Program-made: the position numbers and the translations under genes
Shown here: positions 1 through 64,000 of the stretch, in pieces
Position numbering within the stretch: the first letter of the stretch is position 1
Layout: every line of letters starts with the position of its first letter
Assembly: GCA_017460085.1 (NCBI GenBank)
Contig: JAFUBQ010000009.1
Coordinates: 6,237 to 70,236 of the forward strand
From: Alphaproteobacteria bacterium
GTDB taxonomy: Bacteria > Pseudomonadota > Alphaproteobacteria > RF32 > CAG-239
Direction of reading: 5' to 3'
DNA length: 64,000 nt
The notes under the pieces: generated by a model
What the model was told of the DNA's origin: nothing
Seen by the model: only the letters and a program-made list of their open reading frames with translations
Databases searched by the model: none

Positions 1-246
1 GATTTAACCGAAGGTGTAACCATCAAATATGGAGCCTTTATCAATACAGTTATCAGCTTTATTATTGTTGCTTTTGCCGTATTTATTTTGATTAAGGCCA
101 TTAATACATTGCAAGCAAAAATGCTTAAAGCTGAAGCAGATGCCGCCGCTGCAGCCGCTCCGACAACCAAAAAATGTCCGTATTGCCGCAGTGAAATTGA
201 TATAGAAGCAACACGTTGCCCGCATTGCACTTCTGAAATTAAGTAA
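1..246 (+). CDS. mscL: Large-conductance mechanosensitive channel, C-terminal part (5' truncated by window), with C-terminal CxxC..CxxC tail
   Basis: Manual frame +1 translation: [28 protein letters not shown]...[25 protein letters not shown], matching the MscL TM2 motif; not in ORF track. Confidence 0.9.
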
Positions 247-263
247 TATTGCGAAACATACAT

Positions 264-304
264 AAAAAAACAGCCGCCGAAAAAATTCCGACGGCTGTTT
301 TTTT
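264..304. terminator. Bidirectional intrinsic terminator
   Basis: A-tract, CAGCCGCCG...CCGACGGCTG hairpin, T-tract between convergent genes. Confidence 0.75.
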
Positions 305-519
305 CATTTACGAATGTAAGCAGATAACCACAAGAGGCAATACAAAACGGCTCCACCTGCCAAATATGGCAAAGTTTCCAACAGTAATGTCGCGTCAACT
401 TTGGCTCCGCCTAAGCGTTGCAGCCCAACATATATGAGCCCCATAGCCCATATCCAAAATGCCAATACTAAAACATTTTTCAGAATGTTTTTGACTGTTA
501 ATGTAAATTTTTTTTTCAT
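304..519 (-). CDS. Small membrane protein, two predicted TM helices
   Basis: ORF 304..585; likely start MKKKFTL at 519; two hydrophobic stretches. Confidence 0.55.
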   Translation of the reverse strand: MKKKFTLTVKNILKNVLVLAFWIWAMGLIYVGLQRLGGAKVDATLLLETLPYLAGGAVLYCLLWLSAYIRK

Positions 520-729
520 ATATACTAATTTTTTAATAATATTATACGATGCTTTAATATATGACAATAAGATACCTTTTGTCAAGTTATTTCATTAAAA
601 AAATGCATTTTGCCAAGTATATAAAATTATGCAATTTTTTGTTAGCAATGCGCTTATAATAATTGTGATATGGCACTTCAAGGATATAATAAAGGAGATA
701 AAAAAAATAAAACAACAGTGTAGAACAAA

Positions 730-1404
730 ATGAACATTGAAGAAAATATTTTTAAGCAGGCCAAAATAAATTTTAATAAAATTGCAGAATATGGTTTTAA
801 AAAACTGGATTCTGAGTGGATATTCAAAAAAAACTTTATGAATGAACAATTTCAAGCTGTTATACGTATCGATAAAATTGGTAAAATATCAGGTAATGTA
901 TATGAAACCGACAGTAAAGATATATACTTTCCGCTCAGAGTAGAAAGTATGGAAGCAGGTTTTGCCGGTTCTGTTCGCGCCGAATATAAAAAAATTTTAG
1001 AAGACATAAAAAATAAGTGCTGCCATATCAACTATTTTATCAGCTCGCAGAGCAATCGGTTAGTGCAGAAAATATATGATAGTTATGGTGATAATCCTTG
1101 TTTTCCGTGGGATAAATATGCCGATTACGGCGTGTTTAAAAATTCAGAAAATAACAAATGGTATGCTTTAATTATGACAATTGATTTTATCAAAATTGAT
1201 AAAAAATATACCGGAACCATAGAAGTAGTAAATCTTAAACTAAGCCAAGATAAAATTCCGATTCTTGCGTCACGAGCAGGATTTTATCCGGCATATCATA
1301 TGAACAAAAAAAACTGGATAACCATAGTCTTAAATGATACGATAACAGATAATGAGCTGTTTGAATTACTTGATGAAAGCTATGCTTTCACACTAAAAAA
1401 ATAA
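730..1404 (+). CDS. MmcQ/YjbR family DNA-binding protein
   Basis: PWDKY..Y.VF...NKWYALIM, NLK, PAYHMNKKNWITI motifs. Confidence 0.85.
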   Translation: MNIEENIFKQAKINFNKIAEYGFKKLDSEWIFKKNFMNEQFQAVIRIDKIGKISGNVYETDSKDIYFPLRVESMEAGFAGSVRAEYKKILEDIKNKCCHINYFISSQSNRLVQKIYDSYGDNPCFPWDKYADYGVFKNSENNKWYALIMTIDFIKIDKKYTGTIEVVNLKLSQDKIPILASRAGFYPAYHMNKKNWITIVLNDTITDNELFELLDESYAFTLKK

Positions 1405-1532
1405 AAACCTAATAATAAATGAAGTATAATGCGCATTTTAAATAAAATTCTTCTTTTTTTTCTTTTCAAGTAAAAAAAAATGTGTGGACATTTGCGTTAA
1501 ATCAGTTAGAACTATCATTAAGGAGAAAATAT

Positions 1533-2192
1533 ATGTTTAATATGAAATTTTCAATGTTTTCCGGCACACGTGAGCTGGAACAAAAAATTGATGAAATGCA
1601 TGATAAAGTGCTTGAAAGTTCGCTCTATTTTAAAGAAGCGTTTGAAATTTATTTGAAAGAAAAACGCAGCCAAAACTATCGCCGCGCCAGCAAAAAAATT
1701 AAGAATATTGAAGCAAAAGCCGACGATTTACGCCGTGAAATTGAAAGCCGCCTCTATATTCATAACCTTATTCCTGATTTACGTGCAGATGTGCTGCAAC
1801 TGGTGGAAAATATCGATAAAGTTATCAACGAATTTGATGAAGTTGCTCATAAATTCTATATAGAACAGCCGGAAATTCCGGAAAAATATCAGGCAAAATT
1901 CCGCACACTTGTTACTCAAGTTTGTGAATGCGCGGAAAATATGGTTATTTGTTCTCGCGCTTTTTTCCGCGATTTTGCAACGGTGCGTGACTATTCCCGC
2001 AAAGTATACTTTGCCGAGCATGAAAGCGATAAAACTTGGGCATCATTAAAACAAGACGTGTTTGATTCAGATATGGAGCTGGCCCACAAAATTCAACTCA
2101 GCAGCCTTATCGGCGAAGTTGCCGATGTGGCGGATAAAGCAGAAGATTGTGTTGATGCTGTTCTAATTTTCACTATTAAGCGAGATATTTAA
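1533..2192 (+). CDS. DUF47 family phosphate transport regulator
   Basis: IEAKADDLRREIE and DVADKAED motifs; AGGAG SD before ATG 1533; coupled to PiT gene. Confidence 0.85.
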   Translation: MFNMKFSMFSGTRELEQKIDEMHDKVLESSLYFKEAFEIYLKEKRSQNYRRASKKIKNIEAKADDLRREIESRLYIHNLIPDLRADVLQLVENIDKVINEFDEVAHKFYIEQPEIPEKYQAKFRTLVTQVCECAENMVICSRAFFRDFATVRDYSRKVYFAEHESDKTWASLKQDVFDSDMELAHKIQLSSLIGEVADVADKAEDCVDAVLIFTIKRDI

Positions 2193-3247
2193 TGGATTTG
2201 AGCTATCTGTTCTTTTTAAGCAGCGGTTTGTTTTTAGGTTGGTCACTCGGCGCTAATGATGCCGCAAATATATTTGGGACGGCGGTCGGCTCAAAAATGG
2301 TGCGCTTTCGCACAATTGCCGCCGTTGCCGCCATATTTGTGGTTTTAGGCGCGGTTTTAGGCGGTGCCGGTGCCAGCGAAACGCTAGAAACATTAGGTGC
2401 GGTTAATGCCCTTGCCGGCGCTTTTATGGTAGCCCTATCAGCAGCTTTGGCGGTGTATTTTATTTTGCGAATGGGCATAACCGTTTCCACTTCGCAGGCT
2501 ATTGTCGGCGCAATTATCGGCTGGAACTTATATGCCGGCAAAGAAACAGATTATGAAACTTTGGCGCAAATTTTTGCCACATGGACCATCTGCCCGCTGC
2601 TTTCCGGCATTGTGGCCATTGTTTTATATTTTATATGCAAAAAAATCATCAAATGCTGCGGTATGCATTTGCTTCGCTTAGACCAATTAACTCGTGTTGG
2701 CTTGGTTGTTTCTGCCGCTGTCGGAGCTTATGCTTTGGGTGCCAATAATATTGCCAATGTGGTGGGAGTGTTTGTACCAAGTTCGCCGTTTAAGCCACTG
2801 AATTTAGGCTCGGTTTATACCTTAAGCTCTGTTCAGGTGCTGTTTTTGCTTGGTGCGCTCTCTGTTGCTGCCGGTATTATGACATATTCTAAAAAGGTGA
2901 TTATGAAATTAGGCAACAATTTAATGCGAATGTCACCAATGTTGGCCCTTATTGTGGTCTTGTCGCAAGCCATTGTATTGCTGCTGTTTTCTTCCGTAAC
3001 TTTGCACTATTGGCTGGAAAACCACAATTTGCCGGCGTTACCGTTAGTTCCGGTTTCCAGCACACAAGCTGTTATCGGCGCTATTATCGGTATTGGTTTA
3101 GCCAAAGGCGGTCGCAATATTGATTGGCACACCATCGGTAAAATTGTTACCGGTTGGATAACAGCACCTCTTTTAGCAATGATAATCTGTTTTATCAGCT
3201 TGTTTTTCCTAGCAAATGTATTCAATCAAACCGTTTATTTACAATAA
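2192..3247 (+). CDS. pit: Inorganic phosphate transporter, PiT family
   Basis: GANDAANIFGT and GANNIANVVG signature motifs; VSTSQAIVGAIIG. Confidence 0.92.
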   Translation: MDLSYLFFLSSGLFLGWSLGANDAANIFGTAVGSKMVRFRTIAAVAAIFVVLGAVLGGAGASETLETLGAVNALAGAFMVALSAALAVYFILRMGITVSTSQAIVGAIIGWNLYAGKETDYETLAQIFATWTICPLLSGIVAIVLYFICKKIIKCCGMHLLRLDQLTRVGLVVSAAVGAYALGANNIANVVGVFVPSSPFKPLNLGSVYTLSSVQVLFLLGALSVAAGIMTYSKKVIMKLGNNLMRMSPMLALIVVLSQAIVLLLFSSVTLHYWLENHNLPALPLVPVSSTQAVIGAIIGIGLAKGGRNIDWHTIGKIVTGWITAPLLAMIICFISLFFLANVFNQTVYLQ

Positions 3248-3367
3248 AGTTAGGCAAACATTTGTTTAAAAACAAGAAAAAATCTTGATTTTAGATTCTT
3301 GCCGTACCATACTGATATTGTTCAAGAGAACTTTTTTAAATATATAAATAAGCGAAAGGACTAAATT

Positions 3368-3526
3368 ATGAAAAAAATTTTATTGATAATCGGTGCAGTA
3401 TTGGTTTTAAATTCTTTAACCGCTTGTATGGGTGTTCGTGGTCATGACGGCAGCGGCAGAGTGTGCGAAAATGATTATTTTTTAGGCATTTCTTTAATTG
3501 AAGCAGTATCTCCTTGCAGCCGCTAA
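3368..3526 (+). CDS. Small lipoprotein, 52 aa (below ORF-track cutoff)
   Basis: MKKILLIIGAVLVLNSLTA-C lipobox; GAAAGGA SD; followed by terminator. Confidence 0.75.
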   Translation: MKKILLIIGAVLVLNSLTACMGVRGHDGSGRVCENDYFLGISLIEAVSPCSR

Positions 3527-3545
3527 TTTAATGAGTGAAAAAAGT

Positions 3546-3584
3546 AACAGGCTGAAATAAAAATTTATTTCAACCTGTTTTTTT
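3546..3584. terminator. Bidirectional terminator between small lipoprotein and recR
   Basis: AACAGGCTGAAATAA...TTATTTCAACCTGTT hairpin plus T-tract. Confidence 0.7.
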
Positions 3585-3594
3585 ATTTATGAAT

Positions 3595-4188
3595 TTAAAG
3601 TTCTTTACGAGCAGATAGCGCTAATTGAATTGTTCCGTCATCCATATAGTCAAGCTCTGCGCCCATTGGAATACCTTGTGCCAAAGTTGTTACTTTAACA
3701 GATTGTTCCTTCAGCCGATTTAGCAAATAATGTGCTGTAATTTGCCCGTCTATTGTGGCAGGCAGTGCCAAAATTACTTCTTTAATATTTCCGGTTTGTA
3801 TGCGTTGAAACAATCCTTCAATGTGCAAATCTTCCGGTGTAATGCCGTCAAGTGCTGAAAGAATGCCGCCTAAAACATGATATTGGCCTTTATATAAACC
3901 AACACGCTCCATAGCCCACAAATCTGCCACGTCTTGCACCACGCAAACAGTTTCGACATCACGCGATAAATCACGGCAAATGCTGCATATATCTTGCGTA
4001 TCAAAGTTTCCGCAAATAGGACATTTTTTGATATTATCCGCAACATCTTGCAGCGCCGTAATTAAAGGTAACAGCGTGGTTTCCTTTTTTTTGAGCAAAT
4101 GTAAAACAATACGCCTTGCCGACCGTGTTCCCAAAGCCGGCAGCTTGGCAATAATCTTAGTTAATTTATCTATTTCGCTACTTTGCAC
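3595..4188 (-). CDS. recR: Recombination mediator RecR
   Basis: LPALGTRSARRI, C4 zinc finger CPICGNFDTQDICSIC, Toprim, GIPMGAELDY. Confidence 0.97.
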   Translation of the reverse strand: MQSSEIDKLTKIIAKLPALGTRSARRIVLHLLKKKETTLLPLITALQDVADNIKKCPICGNFDTQDICSICRDLSRDVETVCVVQDVADLWAMERVGLYKGQYHVLGGILSALDGITPEDLHIEGLFQRIQTGNIKEVILALPATIDGQITAHYLLNRLKEQSVKVTTLAQGIPMGAELDYMDDGTIQLALSARKEL

Positions 4189-4197
4189 TTTTTACAC

Positions 4198-4512
4198 CTA
4201 AAACGGCAATTTTAAACCGCCGAGACCAATGCCGCCGGTTGCTTCTTTCATACCTTCTTCCATCATAGCATCAATTTTTTGATGTGCATCATTATATGCT
4301 GCCAAAATTAAGTCTTCCAGCATTTCAGCATCATCTAAAGCTGTTTTATCAATGTTGATACTTTGCATCTCCGACTTTCCATTCAGCACAACTTTTACCA
4401 AGCCGCCGCCGCTGGTTCCCTCACGAACTTCTTGACCTAGTTTAGCTTGAGTTTCTTGCATTTTGCGTTGCATTTGCTGTGCTTGTTTCATAATTCCTTG
4501 AATGTTTAACAT
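4198..4512 (-). CDS. ybaB: YbaB/EbfC nucleoid-associated protein
   Basis: MKQAQQMQ, GTSGGGLVKV, EMLEDLILAAYNDA; start at MLNIQG. Confidence 0.95.
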   Translation of the reverse strand: MLNIQGIMKQAQQMQRKMQETQAKLGQEVREGTSGGGLVKVVLNGKSEMQSINIDKTALDDAEMLEDLILAAYNDAHQKIDAMMEEGMKEATGGIGLGGLKLPF

Positions 4513-4516
4513 ATAT

Positions 4517-6196
4517 TTATTCCTCTTCATCATTATCATAAACAATTTCAGGCGCTGAAAAATCAACTATTTCATTTTCATCTGCCTCATCAACGGCGCG
4601 CCGAATGATTGTTTCAATTCTAGCACCGTTAAATTCACTAAGTATAGCGCGAACAAGCGGATATTCAGAGATATTTTTCTTATCTCCGCTGATTTTTTGC
4701 CGTTCTTTATCTGCCAACGTTTCACCCAGCGGCTCATAATCAATATCAACTTTCCAATGCTGTGCGGTTTCTGCTTCTAAAAAATGTTTCAACCGCGCCA
4801 CTAAATCTTTATCCGTATTTATATCAACCGCCAAATGTATTTTACCGTTGGAAAATTCTTTAAATGTTAGCTTATGCATAACATCAAACTGCAGCAACGG
4901 TTGCTTTTTGGCAATCATTAATTTAAGCATGTCATCGGTAGAATCCAAGATAACGGCATCACTGTTTTCTGCTAAATCAACAGCCGCAGCAACTCCGCCA
5001 TCTGTTTGCACAGCACTATGATTACTTATTGTGGATTTTTTTTTTAATTCCTTCAGCAAATCTGCAGGACTAGGAAGCGAGGCTGAATATGCAATACGCA
5101 TCAATATCATCTCCAGCGCATCTATTTGTATGTTGGCATATTGTATTTCACTCAAACCTTTAATCAACATCTGCCAAATTTTAGAAAGAATGCTGATTGG
5201 AACGGCGCTGAGTTTTTTGCACATTTCTCGGTCATTTTCGCTAACCGAAGCATCATTCACAAAATCCGGCAAAATAATAACCTTTGCCAATAAATGCGTA
5301 ATATCAATCATATCCTGCAAAACGAGCATCGGTGTTGCGCCGTTAGTATATTGTTGCTCTAAAAGCTGCAGCGTTGCGGCAATATCACCTTCCAACAATT
5401 TTTCATACAAAGCAAAAGTTTGCTGCCGGTCAGCTAGACCCAGCATATTTTTAACCGCATTCACAGCAACTTCGCCATTACCCAGCACAATTGCCTGATC
5501 TAACATTGAAAGTCCGTCACGCGCCGAACCGTCTGCTGCCCGTGCTACCAAACGCAATGCTTCATCTTCAAAGTTAACTTTTTCAGCTTGCAGAACTTTT
5601 CTAAACAACGTCATCAGCGTTTCAATACTCAATCGCTCTAAATCAAAACGTTGGCAGCGCGATAATATGGTAACCGGAACTTTGCGAATTTCCGTAGTGG
5701 CAAAAATAAACTTAACATGTGCCGGCGGTTCTTCCAAAGTTTTCAGCAATGCATTAAACGCACTTTTTGAAAGCATATGCACTTCATCAATAATATAAAC
5801 TTTATAACGCGCACTCACCGGTTTATAGCGCACACCGTCCAAAATTTCGCGCATATCATCAACACCGGTTTTTGAGGCAGCATCAAGCTCTATAACATCA
5901 ATATGCCTGTCTTCGGCAATAGCTCTGCAATTTTCGCATTCGCCGCAAGGGTGAATAGTCGGACCGCCCTGCCCGTCTGTGCCAATGCAATTTATGGCTC
6001 TGGCAATCAGCCGTGCTGTTGTCGTTTTGCCCACGCCTCGAATACCTGTTAAAATATAGGCATGGTGCAAACGATTATTTTGTATGGCGTTTGTCAGTGT
6101 TTGCACTAAGGCATCTTGTCCCAACAAATCTTCAAATTTTTGCGGACGATATTTGCGTGCCAGCGCTACATATTGATTATTATTTTCTTCTGCCAT
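4517..6196 (-). CDS. dnaX: DNA polymerase III subunit gamma/tau
   Basis: ALARKYRPQKF, GIRGVGKTT, IDEVHMLS, SRC motif; start at MAEENN. Confidence 0.98.
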   Translation of the reverse strand: MAEENNNQYVALARKYRPQKFEDLLGQDALVQTLTNAIQNNRLHHAYILTGIRGVGKTTTARLIARAINCIGTDGQGGPTIHPCGECENCRAIAEDRHIDVIELDAASKTGVDDMREILDGVRYKPVSARYKVYIIDEVHMLSKSAFNALLKTLEEPPAHVKFIFATTEIRKVPVTILSRCQRFDLERLSIETLMTLFRKVLQAEKVNFEDEALRLVARAADGSARDGLSMLDQAIVLGNGEVAVNAVKNMLGLADRQQTFALYEKLLEGDIAATLQLLEQQYTNGATPMLVLQDMIDITHLLAKVIILPDFVNDASVSENDREMCKKLSAVPISILSKIWQMLIKGLSEIQYANIQIDALEMILMRIAYSASLPSPADLLKELKKKSTISNHSAVQTDGGVAAAVDLAENSDAVILDSTDDMLKLMIAKKQPLLQFDVMHKLTFKEFSNGKIHLAVDINTDKDLVARLKHFLEAETAQHWKVDIDYEPLGETLADKERQKISGDKKNISEYPLVRAILSEFNGARIETIIRRAVDEADENEIVDFSAPEIVYDNDEEE

Positions 6197-6223
6197 TTTT
6201 TTATTTTTCACTCTAAATTTTGA

Positions 6224-6314
6224 GGCGAAGGGACTTAGACCTTATTCTGACCGTTACGGCTGCTTCCTTCCGAACCTGACCGAGTTGGCGGCTTCATAAT
6301 CCTAAGCCCTTCAT
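6224..6314 (-). ncRNA. ffs: SRP RNA (4.5S)
   Basis: Minus strand CGGTCAGGTTCGGAAGGAAGCAGCC helix-8 motif closed by GAAGGG/CCCTTC stem; canonical position upstream of dnaX. Confidence 0.95.
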
Positions 6315-6366
6315 AACTGTTCAATATATTGTGCAAATTATGCTCTTTTGCAAGCAAAATTTTCAC

Positions 6367-7677
6367 TTATTGCACGATATTTAACACTGAACGCAATGTT
6401 TCCGGACTTTTACCGTAAATTTGTGGCATAGTCATATATGCACTGTTTGCCGACCAATTTTCATCATAAGCACTGTTGGTGTAAAACTGCTGCATAGCAG
6501 CTTCTATCAGCTGTGGCCCTTCAGATGTAACTTTTACCACATCTAAACCATGCTCATTAAACCCATTCGGCAAAATGCGGAAAAGTCCGCTCATTCCGCT
6601 GAATCCTTGCGAACGCACAATTTGTTCCGCTAATTCATCTTTATCGCTTTGAGTTAAAAACGAGGCCATCGCCACCGCGTCATAAGCATAAATGCTCAAG
6701 CTGTTCGGACGACTGCCGAATAGTTCATTATATTTGGCGGTAAATTGTTCAATTCGTGACAGCGGCATCAGCGGATACACCGCGCCATAAAGCTCTGTTT
6801 CTTTGCTTAAGCCGGTATTAGCCCAAACCGAAGTTCCCATAAATAAAACATCAGGAGCGGCAACATCATAATAACTGAACATACTGGTAATAGCTTTCAG
6901 CCGATTACCCGACTCCGGAATTAGCAGTGCATCAAAGCCTAAATCTCCGCCGGAGCGTGAAGCTGTCATCTGCGTAACTAGGCTGGTAAAATCCATCGCT
7001 GATGGAGCATAAAAACCGGCTTTTGTTACTTCAACCCCATATTTTTGCGCCGCTGCCAATACCGATTTAAACATATTTAGGCCGCTTGAATTATCCGGCA
7101 GCACCACCGCCAAACGTCGGCGATTGTGGTCTGCTGCATAGCGAACAATGCGCTTAATTTGTTCATCATTCAGCAAACCAATGCTATAAACGCCTTCTTG
7201 TAAAACGCTCGGCGATGTTGAAAATGAAACAACCGGCACACCATGTGAACGCGTTTCGGCGCTAATAGCGGAAACCTCCTCGGCTTTAAGCGGACCTAAA
7301 ATTAAATTGCTTTTAGCATTAAGAGCGTTTTCCAAAGCCACCCGCGCGCCGCTTCCGGTTCCTCTGGTATCATAAAATTGCACCACTAAATTGTTATTAT
7401 TAATATCACCGATAGCCATCATTGCCGCGTTTTTCATATCTTGACCAATTGCGGCGTCTGCCCCGCTGAGCGGCAACAACATAGCCACACGCAAACTGTT
7501 TGTGTGCCCCAAATCTACCTGTGAATAGTCTGTAGAGCTCACCGCCGGCACATTGGCGTTATATGAAGATGAATAGCGCTGTCCCCAATATGTCTGCGAG
7601 TTGGAATTCTGCCAAAAACTGCATCCGCATATCAGTCCGCACAACAAAATGATGTTTATTTTTTTTAGCACTTGCAA
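6367..7677 (-). CDS. Penicillin-binding protein activator (LpoA/LppC-like) lipoprotein
   Basis: Lipobox ICG-C; VAMLLPLSG, ILGPL, AYDA motifs; divergent from rsmI-yraN. Confidence 0.85.
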   Translation of the reverse strand: MQVLKKINIILLCGLICGCSFWQNSNSQTYWGQRYSSSYNANVPAVSSTDYSQVDLGHTNSLRVAMLLPLSGADAAIGQDMKNAAMMAIGDINNNNLVVQFYDTRGTGSGARVALENALNAKSNLILGPLKAEEVSAISAETRSHGVPVVSFSTSPSVLQEGVYSIGLLNDEQIKRIVRYAADHNRRRLAVVLPDNSSGLNMFKSVLAAAQKYGVEVTKAGFYAPSAMDFTSLVTQMTASRSGGDLGFDALLIPESGNRLKAITSMFSYYDVAAPDVLFMGTSVWANTGLSKETELYGAVYPLMPLSRIEQFTAKYNELFGSRPNSLSIYAYDAVAMASFLTQSDKDELAEQIVRSQGFSGMSGLFRILPNGFNEHGLDVVKVTSEGPQLIEAAMQQFYTNSAYDENWSANSAYMTMPQIYGKSPETLRSVLNIVQ

Positions 7678-7747
7678 TTTTCCTCAAAATATAAAATATT
7701 AAAGATAAATTAATGTATAATGTATTTTAAATTTTGTAAAGTTAAAG

Positions 7748-8596
7748 TTGCAAGAAATGTTAAGAAACGGTTTATATATTATTGCCACGCCAATCGGAAA
7801 TCTGCAGGATATTTCCGCACGCGGGCTGGATATTTTGCGTCAGGCTGAAATAGTTGCCTGTGAAGATTCGCGGGTAACAAAAAAACTTTTTTCGCTTTTG
7901 GGAATATCGCTCAATAAAAAATTTATTGCCTACGAAGACCATCAGGAAGAAAGCCGCGCACAAATGTTAATAGATTTAATTAGCGAAGGCAACGCAGTAG
8001 CTTTGGTCAGCGATGCCGGCTCACCGCTTATTTCCGACCCCGGTTATAAACTGGTTCGTTTGTGCCGCCGGCAAAATATATATGTTACCGCTGTTCCCGG
8101 TGCCTGCGCCGTCATTACGGCCTTGCAGCTTTCGGGACTGCCGAGCAACCGTTTTATGTTTGCCGGATTTATTCCCAACAAAGATAAAGCTAAGCGTGAT
8201 TTGTTCAATGAGCTGGCAGCGCTAAACTCTACGCTGATTTTCTATGAAACGGCACCGCGCTTGCTTAATAGCCTGCAAACAGCTGCAGAAATATTTAATG
8301 AACGTGAAGCAGCGGTTGTGCGCGAAATGACCAAGATGTATGAAGAAACGGTTTGCGGCAAATTTTCTGAGCTTATTGAATATTTCAGCACCAATGAACC
8401 GCGCGGTGAATTTGTGCTGCTGATAGCACCGCCGACAGCGCCGCAGCAGCCGTCGCTTACGGATATTAAACCGCAATTACGCCAACTTTTATTGCAAACT
8501 TCGCTAAAATCGGCGGTTAAAGAAATTTGTGAACAACATAATTTAAACAAGAATGATGTCTATGCTTTGGCCTTGGAACTTAAAAACGAATTATAG
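7748..8596 (+). CDS. rsmI: 16S rRNA C1402 2'-O-methyltransferase
   Basis: LYIIATPIGNLQDIS, ACEDSR, VSDAGSPLISDPG, REMTKMYEE. Confidence 0.96.
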   Translation: MQEMLRNGLYIIATPIGNLQDISARGLDILRQAEIVACEDSRVTKKLFSLLGISLNKKFIAYEDHQEESRAQMLIDLISEGNAVALVSDAGSPLISDPGYKLVRLCRRQNIYVTAVPGACAVITALQLSGLPSNRFMFAGFIPNKDKAKRDLFNELAALNSTLIFYETAPRLLNSLQTAAEIFNEREAAVVREMTKMYEETVCGKFSELIEYFSTNEPRGEFVLLIAPPTAPQQPSLTDIKPQLRQLLLQTSLKSAVKEICEQHNLNKNDVYALALELKNEL

Positions 8597-8939
8597 CCGC
8601 GGGAAATGGGCGGAATTTTTGGCGCGCAGCTACTTACGTCTGCACGGCTACCGCATTTTGGCACGCAACTATGTGCATTTGCGCGGTGCTTATGCCGGCG
8701 AAGTAGATATTATAGCCTGTCGGCACCATACCATTGTTTTTGTTGAGGTTAAACAGCGGCACAAAATGGAAAATGCGCTTTATGCCATTACCCCAAAACA
8801 GCAGCAACGCATTATGAATATGGCGCAAAACTATATGCGTATTCACCCCGAATTTTCCGGCTATGATATGCGCTTTGATGCGGTTTTTATATGCTTGCCG
8901 CTCACAATTAAACATCTTCCTAACGCATGGACCTTATAA
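8553..8939 (+). CDS. yraN: YraN family endonuclease-like protein (true start probably downstream)
   Basis: G..AE..A..YL...GY.ILARN, GEVDII, FVEVKQR, RFDAV. Confidence 0.92.
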   Translation: MMSMLWPWNLKTNYSRGKWAEFLARSYLRLHGYRILARNYVHLRGAYAGEVDIIACRHHTIVFVEVKQRHKMENALYAITPKQQQRIMNMAQNYMRIHPEFSGYDMRFDAVFICLPLTIKHLPNAWTL

Positions 8940-8976
8940 AGTTATTTTGCACTGAAAAAATAAACTACAAGACCTT

Positions 8977-9762
8977 CTACAGCCCGCTGTAATACGCCAA
9001 GCGTTGACCGAATGTTTGCGGATAGTTATTAACGGCAATATTGCTGTTGATTAAATTCGTATCATAATCCGTTTCAGTGCGGATTTTGTAGCGCAAACTG
9101 ATGCCGCTGCCTGCCGTATAAGGATTTTCGGGCAGAAAGTTTTTAACCTTGACAAACGGCAGCGGAAAATCTTCCAACAAAACGTCCGGTGACTTTAAGA
9201 TGTTTTTTTGCCGATAGTTGCGGATATAGCTGTTACCGATAAAACCTTCGGAAGTTAAAAGCGGTGTCAGCTCAAATTCGCAATTTTTAACGTCGTAATA
9301 GAACGATATTGTTTTCCAAAAGTTCCGAAATCTTTCGTTGCGAACAACCGCCGAATTAAACACCATAAAATAGCTGTTAAGATGAAAATTATATTGATAA
9401 TCGGAAGTAATACTCCAAAAATCGTAACCGCGGCGTTCCATTTCTAAAAACACACTGTTTAAATCGCATAACGGACCATAAATGCTGTCATTACACAAAA
9501 TCAGCTCATCATATTCGGCAATTTTATCCCAACCCAGCTGCTCAATTAAATAACGCCAAGAACCAAAATCACGCAAATCATGGCGTTTAGAATAAAACAT
9601 TTTGGTATATGGCGCAATTTTAAACAGCTCATCCGGCGGAATATTACCATTAGCCATATAATAAACATCACTGATTTTTGCTAATTCTTTTATCAGATAA
9701 ACCACATAATCTTGAATTTTATCACCCTTATCATAGCCGGCAAACAAGCAAATTCGACGCAT
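8977..9762 (-). CDS. Rhamnan synthesis F-like (RgpF-related) protein
   Basis: CLFAGYD...IQDYVVYLIKEL, DFGSW, LILCNDSIYGP, HLNSYF motifs. Confidence 0.75.
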   Translation of the reverse strand: MRRICLFAGYDKGDKIQDYVVYLIKELAKISDVYYMANGNIPPDELFKIAPYTKMFYSKRHDLRDFGSWRYLIEQLGWDKIAEYDELILCNDSIYGPLCDLNSVFLEMERRGYDFWSITSDYQYNFHLNSYFMVFNSAVVRNERFRNFWKTISFYYDVKNCEFELTPLLTSEGFIGNSYIRNYRQKNILKSPDVLLEDFPLPFVKVKNFLPENPYTAGSGISLRYKIRTETDYDTNLINSNIAVNNYPQTFGQRLAYYSGL

Positions 9763-9943
9763 TTTTCTATATCCTTTCAGTTTATATTGCTCTAAATATG
9801 CTTTGCCGGCAGCTTTTAAAGAGCATTAGCAGAAATATTTTTTTACCCTCAAAGAAAAGGAAAAAGAGTATAAAACATAAATAGTGCTTGCACGCTAGAT
9901 AAAAAAAACATAAAATTCAAACAACTTGTTTGAGGAGAAAAAA

Positions 9944-10909
9944 ATGAACGAAAATAAAGATATTCAAGTAGCTAAGCAGACTATAGACCGCGAAATTGAA
10001 GCTTTGCGTGTTTTGAAAGACAGCTTGGATAACACATTAACAAAAGCCTTAGATGTTTTACAGCAAACCAAAGGCCGCGTAATTATTACCGGTATGGGAA
10101 AATCAGGGCATATTGCCCGTAAAATTGCCGCAACAATGGCATCTACCGGCACACCGGCATTTTTTTTGCATCCGGGAGAAGCCAGCCATGGTGATTTAGG
10201 CATGGTTACAACAAGCGATGTGGTAGTGGCTATTTCTAACGGCGGTGAATCAAAAGAACTTTCCGATATTTTAGTTTATTGCAAACGTTTTAACGTTCCG
10301 ACAATTGCTATTACGAAAAATCCGCAAAGTTCCTTAGGGCAAAATTGTGATATGGTCTTAAAACTTCCGGATAACGGCGAGGCTTGTCCTTTGGGTTTGG
10401 CTCCAATGTCATCTACCACGGCAACACTGGTAATGGGAGATATTTTAGCAGCCGATTTAATGGTGCGAAAAGGCTTTACGGCAGAAGACTTTAAATTGCG
10501 CCATCCGGGCGGTAAATTAGGGGCAATTTTGCGCCATGTTTCTGATATTATGCACACAGGCGACGAAATGCCTTTGGTTGATGAAAATGCCATTATGCAA
10601 GATGCTTTGATTACAATGTCGGCAAAAATGTTGGGATGTGTCGGCATTATCAATGCAGACGGCGATTTAATCGGTATGATTACCGATGGTGATTTGCGCC
10701 GTTGGATGGCCCCGAATTTGATAGAAGAAAAAGTTAACAAAGTTATGACTAAAAACCCGCGCACCATTCGCGGTGAGGCGTTGATTGCTGAAGCTGTTAA
10801 TGTTATGAACAATACCGGCCGTGGTATTACTAATTTGTTTGTAGTAGAAGGCAAAAAACCGGTGGGAGTGGTACATATTCACGATTGTTTAAGAGCCGGA
10901 GTTAGCTGA
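9944..10909 (+). CDS. kdsD: Arabinose-5-phosphate isomerase, KpsF/GutQ family (SIS + CBS)
   Basis: GMGKSGHIA, HPGEASHGDLG, HPGGKLG, CBS pair. Confidence 0.96.
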   Translation: MNENKDIQVAKQTIDREIEALRVLKDSLDNTLTKALDVLQQTKGRVIITGMGKSGHIARKIAATMASTGTPAFFLHPGEASHGDLGMVTTSDVVVAISNGGESKELSDILVYCKRFNVPTIAITKNPQSSLGQNCDMVLKLPDNGEACPLGLAPMSSTTATLVMGDILAADLMVRKGFTAEDFKLRHPGGKLGAILRHVSDIMHTGDEMPLVDENAIMQDALITMSAKMLGCVGIINADGDLIGMITDGDLRRWMAPNLIEEKVNKVMTKNPRTIRGEALIAEAVNVMNNTGRGITNLFVVEGKKPVGVVHIHDCLRAGVS

Positions 10910-10912
10910 TTT

Positions 10913-12175
10913 ATGTTTGATTCTCGCAAAATTGATGACTATTTTGAAAATCGCAACGTTTTTGCAAAAAAAAATAATTATGATAAAGCAAAAATTTCCG
11001 GCTGGACACGCTTTGCTAAACTGGGATTTCCATGTGTTGCTGCTGCTTTGCTCGGTCTTATGGTAATTATGCCTAACATTCGAAAAAGCGTTGATTTACA
11101 CGACAGTATTACTATTCCGCGTAAAGGCGAAATGGAAAAGTTACATATGGAAGAAACATTCTTCAGCGCAACCGATAATAAAAATCGCATAAGTCGCTTA
11201 ACCGCAAGCAGCGTTGATGAAGTTGAGCCTCATTCTCAAAAAGTTAAAATTACCTCGCCACACGGAAATATTCCGATTGACAACGGCGAAGTTGTATTGA
11301 GTTCCGATATTGGCTACTGGACGCAAAGCACCAATTTAGTGGAATTGGAGCAAAATGTAAAAGCTGTGGTTAACGGCACAACAACTATTACAACAAATAA
11401 AGCCACATACGATTTTAATACTGATATTGGATATGGTAATGAAACAGTTAATGCCGAAGGTAATTGGGGAAATTTAACGGCAGATGCTTTTCATTATGAT
11501 AAAAATACGGAAATTTTAACTTTAAAAGGCAATTCTCACGTTACCGGCAATCACGGAGAATTAACCGCTCAAAAAGAAAATCGTTACTATCAACGCGAAA
11601 ATAAAATAGAAGCTGAAGGAAATGTTGTCTTTGTTCAGCAAGATAAAAAACTAACAGCCGAAAAATTGATATTGTTTTTGAAAGAAGGTTCGGCAAAAGA
11701 AATTACCCGTGCCGAAGCTTATGAAAATGTTAGAATTGACACGGCAAAAGAAACCATTACCGGCGCTAAAGGAATTTATGATTTGCTCAGCAATAAAGTG
11801 TGGTTATATAGTCAAAATGGACAAGCTGTCAGAATTGTACAAGGCAAAAATATTTTAACAGCAGCACAGATTATTGTTCATTTGCAGCCGGAGAATAGCC
11901 GCGAAGTTAAATATATTGAGGCATTAGGCAAAGTTTTTATAAAAACACCGAAAGGAACAGCGCAAGGCGACCGCGGTACCTATAATCCGGTGCAAAAGGT
12001 GGTTGATTTGTGGGATAATGTGCAAATTGAGCAAGATGGGAATTTTGTGCGAGGCAATCATGCGCAAACAGATTTAAAAACCTCAATTAGTCGCATTATG
12101 GGCAAACAAAAGGGTGGACGCATCAGCGGTACATTTTATAAGAAAAGGAAAAACAATGGTAACAAAAAAAATTAA
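10913..12175 (+). CDS. LptC-LptA (OstA-like) fusion protein
   Basis: N-terminal TM anchor and LptC-like region, then repeated LptA-like beta-jellyroll segments; sole ORF between kdsD and lptB. Confidence 0.75.
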   Translation: MFDSRKIDDYFENRNVFAKKNNYDKAKISGWTRFAKLGFPCVAAALLGLMVIMPNIRKSVDLHDSITIPRKGEMEKLHMEETFFSATDNKNRISRLTASSVDEVEPHSQKVKITSPHGNIPIDNGEVVLSSDIGYWTQSTNLVELEQNVKAVVNGTTTITTNKATYDFNTDIGYGNETVNAEGNWGNLTADAFHYDKNTEILTLKGNSHVTGNHGELTAQKENRYYQRENKIEAEGNVVFVQQDKKLTAEKLILFLKEGSAKEITRAEAYENVRIDTAKETITGAKGIYDLLSNKVWLYSQNGQAVRIVQGKNILTAAQIIVHLQPENSREVKYIEALGKVFIKTPKGTAQGDRGTYNPVQKVVDLWDNVQIEQDGNFVRGNHAQTDLKTSISRIMGKQKGGRISGTFYKKRKNNGNKKN

Positions 12176-12902
12176 TGATACGGATATATTAGAAATTTTT
12201 AATATCGGTAAAAAATATAAAAAACGCACGGTGCTTAAAAATGTGTCACTACATGTACGTAAGGGCGAAGCTGTCGGTTTATTAGGACCTAACGGTGCAG
12301 GTAAAACCACTTGTTTTTATTGCGTAACCGGACTAATTACTCCCGACTATGGTGATGTTTATATTAACGGTTTGGATATTACCGACATGCCAATGTATAA
12401 ACGCGCTAAAATGGGAATTGGGTATTTACCGCAAGAATCATCTATTTTCCGCAGTTTGAGTGTTGAGGATAATATTAAAGGAATTCTGCAAATTGTGGAA
12501 GAAAATGAAAGTCAGCGGGAAAATACTTTGGAAGAACTTTTAAATGAATTTTCGATTGCTCACTTAAGACATCAGCCGGCTTTGGCTCTTTCCGGCGGTG
12601 AACGACGCCGACTGGAAATTGCACGCGCTTTGGCTTGCAAGCCAAGTTTTATATTGCTTGACGAACCTTTGGCCGGTATTGACCCTATTGCCGTCAGTGA
12701 AATTCGTACTTTGGTTTCTCAACTCAAAAACCGCGGTTTAGGTGTTTTAATTACCGACCACAATGTGCGTGAAACGCTTGATATTATTGACCGCGCTTAT
12801 ATTTTACATGCTGGCACGGTGCTAATGGAAGGCACACCGCAACAAATTGTGGCAAACGAAGACGTTCGCAAAGTATATTTAGGCGACAATTTTTCCCTTT
12901 AA
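12156..12902 (+). CDS. lptB: LPS export ABC transporter ATPase
   Basis: GPNGAGKTT, GYLPQESSIFR, LSGGERRRLEIARAL, DHNVRETL. Confidence 0.97.
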   Translation: MVTKKINDTDILEIFNIGKKYKKRTVLKNVSLHVRKGEAVGLLGPNGAGKTTCFYCVTGLITPDYGDVYINGLDITDMPMYKRAKMGIGYLPQESSIFRSLSVEDNIKGILQIVEENESQRENTLEELLNEFSIAHLRHQPALALSGGERRRLEIARALACKPSFILLDEPLAGIDPIAVSEIRTLVSQLKNRGLGVLITDHNVRETLDIIDRAYILHAGTVLMEGTPQQIVANEDVRKVYLGDNFSL

Positions 12903-12988
12903 TTAAAAGAAAATAAGTCATGACACCAAGAATGGCAACCGCTTACCACGAATAGCGGCCTCGCCATTTAATAAAGCGGCTCAGCCTT

Positions 12989-14338
12989 CTATAAGGGAAG
13001 GCTGATGAGAACTCTCAAACCTCCTAAATTGCTGTCCTCCAGCTGAATTGAACCGCCGTGCGACACAATTACATCTTTAGCAATAGCCAAACCCAAGCCG
13101 ACACCGCCGGTATCTTTGTTGCGCGAACCTTCAACCCTATAAAATGCCTTAAACACGTCATCACGCTTATCTGCCGGAATCCCCGGTCCGTCATCATCGA
13201 TAGTCAGCTCTAAACGCTTATCATCGCTTTCCAGTTTCACCGCAATTGTTTGCCCATAATGAAAGGCATTTTCAATAATGTTTGTAACCGCACGACGCAA
13301 AGCCTGTTCACGCCCCTGCACTGCACTGACATCATAATTGGTAGAATAGCGGATTAATGCATTAGAATTACGGCGATATTTGTTAATAATGCTAGTCACA
13401 ACTTCATTCATATCTACAAAAGTTGTTTTTTCGCCGCCCTCACCGCTCACAAACGCTAAATATCCATCAAGCATTTTTTCCATTTCATTAATATCTTGCA
13501 CAAACTCTTGATTTTCTTTGCTATCCGGCAGCATTGCAAGTTGCAATTTCATTCTTGTCAGCGGTGTGCGCAAATCATGCGAAACCCCGGCAAGCATTTG
13601 CGTGCGCTCAGAAATTTGGCGAATAATACGCTCTTTCATTTTTGTAAATGCCAAACCGGCGCGTCGTACCTCAATTGAACCATACGGTTTGAATTTCGTA
13701 TTAATACCTTTACCGAAATCTTCTGCAGCTGTTGCTAATTGTGCAATTGAACGCACTTGCACCCGCAAAAACATTACAGCCACCGCAAACAACAAAAGCG
13801 ATGTGCCTATCATCCACAATACGAAACCAAAAACAGAAGTGGTAAAAATATTTTTGCGCGGCGTTGTAAATTCATAAAGTCCTCTGTCTGTATCAACTAA
13901 AATATTTAAATCGCCTTTATGGTCAAACACCGCCGTATTAGCCAAAGGAAATTTTTTATGCAAAGCCTCAACCAAAAAATATGTAGCAAACGAGCGTTTT
14001 TTCTTGCTTTCGCGCCATACGGAATGTTTATTCTCATTGTCGTAGTAGCGAACTTGTACATCATATAAAGTTTCCGACATTTGCTGTACATGAGCAAAAT
14101 CAGAACTTTCATCATGCATTTGCATTACAAAGGCCATATTTGCCACTAAATTATCAGACAATCTATGCCCCACTCTGCCCCAACTACCTTCAAAAAAGGC
14201 ATAAATTGAAACAACTTGCACCACAATCAGCGGCACAAAAATCAATAACATTGTTCTAAAAAAAAGCGAACGAGGCAAAAACTTACGCTTAAAAGCAACC
14301 AATCCGCGTTCCATTTTCTGAGGGAATCTAATATGCAT
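12989..14338 (-). CDS. EnvZ-like sensor histidine kinase
   Basis: HAMP; GVSHDLRTPLTR; DDGPGIP; GGVGLGLAI. Confidence 0.92.
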   Translation of the reverse strand: MHIRFPQKMERGLVAFKRKFLPRSLFFRTMLLIFVPLIVVQVVSIYAFFEGSWGRVGHRLSDNLVANMAFVMQMHDESSDFAHVQQMSETLYDVQVRYYDNENKHSVWRESKKKRSFATYFLVEALHKKFPLANTAVFDHKGDLNILVDTDRGLYEFTTPRKNIFTTSVFGFVLWMIGTSLLLFAVAVMFLRVQVRSIAQLATAAEDFGKGINTKFKPYGSIEVRRAGLAFTKMKERIIRQISERTQMLAGVSHDLRTPLTRMKLQLAMLPDSKENQEFVQDINEMEKMLDGYLAFVSGEGGEKTTFVDMNEVVTSIINKYRRNSNALIRYSTNYDVSAVQGREQALRRAVTNIIENAFHYGQTIAVKLESDDKRLELTIDDDGPGIPADKRDDVFKAFYRVEGSRNKDTGGVGLGLAIAKDVIVSHGGSIQLEDSNLGGLRVLISLPL

Positions 14339-14347
14339 TTTTTTCTC

Positions 14348-15037
14348 CTATTGTGTTAACAACATATAACCTTTACCGCGCACGGTTTGCAAACAGCGCG
14401 GATTTTTAGAATCTGCTTCAATTTTTTTACGAAGGCGTGTAATTTGTACATCTATCGAGCGAGGATTCTGTCCGGCTCCCAATAATTCTGCCAACTTTTC
14501 CCGACTGAAAACTTGTCCGCACTTCTGCCCTAAAATTGTCAGAATACCTATCTCAATCGGTGTCATATGCACTAATGCACCATTTTTATGCCTAAATTCT
14601 TTTTTAGCCAAATCAAAAACATATTCACCAAACTGCAATATATCTTTTTTGTTTTCGCTCGGTACTCGCCGCAAAATATTATTAATTCTTAAGACCAACT
14701 CTTTCGGTTCAAATGGTTTAGGCAAATAATCATCAGCTCCTGCTTCCAACCCGTTAATACGATCCTGAACATCGCCCATAGCCGTCAACAAAATGGCGGG
14801 AACATCGTTTTCTATGCGCAACTTTTGCAAAAATTCAATACCGGTTTCGTTTGGCATCATCACATCAACTACCAATAAGTCAAATTGATATTGGCTCAAA
14901 TAAAAGCGCGCATTTTCAGCATCACAAGCGGCGCTAACAGCAAATCCGTTTTCCTGCAAATAACGTTGCAACAACCCGCGCAAACGCAAGTCATCGTCAA
15001 CCACTAATATATGAGCCAAATCTGCCATAGTCCGCAC
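14348..15037 (-). CDS. OmpR-family response regulator
   Basis: ILVVDDD, DVMMP, GADDYLPKPF, RSIDVQITRLRKKIE, TVRGKGY. Confidence 0.94.
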   Translation of the reverse strand: MRTMADLAHILVVDDDLRLRGLLQRYLQENGFAVSAACDAENARFYLSQYQFDLLVVDVMMPNETGIEFLQKLRIENDVPAILLTAMGDVQDRINGLEAGADDYLPKPFEPKELVLRINNILRRVPSENKKDILQFGEYVFDLAKKEFRHKNGALVHMTPIEIGILTILGQKCGQVFSREKLAELLGAGQNPRSIDVQITRLRKKIEADSKNPRCLQTVRGKGYMLLTQ

Positions 15038-15046
15038 CCCTTAAAC

Positions 15047-15757
15047 TTAGGCACTTTTTTTCTTAGCTGCAGTTTTTTTGGTTGCCGTTTTTGCAGTTTT
15101 CGTTTTACGTTTTGTTTCTTTTTTTACAGCTGTTGTTTTCTTTGCATTAGAAACATTAAGCGTTTCAACTTTAACATCTATTTTTTTGGTAATTGCCTTC
15201 TTTGCTTCTTCAGCACGAACATAGTCCAAACTGCGCTGATAATATTGGTAACCGGTAATAAATGTTAAAATTGCCGCAACCCAAAGCAAGAATTCGCCTA
15301 AATAACTCCAACCAATCCATAAATCACGAAACAGCATCATTGCCAATGCCGTCATTTGAAAGGCTGTTTTCCATTTGGCTAATTTTGTTACCGGTAAACC
15401 GACATTAACTTCACGCAAAAATTCGCGTAACCCTGAAACCAAAATTTCGCGGCATAAAATTACAAAAGCAGGGATAACCGTTAAAGACCAATTATACATT
15501 TCTGATTTTGCTAAAATTACCACCAATGCCGTTGCCACCAGTAGTTTATCGGCAATTGGGTCTAAAAGCCGGCCAAATGCCGAAGTTTCATTGCGCGCAC
15601 GTGCCAAATATCCGTCAAAATAATCAGTAATTGATGCAATAGCAAATAAAACAGCCGCAAACATTGACCATGCGAATGTTGTAATATAAATTGATATAAA
15701 AATTAGCGGAATCACTGCTATTCGTGAAATCGTCAAAATGTTAGGTAAATTATACAC
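15047..15757 (-). CDS. pgsA: Phosphatidylglycerophosphate synthase with Lys-rich C-terminal tail
   Basis: NLPNILTISRI, TDYFDGYLAR, GRLLDPIADK; GTG start after GGAG SD. Confidence 0.95.
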   Translation of the reverse strand: MYNLPNILTISRIAVIPLIFISIYITTFAWSMFAAVLFAIASITDYFDGYLARARNETSAFGRLLDPIADKLLVATALVVILAKSEMYNWSLTVIPAFVILCREILVSGLREFLREVNVGLPVTKLAKWKTAFQMTALAMMLFRDLWIGWSYLGEFLLWVAAILTFITGYQYYQRSLDYVRAEEAKKAITKKIDVKVETLNVSNAKKTTAVKKETKRKTKTAKTATKKTAAKKKSA

Positions 15758-15816
15758 GCTCCTATCTCCCAAAAATAAAAATAACGTCATTTTTTCTTCA
15801 GTATAAGCACATTTTT

Positions 15817-17634
15817 TTAATTATGGAAGTAATTATATATTTTTTCCGCTATTTTTTTATTGATACCGCTGACTTTCATTAAATCTTGCACGGAAGCCGA
15901 CTTAATTTGTTCCACTGACCCGAAAAAATTCAATAAATCATGTTTTCTGCCGGCACCGATTCCCTCAATATCATCAATTTGCGATTTATAAATAGATTTT
16001 GCACGTTTTTTACGATGTGTTCCAATAGCAAAACGGTGCGCCTCATCTCGAAGATTCTGCATATAAAATGCAATGGACGATTGAAAAGGCAAAGAAAAAC
16101 TTTCGCGCCCTATAATATGATAAAACTCCTTGCCGGCATTGCGCTCAGGCCCTTTGGAAATGGCAATAATCGTAATACCGTTCAAATCATAATTTTGCAA
16201 CACTTCATGCACCGCGTGTAATTGCCCAAGTCCACCATCAAGCAAAATCACATCTGGACGATTTTCATCACTCATACGTTCAAAACGGCGCAGCAAAACT
16301 TCTTTCATCATTGCAAAATCGTCATTAGTATTTTCCGTATATTTTATATTGAAAGTCCGATATGATTTTTTATCAAAACCGCTCGGCGTTGCCACCACCA
16401 TTGCTCCAACCGCATAACTTCCTTGATTATGCGAATTATCATAAATTTCAATGCGTTGCGGTAAGCAAGGCAAACCGAAAACACGTTGCATTTCATACAA
16501 ATTAGCCTCCACCGTTGCCGTTTCCGCTAATTTACGTTCAATTGCCGCTTCGGCATTTTGCACGGCACGAACAATAATTTTGGCTTTATTACCTCTTTGA
16601 TAAAAGTTAATTTTACAATCTAAGGCTTGTTCCAAAAAATCGGAATTTTCTAATTTATGCGAAACCAAAATTTCTTTCGGAGCTTGATGCTCGGCGTAAA
16701 ATGTGCTTAAAAATCCTTCTAAAATTTCCTCCTCACTCATTTCCTGTGCTTGTTTTGGAAAATATGGTATATTCCCGCAATTTTGCCCACCACGCACAAA
16801 AAACACCTGCACGCATACCATATTTTTGTGTTTTTTTACAGCAACAACATCAGCCGAATTAATATCGGCATATTCCACATTATACCCACTTTGCACACTA
16901 CTCAAAGAACGAATGCGGTCACGCAAAACCAATGCCGTTTCAAAGTCAAGTGCTGCGCTGGCTTCTTGCATTTGCTGTGAAAGCTCCGCCTGTAGTGATG
17001 TATTTTTTCCCTCTAAAAAACGCACAACTTCATCAACCGTTTTGCGGTATTCTTCACTGCTTATTTTACCAACGCACGGTGCCGAACAACGCTTAATTTG
17101 ATATAACATACACGGACGCTCGCGATTATGAAAAACGCTGTCGCGGCATGAGCGCAAACGAAAAGTTTTTTGCACCATATCCATCACATTATTCACCGCC
17201 GTAGCATTGGCAAAAGGTCCAAAGTAGCGGCTTTTATCCTTACGCGCACCGCGGCTCTTACGCAAAGCCGGAAATTCTTCTTGCAAGTTAATCATTAAAT
17301 GCGGAAAAGTTTTATCATCTTTGAGTAAAATATTATATTTCGGCTCAAGCTTTTTAATTAAATCATTTTCCATCAGCAGAGCTTTTGCCTCATTTTCCAC
17401 AATAATAAATTCCATCTTGTCTACCTCAGAAACCATCCGCTTAATATGGTCGGGAAGTTTTTCAAAATGTGTATAAGCGACAATGCGTTTTTTGATACTT
17501 TTAGCTTTGCCGACATATAGAACTTTGCCGTTTTTATCCAGCATGCGATAAACACCGGGGTTAAGCGGAGCAATTTTAACATTGTTTTTAATAACCTCAA
17601 TTCCGTGCTGAATATTCGGCATTTTATGCTCCAA
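15817..17634 (-). CDS. uvrC: Excinuclease ABC subunit C
   Basis: GIY-YIG (PGVYRM..LYVGKAK), IEIYDNSH, DGGLGQL, RDEAHRFA, HhH. Confidence 0.97.
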   Translation of the reverse strand: MEHKMPNIQHGIEVIKNNVKIAPLNPGVYRMLDKNGKVLYVGKAKSIKKRIVAYTHFEKLPDHIKRMVSEVDKMEFIIVENEAKALLMENDLIKKLEPKYNILLKDDKTFPHLMINLQEEFPALRKSRGARKDKSRYFGPFANATAVNNVMDMVQKTFRLRSCRDSVFHNRERPCMLYQIKRCSAPCVGKISSEEYRKTVDEVVRFLEGKNTSLQAELSQQMQEASAALDFETALVLRDRIRSLSSVQSGYNVEYADINSADVVAVKKHKNMVCVQVFFVRGGQNCGNIPYFPKQAQEMSEEEILEGFLSTFYAEHQAPKEILVSHKLENSDFLEQALDCKINFYQRGNKAKIIVRAVQNAEAAIERKLAETATVEANLYEMQRVFGLPCLPQRIEIYDNSHNQGSYAVGAMVVATPSGFDKKSYRTFNIKYTENTNDDFAMMKEVLLRRFERMSDENRPDVILLDGGLGQLHAVHEVLQNYDLNGITIIAISKGPERNAGKEFYHIIGRESFSLPFQSSIAFYMQNLRDEAHRFAIGTHRKKRAKSIYKSQIDDIEGIGAGRKHDLLNFFGSVEQIKSASVQDLMKVSGINKKIAEKIYNYFHN

Positions 17635-19291
17635 TTAAAACTTTGGCGGCCGCTCTCGCCTCATCACTAATTTGCTCACCTGAAAGCATCCGTGCAATTT
17701 CTTCACGTTTTTCAACCTCATTAAGTTGCTTTATGCTGGTCAAAGCCATTCCATCAACAATATTTTTTTCTACTTTAAAATGATGCTTGCTCTGCGCTGC
17801 AACTTGCGGCGAATGCGTCACCACCAAAACTTGCTCTCTTTGGCCTAATTTTGCTAATTTATCGCCCACCGCCTGTGCCGTTGCACCGCCCACACCGGTA
17901 TCGACCTCATCAAAAATCATGGTTTCTATTTGCGAAGTTTGCGCCAAATTTACCTTAATTGCCAACATAAATCGGGCTAATTCACCACCCGAAGCAATTT
18001 TACTGAGCGGAGACGGCAATTGCCCTGCATTGGTCGCCGCTAAAAAACAAACATCATCTATACCGTTTTCATTCCACGCAGTTTCCGGCTTTATTTGAAT
18101 TTGCGTTACAAACTTTGCCTTTGCCATTTTCAAATCCGGCAATTCCGCACAAATTTGCGCATCTAACTTCAATGCTGCCGCTTTTCGTGCCGCGCTAACC
18201 TTTTGCGCCGCCGCAATATAATCTTTTCGTGCTGCATTTGCTTCATTTTGCAATTTTTGCAAATCTTCTCCGCCGCGCTCTATATGGGCTATTTCATCTA
18301 CCATTTTTTGCCACAATTGCTGTAATTCTTCAACATCAACCTGATGCTTTCGTGCCAAAGATTTCAGCTTAAATAAACGTTCTTCAATGCTGTCAATTTC
18401 GCTTTTGTTCAAATTTACTTCATTGACGGCAATACTTATTTCTTCTTCTGCCTCACTAACATTAATCAACGCCGTATCAAGCATTTCATATAAGGCAGTG
18501 TATTTATCGTTCAGTAATGAATTTAACCGCGCCACTGCCGCCTGTGCTTGTCGCAAACCTGAAACAACACTTTGCGGCGCACTGTTTAATGCCCTGTTTG
18601 CTGCCCCTAAATTTTCCATAATTTTCTCGGCATTCATCATCTGCCGACGCTTATCTTCTAAATCTTTCAGCTCGTTTTCACGCGGTTTAATTTTACTAAA
18701 CTCATCAACCCAATGACGCAAATTTTCTTCTTCTTGCTGAGCCTTATCATATTCTTCCTGCGCTAGAGCAAATTTTTGCGCTGTTTCTTTATAATTTGCC
18801 CATGCCGCATGCATTTTTGCAATATCCGCTGCATAGTCACCATAGCCATCTAAAACCGCACGATGCGTTGCCGTATTCAACAATCCCTGATTGTCAAACT
18901 GGCCATGAATTTCTACTAAATATGAGCCTATTTCTTTCAAAAATTTCAAAGTTACAGGTTCATCGTTAAAAAATATTTTGTTTCGACCGTTGCTGTCAAG
19001 TGAACGTTTAAGCAAAATTTCATGGTCAAAATCAATATCATTAGCAGCGCACAGTGTTGCAACCAAACCATCGGTGTCTTTTACCTCAAAACAACCGGCA
19101 ACCATTAGTTTATCGCACCCTTGGCGTATCATTCCGACCTCGGCACGCCGCCCCAATAAAAGCCCCAGAGAATCAAGCAATATAGATTTACCAGCACCAG
19201 TTTCACCGCTCAATACACTAAAACCACTTGGAAAGTCTATATCCAACTTATCAATTAAAACCACATTTCGTATTGATAACGATTTCAGCAT
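17624..19291 (-). CDS. recN: DNA repair protein RecN
   Basis: GETGAGKS, IHGQFD, ASGGELARF, FDEVDTGVGG, VTHSPQVAA. Confidence 0.97.
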   Translation of the reverse strand: MLKSLSIRNVVLIDKLDIDFPSGFSVLSGETGAGKSILLDSLGLLLGRRAEVGMIRQGCDKLMVAGCFEVKDTDGLVATLCAANDIDFDHEILLKRSLDSNGRNKIFFNDEPVTLKFLKEIGSYLVEIHGQFDNQGLLNTATHRAVLDGYGDYAADIAKMHAAWANYKETAQKFALAQEEYDKAQQEEENLRHWVDEFSKIKPRENELKDLEDKRRQMMNAEKIMENLGAANRALNSAPQSVVSGLRQAQAAVARLNSLLNDKYTALYEMLDTALINVSEAEEEISIAVNEVNLNKSEIDSIEERLFKLKSLARKHQVDVEELQQLWQKMVDEIAHIERGGEDLQKLQNEANAARKDYIAAAQKVSAARKAAALKLDAQICAELPDLKMAKAKFVTQIQIKPETAWNENGIDDVCFLAATNAGQLPSPLSKIASGGELARFMLAIKVNLAQTSQIETMIFDEVDTGVGGATAQAVGDKLAKLGQREQVLVVTHSPQVAAQSKHHFKVEKNIVDGMALTSIKQLNEVEKREEIARMLSGEQISDEARAAAKVLIGA

Positions 19292-19317
19292 AATTTTATT
19301 CTCCGGCTTCTGATACC

Positions 19318-20646
19318 TTATTTTCCGGAATTATCTCCGCCGAACCAGCTGAACCACGATTTACTTTCTTCTTTTGATGCTAAAACAACACGGTTTTCAT
19401 CATCGGCGCCGCTGTATGAAAATTCATTTTCCGGCGCTAAATCAGTTGTTTCAATCGGTGTTTCAACAGCAATTTCCGGCTCGTCACTGCCGCCAAACCA
19501 ACCGCTGAACCACGACGATTTTTTCTCAGGTTCTGTTTCTACTGCCGCTGTTTTTGCCTCCGGCTCATCACTGCCGCCAAACCATCCGCTGAACCATGAC
19601 GACTTTTTCTCAGGTTCTGTTTCTACTGCCGCTGTTTGAGCTGAAGTTGCTTCATCTGTTTTTTGTGCTTTCCAGCGGCTATACCACGATTCGCGAGGTT
19701 CATCTGCTGTTTTTTCCTTCTTACCGAACCAGCCGCTGAACCATGATGACTTTTCCTCTGATTCCGTTTCTACTGCCGCTGTTTTTGCCTCCGGTTCATC
19801 ACTGCCGCCAAACCAGCCGCTAAACCATGATGAATCTTTCTCAGATTTTTCATTTGCATCAGAAACCGCTGGTGCGATATTCAAACTTGACGAAGATGTT
19901 TTATTTTCAACTCCGATTCGCTCCATAATTTTTGCAGCTTTTTCCGTCCATTTACCATTCGGATAATTTTGTTGTAAAATTTTATAATATCCGTTGGCAT
20001 ATTGGTTCATACCAAAAATTGCATATATTTCAACTTCACGATATAATGCTTCTTCAATTTGAATGGTTGTCTGATAATTTTCCAAAACCACGTTAAAGCG
20101 ATTTAAGGCAGAAAGGTAGTTACCGTCATTCAAATAAAATCTACCGATAATCATTTCTTGCCCGGCTTTATAATCTTCGGTTAAGTTAATTTTTTTACGG
20201 GCATCTTCAGCATATGGTGTGTTCGGAAACAGCGCAATTAAATATTGAAATGCTTCCTCAGCCTTCTGTGTATCACCTTGGTCTTTTTCAGCAGCCGAAA
20301 TTTGGTCATAATAGCATATACCTTTTAAATATAGCGCATATGCTGCATCTTTATTGCCCGGATGATATTTTAAAAAGCGATCGGTTGCAATAATAGCATC
20401 GTCATATTTTTCATCTTTATAATAAGCAAATGCGCTCATTAGTTTAGACTTAACCGCCCATTTAGAATATGGGTGTTCGGTTTCTACACGCTCAAATTCT
20501 TCCGCCGCTTTTTTGTATTTAGTTGCCTCTAAATCATCAAATGCTTTATTATATATTTGTTCGGCAGACCAATCGTCCATATTCGGCTCAGACGCACAAG
20601 CGGTAAGCGCACACAAAACACTTAATAATCCATATATTTTTTTCAT
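19318..20646 (-). CDS. bamD: Outer membrane assembly lipoprotein BamD with long repetitive C-terminal extension
   Basis: Lipobox LTA-C; TPR motifs HPYSKWA, YALYLKG, IGRFY, EEALYR; lpxC-bamD-recN synteny. Confidence 0.93.
   Translation of the reverse strand: MKKIYGLLSVLCALTACASEPNMDDWSAEQIYNKAFDDLEATKYKKAAEEFERVETEHPYSKWAVKSKLMSAFAYYKDEKYDDAIIATDRFLKYHPGNKDAAYALYLKGICYYDQISAAEKDQGDTQKAEEAFQYLIALFPNTPYAEDARKKINLTEDYKAGQEMIIGRFYLNDGNYLSALNRFNVVLENYQTTIQIEEALYREVEIYAIFGMNQYANGYYKILQQNYPNGKWTEKAAKIMERIGVENKTSSSSLNIAPAVSDANEKSEKDSSWFSGWFGGSDEPEAKTAAVETESEEKSSWFSGWFGKKEKTADEPRESWYSRWKAQKTDEATSAQTAAVETEPEKKSSWFSGWFGGSDEPEAKTAAVETEPEKKSSWFSGWFGGSDEPEIAVETPIETTDLAPENEFSYSGADDENRVVLASKEESKSWFSWFGGDNSGK
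19330..19850 (-). repeat. Imperfect coding repeats (~75 bp unit) encoding SSWFSGWFGGSDEPEAKTAAVETEPEKK
   Basis: Four near-identical SSWFSGWFG motifs plus SWYSRW and SWFSWFG variants. Confidence 0.9.
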
Positions 20647-20649
20647 AAC

Positions 20650-21504
20650 TTATTCCTCTATAATTTCATAATTTTCTTTATTAGCAAATAACTTTTTCAA
20701 CACTTCATTATTATGATAGTGTCCGGTTTTATCTGCCCAAATTTCTGCCAGCAAGCGAAAACCTGCCGTATACATATCGCCGATACAATCTAAAACTTTG
20801 TGTTTAACACATTCGTTTTCCATTCTGAAACCACCTTCGTTTAATATATTTTCGCCATCAAGTACAACAGCATTTTCCAAACTTCCGCCTTTAATTAAGC
20901 CGATAGAACGCAAATAGTCTACTTGATATTTTTCGCAAAATGTACGGGCCGGTGCGATTTCGGTTGCAAATAAATCTTTATCAATCTTTCCGCAAAATTC
21001 TTGGTGTCCCACAATTTTGGAAGGAAAATCAATGCTGAATTTAACCTTAAATTGTTCAGATGGCTGCAAAACAATATTGTTTCCTTTATCATCGGCAAAC
21101 GCCACCTCGCGCTTTACTTTTAAATAGCGTCTTTTTGTGCTTTGTTCAACCAACGGAACATTTTCCAATGTTTCATAAAAAACTTTGGCACTGCCGTCCA
21201 TAATCGGCACTTCAGTCTGATTAACCTCAATGCGCGCATTATCAACCCCTAAGGCATAAAGCGTTGCCATAATATGTTCAATGGTACTGACAATTTGTTT
21301 ATTTTCATTACCTAAACAGGTGCAATTACGCGTATCAACAACTTGTGAATATAAGGCCGGAAATATATTTTTTTCTTCTAAATCGCTGCGCACAAAAACA
21401 ATACCGCTGTTTTCCGGTGCCGGATTAATCACCAATTTGCTCGGCAGGCCGCTATGCAACCCAACCCCTTCTATTTCAACTTTCCGACTTAATGTTTTTT
21501 GCAT
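20650..21504 (-). CDS. lpxC: UDP-3-O-acyl-N-acetylglucosamine deacetylase
   Basis: GVGLHSG, STIEH, EVPIMDGSA, EIAPARTF, HKVLDCIGD. Confidence 0.97.
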   Translation of the reverse strand: MQKTLSRKVEIEGVGLHSGLPSKLVINPAPENSGIVFVRSDLEEKNIFPALYSQVVDTRNCTCLGNENKQIVSTIEHIMATLYALGVDNARIEVNQTEVPIMDGSAKVFYETLENVPLVEQSTKRRYLKVKREVAFADDKGNNIVLQPSEQFKVKFSIDFPSKIVGHQEFCGKIDKDLFATEIAPARTFCEKYQVDYLRSIGLIKGGSLENAVVLDGENILNEGGFRMENECVKHKVLDCIGDMYTAGFRLLAEIWADKTGHYHNNEVLKKLFANKENYEIIEE

Positions 21505-21530
21505 TTATTCCTCTCTAACAAAAAAAACTT

Positions 21531-21923
21531 AGGCAGCCTATAAGCCGAGTTCTGTACACAAATTGCTTTACCGCAAGGGTAAAGATATGTGCGATAGCTA
21601 TTCATCTGCGCCAAACGTTGCCGCTTGGCTGGTGCGACCCACCTCTGGGGCGAGTCGGAAACTACTCTTGCGCTTTTTACAAACGCCCCCTCATTTGGTC
21701 TTACATCAGATAGGGTTTACCTTGCCATAAACATTACTGCCTATGCGGTGAGCTCTTACCTCGCCTTTTCAACCTTACCGCAATTAAATCGCGGCGGTAA
21801 TTTTCTGCGGCACTTTCCCTTGGATTTCTCCAGCCGGACGTTATCCGGTATCTTGTTTCCGTGAAGCCCGGACTTTCCTCATCATTAGCTCTTACCTGCC
21901 ATGACGCAGCTATCCGGCTGCCT
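21531..21923 (-). ncRNA. rnpB: RNase P RNA, class A
   Basis: Minus strand GAGGAAAGTCCGGGCTTC near 5' end and ACAGAACTCGGCTTATAGGCTGCC at 3' end. Confidence 0.95.
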
Positions 21924-22060
21924 TAGCCATAAGCTAACCCTATTTTATTATAAAATCAATGTTTTTTAAGCATTTTCACCACTTTTAATTAAATTTTAAG
22001 CTTTTTAGGCTAAATCGTATGGTATAACAATATAAATACAACTTTTGAAGGAGCATACGT

Positions 22061-22708
22061 ATGAATAAATTGTTATTATCTGCATCTGCTTTAGTTTTAG
22101 GTTTGACAATTGCCAACCAAGCTTCGGCAGACTGCAACGGCTTATACTTAGCTGCCAGAGGCGGCGTGGTTGAGCATGATTTAGAAAAACCGAAATCTGG
22201 CCTTAATGCAAATGACAATAATTTCGATAAAAAGAGATTTATGGGCAGTGTTGCAGTTGGTTATCGCTACAACTATTTCCGTGGTGAATTAGAATATGTT
22301 TGGCGTGATAAAATCAAAAATTCTGACTCTGTAACAGATATTATTGGCAGTACCTCAACTTTAACCCAAAAGTTTAACACATATTCTTATATGTTAAACG
22401 GTTATATTGATTTTGCACCATTTCATTGGATTACACCATATGTTGGTGCCGGTGTCGGTTACACAAAATATAAATTCAAAGACCAAGCTGTTTCCGATGT
22501 TACCGATGGTGCAAGTGAGAAAACCAGTCTTTCTAAAACCAATTTCACATGGTCTGTTGGCGGTGGTTTAAGTGTTAAAGTTACCAACCGCTTCAATGTT
22601 GATGCCGGTTATCGCTACTATGATATGAACAAATTCAAATTCACCAACGGTTACAAACGTGACCTTACGGCACAAGAAGTTTACGGCGGTATTCGCTACG
22701 TATTCTAA
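22061..22708 (+). CDS. Opacity-type 8-stranded outer membrane beta-barrel protein
   Basis: Signal peptide; TPYVGAGVG, VDAGYRY; C-terminal GIRYVF. Confidence 0.85.
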   Translation: MNKLLLSASALVLGLTIANQASADCNGLYLAARGGVVEHDLEKPKSGLNANDNNFDKKRFMGSVAVGYRYNYFRGELEYVWRDKIKNSDSVTDIIGSTSTLTQKFNTYSYMLNGYIDFAPFHWITPYVGAGVGYTKYKFKDQAVSDVTDGASEKTSLSKTNFTWSVGGGLSVKVTNRFNVDAGYRYYDMNKFKFTNGYKRDLTAQEVYGGIRYVF

Positions 22709-22726
22709 GATATTATTAAATCACAT

Positions 22727-22757
22727 AAAAGCCGCTAATTTGCTTAGCGGCTTTTTT
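22727..22757 (+). terminator. Intrinsic terminator
   Basis: AAAAGCCGCTAA-loop-TTAGCGGCTTTTTT. Confidence 0.85.
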
Positions 22758-22789
22758 ATCATCACAACATTTCATCGGGAGAATAAAAT

Positions 22790-24133
22790 ATGGCAAATAA
22801 ACTTTTCGGCACAGACGGTGTTCGTGGCATTGCGGGTGAGTATCCGCTCAATATTGATTTTTGCATTAAACTGGCTACGGTTCTCAGCCAAAAAATTTGC
22901 ACTGTCAAGCATCGTGTTGCCATTGCCCGCGACACACGTATCTCCGGCTCTATGCTTTTCAGCGCTTTAAGTGCCGGTTTCACCGCACAGGGTGTAGAAG
23001 TTTTAGACTTAGGTGTCATTCCGACTCCGCTTTGCACCACACTAACACCTAATCTTGATGTTGATATGAGCATTATGATTACCGCTTCTCACAATCCTTA
23101 TAAAGACAACGGACTTAAATTAATTTCTGCTACTGGTGATAAGTTCTCAGATACCCAAACAAATGAATTGGAAGAAATTCTGCAATCAGAAAATATAGAA
23201 TATAATTTTTCGGCTAATAAAATTGCCAATATTAAAAAAATTTATGCCGGACTTGAAAACTATATGCAAATCATCAAAAAATTAGCGCCTCAAAATGCCT
23301 TAAGCGGCATGCGTATTGTTGTTGACAGCGCTAACGGAGCTTTTGCTCACATTTTGCCGCAAATATTTCATTATCTCGGTGCTGAAATTATAAGTTTAGC
23401 TGATACGCCGAATGGCCTTAACATTAACGAAAACTGTGGTTCACAGCACACTGAAAATTTGGCGCAAACCGTTATCAAAAATCAATATAATTTAGGCATC
23501 GCCGTGGATGGTGACGGCGACCGCATTATTCTCTGCGATGAAAACGGCAAACGCCTTGACGGCGATCAGATTATTGCTTATTTAGCAACCTATATGCAAA
23601 AACACCAGTTGCTGAAAGGCGGTGTTGTGGCTACAATATATTCTAATTTGGGCTTAGGCAAATATATTAATTCACTTGGTCTTGATTTTTATGCTACACC
23701 TGTCGGCGAACGCCATGTTATTGCTAAAATGCAAGAATCAGGCAGCAACTTAGGCGGCGAAGAATCCGGCCACATGGTTTTAAGTGATTATGCATTAACC
23801 GGTGATGCTTTAATTGCCGCCGTTACTGTTTGTTTAGGGCTCAAAGAAGACGGACGAGATGTCAGTCGAATTTTTCCGGTATTTCAGCCGTTTCCGGCCG
23901 TAGCTCATAACCTGCGTTTTGCGGATAAAGCAATCATTGAGAAGATTATGGCTGCCAAAGAAGTGCAAGATTGCATTGAAAATGTACGTTTACAACTCTC
24001 CGGTCATGGCACGGTTTTGGTTCGCAAATCCGGCACAGAACCGGTCATTCGCCTTAAGGTTGAGGACGAAGATGATGAATTGGCACAAAAATGTGCAGAT
24101 GAAATTTTGACCGTTATTAATCGTTACGCTTAA
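22790..24133 (+). CDS. glmM: Phosphoglucosamine mutase
   Basis: [36 protein letters not shown]. Confidence 0.95.
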
Positions 24134-24153
24134 CTTCATTAAAGGAAATAATA

Positions 24154-24987
24154 ATGCTGCACATCGGTTGTCATCTTTCAATTTCTAAGGGATTTTATCA
24201 TATCGGGCAAGAAGCAAAATCAATCAATGCCGATACATTTCAATTTTTCACCCGTAACCCGCAAGGCGGAAAAGCTAAAGATATTGACATAGCCGATGTG
24301 CAAAAATATTCAGATTTTGCGAAAACGCACAATTTTGCAAAAATAGTAGCACATGCACCATATACATTAAATCCGTGCTCAGACAGTCCACAAACCCGAG
24401 AATTTGCGCAAATGGTATTTGCCGATGATTTAAAACGCATGGAACATGTGCCGCATAATTATTATAATTTTCATCCCGGTTCACACGTTGGACAAGGTGT
24501 TGAAATCGGAATAAAAATGATTATTGACCTGCTGAACCAAATTTTAACTAAAGAACAAACCACAACAGTTTTATTGGAAACCATGTCGGGAAAAGGCTCG
24601 GAAATAGGTTCGCGTTTTGAAGAATTGGCGGCTATTATTGCCGGCATAGATTTGCATGAAAAAATGGGAGTTTGCATGGACACATGCCATATTTTTGCTG
24701 CCGGTTACGACATTGTTAACAATCTTGACGGAGTTTTATGTGAATTTGATAAAATTATCGGCTTAGAAAACTTAAAAGCCATTCACTTAAACGACAGTTT
24801 AATGCCGCTTGCTTCGCATAAAGACCGCCACGCCAAAATCGGAGAAGGAGAAATTGGGCAACAGGCCTTAATAAATTTTGTTAAGCATCCGGCAATTAAA
24901 AATCTACCGATTATTCTTGAAACACCAAATGATTTATCAGGTTATGCCGAAGAAATTAAAATGCTACGTCAAAACATTGAAAAATAA
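24154..24987 (+). CDS. nfo: Endonuclease IV
   Basis: [47 protein letters not shown]. Confidence 0.96.
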
Positions 24988-25087
24988 TTGCCGTTTTTAT
25001 AAGTAAACGCTTGTGTATATGTGCATGAGCGCAGTTGCAAAAAAATGTAAATCTTTATACATTCAAAACAAATTCAGGAGAAAAAAT

Positions 25088-26332
25088 TTGTTTACAAAAT
25101 TTGAACGAATGACAGCATGGCGATATATGCGCGCCAAACGCAAAGAGGGTTTTATTTCGGTAATTACGGGGTTTGCTTTTACCGGAATAGCTCTTGGGGT
25201 GGCAACATTGATTATTGTAATGTCTGTGATGAATGGTTTTAAAGCCGAGCTCTTAAACCGCATTTTAGGTATTAACGGCCACATTTCAATTGTGGCAGCA
25301 GCCGGTTTTCCGTTTACAAATTATAAGCAGGCAGTGGCGGAAATTGAAAATATTGAAGGAATAGAACTGGCTTTGCCGATTATTGAAAAACAGTTGTTGG
25401 TTTCTTCGCCGCACGCGGCAGAGGGAGCTATGGTGCGCGGCATTACATCTGCAGATATTTTAAAGCAAAAAGTTTTGCGCCAAGGAGTAAAACAGATTGA
25501 TTTGGCGGAATATGACGGTGATGTGGTTATTGTGGGTGATAAACTGGCTAAAAAGCTTGGTGTGTATGTTGGTGATGAAGTGACGCTGATTTCACCGAAC
25601 GGCAAAATTACCGCCTTTGGTTCGGTGCCGCGTATTAAGGCTTATACGGTTATCGGCACATTTAATTTAGGTATGTTTGAATATGATTCCAACTATATTT
25701 TTATGCCGCTTGAGTCCGCACAAAAATATTTTGGGCTGAAAGAAGCGGCAACGGTTATTGATGTGCGTTTGAAAAACGATACCGACTTACCGCGAATGCG
25801 CGCCGTGTTGGAAAAAAGCGTAGGTATGGACGCATATGTGTACGATTGGAAACAATCAAATGCCGCTTTTTTCAATGCTATTGATGTTGAACGTAATGTG
25901 ATGTTTTTAATTTTAACGCTGATTATTTTAGTGGCAGCGTTTAATATTATTACCGGATTGATTATGCTGGTTAAAGACAAAAGCCGTGATGTTGCGGTTT
26001 TGCGTACCATGGGGGCAACGCGCGGTATGATTATGCGAATTTTCTTTATGGACGGTGCTTTTATCGGTGTTGTCGGAACGTTTATCGGTGTGGTTTTAGG
26101 GTTGCTTTTCTGCGATAATATTGAAAATATACGCCGTCTATTGGAAAAATTATCGGGCCGTGATTTATTTTCGGCAGAAATTTACTTTTTATCGCAATTG
26201 CCGGCAAAAGTTGATATGACCGAAGTGACAATGGTTGTGATATTGACATTGTTGATGGCATTTTTGGCGACCATATATCCGGCATACAGAGCATCTAAAT
26301 TTGATCCGGCGGAGGCTTTGCGCTATGAGTAA
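25088..26332 (+). CDS. lolE: Lipoprotein-releasing ABC transporter permease LolC/E
   Basis: GIALGVATLIIVMSVMNGF, ATIYPAYRAS..DPAEALRYE; TTG start after CAGGAG SD. Confidence 0.93.
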   Translation: MFTKFERMTAWRYMRAKRKEGFISVITGFAFTGIALGVATLIIVMSVMNGFKAELLNRILGINGHISIVAAAGFPFTNYKQAVAEIENIEGIELALPIIEKQLLVSSPHAAEGAMVRGITSADILKQKVLRQGVKQIDLAEYDGDVVIVGDKLAKKLGVYVGDEVTLISPNGKITAFGSVPRIKAYTVIGTFNLGMFEYDSNYIFMPLESAQKYFGLKEAATVIDVRLKNDTDLPRMRAVLEKSVGMDAYVYDWKQSNAAFFNAIDVERNVMFLILTLIILVAAFNIITGLIMLVKDKSRDVAVLRTMGATRGMIMRIFFMDGAFIGVVGTFIGVVLGLLFCDNIENIRRLLEKLSGRDLFSAEIYFLSQLPAKVDMTEVTMVVILTLLMAFLATIYPAYRASKFDPAEALRYE

Positions 26333-27044
26333 TTTGACTTTAGAACTGAAAGGAATTAACAAAACATTTAAGCAAGGCGATAATGTTTTGGAAGTGCTGA
26401 AGAACGTTAATTTAAAAATTAAACCTAAAGAAGTTGTGGCTTTAATCGGTCCGAGCGGCTCCGGAAAATCGACACTTTTGCAAATAGCCGGTTTATTAGA
26501 ACAACCAACTGATGGTGAAATTTATATGAATGGAGAAATATGTTCCGGTAAAAATGACCACATACGTACACTAATGCGCCGCGAATATTTAGGGTTTGTG
26601 TATCAATTTCATAACTTGCTGCCGGATTTTGATGCTTTGGAAAATGTGATTATTCCACAACTTATAGGCGGCATAAAATATAAAGAAGCCGAAAACAAGG
26701 CACGGTGGTTATTAAACCGCTTAGGGCTTGGCGATAGAGAACATCATCGTCCAGCTGAACTTTCCGGCGGCGAGCAGCAGCGCGTGGCTATTGCACGAGC
26801 ATTGGCAAATACACCGCAGTTGCTTTTGGCTGATGAACCAACCGGAAACTTAGACCCCAATACATCAGATAATGTATTTTTTACCTTGTTGGAGGTTGTA
26901 AAAGAAACGGGATTGTCAGCACTGATTGCAACGCATAATATTGAGCTGGCACATAAAATGGATAGAGAAGTGACGCTTAAAGATGGCGTTTTGAAAGATT
27001 TGCGCGGCGGTAAAATAACAACAACCGAAAAAAATTTTTATTAA
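26325..27044 (+). CDS. lolD: Lipoprotein-releasing ABC transporter ATPase
   Basis: GPSGSGKSTLL, GFVYQFHNLL, ELSGGEQQRVAIARAL, DEPTGNLD. Confidence 0.95.
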   Translation: MSNLTLELKGINKTFKQGDNVLEVLKNVNLKIKPKEVVALIGPSGSGKSTLLQIAGLLEQPTDGEIYMNGEICSGKNDHIRTLMRREYLGFVYQFHNLLPDFDALENVIIPQLIGGIKYKEAENKARWLLNRLGLGDREHHRPAELSGGEQQRVAIARALANTPQLLLADEPTGNLDPNTSDNVFFTLLEVVKETGLSALIATHNIELAHKMDREVTLKDGVLKDLRGGKITTTEKNFY

Positions 27045-27118
27045 AATAAAAGTTATAACTATTTTTTAATAAAAATGTGGTCGAATTAGCAACAGCGCAA
27101 AAATATAAATGGTGAAAT

Positions 27119-27430
27119 ATGGATATTTGGGCATACATAGTTGCAAAATGTAAAAGTTCAGGCTTTATTGTTCTGCTGATGGCTTTGTTTTGCTATTTTG
27201 CCTATTTTGGAGTTAAAGGCGACCGCGGATTCTTAAAATATATGTATTTACAGGATAAAGTTGCGGAAGCTGAACAAATTAATGCCAATTATGACCGTCA
27301 ATATCAAGAATGGAATCAACGTGTTAAGTTGCTTTCTGCCAATAGCTTAGATTTAGATATGTTGGATGAACGCGCCCGTACGGTTTTAAATATGATTGGT
27401 GAAGATGAGTTTATCATTCTTGATGACTAA
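27119..27430 (+). CDS. ftsB: Septum formation initiator FtsB/DivIC
   Basis: TM, coiled coil, DLDMLDERARTVLN. Confidence 0.85.
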   Translation: MDIWAYIVAKCKSSGFIVLLMALFCYFAYFGVKGDRGFLKYMYLQDKVAEAEQINANYDRQYQEWNQRVKLLSANSLDLDMLDERARTVLNMIGEDEFIILDD

Positions 27431-27607
27431 AATCTACACTATTTAAGCTCAAATTATTGTTACGCTACTAAGAAATATTTTCCGAATACAATAATAAGTG
27501 ACCGATTTCACATTATACAATCGGTTTTGGAATGTTTTATTAAAACTGAGTGCAATAACATAGTTTAAAAACAAAAAACAGGGCTAAACCATGTCTCTTG
27601 TTTTAAC

Positions 27608-27628
27608 TGGTGGAGCTAAGCGGAATCG
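27608..27628 (-). pseudogene. Isolated 3' fragment of tRNA-Ala (att-like remnant)
   Basis: Minus strand CGATTCCGCTTAGCTCCACCA resembles the tRNA-Ala T-arm/acceptor 3' end; the rest of the tRNA is absent. Confidence 0.7.
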
Positions 27629-27744
27629 TCTTGATAAAATTTATTTCTTTATTTTTTATGCTAAAAATTTTATCTTAAGTCACTAGGTTGTTTATTTTCC
27701 TTCGGCAGCTACTTTTGACGATGAGCCCCAAACCTTGATTTATA

Positions 27745-28105
27745 ACAAAAAAACCTCGAAAGGTGGCTTCATAAATTGGAACTGGCAATGGGATTATTCC
27801 GCTTCGCTCCATTCACTGCGCTCATCGCTTCGCCGACCGGCATACTCTCGTCTTCTTGCTTAAATTTACTTTCTTTATTTTTTCTATGGAAAATTTAAGC
27901 TTCGGACACTCGGTTGCGATTTTTTCGCTGTGCGGCGCTGTTGCTTGCTTGCTCAAAAGCAACCTTCGCCCGTCGTCAACAAAAAACATTTTGAGGTTTT
28001 TTGTTTTTCTCCGGCTTTCGCTTGTGGTCGGACCACTTCTTCGTGGGTCCTCATCCCGCCGTTCCTCATAACACAAAAAAGGCCGCCCTTCGGCGACCTC
28101 TTGTG
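27745..28105 (-). repeat. tRNA-Gly-linked non-coding modular element between an att copy and a degenerate tRNA 3' copy
   Basis: Shares modules with 42040-42280; degenerate tRNA-Gly 3' copy at 27775-27795 (19/21 match); terminators at both ends. Confidence 0.75.
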
Positions 28106-28108
28106 TTA
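28066..28108. terminator. Ancestral tRNA-Gly terminator
   Basis: ATAACACAA...GGCCGCCCTTCGGCGACC...TTGTGTTAT long hairpin next to att copy. Confidence 0.75.
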
Positions 28109-28129
28109 TTGGAGCGGGCAATGGGATTC
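28106..28129 (-). repeat. att site (displaced tRNA-Gly 3' end)
   Basis: Identical to 40128-40151. Confidence 0.92.
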
Positions 28130-28340
28130 CGAGTTTTATACTCTGTAACATACTGTTTTAACTGGAAAATATTGCAAATTTGTCCAAAAATTCCGAACAT
28201 TGATGTCTCATATAAAAAACTCTTATCATAGCCTATTTTGCTTGTCAAGAGCGATATTTGATTTTTTACGGATATTTTAAACAAGCGCATATACAAATAC
28301 TGGGCGTTAAACCCAGTATTTGCCGAAAGGAAAAGCCTTT

Positions 28341-28781
28341 TTAGAACAATTTTCGCAACTCGCTTACACCTTTGTAGTCATCTAAAACATCATTACAGTT
28401 TGTTAGACTTCTCAACATCGCATTCAATGCGCTTGAAAACATAGGACTTTCATCATATTTGAAGTGCTTGGTAAGCAACTGGTTCTGATAGATGTAATGA
28501 ACCTGCTGATTACCATTATGTTTGATATATTCAACTACAGGAAAACCATGATATTTGAACCCCATCTCCCATAACTTTACAAGTCTGCCGATATGAATAC
28601 GCTGAATACTTCTATATCCAGCGCATCCACCGATACTGAAAATGGTAAAGCAATCAATTACAACCGATGCGTTTGGTGTTCCGAGAGCAAACTTATCTCT
28701 ATTACGATATATTTGCTTGAAGTTGCCGATAAACCATTTCCTATCATTTGCTATTCTTTGGTAGATGCTTTCTGCTATCAT
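28341..28781 (-). CDS. Hypothetical protein
   Basis: 146 aa ORF, last of a co-oriented overlapping run; followed by hairpin 28294-28322. Confidence 0.7.
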   Translation of the reverse strand: MIAESIYQRIANDRKWFIGNFKQIYRNRDKFALGTPNASVVIDCFTIFSIGGCAGYRSIQRIHIGRLVKLWEMGFKYHGFPVVEYIKHNGNQQVHYIYQNQLLTKHFKYDESPMFSSALNAMLRSLTNCNDVLDDYKGVSELRKLF

Positions 28782-28956
28782 TTTCCTTCACCATTGCCTG
28801 ATAAAATACTGTGTAGCGAGGTGGATGTGTCATTGTTGCTATTCCACCAACCAACTGCCAGCCTTTTTTAAGTCTCTCATTCACTGCCTTTATTAAGTCA
28901 TCTAAAAACGCATCACATACTACATCATACTTCATCATCTTAATATTCCTCCGCAT
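28744..28956 (-). CDS. DUF1737 domain protein
   Basis: YDVV...LIKAVNERLKKGWQLVGGI...YQAMVK pattern. Confidence 0.7.
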   Translation of the reverse strand: MRRNIKMMKYDVVCDAFLDDLIKAVNERLKKGWQLVGGIATMTHPPRYTVFYQAMVKENDSRKHLPKNSK

Positions 28957-29266
28957 ACATTATTGTTAATACTTTATGAGCCAAGCGCACACCGCTGATA
29001 TATGGCGAAATATACAGAAACCGTGTGTCATACGTATCAATTTTCCAGAAGATTTTATGCCCCTTAAATATAAATGAACCAAAATCATGTTCGCCATAAG
29101 GGTCATTGCCTTTGGTAAATCGCTTAAAATTACGCACCTTTGCAATAATTTTAGCAATGTCTTTGGCTGAATTACATCTGATTCCATCAGTCAGGATAAG
29201 CACACCTTTTGACGGATGCTGCCGAAAATCATCGTTTTCAGCAGCAATCGTAGCAGCATCAGTCAT
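28940..29266 (-). CDS. DUF3768 domain protein
   Basis: NDDFRQ...NDPYGEHDFGSF...IFWKIDTYD...VLTIMYAEEY pattern. Confidence 0.85.
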   Translation of the reverse strand: MTDAATIAAENDDFRQHPSKGVLILTDGIRCNSAKDIAKIIAKVRNFKRFTKGNDPYGEHDFGSFIFKGHKIFWKIDTYDTRFLYISPYISGVRLAHKVLTIMYAEEY

Positions 29267-29269
29267 TTT

Positions 29270-29782
29270 TTATGCTTTCAACTGTTCCAAAACATAATCA
29301 TCATCAAATGCTTGGTTATTTTTGGCGATGTCATAAGCCGTTTGACCTTTATTATTTTTAATAGTCAGGTCAGTTTTTGCCATCAATCCACGAACAACAT
29401 TCATACGCATTGATACTTGCGGATGATGTAGCGCATCCATCAATGGTGTCCAACCATCATTATCTTGTGCGTTTGGATTAGCACCGACATCAATAAGCAA
29501 TGCCAAACATTCAAACGAACTGCGATGCCGTGCCATTATATGTAATGGCGTTGAACCTTCATCATTTTGAGAATTGACATTTCCACCTTGTTGTAAGAAT
29601 AACTGGATAATCTCTGGGTTTGAATGTTCCTTACAAACCCACAAAAATGGTGTCCATTTATGATGGTTATAAGGCAAATTTACCTTTACACCTTTAATAA
29701 ACAAATCTTTAACTGTATTGAAATCATCTTCATATAATGCGTTCATTAACTGCTGACGCATATCATTCTGAATATTAGTCAT
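29270..29782 (-). CDS. Ankyrin repeat protein
   Basis: KWTPFLWVC, GSTPLHIMA, GWTPLMDAL, GQTAYDIA repeats. Confidence 0.9.
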   Translation of the reverse strand: MTNIQNDMRQQLMNALYEDDFNTVKDLFIKGVKVNLPYNHHKWTPFLWVCKEHSNPEIIQLFLQQGGNVNSQNDEGSTPLHIMARHRSSFECLALLIDVGANPNAQDNDGWTPLMDALHHPQVSMRMNVVRGLMAKTDLTIKNNKGQTAYDIAKNNQAFDDDYVLEQLKA

Positions 29783-29993
29783 CTTAAAATCTCCTGTTTA
29801 GTCCGCTTTAAGTGGGACAAGTTTGGTTAAATTCACTTTTCGCTTATGATTTAAACATATCAGCGATTCACTGTCAAGCAATTAATTATAAAAAAATAAA
29901 TTAATTTCTTGATTCTACATGATTTTATTTTAAATTCAGTGACTTGAATCAGTCATAAATATTATTAGTAGATAATAAAATTACAGGAGAACT

Positions 29994-30314
29994 ATGATGA
30001 AAGTATTGATTGAAACCATTAAGAACCGCAAAGGATACAAGCATTTCAAAGATGAAAATGATATGAATGACTATTTGAGTAAGCATAGCGATAGTATTGC
30101 TAATTATGAAATATTAAATGAATACGATGTTGCTGTTGAAGAAACAAATGAAATGCTTCAATCATTCATTGATGACTGTGAAACAATACACAACAAGTTG
30201 TTCTGGTTATTTAGACAGCACGAGCGTATAAACGAAAAGTATTCATTGAAACTTATAAATGCTGCTGGTCGTCTCTATGATGGTATAAGTGCCATTAAGA
30301 AATGCTTGAGATAA
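29994..30314 (+). CDS. Hypothetical protein
   Basis: 106 aa ORF with CAGGAG SD. Confidence 0.7.
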   Translation: MMKVLIETIKNRKGYKHFKDENDMNDYLSKHSDSIANYEILNEYDVAVEETNEMLQSFIDDCETIHNKLFWLFRQHERINEKYSLKLINAAGRLYDGISAIKKCLR

Positions 30315-30327
30315 TTAAACCGACATA

Positions 30328-30942
30328 TTATTGTGTCGGTTCTTTCGTGGAGTAATTTTCATCTTCATTTGTATTATTATCCGCTGTCGGTGGAATATAT
30401 ACAACACCTCCGCAATCTATCAATAAGTTGGCTATTTCTATTTCCATTTGATTTAATGCCATCATTAAAGGTGTTTCAAAACGCACGTTAATCCAATTTA
30501 CATCAATTCCATTATCAATCAATAATTTGATTGCCTTTAGTTTCATATCCGTAGGCATATTTGGATTTTGAATTACATACATTAAAGCATTTTCACCAAG
30601 CGCGTCATTTCTGTTTATCTCTGCTCCCTTACTTATGATATATTCAATTCCTTCTGTATCTTCGCTCATACCGCAGGAAATTAACAATAATGTTCTTCTC
30701 ATTTTATCCATTGGTGCTTCTAATTTGAAATAAGGATTATCCGTCATTAGTTTTTCTATACTTTTGGCATCATCAACCAATAAATGATATTCTTCTGTTT
30801 TATTTGTATCAGGTATTTCATCAAATGGCTTATACTGAACTCTGCTGCTGATTTTCTTGAGTTCATTAAGTGCTGTTTCAATTTCACTGATGTGATAATA
30901 TCTGCTGTATGTATTGGTGTTTTTATTATATGATTTTATCAT
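30328..30942 (-). CDS. Ankyrin repeat protein
   Basis: GENALMYVI, NGIDVN, FETPLMMAL; AGGAG SD. Confidence 0.8.
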   Translation of the reverse strand: MIKSYNKNTNTYSRYYHISEIETALNELKKISSRVQYKPFDEIPDTNKTEEYHLLVDDAKSIEKLMTDNPYFKLEAPMDKMRRTLLLISCGMSEDTEGIEYIISKGAEINRNDALGENALMYVIQNPNMPTDMKLKAIKLLIDNGIDVNWINVRFETPLMMALNQMEIEIANLLIDCGGVVYIPPTADNNTNEDENYSTKEPTQ

Positions 30943-31440
30943 AATTTTCTCCTTAATTTATTATTATGTCAATTACCTCATAAAATATTTATTGAGTGAA
31001 TTTTGGTGATTTGAATTTGAGCAAATTGACCCGATAAATATTCGTGTAGTCCTCCTTTATGACTATTTTTATTATTATGAATATAAATCTCATTTTAGCA
31101 GCACAGTCCTGTCGTGCTGCTTTTCCTTTGAAATTACATAATATTTTTATGTGCGAGCAATTTATACGATTCATTTGTTGTCAATATAATTATTTGTATT
31201 TCGGATAAATTTATTACTTTAAATCGGATGGGTAATTTGCTATTATAATTTTGTAAGTTAAATGGATGTCTTCAATCCCATTTTATTGGCTTTTCCTTCT
31301 ATTTTAATACCGAATAAAAAGGAAATATATTTTTGCTGGAAGTCTATTATAATATATTTTTTCTTTCTATTTTAATTATATTATAGGACTTTAAAACACC
31401 TCTAAAAGTGGCTCTATATAATGGATTGATGATTTGTATA

Positions 31441-31584
31441 CGGAAACATTTATTTTCGGCAACGGAAATACAAATATTCACCAACGGAAATATCCATTTC
31501 AAAAGCGGAAACAGTTATTTCCAAATATTTTAAATACGGAAATATTCATTTTTAACATATTTAAAAGTGGAAATATCCATTTCC
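31441..31584 (+). repeat. Six phased (C/T)GGAAA-cored direct repeats, iteron-like
   Basis: Starts at 31441, 31463, 31485, 31506, 31537, 31568; best consensus CGGAAATATCCATTTC. Confidence 0.7.
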
Positions 31585-31630
31585 GATACTCATAAACAAT
31601 AGATTTAATAATAAACATAGGAGTAATTGA

Positions 31631-32158
31631 ATGCCTGAAAGTATAGAAAAAATAACAAGAGCAAAGAGAGATATTATACAGTTTATCATTTTCAGAACCA
31701 AAAGCAGACCGACATTTTTCGGCAGCAATAAAAATATTGCCAACGAATTACAACTGAAAGAAAGTTCAGTCAAAGTAATGATAAACCAACTTATAAGAGA
31801 TGGATATTTGATAAAAGAAATGCGTGGCAAGCAGCGTCATTTATTATATACAGGAAAACCAGTGCCACGATGCTATGAGAATTTTGCTAATACTGATAAA
31901 CATATACTGGTACAAGATATTGATAATTATAAACGAGATGCCGAATATTATCAAAAGGAATATAATGCCGAGCATTATCACTGCGAGCAAGTTTTGAAAG
32001 AGAATTCATTACAAAAGGATAAATTATTTGAACAGCAAGCAGAACTTTATCATAAGGATATTATTATTGACTCATTGCTGGCAGAACTATTTCCACAAAA
32101 TAATATACCTGCAATGGAAATGTATGATGAAAATAACAATTTGATAGCAACATTTTAA
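31631..32158 (+). CDS. Winged-HTH protein with coiled coil, putative replication/regulatory protein
   Basis: SNKNIANELQLKESSVKVMINQLIRDGYL HTH; AGGAG SD; downstream of the repeats. Confidence 0.65.
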   Translation: MPESIEKITRAKRDIIQFIIFRTKSRPTFFGSNKNIANELQLKESSVKVMINQLIRDGYLIKEMRGKQRHLLYTGKPVPRCYENFANTDKHILVQDIDNYKRDAEYYQKEYNAEHYHCEQVLKENSLQKDKLFEQQAELYHKDIIIDSLLAELFPQNNIPAMEMYDENNNLIATF

Positions 32159-32173
32159 TATAGGAGAAGTAAT

Positions 32174-32326
32174 ATGAATAATACAAAAAACTGGCTTTAT
32201 AAATGGATTAATAGTAATTCAACTCAATATACCTCAAAAAATTGGATACACAGATGGATTAGTAGCAGTTCAGCACTAACTCCGACAAAAGATTGGTTAA
32301 ATAAATGGAGCAAAACAGGAATGTAG
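32174..32326 (+). CDS. 50 aa Trp-rich repeat peptide (below ORF-track cutoff)
   Basis: AGGAG SD; MNNTKNWLYKWINSNSTQYTSKNWIHRWISSSSALTPTKDWLNKWSKTGM. Confidence 0.65.
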   Translation: MNNTKNWLYKWINSNSTQYTSKNWIHRWISSSSALTPTKDWLNKWSKTGM

Positions 32327-32558
32327 TCTTAATAGCAGACGGCATTTTTTATATGTAATTTATAAAAATTGAGAAAAAATAATCAGAAATTTTAATGGGA
32401 AAAATTGAAAATCAGGTTTTTCAAAAATCAAAACTATAAAATTTCAGCGTAATTTTATAGTCAAAAATCGCACTTTACACGGTTAGAAGCCATATTTTAC
32501 CTGATTTTCAGCCCAAAATTGCACTAATTTAAATGTTTTATAGTCAGATACTATAAAT

Positions 32559-33170
32559 TTATAGTGTATTTTCCAGTTCCATACGTTTAATGAACCGTGA
32601 GAGTGTCATATACTGAACACCCATAATTTTTGATATTTGGTTCTTTGAAACACCTTTGGCTAATAAATCTTGAATGCGCCTGATATTTTTTGATAGTTTC
32701 AAACGTTTTGATGCCGCTCCGACAGGACGACCGAGTTTTATGCCGTGTTCTTTTTTTGATGCTAATGAACACTTTGTGCGCTGCGAAATTAAATCTCGTT
32801 CTATTTGTGCTGCCAATCCAAAAGCAAAGGCAAGCACCTGTGATTGTAAATCATTACCAAGCCGATAATTCTCTTTAATAGTTATAATCTGACAATTTTT
32901 ATTCAGGCATATTTGTAAAATGGAAAAAGTTTCAGGCACACTGCGGCTGATACGGCTTAATTCGCTGGTGATTAAAATATCATTCGGTTGGAGTTTATCC
33001 AATAATTCACCGAGTTTTCGTTTGTGTAGCGGTTTGCGAGAAGATATTGTTTCTTCAATCCATTCATCTATTTTCATATTATTTTTAGCCGCATACTCAT
33101 TTATTTCATACTCCATATGCTGATAAGATTGTTTTTCGGTACTCTTTCTGATATATCCATATGTTGTCAT
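32559..33170 (-). CDS. Serine recombinase resembling the Bacteroides Mpi master invertase family
   Basis: YGYIRKST (catalytic Ser), EETIS, SELSRISR, IKENYRLGNDLQSQVLAFAFGLAAQIERDLISQRTK, C-terminal HTH. Confidence 0.88.
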   Translation of the reverse strand: MTTYGYIRKSTEKQSYQHMEYEINEYAAKNNMKIDEWIEETISSRKPLHKRKLGELLDKLQPNDILITSELSRISRSVPETFSILQICLNKNCQIITIKENYRLGNDLQSQVLAFAFGLAAQIERDLISQRTKCSLASKKEHGIKLGRPVGAASKRLKLSKNIRRIQDLLAKGVSKNQISKIMGVQYMTLSRFIKRMELENTL

Positions 33171-33235
33171 TGCATTTCCTTTTGTTGTATTTATCACTAA
33201 TAACAATAAGTTATGCATAAAAAGTTCCTCAAAAA

Positions 33236-33410
33236 AAAGGAACGATAAAATCAACTAGTTTTTTCACTAAAATTAACAATTTTTTTTGTAGATACAATTT
33301 TCACTAAATTTTGTATTAAACCTTATATTTCAATGATTTCAGCATATTTAATAATCTCAAATGAAAATACATAAACGCAAATATCACTCATTCAACATAA
33401 TCGTTCCTTT
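33236..33410. promoter_or_regulatory. Candidate invertible segment bounded by 11-bp inverted repeats
   Basis: AAAGGAACGAT (33236-33246) and ATCGTTCCTTT (33400-33410) between the invertase and adhesin starts. Confidence 0.45.
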
Positions 33411-33488
33411 ATGTTAAGGCTTGAATCGTATAACTTACCAAAGTTATGCAAAACAGAGATTTTATATAAAATTTTATGAGGTAATAAT

Positions 33489-35750
33489 ATGAATAGTATA
33501 AAGAAAAATGTTTTGCTTAGTGCAACTGCGTTAGGTCTTGTATTTTCATTTAATGCAAATGCTGATACAACAATAACAAAAGAGGCATTACTTGCAGATT
33601 TAAACGACACAACATATACTGATGGCTCATTTGATACATCAATGGGTAAACAATATGTTAGTGGGGGCGATTGGTCAGATGAATATGCTCAATATAAGTT
33701 TGATTCAAATAATGATGGCGAAGCAGATGCTTCATTATCAGGGAAAACACTCGGAGATACATCTATTGATTTTACTCAAGAGGCTTTCCAATTCACCGAC
33801 CAAAATGGTGATACAACAGATTTATCAGAGAAACCAACTGGTTTGAATACTACTGATTTTGATAAAGCTGCAACAATCATTGCGGCTGAAGTCGGTACAT
33901 CTTCACATAGTGGTAATAATCTAGGTACTACAACAACAGTTACTCAGGATACATATTCTTATATGGCTGATACGACAGGCACAGGAACACCAACCGCACA
34001 TACATTGACAGATAATGCTCCTGCATTAACAGATTTTTCTAAAACAATTACTTTGACAGGTAGCCAAAATCATGGCGATGTAGTTGTAACTGGTGATTCA
34101 GATGATGGAATGCCTCAACAAAGCGACTATACGTTTATCATTACAAAGGCGGATAATACTGAATCTGGTAAAATTTCTTGGGTTAAAACAGGAAGTAGTT
34201 ATACAATTAATGCTTCTGTTGAAGGAGATTTGGATAATGATGCTGATATGGCAGCCGCTATTGCGCAAGCAAAATTAGAATTCCAAGCATATAGCAATGA
34301 TGTAACAGCATTTAATAATGCTAAAGCAACAAATGCTACTAATCTTGATACAGCAACATCAAATTATAACACAGTAAATAATGCTTATACAGCCGATGCT
34401 GCACTTCAAGAAAGTATCACAACAAATTACAATAACTATACAACTTCATATTCTACCGCAGATACAAATCGTATAGCGGCAAAGACTGCTTTGAATGATA
34501 CATTTACGCAATATACAACTGACGTTAATAAATATACGACAGCAAAAGCAGCGGTTGATGCTTATGACAATTCCATATCTGCTGCTGTTGATAACAGGTC
34601 ACAAAATCAAATCAGTGAATCATTAAAAGATGGTGGAGCAGTTAAAACTGCAATTGATAATGCTGTTGCTTATGATAATACAACATCTGGTTTAGAAGCA
34701 ACAACTATGCAGGATGCTATTGATGAAAATGTAAAAGCAATTGCTGACGAAGCAGAACGTGCTGATGCCGCTGAAAAAGCAAATGCAAAAGCAATTGCTG
34801 ACGAAGCAGAGCGTGCTGATGCCGCTGAAAAAGCAAATGCAAAAGCAATTGCTGACGAAACAGAACGTGCTGATGCTGCTGAAAAAGCAAATGCAAAAGC
34901 AATCGCTGATGAAGCAGAACGTGCTGATGCTGCTGAAAAAGCAAATGCAAAAGCAATTGCTGACGAAGCAGAACGTGCAACTACGGCAGAAACTAATTTA
35001 GATAAAGCCATTAAAGCCGAAGTAAAAAGAGCAACAGGCATTGAAGGTGATATGGCTAACTTAGAAGCAACTTACAGCGGCAATCTTGCTGCTAAAGGTT
35101 CAACAATTGCTGAACACTTTGCTGCTGTTGATACTCGTATGGGTAAAATTAACAATCTGTTTGATGGTTCAAAAGTAAATTCAACAACTGTTAAATCAAC
35201 AACAGGCGCAGGTTCTAACTTAGCAAAAGGAACAACAGTGGAAGACCACCTTGTAAGCATTGATAATGCAATCGGTGACAGAACAAATCTTGGTTCAAAG
35301 AATGCATCTGTTAATAGTGAAGTTAAGACCAGTGTTGCTGCAGGTTTGAAAGCCGCAGGTGATGCAATTGGTGATGCTGACTTCTCTACAACTAAATATG
35401 CTGTAGGCGCAACAGACCTTTCTTCTGCAATCAGACAATTAGACACATCTATGGCAGAAACTCAAGCACACAATGATGCTCGTTTTGCTGCAATAGATAA
35501 TCGCATTGATGGATTGCGTAAAGAAATGAGACAAGGTTTGGCTGCTACTTCTGCATTAGCAGGTTTAGTTCCGCTTGATAATTCATACAAAACACAGTTA
35601 AGTATGGCTATGGGTGGATACGAAGACAAACAAGCCGTTGCACTCGGTGGTTTCCATTATATCAAAGATAACATCATTTTGAATGCTGGTGTTGCATATG
35701 GTGGAAGCAAGAGTACTGCTTATAAAGTTGGCGTAACTTTTGGTTTCTAA
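33489..35750 (+). CDS. Trimeric autotransporter adhesin (YadA-type anchor)
   Basis: Signal peptide; Thr/Asp/Ala-rich passenger; coiled-coil stalk; anchor RQGLAATSALAGL...AYKVGVTFGF. Confidence 0.92.
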   Translation: MNSIKKNVLLSATALGLVFSFNANADTTITKEALLADLNDTTYTDGSFDTSMGKQYVSGGDWSDEYAQYKFDSNNDGEADASLSGKTLGDTSIDFTQEAFQFTDQNGDTTDLSEKPTGLNTTDFDKAATIIAAEVGTSSHSGNNLGTTTTVTQDTYSYMADTTGTGTPTAHTLTDNAPALTDFSKTITLTGSQNHGDVVVTGDSDDGMPQQSDYTFIITKADNTESGKISWVKTGSSYTINASVEGDLDNDADMAAAIAQAKLEFQAYSNDVTAFNNAKATNATNLDTATSNYNTVNNAYTADAALQESITTNYNNYTTSYSTADTNRIAAKTALNDTFTQYTTDVNKYTTAKAAVDAYDNSISAAVDNRSQNQISESLKDGGAVKTAIDNAVAYDNTTSGLEATTMQDAIDENVKAIADEAERADAAEKANAKAIADEAERADAAEKANAKAIADETERADAAEKANAKAIADEAERADAAEKANAKAIADEAERATTAETNLDKAIKAEVKRATGIEGDMANLEATYSGNLAAKGSTIAEHFAAVDTRMGKINNLFDGSKVNSTTVKSTTGAGSNLAKGTTVEDHLVSIDNAIGDRTNLGSKNASVNSEVKTSVAAGLKAAGDAIGDADFSTTKYAVGATDLSSAIRQLDTSMAETQAHNDARFAAIDNRIDGLRKEMRQGLAATSALAGLVPLDNSYKTQLSMAMGGYEDKQAVALGGFHYIKDNIILNAGVAYGGSKSTAYKVGVTFGF
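34733..34978 (+). repeat. 54-bp tandem repeat, ~4.5 copies (KAIADEAERADAAEKANA)
   Basis: Units start at 34733, 34787, 34841, 34895, 34949. Confidence 0.95.
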
Positions 35751-35763
35751 GGTTGAGCAACTG

Positions 35764-35794
35764 GAGAAGGGCATACTTTGCCCTTCTCTTTTTT
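35764..35794 (+). terminator. Intrinsic terminator after adhesin
   Basis: GAGAAGGGCA-loop-TGCCCTTCTC plus T-tract. Confidence 0.85.
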
Positions 35795-35809
35795 TATAAG
35801 GGTAAATTT

Positions 35810-36268
35810 ATGATAAAATATATACTTTCTATAATTGCAATAGTGGCTCTTAATATCGGAACGTTATTCTGTTATACAAGATTAGTTTCTATTCCTAAAA
35901 TTGCCGTTGTGGATATATCTAAAATTGTTGAAAAGTCAGAAAAAGTAAAAGAATTACGAGATGACAACAATAAAAAACTTGATGAACTTGAACAGTGGAT
36001 TGAAGAATCAAGAGTAAAAGTTCAAAAAGAAAAAGATAAAGCAAAAAAAGAACAGTTAATTGACCAATATCAAGATATAGCACGCCAGAGAGAAAATATC
36101 ATCAAGCATAACTATGAAGCAAAATTACAAGAGATAAATGATGAAATATCTGCAACAATAAAGAAAACAGCAAAAAATAATGAATGCAACGTAATTATAT
36201 TGAATAATGTTATTATGGAAGGTGGCTTAGACATTACAGATGAAGTATTAAAAAATTTGCCGATGTAA
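35810..36268 (+). CDS. OmpH/Skp family periplasmic chaperone
   Basis: N-terminal hydrophobic segment, KIAVVDISKI, coiled coil, GGLDITDEVLKNL. Confidence 0.85.
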   Translation: MIKYILSIIAIVALNIGTLFCYTRLVSIPKIAVVDISKIVEKSEKVKELRDDNNKKLDELEQWIEESRVKVQKEKDKAKKEQLIDQYQDIARQRENIIKHNYEAKLQEINDEISATIKKTAKNNECNVIILNNVIMEGGLDITDEVLKNLPM

Positions 36269-36741
36269 TAGATTAAATCAATAAATTTTTTCATATCTAT
36301 TAAGAGTTGGAGCAGGTAATATAGTTAATTTAACGATATAGTTGCTATCTACTTTGCTCTATAGGCACAGTGTTAGTTCCAAAAATGTGCCGAATGGGAA
36401 GTTATCGCCATACTTCCCATTTTTTATTAGTTATTTTATGGGAAATCAACAATTATTTGTGGATAAATGTACAGTTAATGCAAAAACATTATTGTTCTAT
36501 AAAATATGCCCAAACAATAATATTATTATACAAATAATAATTAAAATATATTGATTGTATATTCTATATTTGATTTAAAAATGAACACTCTGCAGTAGGA
36601 AAATTATGTAAATTATTAAATTTCAGAAAACAATTAACTACTGTTATGTAATGCAAAGACGATTTTACGCTTACATTCGGAGGAATACATATAATTATAG
36701 TACATTATATAACTTAAAGAATGTATTATATAAATCTATAA

Positions 36742-37302
36742 CTATATCTTCTCAATATCTTTCAAATATCCGTATAATGTCGGTCGGCTGATATGTAGTT
36801 CTTTAGCGATTTTGGTTAAGGAATAACGCTTGGCATACATATCTTTGGCAATTTCAATTTGTTCTGCCGATAATTTTTTCTTTCTTCCCTTGTACTTTCC
36901 TTCAGCCTTTGCTAGGGCAACTCCTTCACGCACACGAGATGCTATCAATTCACGTTCCATTTCTGCCACAGCACCGAGCATTGTCAGCATTAACTTTTGT
37001 ATTGGGTCATTTGTATCGCTGCTGAATGTCAAATTCTCTTTCTTAAAATGAATAGTAGCACCTTTTTTAGTAATTGTATCAACAATTTCCAAAAGGTCTC
37101 TTGTATTGCGAGCCAATCTACTCATTTCGTGAACCTCTACTCTGTCATTTGGTCTTATAATATCAAGCATTAACTGTAATTGTGGTCTATCTGTATTCTT
37201 GCCTGATAACTTATCTTCAAAAATTCTGTCATAATCATTATCAACAAGTTGTCGTGCATCATTTTGATGAGTGGTTGAAGTTCTAACATAAAGTATTTTC
37301 AT
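36742..37302 (-). CDS. Serine resolvase/invertase with C-terminal HTH
   Basis: LYVRTST, FEDKLSGK..DRPQL, MSRLARN, ERELIASRVREG, GRKKKL, ISRPTLY. Confidence 0.93.
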   Translation of the reverse strand: MKILYVRTSTTHQNDARQLVDNDYDRIFEDKLSGKNTDRPQLQLMLDIIRPNDRVEVHEMSRLARNTRDLLEIVDTITKKGATIHFKKENLTFSSDTNDPIQKLMLTMLGAVAEMERELIASRVREGVALAKAEGKYKGRKKKLSAEQIEIAKDMYAKRYSLTKIAKELHISRPTLYGYLKDIEKI

Positions 37303-37681
37303 TTTTCCTATTCCTTATCTATAAAGTTTATTATGTTATACTTTACAAATTGTAAAATGTCAATACTTTTATATGTAATTTTTACAATTTTTATATGTTA
37401 TCTTTACACTTGGTAAGTATTATGTATGACTGTAGTCTATTTTTACATACATCAGCATCATTTTTTTATATAAATTTTATAATCTGATATAAAAAATATT
37501 TTCAAATGAAACAAACACATAATCAATAGTTATAATTTTAAATCATTTCGTCTGTGAAAAAGTATATAAAATTAACATCTTTTTAATTGTATTGAATAAA
37601 AATGCTGCTCGGAATAAACATTAAATATACTTAAATTATACAATTTTTGTATATCAACTCTATTTGTAAAGGATTAAAAAA

Positions 37682-38173
37682 ATGGCGAATAATCAAGAAA
37701 ATAGCACGAAGAAAACTATTACTTATGAAGGATGGAGCGATAAAGTTGCTTCTGATGTATTAAATAATTCTAAAATGGAAAAAGTTAAAGCAAGCATTAA
37801 AAATAATATTGCGATGAATATAAATTATTATCAGCATAATATTGATAATGCTATGAAATTATCTCCTACCGTTAGAATTTTGAAGGATATGGAAGATTAT
37901 ACAACAGTTATTCTGCGTTGCGGCACATTCCCGATTTGGAAAAATACTGTTAAAAAAGGTGTATTTAAACCTGTTGAAATTCTTGAAGATTTGAAGGCAA
38001 AAGTTGATGCTGACTTCTTTAAGAAAGAAATTCTCTCATATTTGGATAAGAAAAAGGCAAGTTCTTCAAACACTACTGATAGTAGCAGTAAAGGCAAAAA
38101 GTCTGGTAAAGGTAAATCAAGCAGCAAAGCATCCGCTTCTAAAAGCAAAAAAGAAACAACCTCTGCCGAATAA
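37682..38173 (+). CDS. Hypothetical protein with Lys/Ser-rich tail
   Basis: 163 aa ORF, AAAGGA SD, followed by hairpin 38189-38216. Confidence 0.75.
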   Translation: MANNQENSTKKTITYEGWSDKVASDVLNNSKMEKVKASIKNNIAMNINYYQHNIDNAMKLSPTVRILKDMEDYTTVILRCGTFPIWKNTVKKGVFKPVEILEDLKAKVDADFFKKEILSYLDKKKASSSNTTDSSSKGKKSGKGKSSSKASASKSKKETTSAE

Positions 38174-38212
38174 TGTATAATTTGATATAAGGGGGATGTA
38201 ATTTCATCCCCT

Positions 38213-39997
38213 TTATTCATTCATTTCCTTTATTAACTTCAAATTTTGTTCTAAAAACGGATACTTCAACTTTGAAATTTCTTTATACAAATTCTCTAAT
38301 TTGAATGCTCCGCCATATACAATTTCACCTGTGTCACTTCCTTGCCATCCACATAAGGCATTTTGATATTCTTGCGGCACACCACTATCACGAAGAAATT
38401 GCTTGCAGCAATGTCTTATACTATGAAATGTATACGATTTATTACTTAATCCTATCTTATCTAAGTATCTGCCGAACCAATGTGATACTTGTGAGCGATA
38501 ATATTTGCTCTCGTGATACTTCAATTTAGGAAACAATCGCTCTTGTTTCGCATTTCGCATTGATTTAACAAAGTCAATAAATCCCATCTCCTTCAACTTC
38601 GGATGAACAGGGATGATTCGCCTTGATTGCCGTGTTTTAAGGTGCTGGTCTTCTCGCTCATCGGTCAGTTGGAAGTACCATATCTTGTTGTCATACTTAA
38701 CATCAGCCACATACAACTGTGCGATTTCGTTCAGGCGGCATCCTGTGTAAAGTGCTATCAGCGGTATCCAATAGTTATGGTAGTTCCGCAAGTCCTTTTT
38801 CCGTGGGTACGTTAAAGGGTTAAATATCAACTTCAACTCATTTTCGCCAAACCCGTCTATTTTCTTTTCCTGCTCTTTTTTCGGAATATCTACATCGTCA
38901 TCTAAACTTTCGATGATGTAGCGCCTCCTTTTAGCGAAGCGGAGCAACTCTTTGAACTGGCGCAGGTACTTGATTGCGTTCGTTTTAGACACGGTTGGGT
39001 ATCCCTTTTCAAACAGAGCCTTGAAATCACTGGCTTTTAAATTTTCGGGATTTTTTACTATTGTGTGTAGCCTTACAGGCAATTTAAAAATTATGTCGCT
39101 GATACGTTGGCAATCTTTGTACGTAATATCCTCAATATATTTTTTACCGATAATTCCAAAAATTATTTGTAGCCTTTTAAAACTTTGCTCTAAACTGTAA
39201 TTTGTAATGTTGCTGATATTTTTTTTGCGTTCCTTCAGTTCATTAAAAATATCTTGCCACTTGGTTTGTGATTTTTGCGATTTTAAAACTTCTTCCGTGC
39301 GCTGCTTATCAACAGCAATTAAGCAGTGCCGAACTCGTGGATGTAAATTTGAACTTAACGGAGTGTCATTTTGTAAACTGGTAATTTTGCTATCCACAAA
39401 TTTATCAACACCACGCATCGCTGATAATAACATCATCTGCGGTTTTTCAATTTCGTTAGCATTACTGATAAGAGGTATATCTTCATCAATAATTCGGTTA
39501 AATTGTTTTGCTATGCTCGGATTTGGTCTGCTGTCAATTACATCTTTCACATAACCTTGGAAATATTCTTCGGCTTTTTCTATTTCGTAATATTTTTCAG
39601 TCGTATCAGGATGTAATTTCTTTTCTTCTTCAAATTCTTTTTCAGGAAACATTTTAACAGCATCAGCATCAAATGTATCTTCCATTATGCTGTCATACTT
39701 AATTTCAAAAACTTCATCCAGTTGCTTTAATTTATGGACTATGATTCTATCAACATCCGCCAAGTCCATTTTGATTTTGCCATCTTTTATCAGCATCGCC
39801 ATTTGCCTCAATAAGTTGAACTTCAGGTCTATTCTATAACTCTCTTTACGCAGCAGCGCAAGTGCTTCCCAATAGTTATTCGTATGTAAAGTGTATTTGA
39901 ACTCACGCCTGCCAGCGAGAATTTGTATCGAATCGGGAACCTTAGCCCTGATATAATAAGTATGATTGCGTCTCACCAGACGATTGAAACCGAACAT
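38213..39997 (-). CDS. Tyrosine integrase with DUF6538-like N-terminus
   Basis: N-terminus LVRRNHTYYIRAKVP; YTGCRLNE, HLKT, HSIRH, CGW, distal Tyr; GAGAGG SD before MFGFN. Confidence 0.93.
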   Translation of the reverse strand: MFGFNRLVRRNHTYYIRAKVPDSIQILAGRREFKYTLHTNNYWEALALLRKESYRIDLKFNLLRQMAMLIKDGKIKMDLADVDRIIVHKLKQLDEVFEIKYDSIMEDTFDADAVKMFPEKEFEEEKKLHPDTTEKYYEIEKAEEYFQGYVKDVIDSRPNPSIAKQFNRIIDEDIPLISNANEIEKPQMMLLSAMRGVDKFVDSKITSLQNDTPLSSNLHPRVRHCLIAVDKQRTEEVLKSQKSQTKWQDIFNELKERKKNISNITNYSLEQSFKRLQIIFGIIGKKYIEDITYKDCQRISDIIFKLPVRLHTIVKNPENLKASDFKALFEKGYPTVSKTNAIKYLRQFKELLRFAKRRRYIIESLDDDVDIPKKEQEKKIDGFGENELKLIFNPLTYPRKKDLRNYHNYWIPLIALYTGCRLNEIAQLYVADVKYDNKIWYFQLTDEREDQHLKTRQSRRIIPVHPKLKEMGFIDFVKSMRNAKQERLFPKLKYHESKYYRSQVSHWFGRYLDKIGLSNKSYTFHSIRHCCKQFLRDSGVPQEYQNALCGWQGSDTGEIVYGGAFKLENLYKEISKLKYPFLEQNLKLIKEMNE

Positions 39998-40023
39998 TGG
40001 TGTCACCTCTCTTTTGGCGTTGT

Positions 40024-40062
40024 CGGTGTACCACCTCGGTGTACCACCTTGGTGTATCACCC
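40024..40062. repeat. Three 13-bp tandem repeats (CGGTGTACCACCT), putative integrase arm sites
   Basis: Between the integrase start and att core. Confidence 0.6.
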
Positions 40063-40094
40063 CCGAAAAAACACCTCTGCTCGGATATTTTGTA

Positions 40095-40127
40095 AAAAAA
40101 ATGACGTAAGAACAACATCTTACGTCT
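40095..40127 (-). terminator. Element-supplied terminator for tRNA-Gly
   Basis: GACGTAAGA-loop-TCTTACGTC followed by T-tract on minus strand. Confidence 0.75.
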
Positions 40128-40131
40128 TTAT

Positions 40132-40206
40132 TGGAGCGGGCAATGGGATTCGGACCCACGACATCAACCTTGGCAAGGTTGCGCTCTACCCCTGAGCTAT
40201 ACCCGC
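40132..40206 (-). tRNA. tRNA-Gly(GCC), CCA encoded, atypical T-loop TCCGAAT
   Basis: GCGGGTATAGCTCAGGGGTAGAGCGCAACCTTGCCAAGGTTGATGTCGTGGGTCCGAATCCCATTGCCCGCTCCA folds as a cloverleaf. Confidence 0.95.
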
Positions 40207-40396
40207 ATTTTGATAGAACAAAGCTTCTTATATCATAAAAAAAGTAAAAAGCAAGAACTTTTTTATAATTTTTTGCATTTTTTTTGTTTTATTTATCTTT
40301 GTACAATTTTTAGATGAATTATCATCTATATATTATTAAAAATTGCAAATTTAATATTAATTTTTGTTAAAATATATACAACTTTTTATGCACTAA

Positions 40397-41623
40397 TTAT
40401 AAATTATTTATTTTTTGAATTTGAAATTCGCGCCATTTTGCAAAAAAATCGGCGTTTTTCGGCAGCTGCGCAAAATTAGGCATATCTGTTGCTTTCAGCT
40501 TTGATAGCACATTCCACACATTTTCGCAGCGCTGGCATGCTTGTTCATAGCACGCAAGCTCGTCATCACTTGGTATCTCAGCGCGTCCATACATATCACA
40601 GCGGCAAATTTGCATTAAGCCGTCAAGCGCATTTTTATCACGAAAATCATGTGTTAGCTCAGCTAAAAAATCGCGCAATTTACCACGGCGCATTTGCGGA
40701 ACGGCAAAAAAACGCATATGATATCGTGCGGCAACCATGGCCATAAACATAAACTTTTTCGGTGCATTAAGCCGTTTGCATATTTTCTTAACCAGTTCAA
40801 AACCGCGCCAATCGTGCTGATAATGATGCGGTAATATATCTTCCGGAGTCTGACTTTTACCAACATCGTGCAGCAACAAGGCAAATTGAATTTCCGGCGC
40901 AAAATTGGCTCCTTGTTCTACAGTTAAAATAGTGTGCGCGCCGCTATTACCCTCCGGATGATATTCGCATATTTCCGGTGTTTGCCAAAGTTTTTCAATT
41001 TCCGGCAGCAATTTTTGCAAAGCGCCGCATTCACGCATCATTAATATAAACTGCGCAAAACACCCTGCCTTCATGGCTTTATAAAATTCCTGCCAAATTC
41101 GCTCACTGCTTAAATATTGCAACATATTTTCTTTAACCATTTGCTGCACTAAAGCCATTGTTTCCGGCGCAACGCTAAAATTAAGCTGCGCCGCAAACCG
41201 GCACATACGCAATATACGCAACGGATCTTCAACAAAGTGTTCACTGTTAATATGCCGCAATGTGCGTTGTTCAATATCACGCAAACCACCAACATAATCT
41301 TCAACTTTTTGAAGCAGCTGATCATAAACCAAAGCGTTGCAGGTAAAATCGCGCCGCTGCAAATCTTCTGCCAAAGTTACTAAGCAATCAAAAACAAACT
41401 TAAAATCAGTATGTTTTGGACCGGTTTTAATTTCTTTGCGCGCCAAAGCATATTCTTCTTTGCTGACGGGGTGCAAAAACACCGGAAATTGCTTACCCAC
41501 GCAAATATACCCCAACGCTGTCATCTCTTGCGGCGTGGCACCAACTACCACATAATCGCGGTCATGCGGCTCTTTGCCTAAAACCATATCGCGCACAGCG
41601 CCGCCCACCATATATATTTGCAT
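40397..41623 (-). CDS. cca: Multifunctional CCA-adding enzyme with HD domain
   Basis: YMVGGAVRD, DRDYVV, EDLQRRDFT, EDPLRILR, HPEG, LLHDVGK. Confidence 0.94.
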   Translation of the reverse strand: MQIYMVGGAVRDMVLGKEPHDRDYVVVGATPQEMTALGYICVGKQFPVFLHPVSKEEYALARKEIKTGPKHTDFKFVFDCLVTLAEDLQRRDFTCNALVYDQLLQKVEDYVGGLRDIEQRTLRHINSEHFVEDPLRILRMCRFAAQLNFSVAPETMALVQQMVKENMLQYLSSERIWQEFYKAMKAGCFAQFILMMRECGALQKLLPEIEKLWQTPEICEYHPEGNSGAHTILTVEQGANFAPEIQFALLLHDVGKSQTPEDILPHHYQHDWRGFELVKKICKRLNAPKKFMFMAMVAARYHMRFFAVPQMRRGKLRDFLAELTHDFRDKNALDGLMQICRCDMYGRAEIPSDDELACYEQACQRCENVWNVLSKLKATDMPNFAQLPKNADFFAKWREFQIQKINNL

Positions 41624-41785
41624 ATTGAAGTCCCCATTTTCACACAACGACCAATTTATTTATATTATAATGATACTAAATAATCAAGCCTAATTGATTT
41701 TGGCTATTATAGGAAAAATTTATCAATAAAAAAAACGCCACAATTGATTGTGACGGCTTAAGTTTCTAATCTACTTTCTCTAACT

Positions 41786-41974
41786 TCATCCAAAATGGTT
41801 AAGAAGCGCGGCTAAATCTTCAGTCTCAAGAGGACGATCTGGCATATCTTCAACTTCTTTATGAGTAGATGTATCTGTATTTTTAGCTTCGTGCGCATCC
41901 TGTTGAGAAAAATTATATTCATCATCTCTCAACAGAGGTTGATTTAAATTAACCACCTTAAAATTTAGCAACAT
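41786..41974 (-). CDS. Small acidic hypothetical protein
   Basis: 62 aa ORF followed by a hairpin; no family recognised. Confidence 0.45.
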   Translation of the reverse strand: MLLNFKVVNLNQPLLRDDEYNFSQQDAHEAKNTDTSTHKEVEDMPDRPLETEDLAALLNHFG

Positions 41975-42039
41975 ATTGATTTAAAAATAAAATAAAAGGT
42001 TGACGGAAAAATTTTTATTTCAATCTTTCAAAATTAACA

Positions 42040-42280
42040 ACAAAAAAACGCCGCAAAGGGCGCTCATTTGTTGGCTGCTTCCATCTTAGACAGTACGAGC
42101 ATCGCTTACGCTTGCTAGTCCAAAAGCAACATTTTAAGGTTGTTTTTGTTCCTCCGGTCCCACTTTGAACGATTAACCAAAATTTGCGCCGTTTCGTCGC
42201 CTATCAGCTTTACTGACCGGCATACTTTCGTCTGCCGGTGACTCTCCTTGTCGAACCTCTTTTTCGATGGTTCTCATTAA
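42040..42280 (-). repeat. tRNA-Trp-linked non-coding modular element
   Basis: Shares 18/19-bp and 24/29-bp modules and CAAAAGCAAC with 27745-28105; T-arm hairpin at 42250-42278. Confidence 0.75.
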
Positions 42281-42292
42281 TCTTCCCTACTT

Positions 42293-42330
42293 AAAACAGC
42301 AAAGCCGCCCACACGGACGGCTTGCTGTTT
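42293..42330 (-). terminator. tRNA-Trp terminator
   Basis: AAAACAGCAAAGCCG...CGGCTTGCTGTTT hairpin. Confidence 0.8.
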
Positions 42331-42406
42331 TGGCAGGGGCAGAAGGATTCGAACCCTCGACACTCGGTTTTGGAGACCGATGCTCTACCAACTGAGCTAT
42401 ACCCCT
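42331..42406 (-). tRNA. tRNA-Trp(CCA)
   Basis: AGGGGTATAGCTCAGTTGGTAGAGCATCGGTCTCCAAAACCGAGTGTCGAGGGTTCGAATCCTTCTGCCCCTGCCA. Confidence 0.97.
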
Positions 42407-42563
42407 AACGAACTGAAGTGTTTATAAACTATATATCGCTATAAATCAAGAACTTTTTTCAAAATATACAATTTAATTATAATAAAAACAAAATTTAATT
42501 TGACAAATATGCGACAAAGTGTTACATTGCACTCAATCAAACATTATTAATAAAAAAATAATT

Positions 42564-43103
42564 ATGAAAAAAGAAAAAAATTTATCAGAGTTTATGGCTC
42601 GCCTGCAGAGCACGGGCCTTGAAAAAGTCAACAAGCACGTTAACGCATTCTGTAATTTGCGCTACTACAGAAAGAATCAAGAAGCTCAGCTGGGTCTGCA
42701 CGCCGGTCATATCAAGATGGCTGAGTTGCGGGATTTAAGAGGGAAGAGAGTGCTGAATATGTATCAGCTAATGACCCTTCTAACCTCAGGAAAGCACATT
42801 GAAACTGTGATATATCCCAAGCTAGACCTTAAGTTAAACTTGGTCGGCCGCGGTGTAGAATTGCCACCGGCAAAAAAATCGAGCAAGAAGCTCCGCCCTA
42901 TCGGCAAAATTACCGTATGGCAAGAGCCTGATAAAAATGCTCAGCCGTGTTTAACACTTGAGCAAATCATTACGCAAATTCCTCAAGGTTTGGTTGGCAG
43001 CACCAAGGCGGTCTGCCTACTATCTAATGAAAAAGACCTCTTTGAGGATGCCTACAACATCTATATGGAGTGTTTCCAGTATGATGTTTGGCTTCTCGGC
43101 TAA
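42564..43103 (+). CDS. Hypothetical protein
   Basis: ~179 aa ORF ending at a bidirectional terminator. Confidence 0.65.
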   Translation: MKKEKNLSEFMARLQSTGLEKVNKHVNAFCNLRYYRKNQEAQLGLHAGHIKMAELRDLRGKRVLNMYQLMTLLTSGKHIETVIYPKLDLKLNLVGRGVELPPAKKSSKKLRPIGKITVWQEPDKNAQPCLTLEQIITQIPQGLVGSTKAVCLLSNEKDLFEDAYNIYMECFQYDVWLLG

Positions 43104-43105
43104 AA

Positions 43106-43143
43106 TAAACTCCCTTCGTTTTATCAGCGAAGGGAGTTTATTT
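43106..43143. terminator. Bidirectional terminator
   Basis: AATAAACTCCCTTCG-loop-CGAAGGGAGTTTATT. Confidence 0.85.
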
Positions 43144-43161
43144 TAGTGCAAAAAATAGTGA

Positions 43162-43566
43162 TTATAAAATTGCTCTTAATCCTAAAACACATAGCGCTAA
43201 CAGCAAAATTTTAGCGCTCCACACCCAAAACTTACTGCCTTTATATTCTTTGGTACATTTCCACAAACCGCGCACCACCACAATCATATAAGCGCCAAAA
43301 CAACCGCTGGCAATTAAATGCAACATCAATCTTGTTGCTAATGCTCCGCCACCCAAAAGCAACGAAATAAAATGCGTGCCAATATAATAAAGCACATTCA
43401 AATTGCTCATGCAATAGCTAACCGAATGAGCTCGCGCACAAAGCATCCGCGCAAACGAACTATGCGTAATTCCGGTTAAAATCATAAACAAAAAGAACCC
43501 CAAAACGCCGAATACCCAAAATATCATCTTCAGCGAATATTCACCGGCTGCCAATTTTCTCCACAT
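43162..43566 (-). CDS. Membrane protein of unknown function
   Basis: Three to four hydrophobic segments. Confidence 0.65.
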   Translation of the reverse strand: MWRKLAAGEYSLKMIFWVFGVLGFFLFMILTGITHSSFARMLCARAHSVSYCMSNLNVLYYIGTHFISLLLGGGALATRLMLHLIASGCFGAYMIVVVRGLWKCTKEYKGSKFWVWSAKILLLALCVLGLRAIL

Positions 43567-43587
43567 ATTTAGTCCCTTTCGTTACCG

Positions 43588-45303
43588 TTAAAAATAACTC
43601 ACGATTTCAATATATGGTTTAACTCCTAAATTTTTCTTAAAATCGGCAATATATTGGTTCATTTCATCCCAATTCGTCCACCGCTCCACAAACTCCTTGG
43701 CTGTTTGCGGCAATTTTGAAAGCTGCACTCGTATCACTTCAGTTAATAGCGCACGCGAGCCTGACTTCATTTTTTCAAAATCAATGTGCAATTTTTTGTT
43801 TTCATCAAACCAAAATGCGCCGTATTCTTTTAAAAAGTTATATTCAATCAAATCTGCCACCCGATGTGCTTCCATATCGTTCGGAAAAGCAATCATAAAA
43901 TGCCGGCGCACGACCCATGTTGTGTATATTTTTTTGAGCTGCTCTTCGCTAATAATGCCAGCTTTCACATATTCCGGCATCATGGTCGCCGAAATCATAT
44001 CGGCTTTGTGTTCTTCAATAATATGCTGATAAATTCCCAGCGCTGTCTGATAGCTGCTGTCCGGCCCCAGCGAATGCCCGTTTTCATGCCCAATTGTAAA
44101 TAAATGGTCAGCTTCTTCTTCATAATATTGATGCAATTCCGGTATAACCAACGCATCTAAAATTTTCTGTGTTTTTTCTTTATCAGCACTGGCACGCACC
44201 TGCCGATGATAAACATTGCGCCGTCCGCCGCCATGTGCCAAAGCCGGCTTGTCATTGTTCGGCAAATTCTGCGCCAATGTAATTCCACCGCGGCAAAGCG
44301 CATAATCTCCGGTCAGTGCCGCAATATCAGCATCAACCATTGTTTGCTTTAAGCCTTTATTTTTTCCCACATTCTGCGTATATTGGTCAGCAAACGGCAT
44401 CAATGCAGCCAGCTTCAACATTTCATCTTTAAACTTGAGCAGCAAAGCCGTTCCTTCTTTATTAACAATACCCACACGCACACCAAGCATATCTTTCGGC
44501 ACCGGTTTTATACCATGCACATTAAGCCTTGTGCACAATTCCTGATTAGAAAATAAAGTCGGAGTCATCTTGTCATCATAATTTTCGCGGCTCACCGTAA
44601 ATTCAAGCGGCGTTTCTTGCATCTGCGCCCAATGTTTATCTGCTAAAATATCCATTTCTTCGTTATTTTGCAAAAATGCCTGCGCCTGCCAGCCTAAATA
44701 ATCTTTGAACAAGTCATCGGTTGTATAATGCGCCGCACATTCCAATTCATTGGCAATTTCTGAAAATTCATCGGCAAAATATTCTGTATAATCAATAGCT
44801 TTCAGCTCATCACCATTGCGGCGAACCATTGTCCGTGCGCTCAAAATTTTCTTAACTTCCGCAATTTTTCCTTCATCAAGCATTTTTCCGATAATTTGCT
44901 GAAATTCGGCTTCATCCATATCGGTCGGATAAAAATTTTTCCCCGCAAATTGATGAATGCCCGCAAAAATTTCCACCGGCTCTTTATCTATGCCATTAGA
45001 ACCGGCCACACCATTCAGCATATTAAAAAGCTGCAGAGCATCAGCAGCATATTTGCTTTCTGCTGCGGCAACTTCCAAAGCCTGTTTTTGCACCAAATTC
45101 TGCGGATGGTCCATTTCCAACGCCACATCATTCATAATCTTTGCTGCATTAACCAAATGTTTCAGCGCTTTTTTATCCCCCTCGGAAAGCCCTTGATATG
45201 CCGCACTAGTTTCATCAATCAAAATAACTTGACGCACTTCTTCTGTAACGCGGTGATGCAAATCTTCTTCTGTTATGTTAATTTTAAAACCGTTAATTTT
45301 CAT
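43588..45303 (-). CDS. Peptidase M49 (dipeptidyl peptidase III-like)
   Basis: AQNLPND, HENGH zinc motif, IEEHKAD. Confidence 0.8.
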   Translation of the reverse strand: MKINGFKINITEEDLHHRVTEEVRQVILIDETSAAYQGLSEGDKKALKHLVNAAKIMNDVALEMDHPQNLVQKQALEVAAAESKYAADALQLFNMLNGVAGSNGIDKEPVEIFAGIHQFAGKNFYPTDMDEAEFQQIIGKMLDEGKIAEVKKILSARTMVRRNGDELKAIDYTEYFADEFSEIANELECAAHYTTDDLFKDYLGWQAQAFLQNNEEMDILADKHWAQMQETPLEFTVSRENYDDKMTPTLFSNQELCTRLNVHGIKPVPKDMLGVRVGIVNKEGTALLLKFKDEMLKLAALMPFADQYTQNVGKNKGLKQTMVDADIAALTGDYALCRGGITLAQNLPNNDKPALAHGGGRRNVYHRQVRASADKEKTQKILDALVIPELHQYYEEEADHLFTIGHENGHSLGPDSSYQTALGIYQHIIEEHKADMISATMMPEYVKAGIISEEQLKKIYTTWVVRRHFMIAFPNDMEAHRVADLIEYNFLKEYGAFWFDENKKLHIDFEKMKSGSRALLTEVIRVQLSKLPQTAKEFVERWTNWDEMNQYIADFKKNLGVKPYIEIVSYF

Positions 45304-46528
45304 TATCTATCTCCACTGCTTTGAATTTGTAAAATTTTAAATCTGTTTCTTCAATATAATCCGAAATTTTAGCTTTTTGCTTTAATAGTTTTATCAAACT
45401 TGACCAATCTTCAGGTCGCTGCTTAGGCAAAACCACCGCCTTATGATTTTTATAACGCAAATACACTCCGTCATCAAAATCAAGCTCACCGGTTTGCGGT
45501 TCAACTTTCTCATTTTCAGTTAATAAATATAAATGCACATCATTCGTTGCCGCATTTTTATGCACAAAACGCTGAGCCATACGCACTAAGGCTACCACAA
45601 TTCCCTGATTATTCACCAATTTTTCAAATTGTCCGGCTTGAGCATATAAAATTCCACGGTCATACAAACGATATGTTTCATCAGATTTCAACGGCCACAT
45701 CGGCGGCAAATTTTCTACTGCCCTTGAAATATTAAGGTCAAACCAGTGCCTCAAAAGCTGTCCGTAGCGCTTTTCATATTGTTCTAAATTATGTTTCTGT
45801 TGAACTTGCAAAGGTTCTTCCACTTTACCCTGCTGCAAAGCAAGTAAGGCAGAATAATCTTTTTCAATCGCCTGAGCAATTTTAGTATCTACCGCATCAA
45901 AAACACTCATTTTATATCCATATTTTTGCGCTAAATAAACTGCTTCCTGCACCAAAAAATTATCTGATAAACCTTCGGTTAAATCTGCTAAAACAACAAC
46001 CAACCCCCCTTCTTTTTGCAAATATTTTTCAATATATTGTTCATCTTGAATATGCTCGGCATCTATGGCAAAAATTTCCATATTTTGCGTATGCATTACA
46101 TTTTGTAAAAGAGTTTTGTGTTTTTGCACATGACCTTCGTCATCAAAAACCAGTGCAATTTGTCCTATTCTATTATGCTTGTTAATTTCAGCATACAGTT
46201 TTTCCACCACATCAACCGTATCCGGAGTCAAAAATTTCGGCACAATCACCATTTTTACGCCGGAACGCCTATAATTAACAGAATGTTCAAAATAAGTATA
46301 TATTCTCTTTTCTTCATTTTTGCCAATATAAAAAATAGCAGTCATTACCGGATTGATTTTTATTATATCTTCCCTCACCCGACCATAATCAACGACCTTT
46401 TCATAATTAGCATATATATTATGTTTAAACCTGTTAACATTAATCCATGTAATAATACCGACTAATACTGCCGTTGCCAGCCAAAAGCAAATTTTTCCCC
46501 ATGCAATTTTCGCTTTACGCTGCCTCAT
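45293..46528 (-). CDS. Membrane-anchored degenerate Memo/AMMECR1-like protein
   Basis: N-terminal TM; C-terminus DGVYL...KAVVLP...LKQKAKI...YKF resembles AMMECR1. Confidence 0.5.
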   Translation of the reverse strand: MRQRKAKIAWGKICFWLATAVLVGIITWINVNRFKHNIYANYEKVVDYGRVREDIIKINPVMTAIFYIGKNEEKRIYTYFEHSVNYRRSGVKMVIVPKFLTPDTVDVVEKLYAEINKHNRIGQIALVFDDEGHVQKHKTLLQNVMHTQNMEIFAIDAEHIQDEQYIEKYLQKEGGLVVVLADLTEGLSDNFLVQEAVYLAQKYGYKMSVFDAVDTKIAQAIEKDYSALLALQQGKVEEPLQVQQKHNLEQYEKRYGQLLRHWFDLNISRAVENLPPMWPLKSDETYRLYDRGILYAQAGQFEKLVNNQGIVVALVRMAQRFVHKNAATNDVHLYLLTENEKVEPQTGELDFDDGVYLRYKNHKAVVLPKQRPEDWSSLIKLLKQKAKISDYIEETDLKFYKFKAVEIDNEN

Positions 46529-46538
46529 TTTTATCTGC

Positions 46539-47174
46539 CTAAATTTCCACACCGAATTTTTTCATATTAGTCAGCGCTAACTCTATTGTTCCATCTTCCA
46601 ATGCTTCGACAATCGGCTCATCTAAAACTGCCACCACCGCTTTTTTTTCGGTGTTGATTTTATAATATTGCTCGCCGTCCTCATATTCGGTCCAATAGCG
46701 AATATCTCCGCTATTATAAAAATTGGCCTGCATATTGGCATCTGCCTTGTCAAGCGCCGTAATCAACTTTGCTTCCGGTGTTTTTTTGTCTTCATATTCG
46801 CAGTATAAATCCCAAATTTTTGTTTTCATCGGCTCATCAAGCAATGCACTATAGCGTTCCATTGCGGCTTTTTCTTCAGCATCTTTTTTGGCTTTAATTT
46901 CCGGATGCGCTCGCTGCATAGCCTTCGGATAATCTCCGGTTTCCGCTTCGGCAATATCATGCACCAACGCCAGCTCCAATAGCCGCTCATAATTATACTG
47001 ATGCTTTAAATACGGTTTTATCAACATCACCATAAATGCCAACTTAAAACTATGTGATGAATCGGTTTCCACCGTGCCGTCAGATAAAAGCGTGGCGCGC
47101 TTGACTAAACAAACTTTATCAAGCACGCGCATAAAATCAAAAATCTTGGCAATTCTATTTTGCATTTTTGCCAA
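46539..47174 (-). CDS. HD-domain hydrolase (YfbR/HDDC2-like)
   Basis: ETDSSHSF, ALVHDIAEAETGD, EYE...PEAKLITALDKAD. Confidence 0.88.
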   Translation of the reverse strand: MAKMQNRIAKIFDFMRVLDKVCLVKRATLLSDGTVETDSSHSFKLAFMVMLIKPYLKHQYNYERLLELALVHDIAEAETGDYPKAMQRAHPEIKAKKDAEEKAAMERYSALLDEPMKTKIWDLYCEYEDKKTPEAKLITALDKADANMQANFYNSGDIRYWTEYEDGEQYYKINTEKKAVVAVLDEPIVEALEDGTIELALTNMKKFGVEI

Positions 47175-48435
47175 TCACCTTTTTGCCGCCTAAATATGGC
47201 TGCAACTTCGCTGGAATTTTTACCGTTCCGTCAGCCTGTTGGTGATTTTCAATAAACGGCACTAAAGCACGCGGTGTGGCAATACCGGTATTATTCAGCG
47301 TATGACAATACTGCACCTTTCCATCATTACCGCGATAGCGCAAATTTGTACGACGTGCCTGCCAGTCTGTAATATTAGAGCAAGAATGGGTTTCCCGATA
47401 GCAATTTTGGCTCGGCACCCAAGCTTCCAAATCATATTGCCGATATTTCGGTGCCCCCATATCGCCGGTGCAAACTTCCAAAACCTGATACGGCAATTCT
47501 AAATCCTGCAAAACTTCTTCCGAAATTTCGAGCAATTTTTGATGCCATTTTTCACTTTCTTTAACATCATTTTTGCAAATAACAAATTGTTCGGTTTTGA
47601 AAAATTGATGAACACGCACCAACCCGCGCGTATCCTTTCCGGCAGCACCGGCTTCACGGCGAAAACACGGCGAAAAACCGGCATACAAAATCGGCAGTTC
47701 ATTCTCAGTTAACATTTCATCGGCTCTGAGCGAATTCAAAATCAACTCCGCCGTGCCTGAAAGATATATATCATCAGCCGGCATATAATAAATTTCATCA
47801 CGGGCAAATGGTAAATAGCCCTGATTATACAGCGGTTTTTCTTTAGAAATAGCCGGCACCGTAATCAGCGTAAAACCATGCGCGCGTAGTTTATCCATCA
47901 CCAACATATGAATAGCCAATTCCAACTGCGCCAAATCATCTTTAATGGCATAAGTGCGCGAACCGGATACTTTAGCGATTCGCTCCATTTCACTCCAGTC
48001 ATTAAGCTCCATCAGTTCAACATGGTCTTTCGGCACAAAATCAAAGTGCGGAATTTCACCAACTTTACGGCGCACCACGTTTGCGCTGTCGTCCGGTCCG
48101 TCCGGACTTTCCGCGCTCGGATAATTCGGCATACGCAAAATCATATCATTAAATTGTGCCTCAACAGCTGCTAATTTTTCCTGTTCGGCTTTAAATTGTT
48201 CCCCAACTTCACGGCTTCGTGCAATAATGGCCGGACGTTCTTCGGCACTTGCGGCTTTTATGGAATTACTGAGCTTGTTTTTTTCTTCCGCTAATGCTTG
48301 AGATGACGTTTTAAGTTTATTCATCTCATAATAAACATTCAGCAATTCATCAATTTTTTCCGGCTCAAAACCTTTACGAGCCAAACTTTTTTTCACCCAA
48401 TCGGTATTATCCGCAATAAATTTAATATCTAACAT
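47155..48435 (-). CDS. serS: Serine--tRNA ligase
   Basis: GTAE, FRREAGAAGKDTRGLVRVHQF, ETHSCSN, HTLNNTGIA. Confidence 0.97.
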   Translation of the reverse strand: MLDIKFIADNTDWVKKSLARKGFEPEKIDELLNVYYEMNKLKTSSQALAEEKNKLSNSIKAASAEERPAIIARSREVGEQFKAEQEKLAAVEAQFNDMILRMPNYPSAESPDGPDDSANVVRRKVGEIPHFDFVPKDHVELMELNDWSEMERIAKVSGSRTYAIKDDLAQLELAIHMLVMDKLRAHGFTLITVPAISKEKPLYNQGYLPFARDEIYYMPADDIYLSGTAELILNSLRADEMLTENELPILYAGFSPCFRREAGAAGKDTRGLVRVHQFFKTEQFVICKNDVKESEKWHQKLLEISEEVLQDLELPYQVLEVCTGDMGAPKYRQYDLEAWVPSQNCYRETHSCSNITDWQARRTNLRYRGNDGKVQYCHTLNNTGIATPRALVPFIENHQQADGTVKIPAKLQPYLGGKKVIGKNAK

Positions 48436-48662
48436 TATTTTTCAGCCTTTAAAAAATTAAACCTAGCGGAATTATACGCTATAGATTCAAAATTACAACA
48501 TTTTTATCATATAAAATAACAATAAGCGCATTTTAAGCCAAGACACCATAACTTCACTTGCATCACATAAATTGAACATTTCAAACGAACATTATTTTAA
48601 AAATCAAACGGCGCCCAAATTGAGCGCCATCTGTATTTAAATATGAAATACTCTAATAAATT

Positions 48663-48935
48663 TTAAGCCCCCGTCCGCGCAGCAGACATTTTCTCGCGCA
48701 CCGCACGATTATTATTATTGGTTTGACTTTCTAAAACTTTACCAAATACTAAATCAAACATCTCCCTCGTTACTTTACCATTGTTGATACCTTCGCCGTT
48801 TGCAATATCTTTGACAGGCTTTTTCGTATAAAAGGTAAGAACTTTCGATTTCGGATTTGAACGCATAACCTTTTCAGCGGCTAACTTAAACCGGTTTCTT
48901 TCTTTTCTTTCTTGTGCTTTTGCAATATCATTCAT
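48663..48935 (-). CDS. Basic hypothetical protein
   Basis: ~90 aa ORF with GGAG SD; no family recognised. Confidence 0.65.
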   Translation of the reverse strand: MNDIAKAQERKERNRFKLAAEKVMRSNPKSKVLTFYTKKPVKDIANGEGINNGKVTREMFDLVFGKVLESQTNNNNRAVREKMSAARTGA

Positions 48936-49101
48936 TTTTATTCTCCTTTTCAACTAACTTTTGTCTAACCTTAACATACATATTTTGTTTTGTCAAGCAC
49001 TTTTTTGCAAAAAATAATAATTTTTGTGAAAAATTCAATATTTTTTATATAACTGCGGCGCAATATGTATAAAATACTCTTAAATTGAAGGAACTAAAAT
49101 A

Positions 49102-50667
49102 ATGTCATTATTCAAATCTGTCGCCACTTTTGGCGGATTAACTTTAGTCAGCCGCATCACCGGTTTTTTGCGCGATATGGTGCTGGCAAATTTTTTGGGT
49201 GCCGGCGCTATGGCCGATGCTTTTGTGGTGGCTTTCAAACTGCCTAATTTGTTCCGCAGTTTGTTTGCCGAAGGTGCGTTTACCAGCGCCTTTGTGCCGT
49301 TATTTTCGCAAAAATTGGTCGCAGACGGCAAAAAAAAATCAATTTTCTTTGCCGCACAAGCTATTGCTGTTTTAACACTCATTGTCGGCTTAATTGTCAT
49401 TTTGTTTGAACTGTTGATGCCCTATGTTGTCACCGTGTTGGCGCCTGGATTCCACAGCGATGCCGGCAAAATAGAGCTGGCCACGCAACTCTGCCGCATC
49501 ACCTTTCCGTTTTTGCTTTTAATATCTATTGTATCTTTTCAAGGCGGCATTTTAAATTCGTTTGAAAAATTTGCCGCACCGGCGGCCGCTCCGATTATTT
49601 TAAACTTAACCATGATTTTTTCGGCCTTTGTTTTAGTGCCGTTTATGCCCTCTGCCGCACACGGCATTGCTTTGGGCATTACCATTGCCGGTGTGTTAGA
49701 AATTCTGTGGCTGGCATATTTTTTGCGGCGTATCGATGTAAAAATCCACCCATATTTGCACATTGCCAAAATTATGCGCAATCCGGAAATTAAGACTTTG
49801 TTTAAGCGCATTGCGCCGGGGGTGGTCGGCGCCGGAATTTATCAAATTAATATGGCGGTTGATACCATTTTGGTCTCACTGGTCGGCACCGGCGCAATTT
49901 CGTGGCTATATTATGCCAATCGCCTGCAACAATTGCCGCTCGGCGTGGTGGGCGCCGCCATCAGTGTTGCGTTGCTGCCAATTTTATCTAAGGCGTTGAA
50001 GGCCGGCAACGTTGAGCAGGCGCATCAAACCCAAGACAAAGCGGTTGAATATGGCTTGCTGCTTTCGTTTCCGGCGGCTGTTCTGTTGATTGTTTTAGCC
50101 GAACCGATTGTGCAGCTTTTGTTCCGCCATGGCAAATTTTTACAAACCGATGCATTGCAAACAGCATACGCCGTCATGGCATATGCCGTCGGTTTGCCTT
50201 GCTATGTGTTGGCTAAAGCCTTAATGCCTAATTTTTTTGCCCGCGGAGATACAGTTACGCCGGTTAAATACAGTGCCGTTGTTTTTGCCACCAATTTTAT
50301 CTTTAATGTACTTTTAATGCAGTGGTTGGGCCATATCGGCATTGCCATTGCCACCACCGTTGCCGCTTTTGTTTCGCTTGGGCAATATATTCATGGCCTC
50401 AAAAAACGCGGCTATTGGCAATTTAGCCCTGCCCTCTTAAAGCAAGCGGCAAAAATTATTTTTATATCGCTTATTATGGGTGTTGCAGTTTGTTTTTTGC
50501 AACATTACATTTCCGTCTTTTCATTGTTTGGCGGTAAAATAGACTTATTTATAAGATTAGGGGTGCTTGGTATATTTGCACTTGCAATTTTGCTGATATC
50601 GGCTAAAATATTCGGAGTGATAAACTTTAATGAAATAAAACAAATGCTAAGGAGAAAACATGGCTGA
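49102..50667 (+). CDS. murJ: Lipid II flippase MurJ
   Basis: SRITGFLRD, FKLPNLFRSLFAEGAF, LYYANRLQQLPLG. Confidence 0.97.
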   Translation: MSLFKSVATFGGLTLVSRITGFLRDMVLANFLGAGAMADAFVVAFKLPNLFRSLFAEGAFTSAFVPLFSQKLVADGKKKSIFFAAQAIAVLTLIVGLIVILFELLMPYVVTVLAPGFHSDAGKIELATQLCRITFPFLLLISIVSFQGGILNSFEKFAAPAAAPIILNLTMIFSAFVLVPFMPSAAHGIALGITIAGVLEILWLAYFLRRIDVKIHPYLHIAKIMRNPEIKTLFKRIAPGVVGAGIYQINMAVDTILVSLVGTGAISWLYYANRLQQLPLGVVGAAISVALLPILSKALKAGNVEQAHQTQDKAVEYGLLLSFPAAVLLIVLAEPIVQLLFRHGKFLQTDALQTAYAVMAYAVGLPCYVLAKALMPNFFARGDTVTPVKYSAVVFATNFIFNVLLMQWLGHIGIAIATTVAAFVSLGQYIHGLKKRGYWQFSPALLKQAAKIIFISLIMGVAVCFLQHYISVFSLFGGKIDLFIRLGVLGIFALAILLISAKIFGVINFNEIKQMLRRKHG

Positions 50668-51697
50668 TTTGAAAAAGTTTATTGGCTTATGTATTGAAGC
50701 TAAAAAAACAGCAGTTGCCAATTTGCAACAAGCCATAATTAAGATTCGCTCCAAAAAACATTTGCCGGATTGGTGTAAAAACGCCGTAAAATATATTTAT
50801 CAAACGTGGCATGTGGTCTTAATTTGCACGGCTTTATTTGTGTTTTTTTACTACTTTTTAGGCAGCCAACTGGCAGAAAATATTGATACGGCAACCGAAT
50901 ATAAATTACCCAAAGAAAAATCAGCACAAATGCAAGCGGCTCAAACAATGGCTTTTTTAATTAAGCGTGAAGTTGATGACAAGATGTGGACCCCGAATCT
51001 GCCGCCGCTGTTTCCGGCTTATGTGCTGGATAATATGCCAAATTTTCAAACCGGAATAACCGCTGCCGCACGAGATATGACTAATGTTTTGCGCCGCATG
51101 GATGGGTTAACTGATGTTCAAAAAGAAGATTTGCAAAAAGCGCATAAAATGCTAAGCTATGCCCCTAATATATGGCTGCTATCGCCTAAAGGCTCATTTG
51201 GCATTGCCCCATCCAGTAACACTCAATATCGCAAAGCGGCAAAATATTTGCAAAAATTTAACATGCGCGCAGATTTTACCCCTCAGCCGCATAATTTGGC
51301 GCAAATTTTGGCTCAGTTAAGTAAAAGAATTAGCCACTTAACCATTAAAGGAGAAGAACATCAACGTGAATATAGCGGAAATTTTATTGATACTAAAGCA
51401 GATGATGTTTTTTATTATAATCGCGGATATGCTTTCGCTCTGTGGCAAATCAGTAAATCTTTGGGAGCAGATTTTAAGGACATTATTGTCGGTTACGGCA
51501 CCTATACGGACTGGACATATTTGCAGTCATCATTACAACAAGCAGCGGAATTTTCTCCGCTGGTTGTGCGTAACGGAAAACCGAACAGTTTATTGGCTCC
51601 CAACCATATTATGGCACAAAACTTTTATTTAATGCGTGCTTTGGCAGCTATTGAACGAATTCGTACAACTTTGGCACGAGGTGCTTATGCCGATTAA
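50660..51697 (+). CDS. DUF2333 family protein
   Basis: LDNMPNFQTG, YRKA, ADDVFYYNRG, PLVVRNG, NHI. Confidence 0.8.
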   Translation: MADLKKFIGLCIEAKKTAVANLQQAIIKIRSKKHLPDWCKNAVKYIYQTWHVVLICTALFVFFYYFLGSQLAENIDTATEYKLPKEKSAQMQAAQTMAFLIKREVDDKMWTPNLPPLFPAYVLDNMPNFQTGITAAARDMTNVLRRMDGLTDVQKEDLQKAHKMLSYAPNIWLLSPKGSFGIAPSSNTQYRKAAKYLQKFNMRADFTPQPHNLAQILAQLSKRISHLTIKGEEHQREYSGNFIDTKADDVFYYNRGYAFALWQISKSLGADFKDIIVGYGTYTDWTYLQSSLQQAAEFSPLVVRNGKPNSLLAPNHIMAQNFYLMRALAAIERIRTTLARGAYAD

Positions 51698-52217
51698 CAT
51701 TGAAAAATTCAGTGCCAAAAACATCTTAATTTTTCGCACCAATATGCCTTTTTTAAGCGGCACACTTTTTTTATCAGCTAATCAAGATGAAAAACCGGAA
51801 AATTTTGTGACCGATATTGTTAATAATTTGCCTATTGAATGGTGCTTAATTGCCGATTGCACATTGGCTGTTAAATATATGCAAGCAGCTGATATTGACA
51901 ATATTACAGCCTATATATTGGCGGAAATTGATGATTTTTTGCAAACTCCGTATAGTTTAGAAAACTGTGCCGTTAAGCAAAATAATTATCAACTGCTTGA
52001 AACTTTGGCAGATGTTTTTATTCGTCCTACTCTTTATCATGATAGCGGTGATATAAAAATTATAGACTACGATGAGAAAAATGCTAATTTAACCTTGCAA
52101 TTTACGGGACATTGCTCCGGTTGCCCATATGCGCAAAACACACTTAATAACGTTATTATCCGCACTTTTAACCGCTATTTGCCGCAGCAAATTAATATCA
52201 AAATGGCCGAGGTATGA
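51687..52217 (+). CDS. NfuA/NifU-like Fe-S scaffold
   Basis: GDIKII...LQFTGHCSGCP C-terminal NifU domain. Confidence 0.8.
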   Translation: MPINIEKFSAKNILIFRTNMPFLSGTLFLSANQDEKPENFVTDIVNNLPIEWCLIADCTLAVKYMQAADIDNITAYILAEIDDFLQTPYSLENCAVKQNNYQLLETLADVFIRPTLYHDSGDIKIIDYDEKNANLTLQFTGHCSGCPYAQNTLNNVIIRTFNRYLPQQINIKMAEV

Positions 52218-53113
52218 AAATGCTTAAAAAATTTTACATGTTTTCACTACTATTAATATTTTACGCTTGCTTATGCAACGCCAAACCGGTAGTTGAAAAA
52301 AAAGACGGCTCCCTTATAGTCAAAAGTGCAACCACCGCTGAAGTTGAAGAAATTTTTGCACAATATAATTATCCTGATTACACAAAAATCGAAACAGAAT
52401 TTCCGCGCATTTTTTTAAGCCGATTGCCGAGTGATTGGGCGCAAATTGCCGACACAGACGATAAACATCGAACTTTTATCCGCATTATGATACCATTGGT
52501 GTTGAAGGTTAATGAAAAAATTTTAGCCGAGCGAAAAATTTTGGAACATTTGCAGCAGTTACGGCGTGAAGATAAAATGCTCAGTGCAAAAGAAATAAAA
52601 CAACTTGAAGAATTTGCGCAAAAATATGATGCCGATACTAAAGAGCGCGGCATATCCCGAATTGACCATTTGCTTTTGCTTTTAGATGCAAAAATTGATG
52701 CCGTTCCGCCGGCTATAATGGTTTCAACAGCCGGCATATATTCTAATTGGGGAAATTCACGCATTGCGTTGCAGGCAAATAATTTATATTTAGCTGAAAT
52801 ATGGTATGAAAACAGCGGTTTAAAACCACTTGATGATGCTGATGCAGCGTATCGCTATAAAATTTATGCCGACTTAGAAGAAGCAATAAGTGACAGAGCA
52901 TTAAAAATCAATTCACACATAAATTATGACTACGTGCGGTTAACGCGGCAGCAAAGTCGGCAAATGGATATGCCGCCATATAGCCCGCAACTTACGGCGC
53001 AAATGCTTAATGACAGTAATTTGCATAATGTTGCCGGTTTAATTGATTATACATATTCTTTTTACGGTCTAGGCCGAACTGATTATAAACCTCGTTTACG
53101 GTCAATAAAATAG
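52214..53113 (+). CDS. Bax/GH73 glucosaminidase-like protein, probably catalytically degenerate
   Basis: FIRIMIP, DAVPPAIM...SNWGNSRIA..ANNLY; AGIYS replaces AxES. Confidence 0.7.
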   Translation: MKMLKKFYMFSLLLIFYACLCNAKPVVEKKDGSLIVKSATTAEVEEIFAQYNYPDYTKIETEFPRIFLSRLPSDWAQIADTDDKHRTFIRIMIPLVLKVNEKILAERKILEHLQQLRREDKMLSAKEIKQLEEFAQKYDADTKERGISRIDHLLLLLDAKIDAVPPAIMVSTAGIYSNWGNSRIALQANNLYLAEIWYENSGLKPLDDADAAYRYKIYADLEEAISDRALKINSHINYDYVRLTRQQSRQMDMPPYSPQLTAQMLNDSNLHNVAGLIDYTYSFYGLGRTDYKPRLRSIK

Positions 53114-53120
53114 GAGAACA

Positions 53121-54755
53121 ATGAAAATGTTTGTAAGTGTTAATAAAAAAATTATTTACAGCTTGTCAATTTTTTTGCTGGTTTTAATTGGCATATTTAC
53201 CGGTCTGTTTACTAACTTCTATTTAGATCAGCTGCAAAGCAACAGACAATCAGTGTATATGCGCAATAAATATGTGGTAAGCCTATTGCAAGAAAATGTA
53301 ACACTGCAAAATGAATTGGCTAATATGGGAAAAACATATCCGGAACTTTCACAACGCATTAATTTAAAAAATATTGACGACACGCAAAAGCAACTTTCAC
53401 ATGAACAAAAATTAAACGAAGAATTGCGCCGTAATTATAATGATAATCGTGAAGCAGTTAAAACCGGAGTAGAAATTATTGCTTTAAGCTTAATTGTGGT
53501 AATTTTCTTCATAATATTGCTCATCATGTTACTTGATTATTGGGTCATACGCCCGATAGAACGTTTAACCAATATCAGTCAGAAGGTTTCTCAAGGTGAT
53601 TATTCATCTCGTGTAGAAATAGGAAATCGTCCTTTTTTGCGCGATGAATTTGATATATTGAATCGAACATTTAACACAATGATAGAAAAAACCGAAACCA
53701 ACATTGCCGAAATTCAGCAACGCGAATATTTTTTACAACAACTGATTGATACCATTCCGGACGGAATTCGTGTAATTAATAAAAACGGCGATGTAATTAT
53801 GGCCAACCAAGCGTTTTATAACCTTCTAAATATAAAAAATAATTGCATCGGGCAAAAATGCCATGCGGCATATGGTTACGGTACAGAAGAATGTCCGAAA
53901 AGCAAATATACCTGCCCTTTAAGTTATTTGGCTAAAAATAAAAACGAACTTTTACGAACTATTCACGAAATCGGTAAAAAGCCTTTTTATATAAATGCAG
54001 CAGCATTGAAAACCGGAGAAGATTATATTGTAGAAGCTATACATGATTTGAGTACCGATGTGAGTTTTTCTCATCAGCAAAAAGTTTCATCACTAGGTTT
54101 TCTTTCTACATCAATTGCACATGAAATGAAAAACAATTTAGGAGCAATTCGTCTGATATTAGAAGGCTTATTGGAAAATGAAATGCAAAACATTTCAGAT
54201 GATGACAACATCAAGAAATATCTTTTAATGGCACAAAAACAACTGGTTGAAGCCATAAAAACACCGGAGCGTTTATTGCGTTTAGCCCAATATTCTGAAC
54301 AAGAAATCAGTGAAATTAATGTTGAATCAGCTGTTAAGGATATGGTCATGATGATTGATTATGATGCCAAACGCCACGGCATTGAGGTAAAATCGACAAT
54401 TGAAAGCAATCTTATAATTAACGGCAATGAGGCTGACTTTAAGATGATAATTTTAAATTTGTTGCAAAATGCCATTAAAGCCATGCCAAACGGCGGTAAA
54501 CTGCAAATTGAAGCATCTAAAGAAAAACGTTCAATAATCCTAAATATTCAAGACACCGGAATTGGCATGAGTAAAGAACAAATAAAGCGTATATTTGAGC
54601 CGTTTTACTCCGGCAACAGCCAAGCTAAAGGCTCAGGATTAGGACTGGCTATTGTGCGCAGTTTGGTTGAAAAATTCAGCGGTAAAATAAGCGTAAAAAG
54701 CAAACTAAACCAAGGAAGCTTGTTCAGCTTAAAATTACCGCTTAAAAAGAAATAG
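53121..54755 (+). CDS. HAMP-PAS sensor histidine kinase
   Basis: SIAHEMKNNL, NLLQNA, DTGIGM, FEPFYS, GSGLGLAI. Confidence 0.92.
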   Translation: MKMFVSVNKKIIYSLSIFLLVLIGIFTGLFTNFYLDQLQSNRQSVYMRNKYVVSLLQENVTLQNELANMGKTYPELSQRINLKNIDDTQKQLSHEQKLNEELRRNYNDNREAVKTGVEIIALSLIVVIFFIILLIMLLDYWVIRPIERLTNISQKVSQGDYSSRVEIGNRPFLRDEFDILNRTFNTMIEKTETNIAEIQQREYFLQQLIDTIPDGIRVINKNGDVIMANQAFYNLLNIKNNCIGQKCHAAYGYGTEECPKSKYTCPLSYLAKNKNELLRTIHEIGKKPFYINAAALKTGEDYIVEAIHDLSTDVSFSHQQKVSSLGFLSTSIAHEMKNNLGAIRLILEGLLENEMQNISDDDNIKKYLLMAQKQLVEAIKTPERLLRLAQYSEQEISEINVESAVKDMVMMIDYDAKRHGIEVKSTIESNLIINGNEADFKMIILNLLQNAIKAMPNGGKLQIEASKEKRSIILNIQDTGIGMSKEQIKRIFEPFYSGNSQAKGSGLGLAIVRSLVEKFSGKISVKSKLNQGSLFSLKLPLKKK

Positions 54756-54763
54756 GCCGCAAC

Positions 54764-55309
54764 TTATTGAAAGTTCCAAACAAGCGTATTTTCCGCAGCA
54801 TCGCAAATTTTACGCATGCTATATTTGGCGATAGGCAATAAATTATTGCCTCCCCAAGTGTATGTAATATTTTGTTTTAAATTTATCAATGTTATCTGCT
54901 GCAAAATAAGTTTTGCCTCTGCATCAATTTCTGCTTCGCTCAAATTGATACAAGCCGATTTATTAAGATGTTTCAGTACAATATTAAAGCTATAATCGCT
55001 CGGCAAACTGCTTTCTCCGTTTAAGCCTTGCCCAATTTGCACCTCATACTCCGCAAACCGTAACAATTCAGGCGCAATCAGTCCGTCTTCTTTTGCCGTA
55101 TTTGTGGAAAGTTGCCAATATCCCGGACGGTCACGATAATAGCTATGAACTTTCGCAGCGCTTTCCATAATTGCTGCTTGTAAATTTTGATGAGGGTTGT
55201 AGGGCAAAATTGTCTTTAAGCCAATGACTGCCAAAAGTATAGCCAATATCAGAATAATTTTTTTACCTGTTACGGTTTTTATTGTTCTGAAAACTTCATT
55301 TATATTCAT
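54764..55309 (-). CDS. PilS-like type IVb pilin-domain protein, atypical N-terminus
   Basis: Single N-terminal TM; SACINL and later Cys pair; follows pilR. Confidence 0.55.
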   Translation of the reverse strand: MNINEVFRTIKTVTGKKIILILAILLAVIGLKTILPYNPHQNLQAAIMESAAKVHSYYRDRPGYWQLSTNTAKEDGLIAPELLRFAEYEVQIGQGLNGESSLPSDYSFNIVLKHLNKSACINLSEAEIDAEAKLILQQITLINLKQNITYTWGGNNLLPIAKYSMRKICDAAENTLVWNFQ

Positions 55310-55311
55310 TT

Positions 55312-56436
55312 TTATCTGGCCCTTCCCATTGAGGTGGTAATTTGGTCTTGCATATCAAATGTTCCGAATACCGTCCAAGCAATAATACTTGATATAAGCA
55401 GCAACGCCACCGCATTCATAATTTCTGATTTTTGCTCAATAATATAAACCGATTCTTCCAACCATTCATTTGCCAGCTTATCTAATGCCTCCTCAAAATT
55501 ATCCAATTCAGAATATATTTTTAAATCGGCAATAATTTGCTTATCCGGAAATTCAAAGTTAGATGCATCAAGTGCTTCACCCAAGTTATCACCGTTTTTA
55601 ATGAACGATAAAGCTCCATCTATACGCTCTTTCAAATATCTGCTTGAATCTCGCCGTAAAGAAGTTAAGGCAACCGATAGCGGAACTCCGCCTTTAACAA
55701 GCGCAGATAAAGCCAAAAGCCAAGTAATACCTGTAAAAATTTTATAAAGCGACCATGGCGGTATGCGGTCAAATTTCACCCGAACTTTGCCGGTCCAAAT
55801 ACCTATGGTGGCATAAATAATAATGCAGGCAACCGGAATAATTGAAAACGCAAACTTCCAATGTTCCTGAATCCATTCCGATAAATCTATCAATGTTTTT
55901 GCCGTGCCAGTCCATACCGTATTCGGAGCAGCACTTAACATTGGCGGAACCATATAAACACCAATGGCATACAAAATTAGCACAGACATCATCATCAAAA
56001 AAATCGGGTAAGCAACAGCATTTATAATCGGCCGAATCATTCTGGTAGAACCTTCAGCGACTTTAATCAAATTCATCAGCGCACTTTCCAAATCAGCTAC
56101 ATCACCAACTGAAAGCATTAAACGCTCACGCGACGGTGCCCAACCTTTTAAGCAGTCTGAAAACGGATGTCCTTCTTGCAACGAACGCCCCCACATACTA
56201 ACGGCAATTGCCATCGAATCATTTGGTTTGCGCCCTTCCTCTGAAATTCCGTTATATATCATATCTAAGGCATTCATTAAAGAAAACCGGTTACGGAGCA
56301 ATGCCGACAGCTTACGATATATTTTTAATCTTTTCTTATTAGAAAGGTTGCAAATAATTTTAGCATATGTCAATAACCATTTGTTATTGGTGCTCATGGC
56401 CTTATTAAAAGCGCTCTTTTTCTTAATTTCCGGCAT
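55312..56436 (-). CDS. pilR: Type IVb pilus platform protein (PilR/GspF)
   Basis: Two T2SSF-like lobes, AVAYPIFL, PPWSLYK; three TMs. Confidence 0.88.
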   Translation of the reverse strand: MPEIKKKSAFNKAMSTNNKWLLTYAKIICNLSNKKRLKIYRKLSALLRNRFSLMNALDMIYNGISEEGRKPNDSMAIAVSMWGRSLQEGHPFSDCLKGWAPSRERLMLSVGDVADLESALMNLIKVAEGSTRMIRPIINAVAYPIFLMMMSVLILYAIGVYMVPPMLSAAPNTVWTGTAKTLIDLSEWIQEHWKFAFSIIPVACIIIYATIGIWTGKVRVKFDRIPPWSLYKIFTGITWLLALSALVKGGVPLSVALTSLRRDSSRYLKERIDGALSFIKNGDNLGEALDASNFEFPDKQIIADLKIYSELDNFEEALDKLANEWLEESVYIIEQKSEIMNAVALLLISSIIAWTVFGTFDMQDQITTSMGRAR

Positions 56437-56449
56437 AACAACTATCCTC

Positions 56450-58165
56450 CTAATATATCGGACGTTGGTCTAGCAATCCGCACCAACGCTCCAACTCATC
56501 TAAATCAATAATTCCCTTAAGCATACGTTCAATAGCAGCTTCTCTCAACGGCCGCCCGTCAAGCTCACTAATCCAATAGTCAATTGCTTCTCTAGTATTG
56601 TTTTCAATCATTAACTTTAAAAAATTACCATCCGGAATTATAATTTCCGGCACAGATAAACGTCCGATAACTCCTTTATGATTGCAATATTTACACCCCT
56701 TGCCGCGTAAATAAGTATTTTCAATACCAAAATCACCTAAAGCTGTTTTAAGACGCTCAAACGATGGGTCATTCATACGTTCTTTAACCGAAATACGGCA
56801 ATATGGGCATATGCGCCTAAATAAACGTTGAGAAATCAACCCTTTCATAATTTCCGGATCGCTCAACATATAGGGCTTAACTCCCATATCACGCAAACGC
56901 GTTACAATTGCCGGAGCTGAATTGGCGTGTAAAGTTGTCCAAACACTGTGTCCGGAAAGAGCACCTCTAAACACCAAGCCCGCCGCTGAAAGCGACCTGA
57001 TTTCGCCGACCATTATAACGTCAGGGTCAGAACGTAAAGCCGCTACTAATGCTTTATTGAATTCTTCATCTTTTTCTTCTTCTGTTCCGGCATTTGTCAC
57101 CGGCATCTGCCGCGCTCCCGGAATAGGATACTCCGGTGGGTCTTCCACCGTAATAACATTAATTTCACTATTGCGCTCTTTAATTAAACTAATCATATTA
57201 CGCTGCAATGTGGTTGACTTTCCCGAACCTGTCGGCCCGGCAATAATATTCAAACCAACCGCTGTTGCCCGCAAACGATAAAAAAGGTTAATTTCCCTTT
57301 CTTCCAGCCCTAAAGAACTTAAATCGCTATCACCGTCAGGATTATCATCTGCATACAATAAACGCATAACCAAATATTGCGACCCGAAAGCTACCGGATT
57401 AAATTGCAAACGAATAGCTAATATATTGTGCGGCAGTTTTAATTTTCCACCGGTGCCGCGCAACGGAGTTTCTCCTAATTTTTGCGCACCTTGAAACTCG
57501 TTTTGCGCATAGTTAGAGTCTGAAATATCCGCTGAAGCAAAAGCCGCACGAACAAACGCCTCTCCCCAATCTTTTGAATATTCTAATTCTCGCTCCATCA
57601 TGCCGTTATTACGAAAAAGCACAACGGTAGAATCGGCTACAATAACATGAATATCGGAAACTTTTTTAAGTGCTGCTCGGCTTATAACACTTAAAAAGTC
57701 TATTTGCATTTGATATTCTATACTTTCTTCGGCTGAAACATTTATTTCACCCATGCCGCGGTCTGCATATGCATATATAGCCGCTATAACGTTTGCCGAA
57801 ACATATTCTGGTGGATACATTCTTATATGACGACGTTTAAGATTAGATGTAAAATTAAGCACCTTACCGTCAAAACGATTTTCCTGCGCAATTAAATACC
57901 TACCATCAGAAAAAAATGCCAACATACGTCGCGTTTCGCTATCTATATTCAGCTCACCATCGCCCAGCGTCAAAAGTTTGTTGCCGTTGGCAAAAAGCCT
58001 GCTGAAATAGCTGTCATCTTTTTTTATATCACCTGATAATATTTTAGCATCTGAAATTATTTTATTTTGCGCTTCCGTGCTGCTATCTGCCACAGACAAC
58101 GGTGATGCCGCAACTTCTGTTGCGGCTTCCTTCTCATCTGTTTGGATTACAGCATTTTCTGCCAT
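56450..58165 (-). CDS. pilQ: Type IVb pilus assembly ATPase (PilQ/GspE)
   Basis: GPTGSGKSTT, TVEDPPEY, DPDVIMVGEIR, GHSVWTTLHANS, CPYC..CKYC. Confidence 0.92.
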   Translation of the reverse strand: MAENAVIQTDEKEAATEVAASPLSVADSSTEAQNKIISDAKILSGDIKKDDSYFSRLFANGNKLLTLGDGELNIDSETRRMLAFFSDGRYLIAQENRFDGKVLNFTSNLKRRHIRMYPPEYVSANVIAAIYAYADRGMGEINVSAEESIEYQMQIDFLSVISRAALKKVSDIHVIVADSTVVLFRNNGMMERELEYSKDWGEAFVRAAFASADISDSNYAQNEFQGAQKLGETPLRGTGGKLKLPHNILAIRLQFNPVAFGSQYLVMRLLYADDNPDGDSDLSSLGLEEREINLFYRLRATAVGLNIIAGPTGSGKSTTLQRNMISLIKERNSEINVITVEDPPEYPIPGARQMPVTNAGTEEEKDEEFNKALVAALRSDPDVIMVGEIRSLSAAGLVFRGALSGHSVWTTLHANSAPAIVTRLRDMGVKPYMLSDPEIMKGLISQRLFRRICPYCRISVKERMNDPSFERLKTALGDFGIENTYLRGKGCKYCNHKGVIGRLSVPEIIIPDGNFLKLMIENNTREAIDYWISELDGRPLREAAIERMLKGIIDLDELERWCGLLDQRPIY

Positions 58166-58174
58166 TTTATCTCC

Positions 58175-59674
58175 TTAATACGCAAACATACCTTGACTAA
58201 AAGAAAGTGATTTGCTTTTTCTCACTGTACCTTGCTTTTGCGCTTTTTCAGCTTTTTTTTTGACCGTAGATTCTCTTTCTTGATTCATCGGCTTACCAAA
58301 TACTGTTTCGTTTTCAGGTTTATTTAGGCCTGCCGGTGTTTCGTTCCGAATGCTCTTCTTTACTGTTGCTTCCGGTGTTTTTTCCGATTCATTAAAAATA
58401 TTCCGCGGTTCATATTCCATAATTGTACCACCAGGATACAAATATGACTTTATACCTTTTTTATCAAAAGCTATATACTTTTCGGTAATTTTTAATACTG
58501 TTTCACCACCATGCAATACAGAACCGCGATGAACAGTAAAAGTCGTACCGTCACGGCTTACAATTTTTGCCACAATATCATCACCTTGACCGGTTATATC
58601 CATAATGGCATATTCTTGAGCCAAATCGATTGATGCCGCATTAGGATCTAAATTACCACCGTTGGCAAACGGATTACCTGAGGATTGTTCTTTCATCATC
58701 TGAATCCTAGCTTCGCTCTCCGCAATATCCCTACGCAACTGCATAACCTGTGCATTCATATTTTTCGTCGTGTTTGTATATCTTTCAACTGCGTCTGTTG
58801 CGTGCTTATTAACGGAATCGGTTTTCTGCTTAACTTTTTCAATTTTTTCTTCAAATGCATTAATTAATTCTTGACGCTCATTTTCAAGCTCATTAATGCG
58901 AACTTGCAATTTTCCGTTCTTTTCAATCCATTTTTGGTTGATAACCAAAACTTCATTCATATAATCATTAAGCACTTTTGCCTGACGAACTTTTTCAAGT
59001 TCAATTTCTTTTTCTTTAACTTTTGCTTGTGCCTCAATAATCTTTTGTTGCCGTGCCACTTCCATATCTTTAAGTTTTTCTTCTTCTGCAATGCGACGCG
59101 ATTCAGCTTCTTGACGAGCTAACAAACGTGCCGCTTTCAAGGCTTCAACCTTGTTGCGAACATCTTCTCGTTTAAGCTCTAAATTAAGCAAAGTTGTTTG
59201 TTTTTCAATTTGCGACATCTGATTAAATAAATCATTATCAACTTTAGATAAAATTGCGTTACCGAAATTTTCAAATGGTGAACTTGGAGCTGTCACGCTT
59301 TCATCTTCACCGTCTTCGGCAACATTAGCTTCTTCATCTGCTAATAATGCTTCATCGACATTATTTTGTTCATCAATAATCTCAGGTTCTGCTTCATCGG
59401 CAGATTGTTCATCTAAAAATGATGTATCAATCTCAGTATCTGATGCTTCAACTGCGTTGTTTTCCTCTGCTATCGGCGCTTTTTCATCAATCGGTGCAAC
59501 ATCATCTTGCTGATTAGGCAAAACTGCCGCATCTTCCGCCACCGGTTCATCAAATAAAAACGGAGCATCTTGCGCTTTGGTCATGTTGCTCATTGTCATC
59601 ATAACCGCAAACGACAAAGCTAAGACAACAATATTTTTATTTTTCAGGTTGTAACTCATAAATTTCTCCTTCAT
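58175..59674 (-). CDS. pilP: PilP-like type IVb pilus protein with long coiled-coil insertion
   Basis: Signal peptide; QTTLLNLELKR motif; ITGQGDDIVAKI..G..V..G beta domain; position between pilO and pilQ. Confidence 0.65.
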   Translation of the reverse strand: MKEKFMSYNLKNKNIVVLALSFAVMMTMSNMTKAQDAPFLFDEPVAEDAAVLPNQQDDVAPIDEKAPIAEENNAVEASDTEIDTSFLDEQSADEAEPEIIDEQNNVDEALLADEEANVAEDGEDESVTAPSSPFENFGNAILSKVDNDLFNQMSQIEKQTTLLNLELKREDVRNKVEALKAARLLARQEAESRRIAEEEKLKDMEVARQQKIIEAQAKVKEKEIELEKVRQAKVLNDYMNEVLVINQKWIEKNGKLQVRINELENERQELINAFEEKIEKVKQKTDSVNKHATDAVERYTNTTKNMNAQVMQLRRDIAESEARIQMMKEQSSGNPFANGGNLDPNAASIDLAQEYAIMDITGQGDDIVAKIVSRDGTTFTVHRGSVLHGGETVLKITEKYIAFDKKGIKSYLYPGGTIMEYEPRNIFNESEKTPEATVKKSIRNETPAGLNKPENETVFGKPMNQERESTVKKKAEKAQKQGTVRKSKSLSFSQGMFAY

Positions 59675-60905
59675 ATTGCCAATTACGCCTATTTATATCA
59701 TATCTGATGGTATTAACCGTCAGTCCAGAAAATTTCATTAATAATTCCACCCAATTTAACGGATCATTATTACTGGTAATTTTGTATTCCATAATACCAT
59801 AGTTAGTTCCGCGCGGCGATACCCAATTTTTATGCGCTATAGTAATATGTGTACCCAAGGTTTGGTTCAAATCATTAATAATGTTGGTTAAATCATCTTC
59901 CGTATATTCCGGAGGTGAATTTAAAGTGCTAATTTCACTAATCGGCATTGTAACCATAAATGTATTGCCGTCTTTGGAAATTGCTCGCGATGTATATTCT
60001 ACTCCCGACGTTTGCAGCGCCTGCTCCATCCACGTCATCCGCCCTAATTCGCGCTTCCACGAGGTAACAACGCCGCTTTCCGGTGTGCAGGTAATCCCCT
60101 CTAATTTCCACCCCGGAGTTAATATTTGTACAGCTTTTTTGGTTGCCGTATAACAATTTTTCATAACATCAATCGGATTGTTTAATTTCTCCCAAGGTTT
60201 CGGCTCAGGCGGAATATAAGACGGAGTTTCCACCTGCTTAATCGGCGCAATAACCGGTGCTCTCGGCGGAGTAAAAAACAGACTTTTTAAACTTGAATAT
60301 GCAAACCAAAGAATAATGGCAAAACCAACAATAATAACTGCCAACATTGCCATATCATTTGATGTTGCAATTTTATCAAGCTTAACTTGCAGTCCCTTAG
60401 CCAACAACGGAGCGAGTTTATCACTTCGCGCTTCATCAACTCCCCATTCTTCAGGTGCAAACAATATATCCCAGTCAGGAACAGCTAACATAGATATAAA
60501 TTGGTCTTTCGCATCTTTTTCACTAACAAACAACGTATCTCCGTCAGAAAGAATTACGTCGTTTCTGAAACAAATGTACCACCAACCGGTATCAACCTTA
60601 AAAACACCTAAAAACGAGGTAACATTACCTAAACCGGAAACAAGCGCAATAGCTGCCGAAGGCAAACCACGGCTAAAGCCTTGAGTTGATGCTGCCAAAC
60701 CAAACTGCGGAGATTTTCCTTTACGCGTAACGTATAAATCAGCCCCTTCCAAAACATTTTCAGATGCTTCTCTAACTTCTGGCAAAGGATTTTCCTCGTT
60801 CAGCAAAGGCTGCCAAAACAGGCTGGCGGCATACGTCTTACCGCCTTCGGTAAAGGAAGACTTCCATGCCTTTTCTTCTGTTTGATCTTCAGCCACTTTA
60901 CGCAC
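59637..60905 (-). CDS. pilO: Type IVb pilus PilO-like protein
   Basis: YAASLFWQPL, SAAIAL, ILSDGD, central TM, PPEPKPW, PGWKL.GITC. Confidence 0.8.
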   Translation of the reverse strand: MRKVAEDQTEEKAWKSSFTEGGKTYAASLFWQPLLNEENPLPEVREASENVLEGADLYVTRKGKSPQFGLAASTQGFSRGLPSAAIALVSGLGNVTSFLGVFKVDTGWWYICFRNDVILSDGDTLFVSEKDAKDQFISMLAVPDWDILFAPEEWGVDEARSDKLAPLLAKGLQVKLDKIATSNDMAMLAVIIVGFAIILWFAYSSLKSLFFTPPRAPVIAPIKQVETPSYIPPEPKPWEKLNNPIDVMKNCYTATKKAVQILTPGWKLEGITCTPESGVVTSWKRELGRMTWMEQALQTSGVEYTSRAISKDGNTFMVTMPISEISTLNSPPEYTEDDLTNIINDLNQTLGTHITIAHKNWVSPRGTNYGIMEYKITSNNDPLNWVELLMKFSGLTVNTIRYDINRRNWQYEGEIYELQPEK

Positions 60906-60917
60906 TCCTTATTATTT

Positions 60918-62534
60918 TTAGTCGTTCATTCTAGATTCCGGTGACAATGGAGACTCCATCACAACCGGTGTTAACATAATTACAAGCAATGTCTTGTCTT
61001 CAACAGCCGATTGCTGTCCGCCTAAAACAGGATTTTTAGCCGAACCCACACCGCGCTTATCTGTTGTGTCTTCAACCCGTTCATAACCCGCCAAAATAAG
61101 CGTTTCACCAGATTTAAGCGCAACTTCTTGTGTAAAACCACGAGTTTCGATAATCGGATTTTGAATATATTGGCTATCATTGTCATCTTCACCACCGCCC
61201 GAAACACTGACATTTTTCAAATCAAGTAAATCTGCCAAAGTTAAGTTAAAGAACATCAAAACTCTGCCATGGTCTAAAATACGCGGTAAAACGCTCATTG
61301 TAAAACCGGTTTCAATTTGCTCGGTTTCAACAGAAATATCATACGTATCACTATCACCGCTGTTTGTTTTAGTTATGTTAGAGATATAGTTTTGAGTTCG
61401 AACAACCTGAATTGGTGCAGGTTTATTATTCATTGTCGTAACTGTACCGCTGGTCACTAAATTAGTGCGGCCTTCTTGCGATAATGCGTTAATCGCTGCA
61501 GTTACATCCCAACGCTTAGAAGTAATACCCATAGCCAACGAGCTATATTCTTCTCCAAGAGCTGCTTGAGATGTAGTTGATGCCGTTAAATTCTTTAACG
61601 AACCGGCCTTAAAGGTTGCGTTTAAGTCCAAACCATATTTATCGGAATCAGTCATAGTAACCTGCAAAACCTTAACACTGATGGCAACTTGCTTTGAAAC
61701 ACGCTGATTTTGTTCGTTAACATATTTAGCAACGCGCTTAATGTCAGTTGGTGTTGTAGTTACCGTTATTGTTCCATTAGCTTTATCGATTACTAAATTA
61801 GAATCTTGTGTAATCATTGACTGGATTGTGCTTTGAATATTATTCCACATATCCATTCCATCAACTGAACTAGATTGAGAAATGCTTGAAGCACCTCCTT
61901 CGCCGCCAACTGAAACGTTTAATGACGGATTTGTCGGTAATGAATAAATTACAAAAGTTTTGGTAATATAGCGATAGAAATAAATTTCTTTCTTTTCATA
62001 TTTCCACCACACACCAAACCTGTTTGCCACTTCATCAAGCAATCCGCTGATTGGACCTTTGTAGTTCACTAACATTCTGGTAGAATCAGCCCATTGAGCT
62101 CCTAAATCTTCCATTGACGGTTCATTGTTATCGGCATTGGCAATTGCATTAGCTTCCAATTCCGGAGCATATCGCACGGATAATGATGTAATTTTATTAA
62201 TCATTGTGCCGATTTCATAAAGAGTAATCGGTCTGTTGCTAATAAGCGTAATTCCGTCTTTAGCTTCCAAATAACTTGGTATAGGCTCACCTTCAAATTC
62301 AACCGTGCTGGTGTCACCGAGCCAAATATCATTTTTAACACGAACAACATCATCAGGCACAGGCTCGCCCGGAGTTTTGGCTTTTTGATTTAAGTCCATA
62401 ACTTCTTCGGCGCGATTTTCCATTTTTTCATCCAACTCCGGAGAAATGGAACACGCTACCGTAATCCCAATAAGAGCTAAAGCAGCCGGTTTTAACAAAT
62501 TAATCATACGCATTTTCATCCTCCATTGTTTCAA
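60918..62534 (-). CDS. pilN: Type IVb pilus secretin, R64 PilN family (lipoprotein; start probably 62513-62519)
   Basis: Lipobox TVA-C; KQVAISVKVL, TMNNKPAPIQV, TGFTMSVLP, LKSGETLILAG. Confidence 0.92.
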   Translation of the reverse strand: MKQWRMKMRMINLLKPAALALIGITVACSISPELDEKMENRAEEVMDLNQKAKTPGEPVPDDVVRVKNDIWLGDTSTVEFEGEPIPSYLEAKDGITLISNRPITLYEIGTMINKITSLSVRYAPELEANAIANADNNEPSMEDLGAQWADSTRMLVNYKGPISGLLDEVANRFGVWWKYEKKEIYFYRYITKTFVIYSLPTNPSLNVSVGGEGGASSISQSSSVDGMDMWNNIQSTIQSMITQDSNLVIDKANGTITVTTTPTDIKRVAKYVNEQNQRVSKQVAISVKVLQVTMTDSDKYGLDLNATFKAGSLKNLTASTTSQAALGEEYSSLAMGITSKRWDVTAAINALSQEGRTNLVTSGTVTTMNNKPAPIQVVRTQNYISNITKTNSGDSDTYDISVETEQIETGFTMSVLPRILDHGRVLMFFNLTLADLLDLKNVSVSGGGEDDNDSQYIQNPIIETRGFTQEVALKSGETLILAGYERVEDTTDKRGVGSAKNPVLGGQQSAVEDKTLLVIMLTPVVMESPLSPESRMND

Positions 62535-63228
62535 TCACTAAAACGCGATTTCCTTTATAAAATGTAGCAATCGGGGCCGGTCTTGCACGTGCAAAGGCAC
62601 GAACTAAAGCAGATGCTACGTCGGCAAAATTACCTCTAAACATTGCACCGGCATTCAATGTATAATTACGATTAGTCTTCCAAATTAAACGCCATCCAGA
62701 CTCGTCACTCCATTGCGTCAATAAGTCCTTTAAACTTTGCCCTTCTTCTGCCAACCAATCTTTGTTTGCTGTTTCTTCTGCCGCCGTCGGCTCAATTTGC
62801 GCCGGTGTATATCCTTTCATACCATTAGCGGTTGTTGTACTAGCAACTTGAGCCTCATATTCGATAACCTCATTATCTATGCTCGGCTGTATTGCTGCTG
62901 AAACATTATTACCTGCACCGGCCTGTGTAATGCGATGGTCGCGCGGGCTTCTTTCACCATAAGCTCTAAAATCAGCAGCCGTACGGGTATAATTTACCGC
63001 ACTTTCATCACGGCACTCGCTGTATCCGTCTGTGTTTTCAACACAAACTGCCGTATATTCCTGATTGCTGGTGCAAATTCCATCAGCACATTCAGCATCA
63101 TAAGACTCAAAACCATTAGCCGGCTGAGCTTCATATCTATTATTAACACAGCCCGTTAGAGCAAATAAGCCACCTAAAACAAAGGCTATTGTTGTTTTTT
63201 TTCTATTTGTTTCATTTGTATATCCCAT
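62500..63228 (-). CDS. TcpQ-domain lipoprotein (PilL-like)
   Basis: Lipobox LTG-C; WLAEEGQSLKDLLTQW...GWRLIW...NY...A.F.G.F C-terminal domain. Confidence 0.8.
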   Translation of the reverse strand: MGYTNETNRKKTTIAFVLGGLFALTGCVNNRYEAQPANGFESYDAECADGICTSNQEYTAVCVENTDGYSECRDESAVNYTRTAADFRAYGERSPRDHRITQAGAGNNVSAAIQPSIDNEVIEYEAQVASTTTANGMKGYTPAQIEPTAAEETANKDWLAEEGQSLKDLLTQWSDESGWRLIWKTNRNYTLNAGAMFRGNFADVASALVRAFARARPAPIATFYKGNRVLVIETMEDENAYD

Positions 63229-63262
63229 CGTATTTTCCTATATTACGAGTTAACTTTCGGCC

Positions 63263-64000
63263 TTAGTACCACGGACTTTTGCTTTTTGCGGTTTCCTCAG
63301 CCTTTTCTTCTTTTGTTATATAACGAACATTCCTAATAATAAATGAGTTTGGCTCTCTATCAGTAAAAATTATATTAACTTTACGATATTCCACTCCGTT
63401 ATTGGCTAAAATCTTATACAGCAATTTCAGCCGCTTTTGCTGTAGCTCGTATGGTGCTGAACGGTCAAGACGAATTTCTATAGCTACATCATCGTAATTG
63501 ACCACATTTTCTGAAAATGCCTTAATCCACTCAAGCGTTTGACCTGAAATTTCAGCACGATTTGCCTGAAATGACAACTTTAACTCCGTTGGCGCAACAT
63601 TATCCTTATTTGCTGCTCCAAGTCCTAATAATTTGCGAAACAAAGATGATGTTTTAGCTTCTGATGACGATGCTCCGTCACGTTTTATTTCGGCATTTTC
63701 TTCATCACCACCTTCTGATTTGCGCCGATTACCCGAAAACCAAGCAGCGATGCTGTCGGTTAAACTGCTTTCTTCTTCCGGAACAACATCTTTTTCTTTT
63801 TTATCTAATGCACCTTCTTTATTTATATCTGCTGAAAAATCTTCTTTAACATTTTGCTCTTTTTCTGACTGCGATATGCTTGTTTCTATAGGAGCTTGAC
63901 CGTGCTTGCGCCGCAATTCTTCTTCTAATTTAATATTTTCGGCAGAAGACGAAAATTGCGGTGTCAAATTCTTATCATTGGCAATTTCATCAGGAATTGG
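63263..64000 (-). CDS. Hypothetical pilus-operon protein, 5' truncated
   Basis: Frame is open to the window edge (PIPDEIANDKNLTPQF...); C-terminal LSFQANRAEIS domain loosely OmpA-like. Confidence 0.6.
   Translation of the reverse strand, partial: PIPDEIANDKNLTPQFSSSAENIKLEEELRRKHGQAPIETSISQSEKEQNVKEDFSADINKEGALDKKEKDVVPEEESSLTDSIAAWFSGNRRKSEGGDEENAEIKRDGASSSEAKTSSLFRKLLGLGAANKDNVAPTELKLSFQANRAEISGQTLEWIKAFSENVVNYDDVAIEIRLDRSAPYELQQKRLKLLYKILANNGVEYRKVNIIFTDREPNSFIIRNVRYITKEEKAEETAKSKSPWY

What the first reader, a model, noticed from the sequence alone, without database searches (positions are those of the whole stretch)
32559..33488. Mpi-like invertase facing away from an adhesin across an inverted-repeat-bounded segment: candidate phase-variation switch
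Seen: a perfect 11-bp inverted repeat (33236-33246 / 33400-33410) enclosing 153 bp. The right copy sits inside AACATAA-N8-TTATGTT. Nearby are ATAACTT-ACCA-AAGTTAT and a direct repeat AAGTTATGCA (33208, 33441). Established: Bacteroides Mpi flips promoters of surface-structure loci. Inference: ON/OFF control of the adhesin by a recombinase probably acquired from Bacteroidetes. I could not place a convincing promoter inside the segment.
Basis: partly seen in the sequence, partly recalled or inferred. Interest (0 to 1): 0.64.

Follow-up and report, generated by a model that had tools for sequence, protein, structure and literature searches.

The report
Invertible half-promoter switch for an adhesin
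A 153-bp stretch of DNA between a recombinase gene and a surface-adhesin gene of an uncultured rumen bacterium occurs in both orientations in public data, and it probably turns the adhesin on and off by moving one half of its promoter.

Summary
A perfect 11-bp inverted repeat (33236-33246 / 33400-33410) bounds 153 bp between a serine recombinase gene (32559-33170, minus strand) and a YadA-type trimeric autotransporter adhesin gene (33489-35750). The repeat alone is not beyond chance: 74 of 1000 shuffles give one as long.

The inversion itself is shown. Three public assemblies that encode the identical recombinase carry the segment exactly flipped (1 mismatch in 281 nt). Flipped junctions or the whole flipped form also occur in three further datasets. 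In one of these, the same allele is present in both orientations.

The recombinase matches NCBI's Mpi-family model over its full length (253 bits, cutoff 272) and only faintly resembles Gin or Tn3 resolvase.

The locus belongs to a large cassette family in gut Alphaproteobacteria, with 227 related loci. Each invertase sits divergent from a variable cargo gene, and two conserved CG-centred sites lie between them.

The likely mechanism is inferred, not shown. The segment carries only a -35 element (TTGATT). The -10 lies in fixed DNA beside the cargo gene, so the crossover site sits in the promoter spacer. The window is in the predicted OFF state. RNA 5' ends (33426, 33447, 33448) lie downstream of the repeat, as this model predicts.

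Acquisition from Bacteroidetes is unsupported.

The parts
32559..33170 (-). Small serine recombinase (203 aa, begins MTTYGYIRKSTEKQ), Mpi-family-like invertase
   Evidence: PF00239 1.3e-27 with a weak C-terminal HTH. NF009949 'master DNA invertase Mpi family' 253.4 bits, residues 4-200 on profile positions 3-199 of 203, cutoff 272. Gin 35 bits, Tn3 resolvase 22.6 bits.
33214..33243 (-). Terminator-like hairpin (GTTCCT-N8-AGGAAC followed by TTTTTAT) between the switch and the recombinase gene; its stem uses the outer half of the left repeat
   Evidence: 7 pairs, T-run. (-9.1 kcal/mol, z -5.2, 0 of 200 shuffles fold as well). A role as an insulator is inferred.
33236..33246 (.). Left inverted repeat, the recombinase-proximal recombination site core (AAAGGAA-CG-AT); crossover mapped to AACG, 33241-33244
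   Evidence: The hybrid allele in the flipped X6 contigs places the crossover left of 33245. The identity core shared across the family is AACG(W)T.
33247..33399 (.). Invertible segment, 153 bp
   Evidence: Found reverse-complemented with unchanged flanks in L081, L082 and L083 (1 mismatch in 281 nt). Also flipped in an X26 contig (0 mismatches). Flipped junction contigs occur in X6 and X15.
33249..33254 (-). -35-like hexamer TTGATT at the inner end of the segment (family-conserved GGTTGATTTWAW-CG); after inversion it would lie at 33392-33397 on the + strand
   Evidence: Present at this position in 37 of 38 family loci, facing the cargo gene in 5 and the recombinase in 32. The promoter function is inferred.
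33394..33415 (.). Dyad AACATAA-N8-TTATGTT spanning the right repeat; exists only in the window's orientation
   Evidence: Its family counterpart CACAA-N8-TTGTG has changed on both arms. The fold is weak at -4.5 kcal/mol. Function unknown.
33400..33410 (.). Right inverted repeat, the adhesin-proximal recombination site core (AT-CG-TTCCTTT)
   Evidence: A variant allele changes both arms together: 33245 A>T with 33401 T>A.
33412..33420 (+). Fixed extended -10-like element TGT-TAAGGC, 17 nt from where TTGATT lands after inversion
   Evidence: It is the positional homologue of the family's conserved RTG(N)-TAnnnT. An RNA 5' boundary at 33426-33430 lies 6-10 nt downstream. It is a weak match to the consensus; function inferred.
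33428..33449 (+).
   Evidence: 9-bp stem; the whole 75-nt UTR folds at -11.9 kcal/mol, z -2.25. (X25 starts at 33448, X29 at 33447).
33489..35750 (+). Trimeric autotransporter adhesin (753 aa) with a signal-peptide-like N-terminus, a 54-nt x 4.7 tandem repeat and a YadA anchor; the controlled cargo gene
   Evidence: PF03895 4.9e-12. Tandem repeat at 34727-34978. Transcribed in rumen metatranscriptomes.
35753..36268 (+). OmpH/Skp-like periplasmic chaperone gene directly after the adhesin, probably co-transcribed
   Evidence: PF03938 2.3e-10. The same adhesin-OmpH pair lies next to the homologous invertase in L006.

Best explanation
This is a working DNA-inversion switch (inverton) for a surface adhesin.

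Shown:
- The 153-bp segment at 33247-33399 inverts precisely between the two 11-bp repeats. The crossover lies within AACG (33241-33244 / 33402-33405).
- Both orientations exist in natural rumen populations.

Inferred:
- The adjacent Mpi-family-like serine recombinase catalyses the inversion.
- The segment does not carry a whole promoter. It carries a -35 element (TTGATT, preceded by an A-rich tract) 4 nt from one end.
- The -10 (TGT-TAAGGC, 33412-33420) and the transcription start (about 33426-33430) lie in fixed DNA on the adhesin side, so the recombination site sits in the promoter spacer.
- In the window's orientation (state A), TTGATT faces the recombinase, where a terminator-like hairpin follows, and the adhesin promoter lacks a proper -35. 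This is the OFF or low state.
- After inversion (state B), TTGATT - 17 nt - TAAGGC is assembled and the adhesin-Skp operon is transcribed. This is the ON state.

The locus is one member of a modular cassette family in gut Alphaproteobacteria. The family couples invertase, two sites and a half-promoter to many different cargo genes.
For: **Inversion at this locus**
- L081, L082 and L083 are three assemblies that encode the identical recombinase. Each matches a construct with 33247-33399 reverse-complemented at 280 of 281 nt, against 100 mismatches to the native order.
- A 262-nt X26 contig reads 33193-33235(+) / 33236-33410(-) / 33411-33454(+) with 0 mismatches.
- X6 and X15 hold flipped left- and right-junction contigs whose loose ends match the predicted junctions letter for letter.
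- In X15 the same variant allele occurs in a native junction (depth 5.6) and a flipped junction (depth 3.6).
- The two repeat arms change together in a variant allele (33245 A>T with 33401 T>A).

**Recombinase**
- Mpi-family HMM 253 bits over the full length.
- The catalytic motif YIRKST is intact.

**Family**
- 227 related loci exist, of which 80 were fetched.
- Nearly all have a divergent ORF 210-320 bp upstream of the recombinase.
- 38 loci, counting the window itself, share AAACCAA-CG-... and ...-CG-TTCTAWT sites 109-157 bp apart.
- L043 and L055 have identical flanks (150/150 on both sides). Their segments are 135/136 identical only as reverse complements.

**Split promoter**
- In 37 of 38 loci, exactly one inner end has TTGAnn at the position that lies 17 nt from a conserved TAnnnT in the cargo-side flank.
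- All five loci found in state B give a 17-nt spacer, and one of them carries the consensus TTGACA.

**RNA**
- The adhesin is transcribed in rumen metatranscriptomes.
- RNA contigs start at 33426, 33447, 33448, 33487 and 33526.
- None enters the segment in native orientation.
Against: - The window's -10 candidate TAAGGC is a poor match to TATAAT.
- In state A the hexamer at the -35 position (TCAACA) also scores 4 of 6, so the contrast between the states may be modest, or the reverse of what I infer.
- No experiment or strand-resolved RNA data link orientation to expression.
- Contig ends are an imprecise proxy for transcription starts. The 33426 boundary comes from one low-depth chimeric contig.
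- The flipped X26 contig comes from an RNA library but includes sequence upstream of the proposed start, so it is probably DNA carry-over or read-through.
- All read evidence is from assembled contigs, not raw reads, so within-strain switching frequencies are unknown.
- Only 2 of 20 metagenome runs showed flipped junctions.
- That this particular recombinase performs the inversion is inferred from adjacency and family-wide linkage.
Confidence: 0.7

Rival explanations
1. Classical inverton. A complete promoter lies inside the segment (for example TTCACT-18-TATATT at 33300-33329, pointing at the adhesin in the window's orientation), so the window would be ON and the flipped form OFF.
For: The consensus scan finds this 9-of-12 match on the + strand. 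Most characterised invertons (fimS, Hin, Bacteroides polysaccharide loci) carry the whole promoter.
Against: - The scan found fewer promoter-like sites than expected by chance (4 against 5.7 in shuffles).
- No RNA contig from six metatranscriptomes covers 33336-33410 in native orientation. The 5' boundaries are at 33426 or later.
- The TTCACT/TATATT pair is not conserved in the family alignment, whereas the terminal TTGATT and the fixed -10 are.
Confidence: 0.12
2. The split promoter is real but with opposite polarity or only graded effect. State A (TCAACA or nGGnCA at the -35 position, together with the state-A-specific dyad AACATAA-N8-TTATGTT) is the expressed or regulated state, and state B is lower. 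Alternatively, both states express at different levels.
For: - TCAACA scores 4 of 6 in the window, equal to TTGATT.
- The other inner end is also conserved (nGGTCA) and forms a covarying dyad with the fixed flank, which suggests a protein-binding site specific to state A.
- State A is the majority state, while adhesin mRNA is readily found.
Against: - The TTG triplet, the most important part of a -35, occurs at the correct position only on the TTGATT end in 37 of 38 loci. One locus has the full TTGACA consensus there.
- The spacer is exactly 17 nt in all five loci found in state B.
Confidence: 0.13
3. The inversion is real but is a by-product of a mobile or selfish recombinase cassette, or it regulates the recombinase itself, with no adaptive control of the adhesin.
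For: The cassette (invertase plus about 200 bp) is highly conserved next to unrelated cargo genes and lies here on an integrative island. That pattern is compatible with a mobile module.
Against: - The cargo genes are the classes typically under phase variation: autotransporters, trimeric adhesins, a glycosyltransferase and a DNA methylase.
- A conserved -10-like element sits at a fixed distance on the cargo side.
- Nothing resembling a -10 is placed 17 nt from TTGATT on the recombinase side.
Confidence: 0.05

Closest known systems
Bacteroides fragilis Mpi and its invertible polysaccharide promoters
   Same: - Small serine recombinase of the same HMM family (NF009949, 253 bits).
- Short inverted repeats bound a promoter-bearing segment of about 150-220 bp upstream of surface-structure genes.
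- Gut habitat.
   Different: - Mpi is a single master enzyme acting on 13 distant regions (PMC4747536 citing Coyne 2003). Here each switch has its own adjacent, divergently transcribed invertase, and the 64-kb window holds only this one site pair.
- Bacteroides promoters (-7/-33 type) lie wholly inside the segment. Here only a sigma-70-type -35 appears to be inside.
- The host is an alphaproteobacterium.
- The score is below the equivalog cutoff.
Salmonella Hin/hix-fljBA switch and the Gin/Cin/Pin invertases
   Same: - A serine invertase encoded next to its own invertible segment.
- Short inverted recombination sites.
- ON/OFF control of a surface antigen.
   Different: - Hin lies inside its 1-kb segment, which carries the entire promoter.
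- Sequence similarity is faint (Gin 35 bits).
- No enhancer or Fis dependence could be examined.
- The segment here is only 153 bp, and the recombinase lies outside it.
E. coli fimS (FimB/FimE) and Clostridioides difficile RecV switches
   Same: A local invertible element of a few hundred bp between a recombinase gene and an adhesin or surface-protein operon.
   Different: - Those use tyrosine recombinases.
- fimS carries the complete promoter.
- The C. difficile cwpV and flgB switches act after initiation, through termination.
Hybrid promoters created by insertion sequences (outward-facing -35 in the IS end plus a resident -10)
   Same: A promoter is assembled from a -35 on movable DNA and a -10 on fixed DNA, across a recombination junction.
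   Different: Those arise by transposition, are not reversible on/off devices, and involve transposases rather than a site-specific invertase.

Membership tests
Small serine recombinases (resolvase/invertase) | N-terminal catalytic domain with the nucleophilic serine in a Y-x-R-x-S-T motif | tested here: met
   PF00239 1.3e-27, residues 4-143. YIRKSTEKQ at residues 5-13.
Small serine recombinases (resolvase/invertase) | C-terminal helix-turn-helix DNA-binding domain | tested here: inconclusive
   HTH_23 and HTH_38 match at residues 162-197, but below their gathering scores. The alignment to Gin runs through residue 201.
Mpi family (NCBIfam NF009949, equivalog) | Score at or above the curated cutoff of 272 bits | tested here: not met
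   253.4 bits, E 1.4e-75, full-length alignment. This is close to, but under, the cutoff. The next best family scores 33 bits.
Mpi family (functional definition) | One recombinase inverts many distant promoter regions that share an inverted-repeat consensus | tested here: inconclusive
   Only one site pair in the 64-kb window. The family shows one invertase per switch and several cassettes per genome. The rest of the genome was not available.
Mpi family (functional definition) | Inverted repeats match the Mpi target consensus | not tested
   I recall the consensus as ARACGTWCGT but could not verify it in the held literature. The sites here share an AACG(W)T core. L073 and L079 carry AAACGTACGTTT.
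Invertible promoter (inverton) | Segment bounded by inverted repeats and found in both orientations with identical flanks | tested here: met
   for this locus. for L043 and L055.
Invertible promoter (inverton) | Promoter carried on the invertible DNA | tested here: inconclusive
   Only a -35-like element is conserved on the segment. The -10-like element and the RNA 5' ends are outside it.
Invertible promoter (inverton) | Expression of the neighbouring gene depends on orientation | not testable with these tools
   This needs orientation-locked reporters, or raw reads from paired DNA and RNA.
Trimeric autotransporter adhesins | C-terminal YadA-like membrane anchor | tested here: met
   PF03895 4.9e-12, residues 699-753.

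The most novel reading that the evidence does not exclude
Gut and rumen Alphaproteobacteria carry a previously undescribed, modular 'invertase plus half-promoter' cassette family, with hundreds of loci and several per genome. The serine-recombinase crossover site lies in the spacer between -35 and -10, so inversion assembles or dismantles the promoter rather than turning a complete one around. The same cassette has been coupled to adhesins, autotransporters, a glycosyltransferase and a C5 DNA methyltransferase (a potential phasevarion).
Probability: 0.55. Interest if true: 0.72.

Novelty: new variant of a known kind. Interest (0 to 1): 0.62.

Why it matters
Phase variation by promoter inversion is well known, but mostly from Bacteroidales and a few Proteobacteria that can be cultured. 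This is direct sequence evidence that an uncultured, host-associated alphaproteobacterial lineage uses a dedicated family of Mpi-like invertases, one per switch, to vary adhesins and other surface or epigenetic functions in the rumen and gut.

If the split-promoter reading is right, there are three consequences:
- It explains why inverton finders that look for a whole promoter between long repeats would miss these elements. In most family members the repeats share only 6-7 bp.
- It gives a compact natural design: about 150 bp, with the recombination site inside the promoter spacer.
- It offers a ready marker (state A or state B) for reading adhesin and methylase phase states directly from metagenomes.

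Tried and rejected
1. An in-segment promoter (TTCACT-18-TATATT). It is not conserved, promoter-like matches are no more frequent than in shuffles, and no RNA covers it.
2. A scan of the 80 loci for perfect inverted repeats of 10 bp or more and a scored-repeat scan. Both were too noisy or insensitive in AT-rich DNA. Listing CpG contexts is what revealed the conserved sites.
3. A -35 role for TTGATT toward the recombinase. No -10-like hexamer lies 16-18 nt away on that side.
4. A fixed promoter TTGAAT (33421-33426) with a -10 at 33444-33449. It is excluded because RNA contigs begin at or before 33447.
5. Rfam: no RNA family in 33000-33700 at E <= 1.
6. Verifying the Mpi repeat consensus. Coyne 2003 is not held and the string occurs in no held paper, so the consensus is not used as evidence.
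7. Literature searches for this family or for a split-promoter inverton found nothing specific. That is absence in the held library, not proof of novelty.
8. The direct repeat AAGTTATGCA. A similar hairpin-like motif (ATAAC...GTTATGCA) lies in both flanks. No function could be assigned and it may be chance.

Full report
**1. The observation**

- AAAGGAACGAT at 33236-33246 and its exact reverse complement at 33400-33410 enclose 153 bp. The repeat extends to 20 nt at 85%.
- The right copy sits inside AACATAA-N8-TTATGTT (33394-33415).
- ATAACTT-ACCA-AAGTTAT lies at 33430-33447, and AAGTTATGCA occurs at 33208 and 33441.
- To the left, on the minus strand, is a 203-aa serine recombinase (32559-33170; PF00239 1.3e-27).
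- To the right is a 753-aa protein with a YadA anchor (33489-35750; PF03895), followed by an OmpH/Skp-like gene.

On its own the repeat is unremarkable. In 74 of 1000 shuffles of the 318-bp spacer, an inverted repeat at least as long appears.

**2. Does it invert? Yes.**

The region occurs in ruminant gut metagenomes. Contigs from most runs have the window's orientation, but several datasets hold the flipped form.

- Run X6 has 'opposite strand' joints at the repeats.
- Laying X6 and X15 on the left junction alone exposed the loose ends.
  - One X6 contig reads left flank ...GGAACG + TTTATGTTGAATGTGTGATACTTGCG. That is the repeat followed by the reverse complement of the segment's right end.
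  - Contigs in X6 and X15 read ACGATTCAAGCCTTAACAT (the reverse complement of 33411-33429) followed by 33236-33318 with no mismatch. That is the flipped right junction (checked).
- In X15 a variant allele is present in both a native left junction (depth 5.6) and a flipped right junction (depth 3.6).
- A metatranscriptome run (X26) holds a 262-nt contig that is 33193-33235(+) / 33236-33410(-) / 33411-33454(+) with 0 mismatches.
- Three public assemblies encode exactly the window's recombinase (L081, L082, L083). Each carries the whole switch flipped: 1 mismatch in 281 nt to a construct with 33247-33399 reverse-complemented, against 100 mismatches to the native order.

A de Bruijn assembler with 31-mers cannot cross an 11-bp repeat by mistake, so these junctions exist in the reads.

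A variant allele changes both arms together (33245 A>T with 33401 T>A). The species representative L001 has a mixed pair of arms. The flipped X6 contigs carry the polymorphic base with the inner segment, which puts the crossover within AAAGGAACG.

**3. The enzyme**

- The recombinase matches NCBI's 'master DNA invertase Mpi family' model end to end at 253.4 bits (cutoff 272). All other families score 33 bits or less.
- Among solved structures, the best matches are Gin (35 bits) and Tn3 resolvase (22.6 bits).
- A second, ordinary resolvase-type gene in the window (36742-37302) is only 27% identical to it and scores 73.8 bits on the Mpi model.

So the protein does not group with ordinary resolvases. 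That it catalyses this inversion is inferred from adjacency and from the family pattern below.

**4. The family**

Related loci number 227 in GTDB species representatives, and the best 80 were fetched. Nearly all are gut or rumen Alphaproteobacteria MAGs (for example Candidatus Enterousia, Candidatus Scatocola), often with two or three loci per genome.

- Almost every locus has a divergent ORF 210-320 bp upstream of the recombinase.
- Listing the rare CpGs of the spacers revealed two conserved sites.
  - The proximal site, ATTTWAW-CG-TTCTAWT, lies 45-75 bp before the recombinase start.
  - The distal site, AAACCAA-CG-WTTGTGA, lies 109-157 bp further on.
  - Both are present under a strict pattern in 38 loci, counting the window itself.
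- The window's sites are clear homologues: ATTTTAT-CG-TTCCTTT and AAAGGAA-CG-ATTATGT.
- In most members the two sites share only AACG(W)T. Combined with the window's mapping, the crossover lies in AACG (33241-33244).
- Some loci are in the opposite state. L043 and L055 have 150/150 identical flanks on both sides, while their segments are 135/136 identical only as reverse complements.
- The L034 and L040 loci, with related cargo genes, were found in opposite states; the L039 and L042 loci, also with related cargo genes, likewise differ in state.
- The cargo genes tested include:
  - classical autotransporters (L015, L024);
  - trimeric adhesins (L021, L049, L006, the window);
  - a C5 DNA methyltransferase (L029);
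  - a family-2 glycosyltransferase (L061);
  - an SPFH protein (L020);
  - many proteins with no Pfam match.

**5. How it most likely works (inferred)**

Aligning the segments and both flanks shows two conserved elements.
- GGTTGATTTWAW lies immediately inside one site. TTGATT, TTGACT, TTGAAA or TTGACA ends 4 nt from the CG.
- On the cargo side, the fixed DNA reads CG-TTGGTTT-RTG-(N)-TAnnnT.

In the five loci of the strict 38-locus set where the TTGAnn end faces the cargo (L034, L036, L042, L043, L058), the spacer to TAnnnT is exactly 17 nt; L003, which falls outside that set, shows the same 17-nt arrangement. L034 has the consensus TTGACA.

Of 38 loci, 37 have TTG at this position on exactly one inner end. 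It faces the cargo in 5 and the recombinase in 32. No -10-like hexamer lies at promoter distance on the recombinase side.

The simplest reading is a split sigma-70-type promoter:
- the -35 (with an upstream A-tract) is on the invertible DNA;
- the -10 is on fixed DNA;
- the recombination site is in the spacer.

State B assembles the promoter (ON) and state A dismantles it (OFF or low). The window and L001 are in state A. L081-L083 are in state B, where TTGATT (33392-33397 after inversion) - 17 nt - TAAGGC (33415-33420, preceded by TGT) is formed.

**6. RNA evidence**

- The adhesin gene is transcribed in rumen metatranscriptomes.
- RNA contigs begin at 33448 (X25), 33447 (X29), 33487 (X26), 33526 (X28) and 33426-33430 (X27, at a snap-back-like joint).
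- None extends into the segment in native orientation. This argues against the in-segment promoter candidate at 33300-33329.
- The boundaries fit a start 6-10 nt after TAAGGC.
- The first 20 nt of such an mRNA would form a 9-bp hairpin at 33428-33449. The two contigs that start at 33447 and 33448 begin at its 3' edge.

**7. Weak points**

- TAAGGC is a poor -10.
- In the window, the state-A hexamer at the -35 position (TCAACA) scores as many matches as TTGATT.
- Contig ends are not mapped transcription starts.
- No data tie orientation to expression.
- All read evidence comes from contigs.
- The state-A-specific dyad (AACATAA-N8-TTATGTT here, CACAA-N8-TTGTG in the family) is conserved through changes on both arms and is unexplained. 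It could be a protein-binding site.
- A strong terminator-like hairpin on the minus strand (33243-33224 plus a T-run) overlaps the left repeat. It may insulate the recombinase gene from transcription leaving the switch.

**8. Context**

The switch lies on a 12-kb low-GC island (28106-40151). The island is bounded by a 24-bp direct repeat of the 3' end of tRNA-Gly. It carries a tyrosine integrase, two ankyrin-repeat proteins and the second resolvase-type gene.

**9. Comparison and novelty**

- It works like an inverton controlled by a local serine invertase.
- By sequence, the enzyme is nearest to Bacteroides Mpi. It fails the equivalog cutoff and does not show Mpi's one-enzyme, many-targets organisation.
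- 'Acquired from Bacteroidetes' could not be tested, and the breadth of the family within Alphaproteobacteria does not suggest it.
- I found no description of this family, or of a natural inverton with the crossover site in the promoter spacer, in the held literature. That is not proof of novelty.
- I rate it a new variant of a known kind: the inversion is shown, the mechanism is inferred.

Noticed in passing
window 28106-40151: A genomic island of about 12 kb. A 24-bp perfect direct repeat of the 3' end of tRNA-Gly (40128-40151) recurs at 28106-28129. GC is 0.28-0.37 against about 0.40 outside. A tyrosine integrase (38213-about 39995, minus strand) lies next to the tRNA. The whole switch-adhesin module lies on this island.
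   Followed up: partly
window 27775-27795: A second, degenerate copy (21 nt, 90%) of the tRNA-Gly att repeat, 330 bp beyond the island's left end. It may be a remnant of an earlier integration.
   Followed up: no
window 36742-37302 (-): A second small serine recombinase (PF00239 plus HTH_7) on the island. It is only 27% identical to the switch invertase and scores 73.8 bits on the Mpi model. Its target is unknown.
   Followed up: partly
window 34727-34978: A 54-nt tandem repeat (4.7 copies, 94% matches) inside the adhesin gene, encoding AIADEAERADAAEKANAK units. It is a possible source of length variation in the adhesin stalk.
   Followed up: no
window 29270-29782 (-) and 30328-30942 (-): Two ankyrin-repeat proteins on the island (Ank_2 1e-34 and 6.7e-10). 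This is unusual cargo for a free-living bacterium and hints at interaction with a eukaryotic host or protist.
   Followed up: no
L029:4753-5742 (-): In this family member the cargo gene behind the switch is a C5 cytosine DNA methyltransferase (PF00145, 1.5e-94). That would make it a candidate phase-variable methylase (phasevarion) controlled by the same type of cassette.
   Followed up: partly
L039 about 5945-5960; L006 about 5923-5934: In these loci the central CG of one of the two sites is mutated (TG/CA) while the other site keeps CG. If CG is the crossover dinucleotide, these switches would be locked in their present state.
   Followed up: no
L073:5845-5856 and 5951-5962; L079:49-60 and 156-167: Both sites are the self-complementary 12-mer AAACGTACGTTT. 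I recall this as fitting the Bacteroides Mpi repeat consensus, but I could not verify that consensus.
   Followed up: no
window 33201-33217 and 33430-33450: Both fixed flanks carry a similar small dyad ending in GTTATGCA (ATAAC-AATAA-GTTATGCA and ATAACTT-ACCA-AAGTTATGCA), in direct orientation. Its function is unknown and it may be chance.
   Followed up: partly
window 33426 / 33608 (run X27): An RNA contig joins 33426-33532 to 33608-33672 on opposite strands. It looks like a snap-back cDNA artefact at a transcript 5' end, and I used it only as a weak indication of the start site.
   Followed up: no
family loci, proximal flank (e.g. L016:5952-6000): Between the proximal site and the recombinase start, the family conserves AAATTGACCGGTATTTTTAAGAAATTTTAAGGAG. 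The same TGACCGGT motif recurs just inside the distal end of the segment. How the recombinase gene itself is transcribed, and what binds these motifs, is unexplained.
   Followed up: no
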